Shown here: in pieces, positions 1-64,000 of the stretch
Layout: every line of letters begins with the position of its first letter
Numbering within the stretch: the stretch's first letter is position 1
Assembly: GCA_009914755.4 (NCBI GenBank)
Contig: CP068257.2
Span: 41,984,001 to 42,048,000, forward strand
Reading direction: 5' to 3'
DNA from: the human T2T-CHM13v2.0 reference genome, Homo sapiens
DNA: 64,000 nt
Notes under the pieces: generated by a model
What the model was told of the DNA's origin: nothing
The model's input: the letters and a program-made list of their open reading frames with translations, nothing else
Database searches by the model: none
Made by a program: the position numbers and the translations under genes

Positions 1-1858
<1,858 letters not shown>

Positions 1859-1865
1859 CACTTAC

Positions 1866-1998
1866 TCGTGACAATTCCAGCCAGAGCGAAAACAAACTGA
1901 CTTTCATCCGAATCCAGCTCCTGGACATCACCGTCTAACGACTTCACAAAACTCTCCATTGTTTGACCAGTGATGCTGAAAAACTTCAAAGCTTTATC
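1866..1998 (-). CDS. HSF2BP: HSF2BP exon 5 (DKALKFFSITGQTMESFVKSLDGDVQELDSDESQFVFALAGIVT + 1 nt); further exons lie left of the window
   Basis: The reverse complement reads CTTTCAG|GAT AAA GCT TTG AAG TTT TTC AGC ... GTC ACG A|GTAAGT. Confidence 0.9.
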
Positions 1999-3404
1999 CT
2001 GAAAGTTTGAAAATCAGAGTGTCATATCTTTTTACAGACACTAGTGTGAAAACATTTTAAAAGTGCAGGATACAGAAGATTCTAGTTTTAATTGTAGAAT
2101 ATTGTAAAATCTATTCCCTCATTAAAAGTTCCCATTAAAAGAACAGAGAAAGCAGCTTGAGGCATGCAGGAGCAACAAAAACTACCCTGAAGATTGGTGG
2201 ACTCTTCACACGCATAAATATGATATAGGACAAATGTACATGATGATGAAAGTAAATGGGAAGAATTCACTCAAAATGTAATAAAAATATACTAGAAAAA
2301 CATGCTGCCTATTTGCTCTGGGCATTAAACCAGAGGTGTTCAAACCTTTAGCATAACTTTTTTCAAAAAAAAAAATCTTAATGAAAACATGTAAAAGAGG
2401 TAAAGACTGGCTCCTCTGGTAGTTTAAATCTTCATCACTTGGCAAAAAGCATTTCCAAGTTTGAACCTTTGAGTTACTTCCTTTGGGGTGCTAGAGTTCT
2501 GAAGAAGAATTTTAAAACCAATGTACATTTTAACCCAGTTAAAAAATTGGAAATATTTGCATTTACAAATGATATAAGAAAACTTCATGGATGATCAAAT
2601 AATCTAAAACTGGGTTGTGGTGATGGTTAATGCAACTCTAAAAATTTGCTAAAAACCACTAAATTGTACATTTACAATCTTACAGTATGTAAATTAAACC
2701 TAATAAAGCTCAACAAACTTTTAAAAACACATTTAGTCTTTCCACCTAAAGTCAAACACAACTGTTATTTCTATTAGCAGTAACTAATTTCTCACTGGTT
2801 TCCTGCCACACGTCCCCCTCTTCACCTTCATTTCCAGTCATGATCACGCCATGCTCCCAGAGTCAAACACCGATCTTTTTTGGCTCCTCTTGTCCCCTCC
2901 AGGTGCCCACTCTGCCCGGCCATCGCATCTGCCTCAACTGCCACAGCTCTCATACATGTTCCTTCTTTCCCATCTCCCCTGCAGAGGGCCGAGCTCACTC
3001 CAGCCAGACCAGCTAGAATGACCACCTCATCAGTCATCCTGTGTAGACGCGATGTGCCACAACTCCACCTCCTAATCCATCCTCACCCACTGTCAGGTGA
3101 ATCTTTCTAAAATTCTGCTCTTATCCTATCACTTTTATTGAAAAACCCTTAGGGAAAATCCAGTCTTCCCACCTACAGAATGAATCACCAACCTGGTATT
3201 CAAGGTCCCAAAGTCACATCCCAACCTACGTTTAAGCTTTACCTCCCCACTACTCTATGACATTAACTCTCCACTGTGTCAACTGACCTACTCACTGTCC
3301 TAAAACAAACCCACCCATTTTCTGCCATTTCTACCTATTCATCAAGGCCCATTTCAAATTTATCCCCTTCTGTGAAGTTCCCTGACAAATGCCTGCACGC
3401 ATGC

Positions 3405-4030
3405 ATACATGTGCGTGTGCACGCTCCCACACACACACATGCTCCCACACACCCACACGCTCCCACACACACGATCCCACATACACAGGCTCACAGGCAC
3501 ACACACTCCCCCCCCACACACGCTCCCCACACACACACTCCCACACACACAGGCTCCCACATACACACACATGCTCCCACACACACACACGCTCCCCCCC
3601 CACACACGCTCCCACATACACACGCTCCCACACACACACACGCTCTCCCCACACACACGCTCCCCCAAACACACACACGCTCCCACACACACACTCACAC
3701 AGTCTCACACACACACGCTCCCCCACACACACACATGCTCCCCCACACAAACACACATACGATCCCACATACACAGGCTCACACACACACACACACACTC
3801 CCCCACACACACGCTCCCCCCACACACACACACAGGCTCCCACATACACACACACGCTCCCACACACACACTCCCCCACACACACATGCTCCCATACACA
3901 CACGCTCCCACACACACACGCTCCCCCCCCACACACACACACTCCCCCACACACACATGCTCCCACACACACACACAGTCACACACACATGCACATGCTC
4001 AAACACACATGCTCACACACACACGCTGCC
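3405..4030. repeat. Compound minisatellite of (CA)n interleaved with GCTCCC(C)n / CAGGCTCC / ATGCTCC units, about 620 bp
   Basis: Dozens of degenerate units such as CACACACACGCTCCCACACA. This generates long artefactual ORFs in several frames on both strands (HTHAPTHTH..., CVCGGVCVC...). Confidence 0.9.
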
Positions 4031-4034
4031 ACAC

Positions 4035-4412
4035 ACACACACAGTTGAACCTTGAAAACAAGGGTTTGAACTGCACAGGTCCACTTACACAAGAATTTTC
4101 TTCAGTAAAAGTTACACCAAGTGTGTCTGCTGCTCCAGCCTCCCCTTCCACCTCCTCCACCTCTACCACCCTTTAGACAGCAATGCCAACCCAACCACTC
4201 CTCTTCCTCCTCCTCTTCAGCCTACTCAATTTGAAGATGATGAGGGGGAAGACCTTCATGATGATCTAACATACAAAAAATGTGTTAATCAACGATTTAT
4301 GTTGTCAGTAAGGCTTCCAGCCAACAGTAGAGAGAGTCAAAAGTTCTATGTGGCTTTTCGACTGTGCAGGGGGTCAGCGCCTCCAACCTCCATGTTGCTC
4401 AAGGTTCTGCAT
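4035..4412 (-). mobile_element. Small non-autonomous Tigger-type MITE (MER2/Tigger2-like)
   Basis: Terminal inverted repeats GTTGAACCTTGAAAACAAGGGTTTGAACTGCACAGGTCCACTTACAC ... CGACTGTGCAGGGGGTCAGCGCC...ATGTTGCTCAAGGTTCTGC. The internal GAAGATGATGAGG/CCTCCTCC region is typical of MER2. The family assignment is from memory. Confidence 0.45.
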
Positions 4413-4417
4413 CTATA

Positions 4418-4490
4418 TGTATGTGTGTGTGTGTGTATGTATAAACACACACACACATCTACATACATGTATATATGTTAGATAACACAA
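4418..4490. repeat. (TG)n...(CA)n mirror dinucleotide repeat with TATG/TACA interruptions
   Basis: GTATGTGTGTGTGTGTGTATGTATAAACACACACACACATCTACATACATG. Confidence 0.8.
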
Positions 4491-4815
4491 TATTCAATAA
4501 ATACTATATTAACCATGAGATAATATATATAAAAGCACTTTTGATCTTCTTAAACACATGTAAAGTATTAATACTGAAGTGGTAATATGTCCACATATAC
4601 CACAAGGTCTCCTGGAGAGAAGGGATCTTATTTCATTCCCTTTGCATCAGGTTACAATGAACCATATACGATAAGTATTCAATAACTAGCTGATGAGTGA
4701 ACAAAAGAAAATGGAAAGATATGGACTTAGTCTTTAAATGCCTTAATAAGCTATATGCTCTAATTTACACAAGCAGTAATCAACAATATCTGGAGAGCCC
4801 ACTGACCATACTTAC

Positions 4816-4965
4816 TCCTCCCAAAATGGCCTTGACGACTTCCTCACTGCTGGAGACACCCCACAAGAGGGTACACGCTGCTGCTCCCATTTCTGTACAA
4901 TACTCTGCCTGCTGCAGGAGTTGCTGCTTCGCTTCATTCAACTGCTGTCGAAGAGCCAGTTTCTC
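4816..4965 (-). CDS. HSF2BP: HSF2BP exon 4 (EKLALRQQLNEAKQQLLQQAEYCTEMGAAACTLLWGVSSSEEVVKAILGG)
   Basis: The reverse complement reads TTTTAG|GAG AAA CTG GCT CTT CGA CAG ... GGA GGA|GTAAGT. The exon is 150 nt and in frame. Confidence 0.92.
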
Positions 4966-7165
4966 CTAAAAGCAAAACAAAATTGAAAAATAAATAATAG
5001 CATTCAACCTTGATATATCTTTATTACATTTCCTCTTTCACAAAGATATTTATTAAAGAAATGCATGTATAATTATAGAAAATAGTTGCAAATGAAAGCT
5101 AGTCCTAAGAGAACCATAATCTGTATCTACAAAAGAAATTTCAAAGGCAAAAATATTTGAGAAATATCTGAGGAAAGAACATACTACCACATTATGGTTG
5201 ATAAACCCACAGAGCTGAATTCATCTGCTTTAAGTAACTACATGAAATATCTCAAGCCCCAAGTAACTATACCCAGAACCAGCACCAACCGAGGCTTCTG
5301 AACAAAAACAACCTCACAAAGCAATTTACCCAGAAAGCAACATTTCTAAGACAGGAGACTGCCTCCTCCAAATGGCTCACTCCATTGAAAAAACGCCATC
5401 TGCCAGAGGCAGACACCAAATAAAAGGCACTTGGACATCAGGATTTGTAAAAAAACAAGTACTTTAGAAAAACTCATCCTGTATAAACGTATCCTTAACT
5501 CCTCATGAGAATATTGCCAAAGGTGCCAGTAAATATAAAATACAATCTGTGAAGCTAAACAGGGAAAGAAAACCTAAAACCTAAGACCAGGTAGGAAAGA
5601 TGGGAGGAGGGGCAAAAAGAAGTGTGAAGGCTGGGAGTCCTATTCATGCCCTGGTGCAGCAAGCCAGTGCCAGTCTAAGAAGAAGATGGAGGCTAGGAAG
5701 AGTTTCCTACTCTCCCACCAGCAGTGTCTGAGGTGACCTGTAGCTGGGCAAGTCTCCACCATGGCACTCTTCACAAGGGAAACACAGGGAATGGCCGTCC
5801 TGATGGCCCTCCTGACAACACAAGCACACTTCGAGGATTCACCTTGAGTGTACTGCTAGAGTGATGGGGGGCTTCCTGTCCTCTCCAACCACCAGCACCA
5901 GGTACCTGAAATTCCCTTAAAAGGTGATAGCATTTCCTGATTTAATAAGACAAAAACTGAAAAATATAAAACCCCAGTTAAATTCATTTATACCAAATGT
6001 AATTAGTTACATAAACCACAAAATTAAAGTATATTAAATGCTGTAGATTTTCTTTTAGAGAGATAAATACAAGACAAAGTAGAGGGGGCTTTTCACCCCC
6101 TGGAGGAAAAAGGGAGCTTTGGAGCCACAAATCAAAACTGTTGACCTCATAACTTGGATTAGGGTGGCCCACTCATAGTTACCTGGAGACAATGCGTTTG
6201 GCACACAGAGATTCATACACATTCATACGTATATGCACACATGTATTTAAGAAAAAAATGGCCACTGAGCCTCTGGCACATGCTAATACTGCATCATGTG
6301 ATCTGTCAGCTCCGGGTTTTTAATGTCTTCATTATAGCAACAATCTGGACTCCTAGATTCATCCTTTCAGTGTACGTAGCTGAACACAAGTCATGGTGAC
6401 ACATGAAGAAAACTATGTCACAGCACTTCCTTTTGGAATTCTAGCTTTTCTCACAACTTAAGCTGTCTGCATCTCAATTAGTCAGGATATGGTGGTTCTT
6501 CTGCACGACCACAAAAAGACTACTGAGAAGAACCAGGAAGGACTTTGCTCACTACAGTCACATTTGGTAGTTGCAGGAGGATATTCCCCAACGCAGGGTT
6601 CCACACATAGTATAATAATATCAAAAAAAAAACAAACAAACCTCAAAGAAAATCATAGCATTCCCAGTAACATCAAAAATAAGAATAATTTTTTAAGGTG
6701 CAAGACCTATACAATGAAAACTACAAAGCATTACTGAGAGAAAGTAGAGCTAAATAAAGAGATACACCATGTTCAAAAATTGGCAGGATGTCAATTCTTC
6801 CCAAACTGATCTACAGATTCAACACAATCCCTATCAAAATCTCAGCAGACTTCTGTACAAAGTGATAATCTGATTCTAAAATTTCTATGGAAATTCAAGA
6901 CAGAATATCTAAAAAATTGTCTGAAAAAGAAGAACAATGTTAGAAGACTAACAGTGCCTGATTTAGAGGAAAAAACTAACTATAAACCTACCGAAATAGA
7001 ACCATTGTGGTATTGCTATAAGGATGGACATATAGATCAGTGAAACACTGACATGTCAACTGATTTTAACAAAGGTGCCAATGCAATTCAATGGAAAAAG
7101 GATAGTCTTTTCAACAACTGATGCTAAAACAACCGAATATTCATATGCAAAAAAAAAATAATTCA

Positions 7166-7735
<570 letters not shown>

Positions 7736-7736
7736 A

Positions 7737-7815
7737 AAGAAAAAAAAGAAAGAAAAGAAAAGAAAAGAAAAGAAAAGAAAAGAAAAGAAAAGAAAAGAAA
7801 AGAAAAGAAAAGAAA
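7737..7815. repeat. (GAAAA)n / (AAAAG)n microsatellite, about 14 units, on the Alu tail
   Basis: GAAAGAAAAGAAAAGAAAAGAAAAG... Confidence 0.9.
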
Positions 7816-8164
7816 AAACGAAGGGGAAAAAAAGAGAATCATAAACATAAATGTAAAATTTCTCAAAAAAATCGTTATGACCATAGGTTAGGCAAATATT
7901 TCTTAGATATCACAAAATCATGACCTATTAAAAAATAATAATAAAGTAAGTTTCATCAAAACTTAAAAGTTCTACTCTTCAAAAGATACCTTATAAAGAA
8001 AGTAAAAAGACACGCCACAGGCTAAGAGAAAGTACTTCTAATCACATATCTAAAAAAGGACTTGTGTCCAGATTAAAGAATTCTTACACATCAATAAGAC
8101 AACCCAATTAAAAATGGGCAAAAGATTTGAAGAGATATTTAACCAAAGAAAACATATAAATGTG

Positions 8165-8458
<294 letters not shown>

Positions 8459-8550
8459 GAAATAAAGAAAAATGAAAACATACGACCGCAGAAAAACCTG
8501 TACACAAATGTTTATAGTGGCATTATTCATAACAGTCAAAAACTGGAACA

Positions 8551-8689
8551 GGACGAGCGAAGTGGCTCACGCCTATAATCCCAGCACTTTGGAAGGCCAA
8601 GGCGGGCAGATCACTTGGGGCCAGGAGTTCGAGACCAGCCTGGCCAACATGGCGAAACCCTGCATCTATAAAATAAAAAAGAAAAAAAG
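8551..8689 (+). mobile_element. Free left Alu monomer (FLAM-like) inserted in L1; TSD AAAACTGGAACA
   Basis: GGACGAGCGAAGTGGCTCACGCCTATAATCCCAGCACTTTGGAAGGCC...GCATCTATAAAATAAAAAAG. The TSD is at 8539-8550 and 8690-8702. Confidence 0.75.
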
Positions 8690-9068
8690 AAAACTGGAAA
8701 CAATCTAAATGCCCATCAACTGGTGAATGGATGAAGAAAATGTGATATATCCATCCAATGGAATATTGTTTTGCAATAAAAAAGAATAAATGATGTATGC
8801 TATAACACAAATAAACCTTCAAAACATTATGCCAGACACAGAAGACTACATATTATACACATATTATATAATTCTGTTCCTACAAAATATTCAGAAAAGG
8901 AAATCTAAAGAGACAGAAAGATCAGTGTTTGCCTGGGGCTGTGCAAGAGAGCAGGGACTAATTGCAACAGATATGTGATGGAAATGTTCTAAAAGTTGAT
9001 TGGACAAAATCCAACACTCAGTAATTATAAAAATAAATAAATAAATAAATAAATAAAAATTCTCAGTC

Positions 9069-9375
9069 AGGCCCAGTGGCTCATGCCTGTAATCCCAGCA
9101 TTTTAAGGAACCAAGGTGGGAGGTTCACTTGACAAGAGAGAGAACTTGGAGACCAGCCTTGGCAACACAGCAAGACCCTATCTCTACAAAAACTTAAAAA
9201 AAAAAAAAATTAGCTGTATGGTGGCATATGCCTATAGACTCAGGAGGTTCAGGCAATTGGATCCTTTGGGCCCAGGAGTTCAAGGCTGCAGTGAGCTTTG
9301 ATCACACTACTGCACTCCAGCCTGGGCTACAGAGTGAGGCCCTGTCTCTGGAAAAAAAAAAAAGAAAGAAAAAAG
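9069..9375 (+). mobile_element. AluJ
   Basis: AGGCCCAGTGGCTCATGCCTGTAATCCCAGCATTTTAAGGAACCAAGGTGGGAGG... Highly diverged with few CpGs. Confidence 0.8.
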
Positions 9376-9697
9376 GAACTCAGCAAACTAGGAATAGAGG
9401 GGAACCTTCTCAATTTTATAAACGCATCTGCAAAAACCTACAGCTAAAATCATAATTAACGCTGAAAGATTGAATACTTTCCCCTGAGATCAGGAACAAG
9501 GCAAAGATATCCACTCTCACCACTCTTATTCAGCACAGTGCTGTAGTGCTGGAAGGCCTGGCTACGCAAGAAGGAAAGAGGAAGAAATAAAAGGTATACA
9601 AAGCAGAATGAAGAACTAGAACAGCCCCTATTTTCAGATGACATGATTGTCCATGTAGAAAATCTCAAGAAATCCATAAAAGAACTCCTAGAAGTCA

Positions 9698-10024
<327 letters not shown>

Positions 10025-11563
10025 TTAAAAAATGGAAACCAAAATTAAAAACACAATACCATTTACGGTTACTCCAAATAAAATTAAATACTTAGGTAAA
10101 AATCTAATACAAATGTGTATGCTGAAAATAATTAGGTAAAAATCTAACACAAATCTAGATGCTGAAAATAATTGTAAACTGCTGATGAAAGAAATTAAAG
10201 ACAACTTAAAGAAATGGAGAGACATGCTATGTTTATGAATTGAAAGATTCAACATAGTAAAGATATCAATTCTCTACAAACTGATCTACAAACGTACCAC
10301 AATTTCTATTAAAATTCCAGCAAGGTTTTTGTAGACATAAACAAGCTTACTCTAAAATTTATGCGGAAAAGCAAAGAAGCTAGAATAGTTAGGGCAACTC
10401 TGAAAAAGAGGAATGAAATGGGAAGAATCATTTTATCCAGTGTTAAGGCTTACTATGTCGCTACAGTAATCAGAATAATGTATTATTGGTGCAGGAACAG
10501 ATCAAAGTACCTGAGTAGAGAACCCACAACAGACCCAGGCCAGTATGACTGAATTTTGACAATGGTGCAAAAGCAATTCAATGAAGGAGAGAGAGTCTTT
10601 TTGAGAAACAGTGCTGAAGCAACTGGACAACGATAAGCCAAAGAAAAAAATATTAACTTGAACTTAATCCTCATACCTTCTACAAAAATTAACTCAAAAT
10701 GAATCATAGACTTAAATGTAAAATGTAAAACTATAAAACCATTAAGAAAAAAGAATGGGAGAAAATTGTGGTGACCTAGAGCTATGTGAAAAATTCTTAG
10801 ACATAACAACAAGAAAACAGTCTATAAAAGGAGAAATCAGTAAATTGGACTTCATTAAAATTTAAAACATTCGCTTTTTGAAAGAACCTGTGAAGATGAA
10901 AAGAGCAGCTACAGACTGGGAGAAAAGACTTGCAAAACATATACTCAGCAAAGGACTTCTATCTAGAATATATCAAGAGCTCAAACGCAAAAGTAAAAAA
11001 AGAAAAAATCCAATTAGAACATGGGTAAAAGACACGAAAAAAACATTTCATAAAAGAGAATACACAGACAGAAAATAAATGCATGAAATGATGCTCAACA
11101 TCATTAGCTGTTAGGGAAATGCAAATTAAAACCACAACAAACCTATCAAAATGACTAAAATTCAAAATAGAATAACACCAAATACTGGTTAGGACATGGA
11201 GAAAGTGAATCACTCATACATTTTGGTGGGACTCTAAAATGGTACAGACACTCTGGAAAACAATTTGGCAATTTCTTCCAAAACTAAATGTGCACTTACC
11301 ATACAACCCAGTAATTGTACTCTCGGGCATTTATCACACAAAAATAAAGACACACATTCACACAAAAACCTATACATGGATGTTACTAGTGTCTTTATCA
11401 GTAATAGAAAAAAAAACCGTAAGAACTATTCAAACTTCTTTCAGTGGAGGAATTACAACATATTGCAAACAAATTGCAACATATACATACCATGGAATAT
11501 GAGGCAATAAAAATATCTAACGATACATGCAACTTGGATGTATCTGAGTGAAAGTCAGTCTCT

Positions 11564-11848
11564 GCCAGGCACCCATGGCTCATGCCTGTAATCCCAGCAC
11601 TTTGGGAGGACAAGGCCAAAGGATCAACTGAGCCCAGGGGTTCAAGACCAGCCTGAGTAACATAGCGAACCTGTCTCTACAAAAAAAATTAAAAATTAGC
11701 TGGGCATGGTGACATGTGCCTGTGGACCTAGCTACTTGGGAGGCTGACATGGGAGGACTGCTTTGGCCCAGGAGGTCAAGGATGCTGTGAGCCATGATCC
11801 TGCCACTGCATGTCACTGCCTGGGTGACACAGTGAGACTCTGTCTCAA
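11564..11848 (+). mobile_element. AluJ inside L1; TSD GAAAGTCAGTC
   Basis: GCCAGGCACCCATGGCTCATGCCTGTAATCCCAGCACTTTGGGAGGACAAGGCC.... The TSD is at 11550-11560 and 11851-11861. Confidence 0.8.
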
Positions 11849-12605
11849 GGAAAAGTCAGTCGCAAAAGGTTATTCTACGTTATGACATTCTTGAGATAAC
11901 AAAATTAGAGATGGAAAATGTATTAGTGATTGCCAGGGGCAAGGCAGAGGGAATGGGGTGGATGTGGCTATAAAGGGGTAGCACCAAGGAGCCTTACGGC
12001 AATGGTACAGTTCCAAGTGTGGTGGTGGTTACATGAATCTACAAATGTCATAAAATTGCACAGAACTATGTACATACATGCACACACAAATGAGTACATA
12101 CAGAATTGATGAAATACAAAGAAGTCCAGGTGAAACTGGTGAAACCTGAAAGTTGTTAATTGTACCAATTCCAATTTCCTGGTTTTTATCTTCTACTATA
12201 GTTACGCAAGATATCACCACTAGGGAAAACCGGGTGAAGGGTATAGATAACTTCCCTGGACTTTTTGAAACTTCTAGTGAATCTATAAGTAAACACAAAA
12301 AAATTTTTTTGTTTCCAGTGGGATTGGACCAAAAAATTTTAACCAAAAAAAAAAAAGCTGTATAAATTTACTAAAAACTATCAAACTATACAATTACAAT
12401 GCAAAAAAATTTTTGTGGTACAAAATATACCTCAATAATGCTGTTTTAAAGAAACAATAATCAAACCCTGATATATTTTCCTGTTTAAAGGAATACTCAT
12501 ACATAACAGTTTATCAAGCACAAAACTCCCAAGATTTCCTCAATATCTTTCTGTAGTTCATTCTGTATTTTAGCTTAACTACAATTTTTCTTTTAAAAGT
12601 TTCTT

Positions 12606-12842
12606 GGCTCACTGCAAGCTCCGCCTCCCAGGTTCACGCCATTCTCCTGCCTCAGCCTCCCGAGTAGCTGGGACTACAGGCGCCCACCACCACGCCTGGC
12701 TAATTTTTTGTATTTTCTTTTTTTAGTAGAAACGGGGTTTCACCGTGTTAGCCAGAATGGTCTCGATCTCCTGACCTTATGATCCGCCCACCTCAGCCTC
12801 CCAAAGTGCTGGGATTACAGGCGTGAGCCACCGCGCCCGGCC
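12606..12842 (-). mobile_element. AluY-like, truncated (lacks the poly-A end and about 55 bp)
   Basis: GGCTCACTGCAAGCTCCGCCTCCCAGGTTCACGCCATTCTCCTGCCTCAGCCTCCCGAGTAGCTGGGACTACAGGCGCCCACCACCACGCC...GGCGTGAGCCACCGCGCCCGGCC. Confidence 0.85.
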
Positions 12843-13210
12843 AATATTCTCCAACAGTTGTGCCTTTACCAGGAAGCTGGGATCTTTTTCCTCTAAAGTT
12901 CAAACGTTGCTACTGCCAGGACTCTTTCCTGGCCCAGCCTCCTCACATCATAAGCAGGTATCAAGACCCAGTGCACCTCCTCCACTGACCCAACAAAATC
13001 TCTGTGGAGGAAACATCTCCACCATGGCCAGGAACAAAGTCTTCCTTGTTTGAGTAGCCTTTCTCTAGGGGTTCAGAAGCTGCTTGCTCATACATCACAC
13101 TTTATGATTTGGGTTCCATACTTTGTTTCTGACCTTTTCTTACATATTGAACTCAATAACTTCTGCCTTTTCCTAGTAATTTTTCACTCATACAGAAGTA
13201 CTTACTAGCA

Positions 13211-13477
13211 GCCAGGCACGGTGGCTCACGCCTGTAAACCCAGCACTTTGGGAGACCAAAGTGGATGGATCACCTGAGGTCAGGAGTTCAAGACCAGCCT
13301 GGCCAACATGGCGAAACCTCATCTCTACTAAAAATACAAAAATTAGCCAGGCATGGTGGCACGTGCCTGTAATCCCAGGTATCCAGGAGGTGGAGGTTGC
13401 AGTGAGCTGAGATTGTGCCACTGCACTCCAGCCTGGACGACAGAGCAAGACTCTGTCTCAAAAAAAAAAAAAAAAAA
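13211..13477 (+). mobile_element. Alu with an internal deletion in the right arm; 14-bp TSD AGTACTTACTAGCA
   Basis: The TSD is at 13197-13210 and 13478-13491. The A18 tail is present. Confidence 0.85.
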
Positions 13478-13556
13478 GTACTTACTAGCAGTAATCTAAT
13501 TGAGGATCTAGTCTCTGGATTCTTTCCTGGGTCCTCAATTCTATAATAAGTTTCCA

Positions 13557-13920
13557 GGGCCAGGTGCAGTGGCCCATGCCTGTAATCCCAGCATTTTGGG
13601 AGGCCCAAAGCAGGAGGATCACTTGAGCCCAGGAGTTGAAGACCAACTTGGGCAACATAGTGAGACCCCATCTCTATAAAAAAATTTTAAAAATTGTTTT
13701 AAAAATTATACAATAGAATTGTTCTTGTAAAAAATAAAAATTAATTAATTAATTAAATTTAGCTGGATGTCATGGCACATCTCTGTAGTCCCAGCCACTC
13801 TGGAGGCCAAGGAGGAGGATCGCTTAAGCCCAGGAGGTCGAAGCTACTGCAACTATTATTGCACCACTGCACTCCAGCCTGGCAACAGAGCAACACCCTG
13901 TCTCAAAAAATAAATAAATA
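13557..13920 (+). mobile_element. AluJ with an expanded AT-rich middle linker
   Basis: GGCCAGGTGCAGTGGCCCATGCCTGTAATCCCAGCATTTTGGGAGGCC ... right arm TTAGCTGGATGTCATGGCACATCTCTGTAGTCCCAGCCACTC...(AAATA)n. Confidence 0.7.
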
Positions 13921-14034
13921 AATAAAATAAGTTTCTAGAGTCCCTCCTCATGATCCGTACAGGCCTCAACAGAGACTACAGCAAAGGCTACAGATAAGGC
14001 AGCTGCTAGAAGAGAAATGGCCTTGTTACAGCAA

Positions 14035-14165
14035 CCTTGCAGGAGCTTTCCTCTGTATTCACCTTACAGGAGCTTCCCTCTGTATTCACCTTGCAGGAGC
14101 TTCCCTCTGCATTCACCTTGCAGGGGCTTCCCTCTGTATTCACCTTGCAGGGGCTTCCCTCTATA
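14035..14165. repeat. 29-bp minisatellite x ~4.5 (CCTTGCAGGAGCTTCCCTCTGTATTCAC)
   Basis: Near-identical tandem copies with point variants (T/C, A/G, TTT/TTC). It lies in an HSF2BP intron. Confidence 0.9.
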
Positions 14166-14268
14166 TTAAATTGGACTATTCAACAAGATTTTTAACTATA
14201 AATAGGGAATAGTTGGGTAAAATATTCCCACATTTTAAGGTCAAAGTTCCAGGGCAACAAAACCCTAG

Positions 14269-14554
<286 letters not shown>

Positions 14555-14811
14555 TGTTAGTACTATTATCATCCAAAATAAAAATATATCCAGGCCCCAA
14601 ATTTTATAAAAAGTGTCAGAATAGTTCTAGTTCTATGGAAAAGGAAGTTATGCCACACAAAAAGTTAAACTAAGCAATTTTTAAGAAATATTAGTTTCTC
14701 TAATATTTATATAAAATATAACTGGCTAAAATGTAATAATCCCCAAATTAATTACATGTACTTCTGATTTAATACATCTATGTCCAACTATAAGATATTA
14801 TGTACATGATT

Positions 14812-15218
14812 TTTTCCTCCGAGACTCTCATCGCTATGGTTTGTCCCCCTGCAAACTCATGTTGAAATTTGATCCCCAATGTGGCACTCTTGAGAGGTGG
14901 GGCCTAGTGAGAGGTGTATGGGTCATGGGAGTGGATTCCTCATGAAGCGATTAATGTGCTCTCTGGAGGGTGAGTGAGTTCTTGCTCTCACAGGAATGGA
15001 TTAGTTTCCCTGAGAGCAGGTTGGTAAAGAGTCTGGCTTCCTCAGTTTCTCTCTCTTGCTTTCTCTCATCATGTGATCTCGTCACACAGCCAGCTCCCCT
15101 TCTGTCATGATTTGAAGCAGCCTGAGGCCCTCACCAGAAAAAGATGCCCAATCTTGAACCTTCCAGCCACCAAAATCTTGACATAAATAAACCTCTTTTC
15201 TTTATAAATTACTCAGCC
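14812..15218 (+). mobile_element. MaLR LTR (MST/THE1-family solo LTR). Its body is split by the AluY at 15221-15520; the last about 70 bp resume at 15533-15600
   Basis: TATGGTTTGTCCCCCTGCAAACTCATGTTGAAATTTGATCCCCAATGTGGCACTCTTGAGAGGTGGGGCC...ATAAACCTCTTTTCTTTATAAATTACTCAG. Confidence 0.7.
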
Positions 15219-15220
15219 TC

Positions 15221-15520
<300 letters not shown>

Positions 15521-15831
15521 TTAATTACTCAGTATCAGATATTTTGTTATAGCAACACAAAATGAACTAAGATAATTATGAACCTTTATGTTGTAGGGCA
15601 GATTTTTAAACATAAAAGTTAAAAGATACCAAGTGAATGATCTACGTGTTAAATGGTTATAAAATCCATCTGTTCAACTACATTCCAACCCACTCAGAAT
15701 ACATACATTTACAAATACAATTTATTGAGGATTAAGAGTAAAAAATTCAGTCCCACTGCTTATCATAAGTGAAAGGCTGTAAGCCAGCCCCACTTTCTGG
15801 CTTGGTGAGAGTCTGTCCCTGAGCATGGTAC

Positions 15832-15935
15832 CTTCTTCTCTCTTATGTTGTCGGCCTGCACGGTTTCCAGGCGGGCTTTAAAGTGCTCACAATCCATTTT
15901 CAGCTGCTCTAATTCTTGCTCTTTCCTTTCCAGGT
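15832..15935 (-). CDS. HSF2BP: HSF2BP exon 3 (completes N, then LERKEQELEQLKMDCEHFKARLETVQADNIREKK)
   Basis: The reverse complement reads TCCTAG|AC CTG GAA AGG AAA GAG CAA GAA ... AGA GAG AAG AAG|GTACCA. The 104 nt restore phase 0 after the 1-nt carry-over from exon 2. Confidence 0.9.
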
Positions 15936-16754
15936 CTAGGAGAAAGACATAAAATTACTCAAGATATTTCAAGTCACTAATCTCTCCCTAAGCATCTATT
16001 TTGCCCAGTCTTGACTTAGTAAAATGTGTACTGATTTCTTAGGTGAGAATATTTGCATTTCTTGACTTCTAGCCTGTCCTTGAATAACCAATATTCTAAC
16101 AGTCCTGTTCTCTAAGTTCATCTCAGTTTTTAGCCCACAGCACAAAGGACTTTGGTTGTTTTCTGTTTTGTGTTTTTAAGGTTTCACTTTACTGCCAGAC
16201 TAGTACTCAAGGCTTCAAGAAAACATGTTATTTAAAGGATGGAAGGCAGAGCTGAGAAGCCCGACTGTCTCATGGCACAGACTTGTCGCTACTCCATGAA
16301 AAGCAGAAGGCAGCTCAGGGAGTGCACGGCGCCAGCACAGGCTGATTCACAAAGCTAGTGTCACCCACTGGCAGACTGACTCAATGGGAACAACTGCAGT
16401 AGTAGGCACTGGAGGAGGGAAAGAACAGTGATAAAAATGAGAAAATGCTATAGTGAAAGAGTGGAAACTATGTAATACTTCCTCTCCACCGCACTCATTT
16501 AGTTGATGAGTCAACAACAGCCAACAAAAATCCCAAAAAAATCCACGTCAATAAATCAAGCAAAAGTACTATCAACTTTAAATTTAAAATTTTATGTTGC
16601 AGAAATACTGACACTCGAAAAAACAAATATATAATACAAATTTTTAAGTGTTTGATCTCAAAAGCTAGGAAATCATCAGTTTTTATGCCAACATATACCA
16701 AGATTTGAGGGTGCTAAGAGCTAATGGTCTAACTTCTTTGATTAAAGTAGCGAT

Positions 16755-16950
16755 GCTTTAGGACAATGATTCTCAAACTTTAGCGTACATCAGAATCCCT
16801 GGAGGACTTGATAATACAGAGTCGGCTGGGTTCCATCCACAGTTTCCAATTTGGAACGTCTGGGGTGAGCCTGAGAATTTACATTTCTAACAAGTTCCCA
16901 GATGAGACTCATGCTGCCTGTCTGGGACCCACACTTTGAGAACTACTTCT
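16755..16950 (+). mobile_element. MER5-type hAT-Charlie MITE
   Basis: ATTCTCAAACTTTAGCGTACATCAGAATCCCTGGAGGACTTG...GGGTGAGCCTGAGAATTTACATTTCTAACAAGTTCCCAGATGAGACTCATGCTGCCTGTCTGGGACCCACACTTTGAGAAC. Confidence 0.7.
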
Positions 16951-17576
16951 GGGCGATAACCTGGTCTCTCATCACCAATAAAATAAAATGAACATGCAAC
17001 ACATGACCAGCAACAGCAAACAAGGGAACCCATCCACAGGAATGTGAAAAAGCAAAAAAATGGAGAGTAATGGAAGGCAGCTACCTAATATTTGTCACAT
17101 GAAGGAATTTCACTTCTTTACACATTCCCTCTCCTAATCCTTGAACTGAGAAAAACACAAGGCAACTCTGGTTATCTGTTTCATTCTTGTACTGTCACTT
17201 GCGATGAGTGAGAAAGCCTCAAAGAGCCAGGCGCCTGGAAAACGGAACATTACTCCACCCTAGAGGAGAAAAAGCTCACAGACACTTCCTCAACTATCTG
17301 CAAACAAACGAGAAGCGGGTAGGGCTTTCGAATCTAGGGGTCTGAGAGGACAAGAGGAAGCCAGAATAAGACACTTGTGGGGACTGCTTAGAACCACACG
17401 TGTATCCCCAAAGCTCTAAAGGAAATGTTAAAAAGGAAGGAAGAAAGCAAGCTAGTCTCTAAATTTTCTAGAGACCCCGTCCTAGAAGAAAAATTAGAAC
17501 CTAAAAGTAAATATTCAGACCAGCTAAACATCATAAAATTGGCTGGCAAAGCTTCTCATAAAATGCGTTTCTTAGG

Positions 17577-17705
17577 GGCCCGGCTCGGTGGCTTATGCCT
17601 GTGTAATTACAGCACTTTGGAAAGCTGAGGTGGGAGGATCACTTGAGGCCAGGAGTTCGAGACCAGCCAGGGTAAGACTCCCATCTCTTAAAAAAAAAAA
17701 AAAAA
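17577..17705 (+). mobile_element. Free left Alu monomer with an A-tail
   Basis: GGCCCGGCTCGGTGGCTTATGCCTGTGTAATTACAGCACTTTGGAAAGCTGAGGTGGGAGGATCACTTGAGGCCAGGAGTTCGAGACCAGCC. Confidence 0.75.
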
Positions 17706-18743
17706 AAGTGGTTCTCAGAAATAGAGCAGAGTGCCTTTGGACTATTTCCTCTCCCTCAAATCACAGTTTCATTTTCTGCTCTTTTAAGAAATATTGTGCC
17801 ACAATGACTTTCACTGGAATTCTTGATTTTATCCTAATCCCAGCCAAAAAATCAACTAGGAAGCACTATGCTTTAAAAACTACATACTTGCATTATTTGT
17901 AACAAAGTTAAATGGAAATACATTATTTATACACATACACACTACAATCATATGAAATACCACCTATGGTCACAGACAAAAATGAACAAACTGAAAAACT
18001 GAGATGAAATTTGTGATTTAAAATTTTTTCTTTGCATTTAACTGTTAAATTTGGCTTCTACTATTAAACGGTATATTACTCAAACATGGTAAAAGAGACA
18101 GGAAATCTCTACAAGCCTTATCATGTGTAAAAACCTGTGGGAATTAACTTTGACCACCCAAAACGGCTCTCTTGCATTACGGTAATTTCATAATCACTTG
18201 TTCCAGACAGCTGTATGCAACCCTAGTGTAAGTTAACATACCAAAGGGACAGGGTTAAAACATCCCACTCTACGATAGGCAATCTCATAGAATTCCAGTC
18301 AGTCATCAGGGAGGCCACACCCATCTACGCCAGGCTCCTGGGGAGGTGACAAGTGCCCTTCTGCTGTATGAGGCCGCCACCTTGTGGCCAGATGGGAGCA
18401 TTGCTGCTGCCTCGGAACAGAACCCTGACCTTGCATTTTCAACTTGGCCCCACTGCATGCATGCTACCTAAAAGCACCCTGAAGGCAGGGATTTGCATAG
18501 GTTTTCTTCTATGCCCACCCTCCAAATGTCTATATGGAATATAGTAGGCAATACATAAATATTTGTCACATAAATTTATTTCACTTCTTTATACATTCCT
18601 TCTGCTAATCTTTGAACCAAGAAAAACACATGGCTACTTTATCTGTATGTCTCATTCTCATACAATAAGAATATATTACTTTTATATTTTTTTAAGCCCA
18701 GAGACAGAAATAATATGAACAGTGAATATTACAAACAACCTAA

Positions 18744-19068
<325 letters not shown>

Positions 19069-19255
19069 CAGTCCATAATCCTTTCTTAATACAGGTCTAA
19101 TAACATGAGAATGGCTGTGTCTCTTGATGCTCAATTTATTCACAGGGAGGGTACAGAAAGCTAGAAAGGAAAATAAGGGTTTCTAAAACACTAATCAAAG
19201 AAAACTGCACAAACGGCGTCAATTTATCTTACCATTTCTTTATCACCTGGTATGT

Positions 19256-19495
19256 GAGGTCAGGAGTTCAAGAGCAGCCTAGACAACATGGCAAAACCCC
19301 ATCTCTACTAAAAATACAAAAATTAGCCCAGCGTGGTGGTACACGCCCATAGTCCCAGCTACTCGGGAGGCTGAGGTATGAGGACTGCTTGAACCTGGGA
19401 GGCGGAAGTTGCAGTGAGCCAAGATCACGCCAGTGCGCTCCAGCCTGGGCGACAGAGCAAGACTTCATCTCAAAAAAAAAAAAAAAAAAAAAAAA
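19256..19495 (+). mobile_element. Alu, 5'-truncated (starts at GAGGTCAGGAGTTCAAGA); A25 tail
   Basis: GAGGTCAGGAGTTCAAGAGCAGCCTAGACAACATGGCAAAACCCCATCTCTACTAAAAATAC... Confidence 0.85.
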
Positions 19496-20559
19496 CTAAA
19501 ATCAATCTTGCTGAACTCAAATTAATTCTGTTGATTTCCCAAACCAGAGTCAGGGAATTTTGCTTTTCATTCACTGACACACATATATGACATGAACAGC
19601 AGAGCGGTCACGGGTGATATTAAAACACCACACACCTCTTCCGCCTCCATCTTGACCACCTTGCCACCTTCTCTGTCCATAAGCTCCCCAAGTGTTTTTT
19701 TTCCCTCTACTTTCCTATGTTCTGGACAATCTCCACCCTGATCTGTGCCCCAAGAGGCAGATGTGAAGACCCACAGTAACAAGGCTCCCTCGTCCTATGG
19801 CTTCCTGTTGGATGCAATAGCAGCCCCGCAGGAAACTGGAGGACTAGAGAAGATGACCAAGGATGGGACATGTCTCCCCACTCCATCCTCCCTGCTGGGC
19901 TTCATCCTCCTGGGTGAGGTCCCAGGTGCTGTCAAGCATCTTGTCTGGAGCAACGCCTCTCGCCACGTCTGGTACCTCTCTCCCTTCTGCTCCTTCAGCC
20001 CAGGGGAGGCAATGGCGCTCCACTCGTTAGTTCCCGGATGCTTCTTTCTCCAGGCACTGGTTCCCCCAACCCTGATCACACTTTAATCTCTTCACTTTAC
20101 TCCGTTTACTCCTTTTGTTCCCTGCCAGGATATGGATGTGACACACTCTTCATGTTCTTTTATCTGGGCCACAATAAACTCCGAGTCAAAGTAATAATCC
20201 TTTTTTGGTGCTGACTCTTTGGTTCTACTCTTCATGGATATTTCTCAAGTTCTTATTTCTACAGACTACAAATAATTCTTCCCAGAACTGAAATGGGGGT
20301 ACCCCGTATCAAACTCTCAGGAAATTAATCTCAAAATATCCTACACTTTAGAAATCACATAGCGCAGTGGTTTTCAAATCCTACTGCTAAGAATCTAAGA
20401 GTACCTGGGGAACAACTACAGTCCCATAAACATTCAATTAATATCTCCATTTTACAATGTTATTTACAATTTTTATTTGGAAGTAATTTCAAATTCACAA
20501 AAACTAATGCCAAAAAAAATTCCTGTTATCTCTCTTTACCCAGACTTACCTACTATTAA

Positions 20560-21002
<443 letters not shown>

Positions 21003-21663
21003 TCAAATATCTCACCAGCGTATCATGGCTACACTAGTTCGCATTCACTGCTGATATTTTCAATGACCAAAACAAGGCTGGTTCACATTAACATCAAAAA
21101 ACATATAAACAAATTTTAAAAGGTTAAAATTATTTAACATTTTAATTATTTCAGAAATGAGGCCAACATTTTAGGTGTGCTGTCAACATACAAAAATAAT
21201 TCCAGCTCCTCTGAGACTGTCAGTGAATATCTGACTGCCACTAAGGTGCCAAATTGTCAAATGCAGCATAATGCATGAAAAGTGTTTTCTGTAAGACAAT
21301 GAAGATTTAAACAGACTGAATGGCTTTTTTATTATTTCTCTCCAAAATGAACAATTGCCAATCAAGGAAAGCAAAGAATTGCTCGATCTTAGCGATTTAA
21401 TTGTAAAACAAAAATATCTGACTCCTCTTATTTCAAGCTTCATATCAGTTTAATTAGAAAGTGTCTTCATGTTGCTAGGTGAACTACTTCAAAACCACCA
21501 TCTGCAACTCCTTATCTGTGGGATTGTGTCTTCTTGCGACTTCACAAGCAAAACTAAAAACAAACTGGATGCTGAAAGTGATCATCCAAGTACCTTCCAA
21601 AATCCCTGATACTAAATTTGTGTTTTCATCGCACCACCTTCATTGTACTTACTGATTTTATAA

Positions 21664-22047
<384 letters not shown>

Positions 22048-22172
22048 CATAAAATTTTATTTATAAAAAATAGGATTTTCCTAGTTTTAAACAAATTTTT
22101 GATACCCACTGATTTATTCACCACTGTTGGATGAATAAAGCACAAGAAGGGATGAAAGAAAACAGAGGGTGA

Positions 22173-22550
<378 letters not shown>

Positions 22551-23647
22551 CGGTTTACATCTCTTGCAAACATAGCTGAGTCTTACTCGAACCTCCCTAA
22601 ACTTTTCCCAAACTCATGAAGTGACAATGGCCGAGCCAGAAGCTAAGCTGCTGGGCTGTGAATTGGAGTCTCTCTTCATTTCCCCAAGGGTTCACATAGT
22701 TTCCCACACCATCTGAGGAGGTGTTATTTACCAGGGACTCCTATGAGCCAGTCACAGTGGCACACACCTTACAGAGCTTATCTCATTTTAAGCTTTGCCA
22801 TAGCCTATGAGGTAAGCATTACTGTCCACATTTTGTAGACACTAATCAGCAGGCAGTATATAGATGATCCTGTATCTCCATACTCTCACTGCCGATCATA
22901 AATCATGACACTTTGTCCTGACTTAACCACCAAGACTAATCAAACGTCCCTTCCATTCCATCCATACAGCCACAGTCCCACACACTAATGGAACTCACGA
23001 CCTTCCTTGATGAATGCTCTAATTCATCTTCCACCCAATTCTTCAAACCTATCCTACACTCACCTATAAAAACCATTCTCCTAAAAAACGTCATTTTGAT
23101 CACTATTTTGATGGTTATTTCCATGTGGTAATTTCCAGTTGACTCTCATCTCAAATTAAAAACAATCTATGATTGTCTTCCATAAACTGTTCATTTTCCA
23201 TCCCTAATTCTGCTATACCCCCAATCCTTATTCCATACAGCAATCAAACACTAGCTGATGAACCTGCAATCGGTCCTGCTCAATCCCATGTGTGACTTTC
23301 ACATGCCACCGCCCTGGCCTAGAATATCTCCCCTTCTCCTCCTAACAAATCATGCCTCTCCCCAGTACCCATCAACTCCCTAAGACTCTCAGGCAACACC
23401 TTCGTCAGTATTATTGCAAACTGCCATTTACCTTGCCCAGTCCTCCCAAAGGGAGATGCTGGGCTAGAGTCAAAATCAAGCCCCATTCGCTACTTGATGT
23501 GTCACCTCAATCCTCTAGCTGGCTTACAAGTTACTGTATAGCCCAAGCCCATCCAAACAAAACTATATCCACACTCTAAAAGAAACTTCTCAAATCAGGT
23601 CTACTCCTTCCCTGCCTGTATTCATTCCTACCTTCAGGTTGCCTTTA

Positions 23648-24041
<394 letters not shown>

Positions 24042-24395
24042 TCAGTATGTCAAACGGCTCTTGCTGCCACAGTACAATCGTGAATTTCCTCTGTAGAGCT
24101 CTATTCTTAGAGTCATGTCTAGCATGATTAGTCTAGGAAGACAGGCTCGTGGGAAGGCTTGGGGAGGGCCATCAGATCTAGGCCTTATAAAAAGAAGAAT
24201 TTTTATTTTTCTTGATGTTGGCTAAATGGTAAAAACTCAAAAGCCAAAATTAGATAAAAGATGCCTTAGGAGGCCACAGTAAACCTCCTGGAACCAGCCC
24301 AGCCCAATCTGATCCTTCCTTTCTGTTAACACCACGTTTCCTGGAGCACATGTGAGTTTCATGAGATAGGACTGCAAACTAGAAAGAAGGGCATC

Positions 24396-24680
24396 AGGCC
24401 AGGCGCAGTGGCTCATAACTGTAATCCAGTGCTTTGGGAGGCCGAGGCGGGCAGATCACCTGAGGTCAGGAGTTCAAGACTAGTCTGGCCAACGTGGTGA
24501 AACCTGGTCTCTAACTAAAAATACAAAAATTAGCTGGCGTGGTGGCACACACCTGTAATCCCAGCTACTCGGGAGACTGAGGCAAGAGAATCGCTTGAAC
24601 CCAGGGGGCAGAGGTTGCAGGGTTGCAGTGAGCTGAGATCATGCCACTGCACTCAAGCCTGGGCAACAGAGTGAGACTCG
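24396..24680 (+). mobile_element. AluS, whose tail is replaced by the polypurine tract
   Basis: GGCCAGGCGCAGTGGCTCATAACTGTAATCCAGTGCTTTGGGAGGCCGAGGCGGGCAGATCACCTGAGGTCAGGAG... Confidence 0.85.
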
Positions 24681-24845
24681 GAAGAAAGAGAGAAAGAGAG
24701 ACACAGAGAGAGAGAGAGAGAGAAAAGGGAAAGGAAGGGAAGGGGAAGGGAAGGGAAGGGGAAGGGAAGGGAAGGGGAAGGGAAGGGGAGGGGAGGGGAG
24801 GGAAGGGAAGGGAGAAGGAAGGAAGAGAGAGAGAGAAAGAAAGAA
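24680..24845. repeat. About 165-bp pure polypurine/polypyrimidine tract: (GA)n then (GGGAAG / GGAA / GGGGAGG)n
   Basis: AAGAAAGAGAGAAAGAGAGACACAGAGAGAGAGAGAGAGAGAAAAGGGAAAGGAAGGGAAGGGGAAGGGAAGGGAAGGGGAAGGG...GAGAGAGAGAAAGAAAGAAGG. Almost no pyrimidine on the plus strand after 24700. Confidence 0.9.
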
Positions 24846-27800
24846 GGGCATGCAGAGACAGTAGGGTGCTCCCTCAAGACCGAATAATCAGCCAGGGAGA
24901 TAATGACAGACAAAATCAGGGGCCGAGATAATGACAGATAAAATCAGGGGCCCTGCACTCCCAACAGCTTATAAAGTAAAATGGAAATAAAACCATGTGT
25001 CTGAAGGAAGCATAGGGTACCATGACAACATTTCAAAGGAAGATTGATCATGTCGAGGTAGTCAGATTAGGCAGTGACTCTGAGCCGGGGCTGTGCCCAA
25101 TAATATAAAGCCTTTTAAGCCGTAGTATGGTTTTGCTTAGGTTTTTGGATGATAATGAGTCTGGGTGGGGTTTTTAGGTTTTTGCTCTTTATCCTAAAAA
25201 CAAAGAGAAGCGTCTGAAGACTTACGCAGGTGAATGGCATCATCAGATTGAACTGCCACAAACTACTCAGGCTACAGTGTGTCTGAGGGACTGGAGAGTG
25301 GCAGTGAGGAGACCGCCAGGAGGAGGCAGAACACAGCAGTGGAGACAGACGCAGGCTGATGATTCAGGATGCATCCATGAAGTAACACTCACAAGACTTA
25401 CTAGCGGACAGGTTTCATGCGGAGTAGTGAGGAAGAGAGACAGGTAACAAGGAAGACTCCTGGGTCTCTAGTCTGGGTGTTGGTGCTCTGGGGAGACTGA
25501 GGCAGGCCAGTGTAAGACAGGGGCAGGGAACAGATAGCATGAGGCAGATATGACAACAGGAAGTAAAAATCAGCTTGCACCGAGAAAGCAAAAGTCTGTC
25601 CTGACTTCTGTCAGGCTGGAATAACAAACACAGATAAAGTCAGGTGCCAAGTTAACAGAAAATATCTCTCAAAGACAATGCAACTGTAAAGTGTCATAAT
25701 GACCTCTTCTTTGAGTGACTGCTAACTTCTTATTCACTGAGAAGCCTTATTCTGTAAAATCCCAGACTCGCACAAATTTTGTTCTTTGAAATTATACAAG
25801 TAAGAAGATCCCACTCTTGCCTGCAGGATCTAAGTCACTGTGACACAGAAAAGAACCCTATTTCCAGCTACTGCAGAGCTTCAAGTAAGGGATTTCTAGA
25901 ACAATGTTCCACGTCTATTTGAACGTTGTAGTTTTCAAGGAAACGGGACCTGGGTCCGCTTCGCAGTCAGACTTAATATTGGTCCCTTTAGACACAGTTC
26001 TATTTTGCTTCATTTATGCTTCACCTAATACCACTCTGTCTCCAAGTCCTACAACAACTCTATCCTCTTTTTTGTTGACATGCCCCACAGTTTCTCGGTG
26101 TTCTGGTATGGTCTTCCTCACTGCAAAGAGCCATAAACCTCACTCTGTCAGACTGTGGGTCTGTTCCTGGCGACCTTAGACTGATTAGGCTAGGGCAGAC
26201 ATTTAGAATTTGAAATAATCATGAAACAAGCAGGAAGAAATGCCAAGTCGGAGTCAGGCACAAGGCCGTGAGCTTGGAGAGTTCTGGGCTAGAGAGTAAA
26301 TCCAGCAGCCACTGGCATCAAGACGGTAACTGAAGCTGTGAGTGTGCATGAGACTGCCTAGGGAGAAGCCATGGGGTGAGGCAATGAGCGGGGCCTAGGC
26401 CTGAGTCTCAAGCCCTATTGGAAGGCTGCAAAGCAGAGAAGGATAAATTTCAGCAAAGGGGAATAAGCAGGAATTGCCAGAGAGACTATGGGGAAAAAGG
26501 TGACTCTATAGCCTGGGAAAGGCCGGGACTATGAGATAAGATCTCCCAAAGGCAGACTGTGATCAAGTGACCACAGATTTGTTTGTGGCCCTCACTCGGT
26601 TTGATTTTGGCAGCGGGACTGATCACTAAAGACACTCATGTTAACTAACTCATGAGACCCTGATGTATTTTTTAGAATGCCAGTTTATTAATTTACAGTG
26701 AGAATATAACCAACCAGCAGGCTGCCATACGCTGCTACTGGTGTATGCCTATTTACCTTCCTTTCCTGAAGATAAATGCACAAGGAATGACTAATCTCAG
26801 AAAGTTGCTGGATGAGCATGAAATCAAAACTAGAGAAATTAGAAGTCAATGACCTGGCATTCTGGCAACCAATGACACGCCATGTATCTGGCAGAGTCCC
26901 AGTGGGAAAGAGAAATCAACCCAGATGTTGAGACTTTTCTGAAGGGACCACTTACAGAGGGGAGAGCAGAGATAACAGAACCACCAAGGGACAGCGAGGT
27001 ACCCAGGGACTAGCAACAGCCCTACAGCCACAGGAGCAGGGGCAGTCCAGCAAGAGCTAGGACTACGGAAGAGGCCTCTAGACAGGAGTCTCTGTTGTGG
27101 AGGGATGCAGCTACTGCCACAAAACAGCAGCAAAGCAGGGAGGGAGCAGGAAGAAACACCCCAACCTCTCTCTCCACCCAGCAATGCCTTCCATTGGTGA
27201 GCCCCACTGGCAGCCAGCAAGGGAACCAGGAGAGCCCCATCTGTAGGGATCTACCTCCCAGAGCACACCACAGGGCAGAGAAGACTGGATCCAAGGACTT
27301 CGGAGAGAATATAAACAGGACAAGGTACGGTGGATGAGAACTGTCCCTTCTAACTGGATGTGGCTGGCCCACTGACCAGATACGTTTGCACATGCCAGAA
27401 ACTCATATTCTCGGGGTGAGCTATCTTCTTGTCTGGACAAGTGCTACAGCTACCTGGGCCCCCTGGATGCACCTTTTCTAGAGGGCACACAGGGAGGGAT
27501 AACAACCAAATGTCATGCAGTAAATTGGCCTTTACCGTCAAAGGCTGATTTAATCATGATTTGGCCTCAATCAAGCAAGTGCTGAGACAATCTCAGAGTA
27601 TGTCCAGGAACTTCAATAGGCTCCTAAACTGGTATTCAACATAACAGCTCAGCTCAAATCTCAAAAGTCTGAATGGACACCAGAAAGCCTAAACTTCAAT
27701 CAGTTCTAGATACTGGCTCACCCATCCACCTAAAGATAAGTGAACACACTTCCAGCTATCTCTACTGACAAGTAAACTCCATGCAAGGTTTCCATTTGGC

Positions 27801-28129
27801 AAGATCCTTAACTTACACAGTAAGTACTTAATTTTCAGAATAGAGCTTTTCAGTTATCAAAAGTATAAAATTCTTCTGCCAATGAAGAGAGAGAGAAAGA
27901 GAAGCTGTTAATAGATGCTCAGAAAACTGGCAACCAACTTATACCAACTTACATATGTCCAAGTCACTACACTGAGGAAACCTCCCTTTCTTAGGTCATC
28001 AGACTCTCCCAAATATCATCACAAGGACTGTAAGAGTACCTTAAAATTCGTTTACAATTATTTACCTAGGGTAAATCTGCTAGAACAAATTACTGTTACC
28101 ACCAATGACTGCTGAAAATGAAGACTCAC

Positions 28130-28280
28130 TTTTTTCTACAATCTTTAATTTCTGGAAGCTCTCCAGCACCTCCCCATTTAGTATTCTGGGTAAGAAGTCC
28201 CGTATTTGCATCACTTCAGTTGTCAGCCGTTCCAGATCCTTCTTTCTGACTTTAACAAATTCCTCTTTAGTTCCCATGTG
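28130..28280 (-). CDS. HSF2BP: HSF2BP exon 2 (HMGTKEEFVKVRKKDLERLTTEVMQIRDFLPRILNGEVLESFQKLKIVEK + 1 nt)
   Basis: ORF track 28080-28277(-) gives MGTKEEFVKVRKK.... Acceptor TTTTAG sits immediately upstream (plus-strand CT at 28281-28282). Donor GTGAGT follows GAA AAA A, with the last exon base at 28130. Confidence 0.92.
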
Positions 28281-28511
28281 CTAAAAGAACAAGCAGATCT
28301 TATTATATTTCTCTTCACATGAGAAAAAAAACAACAGCTCAAGTTAACTTGCTTTTCTTTCACACCTCTTATGTGCATCGTTGTTTCAAATCATGTCTCT
28401 ACCTACTGTATATTCTGCTATAGATATATTTTATGTACATACAAACATTTTGAAAGCTGAAGCTTCAGCCTTCAAAAAGGGAGCCAGATGTTAAAAATAA
28501 TAAGGACAAAC

Positions 28512-28630
28512 AGGCCAGGCATGGTGGCTCACACTTGAAATCCCAGGAATTTGGGAGGCCAGGAGTTCAAGACCAGTCTGAGCAACATGGAGAGACCCTG
28601 TCACTACAAAAATATGAAAACGTGCCCAGG
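28512..28630 (+). mobile_element. FLAM-like Alu monomer (HSF2BP intron 1)
   Basis: AGGCCAGGCATGGTGGCTCACACTTGAAATCCCAGGAATTTGGGAGGCCAGGAGTTCAAGACCAGTCTGAGCAACATGG. Confidence 0.7.
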
Positions 28631-28631
28631 A

Positions 28632-28910
28632 GGCCCGGCGCAGTGGCTCACGCCTGTAATCCCAGCACTTTGGGAGGCCGAGGCGGGTGGATCACCTGAG
28701 GTCAGGAGTTCAAGACCAGCCTGACCAGTATGGTGAAACTCCATCTCACTAAAAATACAAAAATTAGCCAGGTGTGGTGGCCGGCGCCTGTACGCAGCAG
28801 GCTGACACGGGAAGAAGGCTTGAGCTCAGGAGTTGGAGGCTGCAGTGAGCTATGATCGTGCCACTGCACTCCAGTCTGGGCAACAGAGCAAGACCACGAA
28901 AAAGAAAAGT
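28632..28910 (+). mobile_element. AluS (HSF2BP intron 1, 320 bp upstream of exon 2 on the minus strand)
   Basis: AGGCCCGGCGCAGTGGCTCACGCCTGTAATCCCAGCACTTTGGGAGGCCGAGGCGGGTGGATCACCTGAGGTCAGGAG... Confidence 0.85.
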
Positions 28911-29603
28911 CATACAAGAGCTCTATTCCTAAAAGTCAAAGAAAACGCCTGCAACTTTTTATCACTGCAGCACCAAACTAATCAGGAGGAAAAGGAAGTC
29001 ATCTGGTTTCCTACTGGGTTTGCCAAGCCCTCCGCCCGTGATCTCATCTACTATTCACCCCAAGCCTCCAAGATTGTCTAGATGGAAATTAAGGCACGGG
29101 AGCTAGATGACTCTCAATGCAGCACAATTAATAACGGGTGGAAGCAGGATGTGAACACGGATCTGGCCCCAGTCCAAGCGCCTTCTCCATCGCATGCAAT
29201 CAGTTACAGTTATAAAATCGATGGAGGGCAGATTCTCTCTAAGCCTGACGCTAAGTCCCGAAGCAGGGGGCCAGGGCCTTCGGAGGGGAACTGGGCTTCC
29301 ACGGAGCAGAGAAGAGAGTGACCATCCATCCCACGCTCCCATGCCCGCTTTGGCGCCACTGAGTGCCCCCACCACGCGCAGCCTCACAGACCGGGTCCCC
29401 GCGTGGGTTTGGAGGCGAAGTCGCCTCCCGCCCCAGGTCTCCACCCCGCTCCGGCCCAGCCCACGCCGTTAGGGGAGGAAGTCTCCAGGCTTCCCCCAAG
29501 CACGCGACAGCGAGCCGTCTCCGAGCGCACGGGGCGAGGCCCTGAGGGGAGCGAATGGCGACGGTTCAAACACGCTGGCGTCGGCCAGGGCTTCCTCACT
29601 AAC

Positions 29604-29639
29604 CCGGCAGGCCTCCTCAGCGGCGCCCGCTTCGCCCAT
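29604..29639 (-). CDS. HSF2BP: HSF2BP coding exon 1 (CDS part only: MGEAGAAEEACR); the 5'UTR continues upstream at higher coordinates and its TSS is unknown
   Basis: Reverse complement of 29604-29639 is ATGGGCGAAGCGGGCGCCGCTGAGGAGGCCTGCCGG. It is followed on the minus strand by donor GTTAGT (29603-29602). Phase 0 joins to the next exon starting CAC ATG GGA. Confidence 0.85.
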
Positions 29640-30558
29640 GGCCGCTGCCGCCTCCGCTCCGTTCGCCTGAGCGTCGGCGCGCCCTCTGACCCCTCACGCC
29701 AGAAAGCGCGGGAACGAATCCACGCCGGGGGTCGGGAACGGAGAGCCGCCAGGCCCAAACCTCCCAGAATTTGCGCAGTATTCTCGGCCTAGAGAGCGAG
29801 GAGTGGCCTTGGCGAGGTCCCTCTTTGGCTCTTCTGGCTTAGCCGGGGTTTTAAACTTGTTATCTGCAAAGCAGAAGGAAAGTCAGCCCCTGATGTAAGT
29901 GTCAAGTAAAATAAATCGGATGGGTCCTTTCCTGTTTGGCGAGGAATGCTACACTAAGGGGGACTGCGTTCAAATGGGCAGTCTTTGCTGGAAACCTCGC
30001 CTCCGCGCGCCTTCCCTCGCTCGGATTCAGGCGCTTTTACGTTAAGGGTTGAATTTTTGTGTCAACAGGCACCTCGGGAGGTCGCCTAGACAACTGAGCG
30101 GAGCAACTGAGATAACCCCCGCTACGTGTGGAGTGACCTAGTCCATTAACTTGCCCCAGCACGCCCGCTGAGTCCGCAAAATATAGGATGGCCTCGGGTT
30201 TTAGATGAACCCAAAGCTAAGATTTCTTCCCTCTCTGGAATTAGCAAGCAGCCCGCCCTGCCCAACTCCCCTGGAAGCGCGCGTGCTCGCCAGGCCTCGG
30301 GACGCCTGCGCGGGCGCCCTTGCACTGGCACCAGGGCTCCGGGGTAGGGGCGCACCGATCTGCCCAAGCCTCTGCAGGCACTGGAGGAAGGCGAGCCCTC
30401 CACCCGCTCAACAGGCCCCAGTGCCGGCCTTTCCTTCCAGTCTCAACTCCACCCGGGGGCCCGGGGGCTCCACAGTTAAAAACTCCACGCCACGGAGATC
30501 GCAGGTAAGCTGCTGGCTCAACGAGGTGTGCTAAATGGGATTAAAGATCCTGGACCGT

Positions 30559-30866
30559 GGCCAGGCGCGGCGGCTCAAGCCTGTAATCCCAGCGATCAGG
30601 GAGGCCGCCGCGGGAGGATTGCTTGAGCCCAGGAGTTTGAGACCAGCTTGGGCAACATAGCGAGACACCGTCTCTACAAAAAAATAACAAATAGTGGGGC
30701 GTGATGGCGCGCGCCTGTAGTCTCAGCTACTTGGGCGGTCGAGATGGGAGGATCGATCGAGTCTGGGAGGTCGAGGCTGCAGTGAGCCAGGATCACCGCC
30801 AAGATCGCGCCACTGCATTCCAGCCTGGGCGACAGAGGGAGACCCTGTCTCAAAAACAAACAAAAA
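30559..30866 (+). mobile_element. Alu (J/S-like) embedded in the CpG island between the two genes; 16-bp TSD AAAGATCCTGGACCGT / AAAAATCCTAGACCGT
   Basis: GGCCAGGCGCGGCGGCTCAAGCCTGTAATCCCAGCGATCAGGGAGGCCGCCGCGGGAGG.... About 22 CpGs survive by hand count. The TSD is at 30543-30558 and 30863-30878. Confidence 0.85.
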
Positions 30867-31207
30867 ATCCTAGACCGTTTACAAACAGCCTTCCGTCTCT
30901 TCCTGGTCAAGTCCTAACCCTGGCTAACCTCGCCGTCTACAGCCTGAATTTTGGCAACCGAAAGGCAGCGCCGGCGCCACGTGCACACGGGCTGGGCCGC
31001 TCCGCCAGCTGCCAGGGCCACTGCCGCGCTCACTCCCAGAGCGCGCTGCGAGCCGCGGCGCCTTTGTGACGCCATCAGCCCGCGCGCCGCCGCCGCCGCC
31101 TTCTGTGCAGTCGCGGCCCGGGCGGACGGTGGCTGGCTGCTCCGCAGCGCTCGGCTGGCTGCAGCGGCACCGCGGGTTGCGCGGCCGGGGATGCTCCAGC
31201 GGGCGCG

Positions 31208-31337
31208 ATGGCCCCCGCCATGCAGCCGGCCGAGATCCAATTTGCCCAGCGGCTGGCGTCCAGCGAGAAGGGCATCCGGGACCGAGCGGTGAAGAAGCTG
31301 CGCCAGTACATCAGCGTGAAGACGCAGAGGGAGACAG
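31208..31337 (+). CDS. RRP1B: RRP1B exon 1 coding part (MAPAMQPAEIQFAQRLASSEKGIRDRAVKKLRQYISVKTQRETG-); the 5'UTR starts upstream, roughly 31050-31100, not resolved
   Basis: ATG at 31208 has a strong Kozak context (G at -3, G at +4). The ORF track gives MAPAMQPAEIQFAQRLASSEK.... Donor CAG|GTGGGC lies at 31338. Confidence 0.93.
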
Positions 31338-31825
31338 GTGGGCGCACGGCCGCGGTCAGCCGCGCCACATGGCGGGCCGGGGGCCGGGGCTGGGGCTAGG
31401 GCCAGGGCCCCGGCACGGAATGCGGCTTCCACGTGTTGTCGTGACACCCAGCGTGTGCTTCGGTTTCCGCGCTGCCGGAACCGCTTCTTGCTGTGTCTAG
31501 TGCCTTTTTACACTTAAGGAAACGGGTTGAGGGGGTTCCGTTACTTATGAAAGTCACAGTAAGCGGGGAAGCTGAGAAAAGACCCACATGGGTCCGATTC
31601 CCCAGCCGGCATCTCGAATCACTGGGCTGCCCTGATTTGCCCTGGTGTCCGGTCGGTGATTGCCGCCTTCCTTTGACCAGCACCTTTACGTGACGGGGCT
31701 GCAGGAGAGAAGACAGACAAAATCACTACCCTCGAGGATCTATTAGTAATAAAGCAAGGAGGCAAACAGGCAAATAAAGTAGACCTTGTGTAAGTGTAGT
31801 AAAGGAAATGAAAACCAGGTAGCAG

Positions 31826-32140
<315 letters not shown>

Positions 32141-34289
32141 CAGATAATAGCAAAAAGGGAAGGAGGTTGCTCTTCTTGATAGGCTGTTCTGGGAAGGCCT
32201 CTCTGGGCTGATAATCAGCTCAGATCTGAAGAGAAATGAGCGGAAACCGCCTATGCAGAGGCAGGAAAGAGCTTCACGTGCCCTAGGAGTGGTTTGAAAG
32301 ACCAATAAGTTGGGGTTGGGGGGGCGAGTGTTATGAGATGAAGTTGGAGATGTAGGCAGTGGCCAGATCACACAGGGCTTTGTAGTTTAGATTTTAACGG
32401 CACTGCTGTTGGATGATTTCATTTACCTGATCCAAAAATACTTTCTATAAACTCTTGAGTGAGCCCATACAATATGAACTACAATGTGTAATAGAGGTTT
32501 TAAGATAAAGTTTTATTTAGTTACTGATGGTACTAATACATTTAGAATCTGCTTAAAAGAACAGATATTATCTCCCCCATCACTGACATTCTCAGTTTGT
32601 TTTATTTTTAAGAGAAATCACCAGACTACCCAAAAAAAGAAAATACACTTTCCTGGGAAGTCTGATAGAAAAAGGAATAAAGACCAAAATTCCTGACTTT
32701 GATTCTGTTAAGAATCTCCCCAAGAGATTTTGTTTAGTCTCACAGTTCCAGGTACCCCATATATGCTGGTGGTTTCTAAACCTAAATTGTTGTCCCAGCC
32801 CATTCCTACTTGCAGCTCGGATGTGCCTTGCTAGCCTGGCTTCTCTACCTGGCACCTCACACTCAGGATGCCAAAAAAAGTTCTGTTTTCTTTCCCCGAA
32901 ATCCTGTTCTCTGCTGCTGCTCCACTGCCACCTGTTTTCTTTTCTTTTGGTTGCTGGTTCCCACCAGCCATTCAGATTCCAGCCGGACACACGGGATTGT
33001 CCTGGACTCCTCTGAATTCCTCATCCTCTTCCCCTGGCCCACATCCAGTGGGAGGACCCCCGTCCTCCCTCGTTCACCTCCTGATGACATAAATTCTTGA
33101 CCGTGGGCTCTTTGTATCTCACCGAAACTTCTGCGCCCGCATATTCCCCAACTGGTCTCCTTAACTTCACTTGTGTCCCCAGGAATCTGTCCTCCACAGA
33201 CCAGCCCAGGGTCATCTTCCTAAAACAAATCTGATCCCACATCACCAATATTTTTTGAAATTCAGTGTCTGCAAGTCATGATCTGTCCTCAGGTGCTCTT
33301 CCTGCCTAAGCCCCGTGTAACTGCTTCATGTTCCGTCAACAGAATCGGTGATGGTTCTTGGTGTACAGCACACAATTTCTCACCTCTCTGCCTTTGCTTC
33401 TCCTGTTCACTCTGCAAAGAATCCCACACCTTCTTCACTGCCAGCATTCAGTTCAGTATCACTTCCTTCAAAAAGCCTCGCCTAGCATCTTGCCCTACTC
33501 CTCCAGGGTTCTAAAACATCCATTGTGTCTCTGTTGTAGCACTTAGCTACATTGCTTCTTAATTATCAATGTGTCATCCTTCTCCCGAAACACCGTAAGC
33601 TTCCATCTGTTTTCTTAGCCAGAAGTGGGAGTACATGCAACCGTAAAAGGTCTTGGCCTGTACAAGAGTGGAAGACCAGAGGCAATACTTACGGTGCTAA
33701 GACAGCCTAGACAGAGCCTTTTGCTCAAACCCTTTGGTGAGCCAGCCCAGGATTTGCAAATGCAGAGGTTATGCGGGGGCCTAAGACCAGTTTACACCAG
33801 TGCTCCAGAGTCCTGTCTGGTTAGTGCCTATCACACCCAGAGTGACTTGTCTTGTATATCTTGTTCACCACCACATTGCATGGAGTACAGTGGACCTTCA
33901 GAAAATAACTCCGCAGCATGAACGTCGTGGACAGTGATAATGGGACAAGAAAACACAAGGTCTCCACCACAGCTATGCCCCATCACAATTACAGCACAAG
34001 TTTGGAAATAACTTGGCCTGACATTCGACTCCCGATGACAGGCTCCAACTTTTCTGCATCTTGTCTTAGGCATCATAAAGGAAATGTGAGCTATCACTCT
34101 TCCTGAAACATGAGCTGTTCTGCAGCAACATCAATAGATAGCTTTGTCATTTTAAAAATAAATTGGAAATCTTTGTATTGCTTTAAGTAACAGTGTTGCG
34201 CTCTTGCTTTAACTGTTCAAGTTGGGTGCTCACAGTCATAAAATGATCACTCTCCATGGCTTTCATCCATAAGAGCTTATTTGTCCCAA

Positions 34290-34420
34290 TTCATTCATTC
34301 ATTCATATATTTAGCAAACATTTATGGAGTGCCAACTGTGTACTATTATGTACGCTATTCTTGGCACTGGGAATATAGCAGTGAACAAAACAGACCATCC
34401 CTGCCTATCTTATCAGTTCT
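34290..34420 (-). mobile_element. MIR (mammalian-wide interspersed repeat) 3' core
   Basis: CATTCATTCATTCATTCATATATTTAGCAAACATTTATGGAGTGCCAACTGTGTACTATTATGTACGCTATTCTTGGCACTGGGAATATAGCAGTGAACAAAACAGAC is the reverse complement of the MIR ...GCCTGGCACATAGTAGGTGCTCAATAAATATTTGTTGAATGAATGAA. Confidence 0.7.
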
Positions 34421-34821
34421 GCAACTTTAAAAATATTGACTAAAATGGGGAGGCATCCCAAAATCAACCCAGTGACAATTTCATTTGTATCATTGCTTTC
34501 TTTTTGGCAGCATACAAAATAACAGTACATCTTATGGTTGATGCTATATTAGATTCAGTGTAGATGATGGAGGATATAAGTTTTTTTATAATGATGGGGT
34601 TAGGGTTCTCTCTATCCAAGAGTTATAATAAATAGAAGTTGTGGATGTTCTGACACTGGGGTGTGTTCAAGTTTAACACTTTACCCCCATCTAAAATGGC
34701 TTCTGGGCTCATTGCGTGGTGAGAGTGGCTGTTGGATTTGCTCATTTCAAAACTTACTAATATTTCACATGTCTACATGTCTCACTTTGATGTTTACCTC
34801 GTTTGTTTTGTGTGTTTTTGT

Positions 34822-35404
<583 letters not shown>

Positions 35405-35699
35405 TACCTCATTCATTTTGAAATAAATAAACCTATATTGTATTGTTGTAAAAACAGTAGTATTAAGTTTAAGAAATTTAGCCCCAAGAAGAAAATAGAG
35501 AAGACAAGACTGATGAAACCAAACTGCTTCAGATAATGTACTTTGCCTTTCAGAGCTTTGAAAGTAATTCAGTAATGAGCATTTCTCTCTTTTACTTTGA
35601 ATACTTCAAAAATTGGTGGCTTGTTTTTATTAGATTCCTAGGTGAACACACACACACAGACATAAATGGAAAATAGATGTTTTAAAAGGGAACAAAATG

Positions 35700-35900
35700 G
35701 GCCGGGCGCAGTGGCTCACGCCTGTAATCCCAACACTTTGGGAAGCCGAGGCGGGTGGATCACCTGAGGTTGGGAGGCTGAGGGAGGAAAATCACCTGAA
35801 CCCGGGAGGCAGTGAACCAAGATCGCACCATTGCACTGCAGCCTGGGCAACAAGAGTAAAACTCCGTCTCAAAAAAAAAAAAAAAAAGAAAAAGAAAAAA
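35700..35900 (+). mobile_element. Alu with a ~95-bp internal deletion but intact 16-bp TSD AAAAGGGAACAAAATG
   Basis: GGCCGGGCGCAGTGGCTCACGCC...GATCACCTGAGGT|TGGGAGGCTGAGGGAGGAAAATCACCTGAACCCGGGAGGCAGTGAACCAAGATCGC.... The TSD is at 35684-35699 and 35896-35911. Confidence 0.8.
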
Positions 35901-36187
35901 GGGAACAAAATGTAAAATGTATTCCTAGGAATAGAAAGTGAGACAATTATTATTGTAATCTCTCACCAACTCAATAGTGCTTTGTTCTTACAGTGTTTCA
36001 CACGTCTTGGGCTTGACCCTAACAATAAATCTTTCATATAGTATAGGTGATAGAACTGAGGCCCAAAAGTCAGTTGACAGTTTTCTGATACTGGGCCCCT
36101 GTCAGCAGGAAGCTGGGGCCTGAGCCAAGGTTTGTTTCCGTGCTACTCTGTTGCCTCCTAGAAAAGAGACAATCAGAGTATCTTTTC

Positions 36188-36550
36188 TCATTGTATTAGC
36201 CTGTTCTCACGCTGCTAATAAAGACACTCCGGAGACTGGGTAATTTATAAAGGAAATAGGTTTAATGGACTCACAGTTCCACATGGCTGGGGAGGCCTCA
36301 CAATCATGGCAGACAGCAAAGGAGAAACAAAGCAAAGGCAGGTCATCCATGGCGGCAGGCAAGCGGGTATGTGCAGGAGAGCTCCCCTTTATAAAACCGT
36401 TAGATCTCATGAGACTTATTCAGTCTCACGAGAACAGCATGAGAAAAACCCGTCCCCGTGATTCAGTTACCTCCCACTGGGTCCCTCCCACCACGTGGGG
36501 ATTATTACAATTCAAGGTGAGATTTGGGTGGGGACACAGCCAACCCATAT
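36188..36550 (-). mobile_element. THE1-family MaLR LTR
   Basis: TTGTATTAGCCTGTTCTCACGCTGCTAATAAAGACACTCCGGAGACTGGGTAATTTATAAAGGAAATAGGTTTAATGGACTCACAGTTCCACATGGCTGGGGAGGCCTCACAATCATGGCAGA... is the reverse complement of the THE1 LTR. Confidence 0.8.
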
Positions 36551-37099
36551 TACTCACCCAGCCCACTTTGCTGCCCACTGTCCAGGGTCTGTTGTCACTC
36601 CGTCAGAATCTACTGTTTTCCATTATGAACGCCTCTGTAGCACATCATACTGTGCCTTTGCCTGTTACAGGTGTGGGCTATCCATAGCAGATGCTAGGCA
36701 GACCACATTATCACTTACTGTTGGCTTGACCCAATGGTATACTTACAAAACCATCTGGAAATAAATATGCTGTTTTTAAGTGAGAAAGACCAGAATACAG
36801 AATATTATGCCATTTAGGTCACACACACAACTGTGCTTTTCTGCACTACCTGTAACTGTTCTGTAAATAAATGCCCAGGAAAGATCTGGAAAGATACACA
36901 TCAGACAGGTTGCATCAGTCCCTCTGGTTCAGAGCCTGGGATTCAGGAGGCAGGGAGCAAGACAAGCTTGTGATTATATCACTTTGATGGTGGTAAGGTT
37001 CTTTGCAATAAACGTGTTTTTATTAGTTAGGACTCTTTCAGTTGCAACTTGACAGAACATCTACGCCATGCTAGTTTTATTTTATTTTATTTATTTGTT

Positions 37100-37196
37100 T
37101 ATTTTTTGAGATGGAGTCTTGCTCTGTCGCTCAGGCTGGAGTGCAGTGGTGCGATCTTGGCTCACTGAAACCTCCGCCTCCTGGGTTCCAGCGGAA
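37100..37196 (-). mobile_element. Alu 5' fragment abutting the LTR
   Basis: TTTTTTGAGATGGAGTCTTGCTCTGTCGCTCAGGCTGGAGTGCAGTGGTGCGATCTTGGCTCACTGAAACCTCCGCCTCCTGGGTTCCAGCGG. Confidence 0.75.
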
Positions 37197-37470
37197 CCCT
37201 TGGTGCCATTCTCAGGATTAAATGAGCGCGCACTCCTAGTTCCTGTGGGATCTGACTGTTAAAGAGCCTGGCACCTTCCTCCTCCCTTGCTATGTGACAT
37301 GACAACTCCCCTTCCCCTCCAGCCAAGATGGGACACTCCCTGAGGTCCTCACCAGAAGCAGATGCTGGAGCCATGCTTGTACAGCCTGCAGAGCCTCGAG
37401 CCAAATAAACCTCTTAGCGTCAGGTGTTCCTTTATAGCAGCGCAACAGACTAAGACAGTGATGCAACTGG
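37197..37470 (+). mobile_element. MaLR LTR 3' half (MST/MLT1-like)
   Basis: ...CACCAGAAGCAGATGCTGGAGCCATGCTTGTACAGCCTGCAGAGCCTCGAGCCAAATAAACCTCTTAGCGTCAGGTGTTCCTTTATAGCAGCGCAACAGACTAAGACA. Confidence 0.7.
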
Positions 37471-37980
37471 AAGTGCAGGAGCATTAACCAGCTTAAACCC
37501 AAAGAGAGGATTTGAAGGACCCAGGTTACTGCATGGGGTCAGGCTCAGGGCACTCCTTGTCCTTGCTGGGCAGCTACATTGGGATTTCCCTCCAAGGCTC
37601 TCCACCTTCAAGCAGGGTGTGGAGGGACTCTGTGGTCTGGGTGGGGCTTACCCCACGTGGAGAGGCGGCGGCTTCTGCCAATTCAGCAGAATTCCCTTGG
37701 CCACAGGACAGGTTCAAGAAAAGCCAAGTGACCCTCTGCAGGTAAAAATCTTCTTGCTCAGTCCTTAGGAGTTTCTAGCTCTCTCCTTACTGGACTTGAA
37801 GAGAACACACAGTTTGTACCTGCTCCCAGCCACCTTGTAACACAGGTGGAGCCTGTCTGAGAATGGAGACAATCTTTGGGGCAGCAGAGGTTGCAGTGGA
37901 GAAAAACAAGGTGCTGGCACCAGCAGTTGAGCTCCTGCACAAAGTTGTGCTTCACTTTCCCCCTTAAAACTAGCATGGCT

Positions 37981-38280
<300 letters not shown>

Positions 38281-38759
38281 TTAATAGCATGAAATATCCA
38301 ATCTGTTTAGTTTTTCTCATCAAATGTTTTTTATGAGCAATCCAAATGAGGACCACCCACTGCATTTGGTTAATATGTCTGCCAAGACGCTCTTAAAATC
38401 TAACAGTTCTTACCCATCTTTTTCTGTACAGTTTATTTGTTGGGGACATAGGTCATATGCCTTGTAGAGTTTCACATATTTGGGGTTTGTTGACTGCATC
38501 CTGTTGTCTCACTTACCATGTTCCTCTGTCCCCTGTATTTCCTATAAACTAATATTAATAGTTAAGATTTGACACAGTTGGGTGTTTTTTTTTTTGACAC
38601 TTACTTTTGTAAGAATACTTCATAGGTTGGTGCAGCGTTCTTCCTGTTGGCATCACCTCTGGCATCTGATGCGTGATTATTGCCTGTGCATGTTAATGAT
38701 CGGTCGGTGGGTTTGGGTGTTGATGGTCTGACACATCCACTTTCAAGTTTCTTAATATC

Positions 38760-39078
38760 GTTTGTTTGTTTGTTTGTTTGTTTGTTTGAGAGACAGAGTT
38801 GCTCTGTTGCCCAGGTTGGAGTGCAGTGGCACGATTATAGCTTACTGCAGCCTCAAATTCCTGGGCTCAGGTCATCCTCCCACTTCAGCCACCTGAGTAC
38901 TTGGGACTACAGGCACATGCCACCATGCTCTGCCAATTTTTTGGTTTTGTTGTTGGTGTGTGTGTGTGTGTGTTTAAGACAGGGTCTTGCTCTGTCGCCC
39001 AAGCTCCATGGAGTACAATGTTGTAGAGATTGGGTTTTGCTGTGTTGCCCAGGCTGGTCTCAAACTCCTGAGCTCAAG
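38760..39078 (-). mobile_element. AluJ with a (TTTG)n head and an internal (TG)n-containing disruption
   Basis: (TTTG)6 GAGAGACAGAGTTGCTCTGTTGCCCAGGTTGGAGTGCAGTGGCACGATTATAGCTTACTGCAGCCTCAAATTCCTGGGCTCAGG...GTGTGTGTGTGTGTGTTTAAGACAGGGTCTTGCTCTGTCGCCCAAGCTCCATGGAGTACAATG... Confidence 0.7.
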
Positions 39079-39469
39079 TGAGCCGCCACGCCTGGGTGAT
39101 ATCTTTTCATCTAATGTTTTAGCAGCTATTTATGATCCTTGCCCAAAGCCTTCAATTCACTGGGGATATATGTGGTCTTTGAACATGATTAAATATAAGT
39201 GCAGGTCACTGTGGCCAAGAAAAAAAAAGTTACTGCAATCATGACCGCAGTTGGCTCAGCTCTAGTGGGGTTTATTACTCATACCATACTTACATTATCC
39301 ACGTGAGGATCCCCAGGCATGACTTGTTCATAACAAGAGGGCAAGAGAACCAGTTGGTACATCTTCTCTCCAACTGTGAAAGGGAATATACTTTAATAAA
39401 CTAGTTTTATGTTAGTTCCTGATATCCTGGTTTTACATGGAAAACTATCATAAAAGAATCAAAATGCAG

Positions 39470-39781
<312 letters not shown>

Positions 39782-39906
39782 TTATAAAATTGTTGATGGG
39801 AGAAAGACCCTTAGCAAAGTGGAAATCAATACCTGTAAATTAAGGTTAACGCACTCTGAATACACTAAACAAACTTTGGTCCATTAAAAGGTCTTTTTGT
39901 CACTTT

Positions 39907-40211
39907 TTTTTTTTTTTTTAAGAGACGGACTCTCGCTCTGTCGCCCAGGCTGGAGTGCAGTGGCGCAATCTCAGCTCACTGCAAAGTGCAAACTCCACCT
40001 CCTGGGTTCACACCATTCTACTGCCTCAGCCTCTGGAGTAGCTGGGACTATAGGCGCCCGCCACCATACCCGGCTAATTTTTTTTGTATTTTTAGTAGAG
40101 ACGGGGTTTCACTGTGTTAGTGAGGATGGTCTTGATCGTCTGACCCCGTGATCCGCCCACCTCAGCCTCCCAAAGTGCTGAGATTACAGGCATGAGCCAC
40201 CGCGTCTGGCC
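39907..40211 (-). mobile_element. AluY-like; 16-bp TSD CTTTTTGTCACTTTTT
   Basis: The TSD is at 39891-39906 and 40212-40227. T15 AAGAGACGGACTCTCGCTCTGTCGCCCAGGCTGGAGTGCAGTGGCGCAATCTCAGCTCACTGCAA... Confidence 0.88.
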
Positions 40212-40582
40212 CTTTTTGTCACTTTTTAAGCATCTTTTGGAGTATTAAGATCACATTGATTCTAAATATTTGTTTGCATTCATCTAGTTTATAGCACTTT
40301 GTTGCTCCAAAAGATTTCTCCTAGGATCTCCTAGTAAAATCCTAATAAAGACCATTTGTAACACACATCAAGACTTGAGGATTCTGTTTGTGTTCTAATT
40401 TCATGTATCCATAGGCTCGGAAACTCCAAGACTGTACACCTACCTTATCATTTTGTGATTCTTTATGTCAGTCAGCAAATACTTTATGACACCTGGGGTC
40501 TACTCAGGAGATTTAAGGCTGAACGAGACTGGTCACTCAATCATAGATCATGAAGGCAGAGGTAGAGCCCTGAGTAGCTAGA

Positions 40583-40815
40583 GTCAGAACAAAGCCAACC
40601 CTGGTGATGCTGCAGTAAATGATCACCGTTACAGGGAGGGTGATTGACAAAGCCAACCTGGTGATGCCACAGTAAATGATCACCGTTGCAGGGAGGGTGA
40701 TTGACAAAGCCAACCTGGTGATGCCACAGTAAATGATCACCGTTGCAGGGAGGGTGATTGACAAAGCCAACCTGGTGATGCCACAGTAAATGATCACCGT
40801 TACAGGGAGGGTGAC
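40583..40815. repeat. 58-bp minisatellite x ~4.3 (ACAAAGCCAACCTGGTGATGCCACAGTAAATGATCACCGTTGCAGGGAGGGTGATTG) in RRP1B intron 1
   Basis: The copies differ only at GCTGCAG/GCCACAG, GTTACAGG/GTTGCAGG and the last unit (GACTGG). This yields the repeating peptide IIYCGITRLALSITLPATV in ORF track 40537-40797(-). Confidence 0.92.
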
Positions 40816-41426
40816 TGGGAGGCAGCCACTTTTGACCTTATACTAGGATCCTTAAAAGGTAATTTTTGCAAAAATATTCCAAAGCAGCGTCAGTGTCCCC
40901 AGGCCCTTTCCTAGGCCTTTGACTTTCAGATGTACTGTTTGGAGCTCCTGTGTCCTCAGCCTGGCTGGTTTTCTGTTCCTCGGAAGTGGGGCTGCCCGTT
41001 GCTGGGGCTTCATATGACTTGAGCAGGTCCCCCGCATCTCTTGTAAGATTTGCAGTTTTACTTCACAAGACCAGCGAAAATGTCAGTGTGCAGGATGGCT
41101 GCACGTGGTGGGCGGGGAGGGCGTTGATGAGGAGCCGATTTCATAAGTGGCCACTTTGTTCATGAATTTTGTGTTGTGATGACATTTGCTTCCTCACGCT
41201 GAGGCCGGGCCACCACTGCCACCCTACCCTGTAGCTGATAAAGCTGCAGGTACAGTAGTAATTTATTTGTGTTTCTTTTATAACAATAAGGAAATGTTTG
41301 CTTCAATTTTTTAAAAAGACGTGCAAACGAAAGAGAATTAAAATGTATGTGATACTTCACCACTTTCTAAACTTGAAGAAAAGAGATGCATAGACTCTAA
41401 GATGTTTGTATTGTTTTGCCTTCCAG

Positions 41427-41509
41427 GAGGTTTCAGTCAGGAAGAACTTCTGAAAATCTGGAAGGGGCTCTTCTACTGCATGTGGGTGCAGGATGAACCC
41501 CTTCTACAG
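41427..41509 (+). CDS. RRP1B: RRP1B exon 2 ([28 protein letters not shown])
   Basis: Acceptor CCTTCCAG|GAGG and donor CTACAG|GTAACA. The 83 nt restore phase 0. Confidence 0.93.
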
Positions 41510-42104
41510 GTAACATGCGTTCCCTTTGTCATGCTCCCGGGTTCTTGCTGTGGATGGATAAGAGACTTGATCACTCATGCTGTGCCAGTCCCCCGATACA
41601 CTGACGCACACTGACAGTCATGCTTCAAGGAGTCATTTTCGTACCTCTTGTCCATACAGAAAGGGATGCAGGGTCAACACAGTTAGGTGAATTGTCTTTT
41701 CAAATAAAAGGAAAGATGTGCATTCGTTGTCAATTTACTATTTCTCTGTAAAATTTCATAGGTTCCATGCTAGGTTTTACATTACTTAAAGTTTCTCTCT
41801 TCTGGTAAGTTTATTTTTTGTGGTCAAGGATGGCATGACAGGAGCACTAACTAGTCAAGACCCTGTGAAACCCAGGAGAGGGCAGCCGCGTCACTGGGCT
41901 TCGGGTTCCATGGAGAGCAGCAGTAGCGCTCAGCGAAAGCCTCCCTGTTAAAGCCGAGTGCGCCTGCGCAGTCACCCAAACGCGCAGCAGGCTCGGTCTC
42001 TCTGTGCGGGGCCTGCTGAGCCCGCTAAGCCCACCACCAAAGCCAACACTAAAGATGTGACTTTCACTTTTTAAAAGCTTTGTTCTGACCCATGAAAGTA
42101 GATC

Positions 42105-42330
42105 CGATCTGCCTCTGTAGAGGGAGAGCAGGCTTGTCCAACCCACAGCCACATGTGGCCCAGGATGGCTTTGAATGCAGCCCAACACAAATTCGGAAAC
42201 TTTCTTAGGACCTTATGAGATTTTTTTTTTTAAGCTCTTCACTATTACTAGTGTTAGTGTATACTGTGTGTGGCCCAAGACAGTTCTTCCAGTGTGACCC
42301 AGGGAAGGCAAAAGACTGGACACCCCTGAG
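42105..42330 (-). mobile_element. MER1-type hAT-Charlie MITE (RRP1B intron 2)
   Basis: GCTTGTCCAACCCACAGCCACATGTGGCCCAGGATGGCTTTGAATGCAGCCCAACACAAATTCGGAAACTTTCTTAGGACCTTATGAGATTTTTTTTTTAAGCTC...GTGTGGCCCAAGACAGTTCTTCCAGTGTGACCCAGGGAAGGCAAAAGACTGGACACCCCTG is the reverse complement of MER1 (CAGGGGTGTCCAATCTTTTGGCTTCCCTGGGCCACA...). Confidence 0.7.
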
Positions 42331-57665: not shown

Positions 57666-58347
57666 TAAGAAAGACAGACCAGCCCTTACCTAGTCATACC
57701 GCAGTACAGCGTGGGAAGTGATGCAAGCCTAGGGCTCCCTGCAGCCTGCCCACCTTCCTATCCTGGGCTCTCCCTAACCACCAAAGCAAGAGGGCAGACT
57801 GCTCTCATGTGTGGGTACTGCGATGTTTTGGTTTGGTTTTTATTATTTTAACTAGATGGATTTTCAATGGCCTAGGAAGGTTTTAATTGGATACTCTATG
57901 AAGGTAAAAAATGTAATTTCTCAGGATCCCTTTCATTTGCTCTTATGGTCAATGGTCCCCCCGGGAAAGGCTGATGCTGTAAGCTTTGTTACATTTGGAC
58001 AAGTCAGTGAAGTTACCCCATACCCGTCATTCACTAGGGACACTTGGAATTGGGAAAGGCACCAGCAAGCTGGTTGGAATGCAGAGACTGCATTAGCCAA
58101 GCGTCCGGGGTCCAGCCATGGAGGGTGTCACCGAGGGCTTGTGATCCCTTGCCTTGCCTTGGTTGAGAAATCCACAAAGCTTTTTTAAGTCTGTAATTCC
58201 TGTGTCAGCAGCGCTCAGGTTTGGGTGGGAGAAACGGTGAGGAACGATGATGATGAGGCAGAAATTGGGAGGGGTGCTGCTCTTAGGCCCCTGGGGCAGA
58301 GTCTTGAGCGCCTGGGGAAGCTAACAGTGTGTCACTCTGGCATCTAG

Positions 58348-58479
58348 GAAGCAGTATATCTCAACTCAGTTTTGCGGAGGACATTTCTGCTGATGAAGAT
58401 GACCAAATCCTCAGTCAAGGAAAGCATAAGAAGAAAGGAAATAAACTTTTAGAGAAAACTAACTTGGAAAAGGAGAAAG
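58348..58479 (+). CDS. RRP1B: RRP1B exon 12 (G SSISQLSFAEDISADEDDQILSQGKHKKKGNKLLEKTNLEKEK + g)
   Basis: Acceptor CATCTAG|GAAGCAG and donor GAGAAAG|GTAAGC. Confidence 0.9.
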
Positions 58480-59059
58480 GTAAGCTGTAAAGCTAAAAAG
58501 AAGGGCACGACTCAGCCCTTGGGGAGCGGCATGCACCATGGAGGCCTCGGAGACTTGAGCTCGTGCCGTCATAAAGCATTAGCAGAGCCCAAAGCTTCAG
58601 TCTTTAATGGCTGAGAGGTAAAGGCGGTTTTCCAAGTGTTGTGCTGTTTTTGGTGGAGCCGCGTCCCCACCTCACCCCGCTCACGTCCGCCTGCTCTCCA
58701 GGGCACCTCTGCAGGGAAGCAGGAGCTGCAGGGAGCACTGGGGGGCGGCTGTTTGATGACCACTCGAGATCTATGGTTTTTACCCTTGAGCCCTAAAATT
58801 AGTGGAAATGGGACTATTTCAGTTCCATATGTGTTTATAAACGGACAGAAGGAAGGCTTCCAGTCACAGTTGGGGATGGAGGAAGTGGGACCAGACGACA
58901 AAGGTAGTGGGCGCACCAAGTACCTCAAGGGAGACAGGAACTTTCCTCGTGGTAGAATGTCAGGAAATTGCGTCCGCCAGTCATACTGTCTGAGAATCGC
59001 CAGCAGGACTCTGGCCCAGCTGGCACTGGGTGCTTGTTGATGGGTTTCTGTCTTTTTAG

Positions 59060-59784
59060 GAAGCAGAGTCTTTTGTGTAGAGGAAGAGGACAGTGAAAGC
59101 AGTCTTCAAAAGAGAAGAAGGAAGAAGAAGAAGAAGCACCACCTGCAGCCTGAAAATCCAGGCCCAGGGGGTGCAGCCCCGTCCCTGGAACAGAACCGGG
59201 GCAGGGAGCCCGAGGCCTCTGGGCTGAAAGCCCTGAAGGCACGTGTGGCCGAGCCAGGTGCAGAGGCCACGTCCAGCACTGGGGAGGAGAGTGGCTCCGA
59301 GCATCCTCCAGCCGTCCCCATGCACAATAAAAGGAAACGGCCACGGAAGAAGAGCCCGAGGGCCCACAGGGAAATGTTGGAATCAGCAGTGTTGCCCCCA
59401 GAGGACATGTCTCAGAGTGGCCCGAGTGGCAGTCATCCTCAGGGACCTAGAGGGTCCCCGACAGGTGGAGCCCAACTCCTAAAAAGGAAGCGGAAACTTG
59501 GAGTTGTGCCCGTCAATGGCAGTGGCCTGTCCACGCCGGCCTGGCCTCCATTGCAGCAGGAAGGCCCTCCCACAGGCCCCGCAGAGGGGGCGAACAGCCA
59601 CACCACGCTGCCCCAGCGCAGGAGGCTGCAGAAAAAGAAGGCAGGGCCCGGCAGCCTGGAGCTCTGTGGCCTGCCCAGCCAGAAAACAGCAAGTTTGAAA
59701 AAGAGGAAGAAAATGAGAGTGATGTCAAACTTGGTGGAGCACAACGGGGTGCTGGAGTCCGAAGCTGGGCAACCCCAGGCTCTG
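59060..59784 (+). CDS. RRP1B: RRP1B exon 13, a large 725-nt basic/K-R-rich exon (GSRVFCVEEEDSESSLQKRRRKKKKKHHLQPENPG...MRVMSNLVEHNGVLESEAGQPQAL)
   Basis: Acceptor TCTTTTTAG|GAAGCAGAG and donor GCTCTG|GTAAGG. The in-frame ORF track 59245-59910 covers its 3' two-thirds. Confidence 0.9.
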
Positions 59785-60328
59785 GTAAGGTGGGAGCACC
59801 CACAGGCCAGCTCGCCACAGAGGCACTCACTCGCGTCCATGGGGCTCCACTGCCTCCTGAGAGGAAGGGTGGGGGCTGGCGGCCAGGCCTCTGGACTCAG
59901 CAGCAGTTAGAATAGGGTGTGTTCATAACAGCCTTCACTAAGGAGGAAATCACAGGTGACCAGTACTTCGGTCCTCCTCATCGGCCACCTTCACTCCCTT
60001 AGGCCACATGCTTGGGTTCGGGAGGGCCCACTCCAAGCTGGGAAAGTTATCCCTTGGGCCAGGCACTCCTGCCCCAGGCGTGTTCAGGCCAGTCTAGGCC
60101 TCTGTCAAAGGCAGGTCTGGTTTTCTTCATCAGCGCATGGCCAGTCCAGGCCCCTTTGGCAAAAGAGGAAGCCCAAAATTCTCTTGCTTCACTCACCTTC
60201 TTTTCTATATTCTTTTCTTTTCTTAGCTTCCCCCCTACCCCCCAGCTCAAGAAACTTCACTAGCAGGACCACTTATCTTCTTAATGGAAAGACTTTCCTT
60301 CCACTTTGATTTCTAGAGCCAGATATAA

Positions 60329-60882
<554 letters not shown>

Positions 60883-61831
60883 TAAGTGGACATGTGTGGA
60901 CCTGGTGAAGCGCTGGTTTGGGGCTAAGAGTGTCTGCAAGTGGCTAGTGAGTGAGTTTATGGTCAGGAAAGCCTTACCCAGGGGCAGCAGTGCACTGAGC
61001 TGGACGGCAGGAGGCCCATTTCTAGCCTCGAGTCTCTCCTACCTCACAGTGCCGCCATCTCCTCCCTGGACTGCAGCCTGCCCCTCGTACCCTCAGCGCT
61101 GCTCCCTCACTAAGAGGGCCAGAGACATTGCCTTTCTTGCTGTCGTCTCAGGCCCCTGGCAGCCTATTGTAAAGAGGATGGGGTGTTGCTCAATAAGTCC
61201 CAGGGTCAAGGGAAGCTTTCCCCTGCCATCTGTCATGGCACAGGGAAGGCGCACAGGAGAAGCTCCTCGGGCTTCCCTGCCCTCCAGGCGGCACACTTGA
61301 ACCTGCCGGAGCCACCCGTGTGTCGGCAGCGGCACTGGGCTGCCCACACCTCTGAGAGCCAAGTACGAGACCCGGTCTCTCTCTGGGTGGCTGTCAGTTG
61401 CTGCACACGCAATGAGTGTCCTGGGCCTGCCTGTGAGGGACCCACAGCCCCACATGGGCATCACTGTCCTCCACACCAGACTGCCAGCGCAGTGACGATT
61501 CAGCTACAAATGGGAGAGTCGATCTTATTAACAGATCGGCTTTGAAAGGCCAAAATCCCCATTTTGAAGATGAAGATAAAAGTGGGTCCTTACTCTGACG
61601 AGGCGTTTTCATCGCCCCTCTTGGCATGGTGCCATGATAGCGGTCGTGTTGTGCGTGAAGCCTGAGCTCTGCCGAATGGAAGGGCTGTCTGCAAGTGCGG
61701 TGCGGAAGACCGCGGGCCGTCGGGTGGGCTGGATCTGCCTGGGGCTCTGCCTTCCCCTCCTGTGTGTGTGGGCAGCACAGGAGGCTCTGTCGTCTGACCC
61801 CTCCTCCGCTTCTCACCCCTCGCTCACGTAG

Positions 61832-61984
61832 GGAAGCAGTGGGACTTGCAGTTCCCTGAAGAAGCAGAAGCTGAGGGCAGAGAGCGACTTTGTGAAGTTT
61901 GACACCCCCTTCTTACCAAAGCCCCTGTTCTTCAGAAGAGCCAAGAGCAGCACTGCCACCCACCCTCCAGGCCCTGCCGTCCAG
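61832..61984 (+). CDS. RRP1B: RRP1B exon 14 (GSSGTCSSLKKQKLRAESDFVKFDTPFLPKPLFFRRAKSSTATHPPGPAVQ)
   Basis: Acceptor CGCTCACGTAG|GGAAGC and donor GTCCAG|GTACGC. The exon is 153 nt and in frame. Confidence 0.88.
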
Positions 61985-62982
61985 GTACGCACCCTCCCCA
62001 GAGTGGCACAGCACATTTCACCACAAGGGCACAGATGGGCTTGAGCTGACAGTGCTTCCCATGCCGGGCCTGGAGCCCCACTGTGGCCCTCTGAGCCTGT
62101 CCACAGTGGACAGGTTCCACGGCCAGGGTAGCATAAGGTCTGAGTGGTCTGGGACCCACCCTGAGGGATCACAGTCAGGAAGGGGACTTTGAGGGGCGGT
62201 TGATCCACACATTCTGCCTCCCAGGGCTTCCGGCTCAGGGTTTGCAGAAACCAGTTTTCTCTCGTGAAATGTCACAGTGTTAAACACAAGTGGTGCAAGT
62301 CAGCAGTAGGAGGTCCACACAGAAATGTGGGTCAGAGCAGGAACTTGAGGCAGTGCTTCCTGATGCAGGCTGGATCCACTTCCAGGAATGTAAGTAGGAA
62401 AGAAGATAGTTGATTGTGGTGAACTGTTGGGATATGCAGATAGCTCAGAGTCCTTGTGCACAAAAAGCTGGAAACTGTGTGTCCATTGTCCATTGCAGTG
62501 AGATTCCATCATAGGCATCGTCTCATCGATGTCATAGAGTCTTCAAGTTAGAAGTTCAGAACTCTCCAGCAAAAGGCAGGGGAGTCTTGGCATTTTTCCT
62601 CACGGGTTCTCAGTGGTGAACTGTTTTTAGGACAGTTCAGGCATCCTCTCTGTTTGCCTTTCTTCCCTGGATCGTAGAACCCTGCAGCGGTAATGAGGCA
62701 GTGACCGCAGATGGGCCAAGAGTGTGGGCACCACTGACCCTGGGCTGGGGGGTTGCGTGTGTGGGACGCTGGGAAGGACAAAGGGCGGTCCTGGTGAAGC
62801 CCCGACAGGAGGGTCGGTTTCAGTCTTGGCCGCAGTCCCTTTGGCCTCTCCCTATATGTGCCACTCAGTAAGCAGCAGTGTGGGCGGCATACCCTCCAGG
62901 GCAGGTTCTCCAGAAAAATCTGACTAAGCGCCTCCACTGCACTTGCGTCACTCCTTTTGTTCCTGTTATTTCTCTTCTGCAG

Positions 62983-63046
62983 CTAAACAAGACACCATCC
63001 AGCTCCAAGAAAGTCACCTTTGGGCTGAACAGAAACATGACTGCCG
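62983..63046 (+). CDS. RRP1B: RRP1B exon 15 ([21 protein letters not shown] + g); the terminal exon is outside the window
   Basis: Acceptor TCTCTTCTGCAG|CTAAAC and donor ACTGCCG|GTAAGT. Confidence 0.88.
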
Positions 63047-63184
63047 GTAAGTGGGGTTTTGCCAGCGGCAAGCTTCTCTGGAGCACAGCTGCAGCTCCTG
63101 GCGCGGCTCGCAGCCTGGTTCCACAAGGCGGTCGGGGAAGAGGGGGGTCCTAGCTCCTCACTGCCCATTTCTTTATTTTTATTT

Positions 63185-63488
63185 TTTTTTTTTTTTGAGA
63201 CAGAGTCTCGCTGCTCTGTCACCCAGGCTGCAGTGCAGTGGCGAGATCTTGGCTCACTGCAACCTCCGCCCCCCCAGGTTCAAGCGATTCTCCTGCCTCA
63301 GGCTGCCGGGTAGCGGGTAGCTGGGATCACAGGTGCACGCCATCACATCCAGCTAATTTTTGTATTTTTAGTAAAGATGGAGTTTCACCATGTCAGCCAG
63401 GCTGGTCTCAAACTCCTGACCTCAGGTGATCTGCCTGCCTCGGCCTCCCAAAGATCTGGGATTACAAGCGTGAGCCACCGAGCCCGGC
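63185..63488 (-). mobile_element. AluS/Y with a clean 17-bp TSD CCTCACTGCCCATTTCT, 139 bp downstream of exon 15
   Basis: The TSD is at 63156-63172 and 63490-63506. T16 GAGACAGAGTCTCGCTGCTCTGTCACCCAGGCTGCAGTGCAGTGGCGAGATCTTGGCTCACTGCAACC... Confidence 0.9.
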
Positions 63489-63861
63489 CCCTCACTGCCC
63501 ATTTCTGAGTCAGAAGGAAGCACCTATGTGTCTGTCCCTCATCCTCAAAGGGCTGTGAGTGGGGTGCCAGTGGTGAGTGGGCAGCCAATTGCCTGGGACC
63601 TGTTAAGAGAAGCTACCTGGTGAGACGTGATCCAAAAAGCCGTTTTCCCAAGTGTCTTTCTAAATACTGAAAGCCGTCCCATAGAGAGGCCATTTGAGAT
63701 CGTAGTGCTCCATCAGCTGTAGCTGTCTCTCTGCGAAACTTCGGAACCACTTGCTTCTTGGGCGACAGAGAAGGGTAACCCCTATCTTCCTACTTTTCAT
63801 ATTGGTGCCATCCATTCGAGTTGCTTTTACAAAGGAAACCAAAGTTTTAAAAAGTAGTATA

Positions 63862-64000
63862 GGCCAGGCGCGGTGGCTCATGCCTGTAATCCCAACACTT
63901 TGGGAGGCCAAGGTGGGCAGATCATGAGGTCAGGAGTTCGAGACCAGCCTGGCCAACATGGTAAAACCCCGTCTCTACTAAAAATACAAAAATTACCTGG
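63862..64000 (+). mobile_element. Alu, cut by the window end
   Basis: GGCCAGGCGCGGTGGCTCATGCCTGTAATCCCAACACTTTGGGAGGCCAAGGTGGGCAGATCATGAGGTCAGGAGTTCGAGACC... Confidence 0.85.

What the first reader, a model, noticed from the sequence alone, without database searches (positions are those of the whole stretch)
29250..31500. Shared CpG-island promoter for a meiosis-restricted gene (HSF2BP) and a housekeeping nucleolar gene (RRP1B)
The two start codons face away from each other only 1569 bp apart (29639 minus, 31208 plus) inside one CpG island with no TATA box.

HSF2BP (MEILB2) is a BRCA2-binding meiotic recombination factor with germline-restricted expression. RRP1B is broadly expressed. One island therefore has to support two very different expression programmes.

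The sequence carries motifs used by the PRC1.6 germline-gene repressor complex (E2F6 plus MGA/MAX):
- a canonical E-box CACGTG at 30978-30983
- a palindromic E2F-like element AAAGCGCGGGAA (TTCCCGCGCTTT on the minus strand) at 29703-29714, about 65 bp upstream of the HSF2BP ATG in the minus sense
- a GC box at 31120-31125

I could not place either TSS from sequence. The HSF2BP 5'UTR might start just upstream of 29640, or from a non-coding first exon nearer 31000. Candidate minus-strand donor: CGGCGAG|GTTAGC at about 30930. Candidate acceptor: CGACGCTCAG|GCGAACGG at about 29667.
Basis: partly seen in the sequence, partly recalled or inferred. Interest (0 to 1): 0.55.

Follow-up and report, generated by a model that had tools for sequence, protein, structure and literature searches.

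The report
HSF2BP–RRP1B head-to-head promoter region
This is the annotated human HSF2BP/RRP1B divergent gene pair: the coordinates are right, but the proposed E2F6/PRC1.6 silencing of HSF2BP has already been published for the mouse gene, so it is an ordinary, already explained locus.

Summary
The layout is real. The HSF2BP ATG is at 29639 (-) and the RRP1B ATG at 31208 (+), 1569 bp apart. There is no TATA box, and standard criteria call one CpG island (29072-32211). That island has two dense, conserved cores (29313-29879 and 30847-31578). A non-conserved bridge containing an AluJ joins them.

Only one of the three cited motifs holds up. The E2F6 core TCCCGC (29703-29714) is conserved in seven eutherians. 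The E-box at 30978 is absent even from macaque and marmoset. The GC box is not conserved, and the E2F element is not palindromic.

The PRC1.6 idea is published for mouse Hsf2bp:
- E2F6 and MGA bind its promoter.
- It is derepressed about 80-fold in E2f6-/- embryos.
- Promoter methylation falls from 87% to 37%.
- Rrp1b has its own separate E2F6 peak.

In human leukocytes a sharp methylation boundary has been reported inside the HSF2BP island.

The proposed upstream non-coding exon is supported: the donor at 30929 is conserved and a macaque gene model uses it. Its acceptor is the conserved TTTGCAG|AT at 29863, not 29667.

Verdict: two separable promoter cores, not one shared promoter. Already known; low interest.

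The parts
29072..32211 (.). One formal CpG island (3.1 kb, GC 0.61, CpG o/e 0.84, 243 CpG) spanning the 5' ends of both genes.
   Evidence: Sliding-window calls by Gardiner-Garden/Frommer and Takai-Jones criteria. Two embedded Alus keep nearly all their CpGs.
29313..29879 (-). HSF2BP-proximal dense CpG core (GC 0.67, o/e 0.89). It is orthologous to the mouse region that E2F6 binds and that is methylated in somatic cells.
   Evidence: Stricter 200-bp criteria. Cow and zebra match at 77-78%. Dahlet bisulfite primers map to the orthologous rat interval.
29604..29863 (-). HSF2BP exon 2, the first coding exon. Acceptor AG at 29865-29864, 224-nt 5'UTR, ATG at 29639, codons 1-12, donor CGG|GTTAGT after 29604.
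   Evidence: Translation and tblastn. The 3' splice site CTTTCCTTCTGCTTTGCAG|ATAAC keeps its AG in six of seven species; fox is not aligned over this stretch. The macaque 463-aa model can be rebuilt only with this acceptor.
29703..29714 (-). E2F6-type site, TTCCCGCGCTTT on the gene strand (core TCCCGC = plus-strand GCGGGA, 29708-29713). It lies 64-75 nt upstream of the ATG, inside exon 2.
   Evidence: CGTTCCCGCGCTTTCTGGCGT is identical in human, macaque, marmoset and cow and near-identical in zebra and fox. Rat has TTCCCGCAC. Mouse E2F6 ChIP summit lies 77 bp from the Hsf2bp TSS.
29678..29693 (-). Conserved block GGGGTCAGAGGGCGCG just downstream of the E2F6 site. Candidate proximal, mouse-type initiation region (inferred).
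   Evidence: Its core GGGTCAGAGG is identical in six eutherians; the whole block is identical only in human, zebra and fox, and rat is diverged (GTGTTAGAGAG). The mouse RefSeq TSS deduced from Dahlet's tables lies between the ChIP summit and the ATG. No TSS data were tested here.
29864..30928 (-). HSF2BP intron 1, the sparser bridge of the island. Mostly not conserved outside primates.
   Evidence: blastn shows no cow, fox or rat match for about 29974-30862. Zebra has one 80-bp match at 30105-30184. Boundaries come from the conserved donor and acceptor.
30559..30866 (+). AluJ element between the two cores. It retains 22 CpG (o/e 0.82).
   Evidence: blastn against Alu consensus sequences written from memory. 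The 37 Alus outside the island average 8.0 CpG, and the other AluJ copies have 0-8. Present in macaque and marmoset.
30929..31075 (-). HSF2BP upstream exon 1, non-coding in human. The donor GAG|GTTAGC follows 30929. The 5' end was not determined; the macaque model starts its CDS at the position equivalent to 31075.
   Evidence: The donor scores 6.06 bits against 6.21 for the known exon-2 donor, the top two of 71 GT sites. GTTAGC is conserved in six non-rodent eutherians. Macaque CDS start. In human the ATG at 31075 runs into a stop after splicing.
30978..30983 (.). E-box CACGTG, inside HSF2BP exon 1 and the RRP1B upstream core. Specific to the human lineage.
   Evidence: Macaque has CACTCG and marmoset CAAGCA. 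Cow, zebra, fox and rat have no E-box here.
31061..31087 (.). Conserved core element TTTGTGACGCCATCAGCCCGCGCGCCG (CRE-like TGACGCCA overlapping a YY1-like GCCATC). Candidate shared element of the divergent RRP1B/HSF2BP-exon-1 promoter.
   Evidence: ACGCCATCA is invariant in seven eutherians (cow has TTACGCCATCA). Opossum has TGACGTCATCA. Function is inferred.
31120..31125 (+). GC box GGGCGG.
   Evidence: Present in human. Macaque has TGGCGG; absent in fox and rat.
31191..31292 (+). Conserved upstream ATG 17 nt before the RRP1B start, opening a 33-codon out-of-frame uORF that overlaps the main start.
   Evidence: Same position and length in seven eutherians. Opossum has a uATG at -16. Whether it is included in the mRNA was not tested.
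31208..31337 (+). RRP1B first coding exon (ATG 31208; ...RETG, donor G|GTGGGC).
   Evidence: Translation, tblastn, RRP1B orthologues.
30847..31578 (+). RRP1B dense CpG core (GC 0.67, o/e 0.99).
   Evidence: Conserved in cow (77%), fox (79%) and zebra (85%).

Best explanation
The interval holds the 5' ends of the human HSF2BP (minus strand) and RRP1B (plus strand) genes. It works as two separable promoter cores inside one germline-unmethylated CpG-rich domain, not as a single shared promoter.

**Core A (about 29600-29880).** This is the ancestral HSF2BP germline promoter and first coding exon. It carries a deeply conserved E2F6 site (TCCCGC) about 65 nt upstream of the ATG. By orthology with mouse, E2F6 and MGA (PRC1.6) bind here in early embryonic cells. 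They repress the gene and seed CpG methylation that keeps it silent in somatic tissue. In germ cells the region is unmethylated and active.

**Core B (about 30930-31340).** This is the constitutively unmethylated RRP1B housekeeping promoter, built around an invariant TGACGCCATC element. It also fires in the antisense direction. That produces a short non-coding HSF2BP exon 1 (donor at 30929), which splices over a 1.07-kb intron containing an Alu into exon 2 at 29863.

**Shown here:** sequence anatomy, conservation, splice-site consistency with a macaque gene model, and CpG retention.

**Taken from papers:** E2F6/MGA binding, derepression and methylation in mouse, and a methylation boundary in human leukocytes.

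**Inferred:** the human site is bound by E2F6, and low-level somatic HSF2BP mRNA comes from core B.
For: **Gene identity and structure**
- Established.
- The E2F6 core is conserved in human, macaque, marmoset, cow, zebra, fox and rat, within a block of about 72% mean identity.

**Mouse data: Dahlet 2021, PMC8195999**
- Separate E2F6 peaks lie 77 bp from the Hsf2bp TSS (not overlapping an annotated CGI) and 176 bp from the Rrp1b TSS (overlapping a CGI).
- Hsf2bp is up log2FC 6.39 in E2f6-/- embryos.
- A 974-bp DMR at Hsf2bp goes from 0.866 to 0.367 methylation.

**Mouse data: Mochizuki 2021, PMC8639735**
- Hsf2bp is one of 137 methylation-sensitive germline genes.
- It is one of 40 such genes bound by MGA and E2F6.

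**Other mouse reports**
- KDM5C binds the Hsf2bp promoter, and the gene is derepressed in Kdm5c-KO.
- Hsf2bp is a germline reprogramming-responsive gene.

**Human data**
- A 400-bp amplicon in the HSF2BP island has 28 CpGs methylated on both alleles, followed by a sharp boundary. This was seen in leukocytes, which still express HSF2BP.
- HSF2BP transcripts were found in all cancer cell lines tested.

**Upstream exon**
- Donor conservation and acceptor conservation.
- The macaque 463-aa model is reproduced only by that donor and acceptor pair.
- Zebra and marmoset models also start upstream, near or beyond the RRP1B start.

**Two cores and the germline state**
- Two cores are evident. Rat and fox have two separate islands.
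- Alus inside the island keep 22 CpGs, against about 8 elsewhere.
Against: - No human TSS, ChIP or methylome data could be examined here. E2F6 occupancy of the human site is extrapolated from mouse.
- The TCCCGC hexamer occurs at chance frequency in this interval, so the case rests on conservation and orthology.
- The location of the published human bisulfite amplicon within the window is ambiguous. It could start near 29274, 29468-29503, 30729-30774 or 31172.
- The protein search for N-terminally extended HSF2BP isoforms found none. The upstream exon therefore rests on gene-model coordinates and conservation.
- The zebra model cannot be resolved to a unique splice pair.
- Mouse ES cells express Hsf2bp despite E2F6/MGA binding, so repression is incomplete there.
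Confidence: 0.75

Rival explanations
1. One shared bidirectional core promoter in a single island drives both genes. HSF2BP's germline restriction is imposed on that shared promoter by PRC1.6, recruited jointly through the E-box at 30978 (MGA/MAX) and the E2F site at 29703.
For: - The island is formally single.
- A conserved donor and the primate and zebra gene models put an HSF2BP exon within about 130-270 bp of the RRP1B ATG.
- Mouse Hsf2bp is listed as having both an E-box and an E2F motif within 3 kb of its TSS and as bound by MGA.
Against: - The E-box at 30978 is absent from macaque, marmoset, cow, zebra, fox and rat.
- It lies 1.3 kb from the E2F site.
- In mouse the two genes have separate E2F6 peaks 1.75 kb apart, and only the Hsf2bp side is an E2F6-dependent methylated region.
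- Rat and fox have two separate islands.
- PRC1.6 plus methylation on a truly shared core would also silence RRP1B.
Confidence: 0.12
2. The E2F-like element serves RRP1B rather than HSF2BP, as an upstream E2F1-responsive activating site. RRP1B is reported to be a direct E2F1 target. The E-boxes at 30978 and 31430 would then be MYC/MAX or USF sites, as is typical of nucleolar ribosome-biogenesis genes.
For: - A review citing Paik et al. 2010 states that RRP1B is a direct transcriptional target of E2F1.
- E2F1 and E2F6 recognise overlapping motifs (established knowledge).
- Both E-boxes sit in the RRP1B core or its first intron, and the one at 31430 is shared with macaque.
Against: - The site is about 1.4 kb upstream of the RRP1B start and inside HSF2BP exon 2.
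- Its conservation tracks the HSF2BP exon block.
- In mouse, loss of E2F6 changes Hsf2bp strongly. Rrp1b did not appear in the expression or DMR tables that could be searched, though two of those files were truncated.
- The original E2F1 paper could not be read.
Confidence: 0.08
3. The motifs are incidental matches in CpG-rich DNA. HSF2BP's tissue specificity would be set mainly by germline activators (for example meiotic-entry factors) acting on an otherwise generic CpG-island promoter.
For: Hexamer counts are at chance level. Dahlet et al. themselves note that TCCCGC occurs in 2153 of 2533 E2F6 peaks and does not by itself specify repression.
Against: - A 21-nt block around the site is identical across primates and cow.
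- Mouse genetics shows E2F6 is required for silencing and methylation.
Confidence: 0.05

Closest known systems
Mouse Hsf2bp promoter, an E2F6/PRC1.6-bound, DNA-methylation-sensitive germline gene (Dahlet et al. 2021; Mochizuki et al. 2021)
   Same: - Orthologous gene with the same head-to-head neighbour (Rrp1b).
- Same conserved TCCCGC site about 60 nt upstream of the start codon (rat used as proxy).
- CpG-rich first coding exon.
   Different: - In rodents the Hsf2bp region is a weak, separate CpG cluster not annotated as an island. In primates, cow and zebra it merges formally with the RRP1B island.
- The mouse RefSeq TSS is proximal, whereas primate gene models add an upstream exon at the RRP1B core.
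- Human E2F6 occupancy was not tested here.
Mammalian bidirectional CpG-island promoters (divergent TSS pairs less than 1 kb apart, usually TATA-less)
   Same: - Divergent orientation.
- TATA-less and CpG-rich.
- An invariant YY1/CRE-like element lies between the RRP1B start and the HSF2BP exon-1 donor.
   Different: - The two start codons are 1569 bp apart.
- The second gene also has its own conserved proximal core 1.2-1.4 kb away.
- The distance between TSSs could not be measured here.
Other E2F6-motif germline genes (Tuba3a, Smc1b, Stag3, Slc25a31, Majin, Meioc)
   Same: - A TCCCGC element close to the TSS or ATG of a meiosis gene.
- A CGI that is methylated in somatic cells in mouse.
- Derepression in E2f6-/-.
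   Different: - Here the promoter abuts a housekeeping gene's island.
- No conserved E-box lies near the site in the species examined.

Membership tests
Bidirectional CpG-island promoter | Two protein-coding genes on opposite strands, arranged head to head. | tested here: met
   The ATGs at 29639 (-) and 31208 (+) belong to HSF2BP and RRP1B. The same arrangement is seen in macaque, marmoset, cow, zebra, fox and rat.
Bidirectional CpG-island promoter | Transcription start sites less than 1 kb apart. | not testable with these tools
   - No CAGE or mRNA data were available.
- Indirect evidence: the macaque and zebra HSF2BP models start their CDS 130 and 268 bp from the RRP1B ATG.
- In mouse the two E2F6-marked TSSs are about 1.65 kb apart (deduced).
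- My recollection of human RefSeq coordinates puts the TSSs about 60 bp apart. This was not verified.
Bidirectional CpG-island promoter | CpG island, no TATA box. | tested here: met
   One formal island, 29072-32211. No TATAWA in 29250-31500, but only 0.11 is expected.
PRC1.6/E2F6-repressed methylation-sensitive germline promoter | E2F6 motif TCCCGC at the promoter. | tested here: met
   Plus-strand GCGGGA at 29708-29713, conserved at the homologous position in seven eutherians.
PRC1.6/E2F6-repressed methylation-sensitive germline promoter | E-box CACGTG for MGA/MAX near the promoter (optional; it defines a subclass). | tested here: inconclusive
   - The human E-boxes at 30978 and 31430 are 1.3-1.8 kb from the HSF2BP ATG and lie in the RRP1B core or intron.
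- The one at 30978 is not conserved even in macaque.
- Mouse is listed as E-box positive within 3 kb.
PRC1.6/E2F6-repressed methylation-sensitive germline promoter | Occupancy by E2F6, MGA, PCGF6 or L3MBTL2. | not testable with these tools
   Reported for the mouse orthologue only. The human HEK293 dataset supplement was not held.
PRC1.6/E2F6-repressed methylation-sensitive germline promoter | Derepression and loss of promoter methylation when E2F6 is removed. | not testable with these tools
   Reported for mouse: log2FC 6.39, and DMR methylation 0.866 to 0.367.
PRC1.6/E2F6-repressed methylation-sensitive germline promoter | Promoter unmethylated in the germline but methylated in somatic cells. 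| tested here: inconclusive
   - The germline-unmethylated state is inferred from CpG o/e of 0.89-0.99 and from CpG-retaining Alus.
- Somatic methylation with a sharp boundary is reported in human leukocytes, but the amplicon cannot be placed uniquely in the window.

The most novel reading that the evidence does not exclude
In primates and some other non-rodent mammals, HSF2BP has a second, methylation-proof entry point. This is a non-coding exon 1 fired by the antisense side of the RRP1B housekeeping promoter and spliced into exon 2. Such transcripts would read through the methylated, E2F6-marked proximal core. They could explain the low but widespread HSF2BP mRNA in human leukocytes and cancer cell lines, an expression that can impair BRCA2 function. 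The E-box gained in the human lineage inside exon 1 (30978) could then couple this leak to MYC/MAX or MGA/MAX activity.
Probability: 0.25. Interest if true: 0.4.

Novelty: already known. Interest (0 to 1): 0.13.

Why it matters
HSF2BP (MEILB2) is a meiotic BRCA2 partner, and ectopic expression in tumour cells impairs homologous recombination. How it is kept off in somatic cells is therefore of medical interest. The finding adds no new biology. The useful residue is a cleaner map of the human region:
- which of the cited motifs is conserved (only the E2F6 site);
- where exon 2 really begins;
- that a methylation-insensitive upstream exon may account for somatic leakage.

Tried and rejected
- **N-terminally extended isoforms.** A protein search with the conceptual exon1+exon2 N-terminal extension returned only fragments and one unspliced ORF. 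It confirmed no junction.
It keeps the upstream ATG in frame in both human and macaque. But it gives a 392-aa product, not the 463 aa of the macaque model, and it has a weak pyrimidine tract. Rejected in favour of 29863.
- **Zebra 453-aa model.** It could not be resolved to a single splice pair.
- **Rfam scan of 28000-33000.** No RNA family found.
- **Repeat scan.** Only Alu-derived repeats and an Alu target-site duplication.
- **Failed locus look-ups.** Dog, mouse lemur and elephant RRP1B loci were not on record.
- **Papers not held.** The supplement of the human PRC1.6 study (Stielow 2018) did not contain gene lists. The E2F1-RRP1B paper (PMC2825430) was not held. A cancer-germline gene survey supplement did not list HSF2BP.
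- **MGA-loss eLife supplement.** It lists mouse Hsf2bp at log2FC -1.97, but in a comparison I could not identify. Not used.
- **Placing the published human bisulfite amplicon.** CpG count alone left four possible positions.
- **One literature query was badly designed** and returned mostly irrelevant papers.
Full report
**1. What is in the sequence**

The window is the human HSF2BP/RRP1B head-to-head locus.
- The minus strand from 29639 reads ATG GGC GAA... = MGEAGAAEEACR, followed by a GTTAGT donor.
- The plus strand from 31208 reads MAPAMQPAEIQFAQRLASSEKGIRDRAVKKLRQYISVKTQRETG, followed by GT.
- tblastn with the two human proteins, recalled from memory and so only a guide, places four further HSF2BP exons downstream on the minus strand. 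It places about sixteen RRP1B exons on the plus strand out to about 63 kb.
- A database search with the RRP1B sequence returns RRP1B orthologues from about a hundred mammals.
- The start codons are 1569 bp apart, as stated.
- All three motifs are at the stated coordinates, and there is no TATA-like heptamer in 29250-31500.

**2. One island or two?**

Both the Gardiner-Garden/Frommer and the Takai-Jones criteria merge everything from 29072 to 32211 into one island (GC 0.61, CpG o/e 0.84).

The island is not uniform, however.
- Stricter 200-bp criteria resolve two dense cores: 29313-29879 (o/e 0.89) and 30847-31578 (o/e 0.99).
- The cores are separated by a sparser stretch (29801-30555: GC 0.58, o/e 0.69) and an AluJ (30559-30866).
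- Cross-species blastn gives the same picture. Human 29594-29973 and 30863-31389 match cow at 77-78%. The second block also matches fox at 79%. In zebra, matches of 77-85% cover both blocks. The middle has no match in cow, fox or rat, and only one 80-bp match in zebra.
- The formal island is single in macaque, marmoset, cow and zebra, but splits into two in rat and fox.

The AluJ inside the bridge keeps 22 CpGs (o/e 0.82). An AluS just inside the island's right edge (31825-32105) also keeps 22. The 37 Alus outside the island average 8.0 CpGs, and the other five AluJ copies have 0-8. Methylated CpGs decay quickly in the germline. The whole 3-kb domain has therefore probably been unmethylated in the germline since before the human-marmoset split. 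This is an inference.

**3. Are the motifs more than chance?**

By count, no. In first-order Markov simulations of the interval:

| Motif | Observed | Expected |
|---|---|---|
| TCCCGC/GCGGGA | 3 | 2.8 |
| GC boxes | 4 | 5.2 |
| CACGTG | 2 | 0.36 (P about 0.05) |

Conservation separates them.
- **E2F site.** The block CGTTCCCGCGCTTTCTGGCGT is identical in human, macaque, marmoset and cow. Zebra has CGCTCCCGCGCTTTCTGGCGT and fox has CGTTCCCGCGCTTTCGGGCC. Rat keeps TTCCCGCAC. The element is not a palindrome, contrary to the finding.
- **E-box at 30978.** Macaque has CACTCG and marmoset CAAGCA. It is absent from cow, zebra, fox and rat.
- **GC box at 31120.** Macaque has TGGCGG, and it is missing in fox and rat.
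- **Second CACGTG at 31430** (RRP1B intron 1). Shared only with macaque.

**4. Gene structure of the HSF2BP 5' end**

*Donor.* The candidate donor GAG|GTTAGC (last exon base 30929) scores 6.06 bits on an approximate donor matrix that I wrote from memory. The undoubted exon-2 donor CGG|GTTAGT scores 6.21. These are the top two of 71 minus-strand GT sites. GTTAGC is conserved in human, macaque, marmoset, cow, zebra and fox.

*Gene models.* The loci fetched around RRP1B orthologues list CDS ranges.
- Macaque HSF2BP (463 aa) starts 130 bp from the RRP1B ATG, at the position equivalent to human 31075.
- Zebra (453 aa) starts 268 bp away.
- The marmoset model starts inside RRP1B intron 1.

*Acceptor.*
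- A textbook acceptor, CTTTCCTTCTGCTTTGCAG|ATAAC (exon start 29863), has 0.83. Its AG is conserved in the six species aligned there.
- A brute-force search of macaque donor-acceptor pairs reproduced an open, in-frame extension of the right size only with GAG|GTTAGC plus TTTGCAG|ATA. That gives 126 + 337 = 463 aa. The 29666-type acceptor would give 392 aa.

*Consequences in human.*
- The same splice puts the upstream ATG (31075) out of frame, and it hits a stop. Exon 1 is therefore non-coding and the canonical ATG at 29639 stands.
- HSF2BP exon 2 is 29863-29604 and intron 1 is 30928-29864.
- The E2F6 site lies inside exon 2, in the 5'UTR.

**5. What is already published**

*Dahlet et al. 2021 (PMC8195999), supplementary tables.*
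- An E2F6 ChIP-seq peak in mouse ES cells has its summit 77 bp from the Hsf2bp TSS and is flagged as not overlapping an annotated CpG island.
- A separate peak lies 176 bp from the Rrp1b TSS, 1752 bp away, and does overlap an island.
- Hsf2bp rises from about 0.3 to about 27 expression units in E2f6-/- embryos (log2FC 6.39, P = 7e-235).
- A 974-bp region at Hsf2bp drops from 86.6% to 36.7% methylation in E2f6-/- E8.5 embryos.
- The paper's bisulfite primers map, with species mismatches, onto the rat interval that contains the ATG exon and the TCCCGC site.

*Other papers.*
- Mochizuki et al. 2021 (PMC8639735) list Hsf2bp among 137 DNA-methylation-sensitive germline genes. They also list it among the 40 that are bound by MGA and E2F6 and methylated in ES cells.
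- A KDM5C preprint reports KDM5C at the Hsf2bp promoter and derepression in knockout epiblast-like cells and brain.
- The SLIC-CAGE paper notes Hsf2bp as one of the 45 germline reprogramming-responsive genes.
- For human, Zhang et al. 2009 (PMC2812945) bisulfite-sequenced a 400-bp, 42-CpG amplicon in the HSF2BP island in leukocytes. The first 28 CpGs were methylated on both alleles. A sharp boundary followed, and the last 14 CpGs were methylated according to the rs2838343 genotype. HSF2BP mRNA was detectable from both alleles.
- I could not place that amplicon uniquely.
- HSF2BP transcripts were also found in every human cancer line tested and in mouse ES cells. The gene is therefore not strictly germline-restricted.

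**6. How it most likely works**

*Core A* (29600-29880) is the ancestral germline promoter and first coding exon. E2F6, as part of PRC1.6 with MGA, binds the conserved TCCCGC in the early embryo. It represses the gene and triggers CpG methylation that maintains silencing in somatic cells. These steps are shown in mouse and inferred for human. A conserved GGGGTCAGAGGGCG block just downstream of the site may be the proximal initiation region (inferred).

*Core B* (30930-31340) is the RRP1B housekeeping promoter. An invariant ACGCCATCA motif (TGACGCCATCA in six of seven species; CRE-like and YY1-like; TGACGTCA in opossum) sits between the RRP1B start and the HSF2BP exon-1 donor. Antisense initiation from this core gives the non-coding exon 1.

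The two expression programmes are thus carried by two physically separate cores with different somatic chromatin states.

Whether somatic HSF2BP mRNA comes from core B is my inference, and it is the one moderately interesting open point. From memory, human RefSeq places the HSF2BP and RRP1B TSSs about 60 bp apart, which would fit core B. I could not verify this.

**7. Rivals**

- *A truly shared core promoter regulated through both the E-box and the E2F site.* Disfavoured because the E-box is not conserved and because mouse has separate peaks and a one-sided DMR.
- *The E2F site acts for RRP1B.* RRP1B is reported to be an E2F1 target, so this cannot be excluded. The site's position inside HSF2BP exon 2 and the mouse genetics argue against it as the main role.
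- *Pure chance.* Excluded for the E2F6 site by conservation, but it is the simplest reading for the E-box and the GC box.

**8. Verdict**

This is a known, annotated locus of low interest.

Noticed in passing
window 30559-30866 and 31825-32120: Two Alus embedded in the CpG island (an AluJ and an AluS) each keep 22 CpGs (o/e 0.82 and 0.86). The 37 Alus outside the island average 8.0, and other AluJ copies have 0-8. This suggests long-term protection from germline methylation across the whole 3-kb domain. The AluS has a recognisable target-site duplication (31801-31821 and 32126-32146).
   Followed up: partly
window 31191-31292: An upstream ATG 17 nt before the RRP1B start opens a 33-codon out-of-frame uORF that overlaps the main start codon. 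Position and length are the same in all seven eutherians examined. Opossum has a uATG at -16. The surrounding GGGGATGCTCCAGCGGGCGCGATGG is highly conserved.
   Followed up: partly
window 31061-31087: Most conserved non-coding block of the RRP1B core: TTTGTGACGCCATCAGCCCGCGCGCCG (CRE-like plus YY1-like). ACGCCATCA is invariant in seven eutherians, and opossum has a perfect CRE, TGACGTCA. A nearby CTCCCAGAGCGCGCTGCGAG (about 31031-31050) loosely resembles a ZNF143-type site, judged by eye only.
   Followed up: partly
window 30978-30983: The CACGTG E-box appears to be a gain in the human lineage (macaque CACTCG, marmoset CAAGCA). It lies inside HSF2BP exon 1, about 230 bp upstream of the RRP1B ATG. 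Apes were not checked.
   Followed up: partly
L001 (rat) 6006-6011: Rat has a TCCCGC motif formed by RRP1B codons 2-4 (GCT CCC GCC). Human has GCC CCC GCC and lacks it. This may explain the separate E2F6 peak 176 bp from the mouse Rrp1b TSS, and it suggests that peak is rodent-specific.
   Followed up: no
L005 (fox) about 3900-4900: The fox intergenic region carries a tandem array. GCCATG/GCCATC recurs roughly every 34-100 bp, often about 67 bp apart. The array is absent from the other species and lengthens the distance between the two genes.
   Followed up: no
L006 (marmoset) 6001-8284: The marmoset HSF2BP gene model starts its CDS inside RRP1B intron 1, so the two annotated genes overlap head to head. 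The first in-frame codons hit a stop if read unspliced, so the model must splice almost at once. It may be an annotation artefact.
   Followed up: no
L004 (opossum) 1-6000: No HSF2BP coding exon is annotated within 6 kb upstream of opossum RRP1B, and the HSF2BP-proximal block has no blastn match there. The tight head-to-head arrangement may be eutherian, or the marsupial intergenic distance may be larger.
   Followed up: no
window 29349-29356: A canonical E2F site, TTTGGCGC, lies in the HSF2BP intron about 250 bp downstream of exon 2. It is shared with macaque but was not found in cow, fox, rat, marmoset or zebra scans.
   Followed up: no
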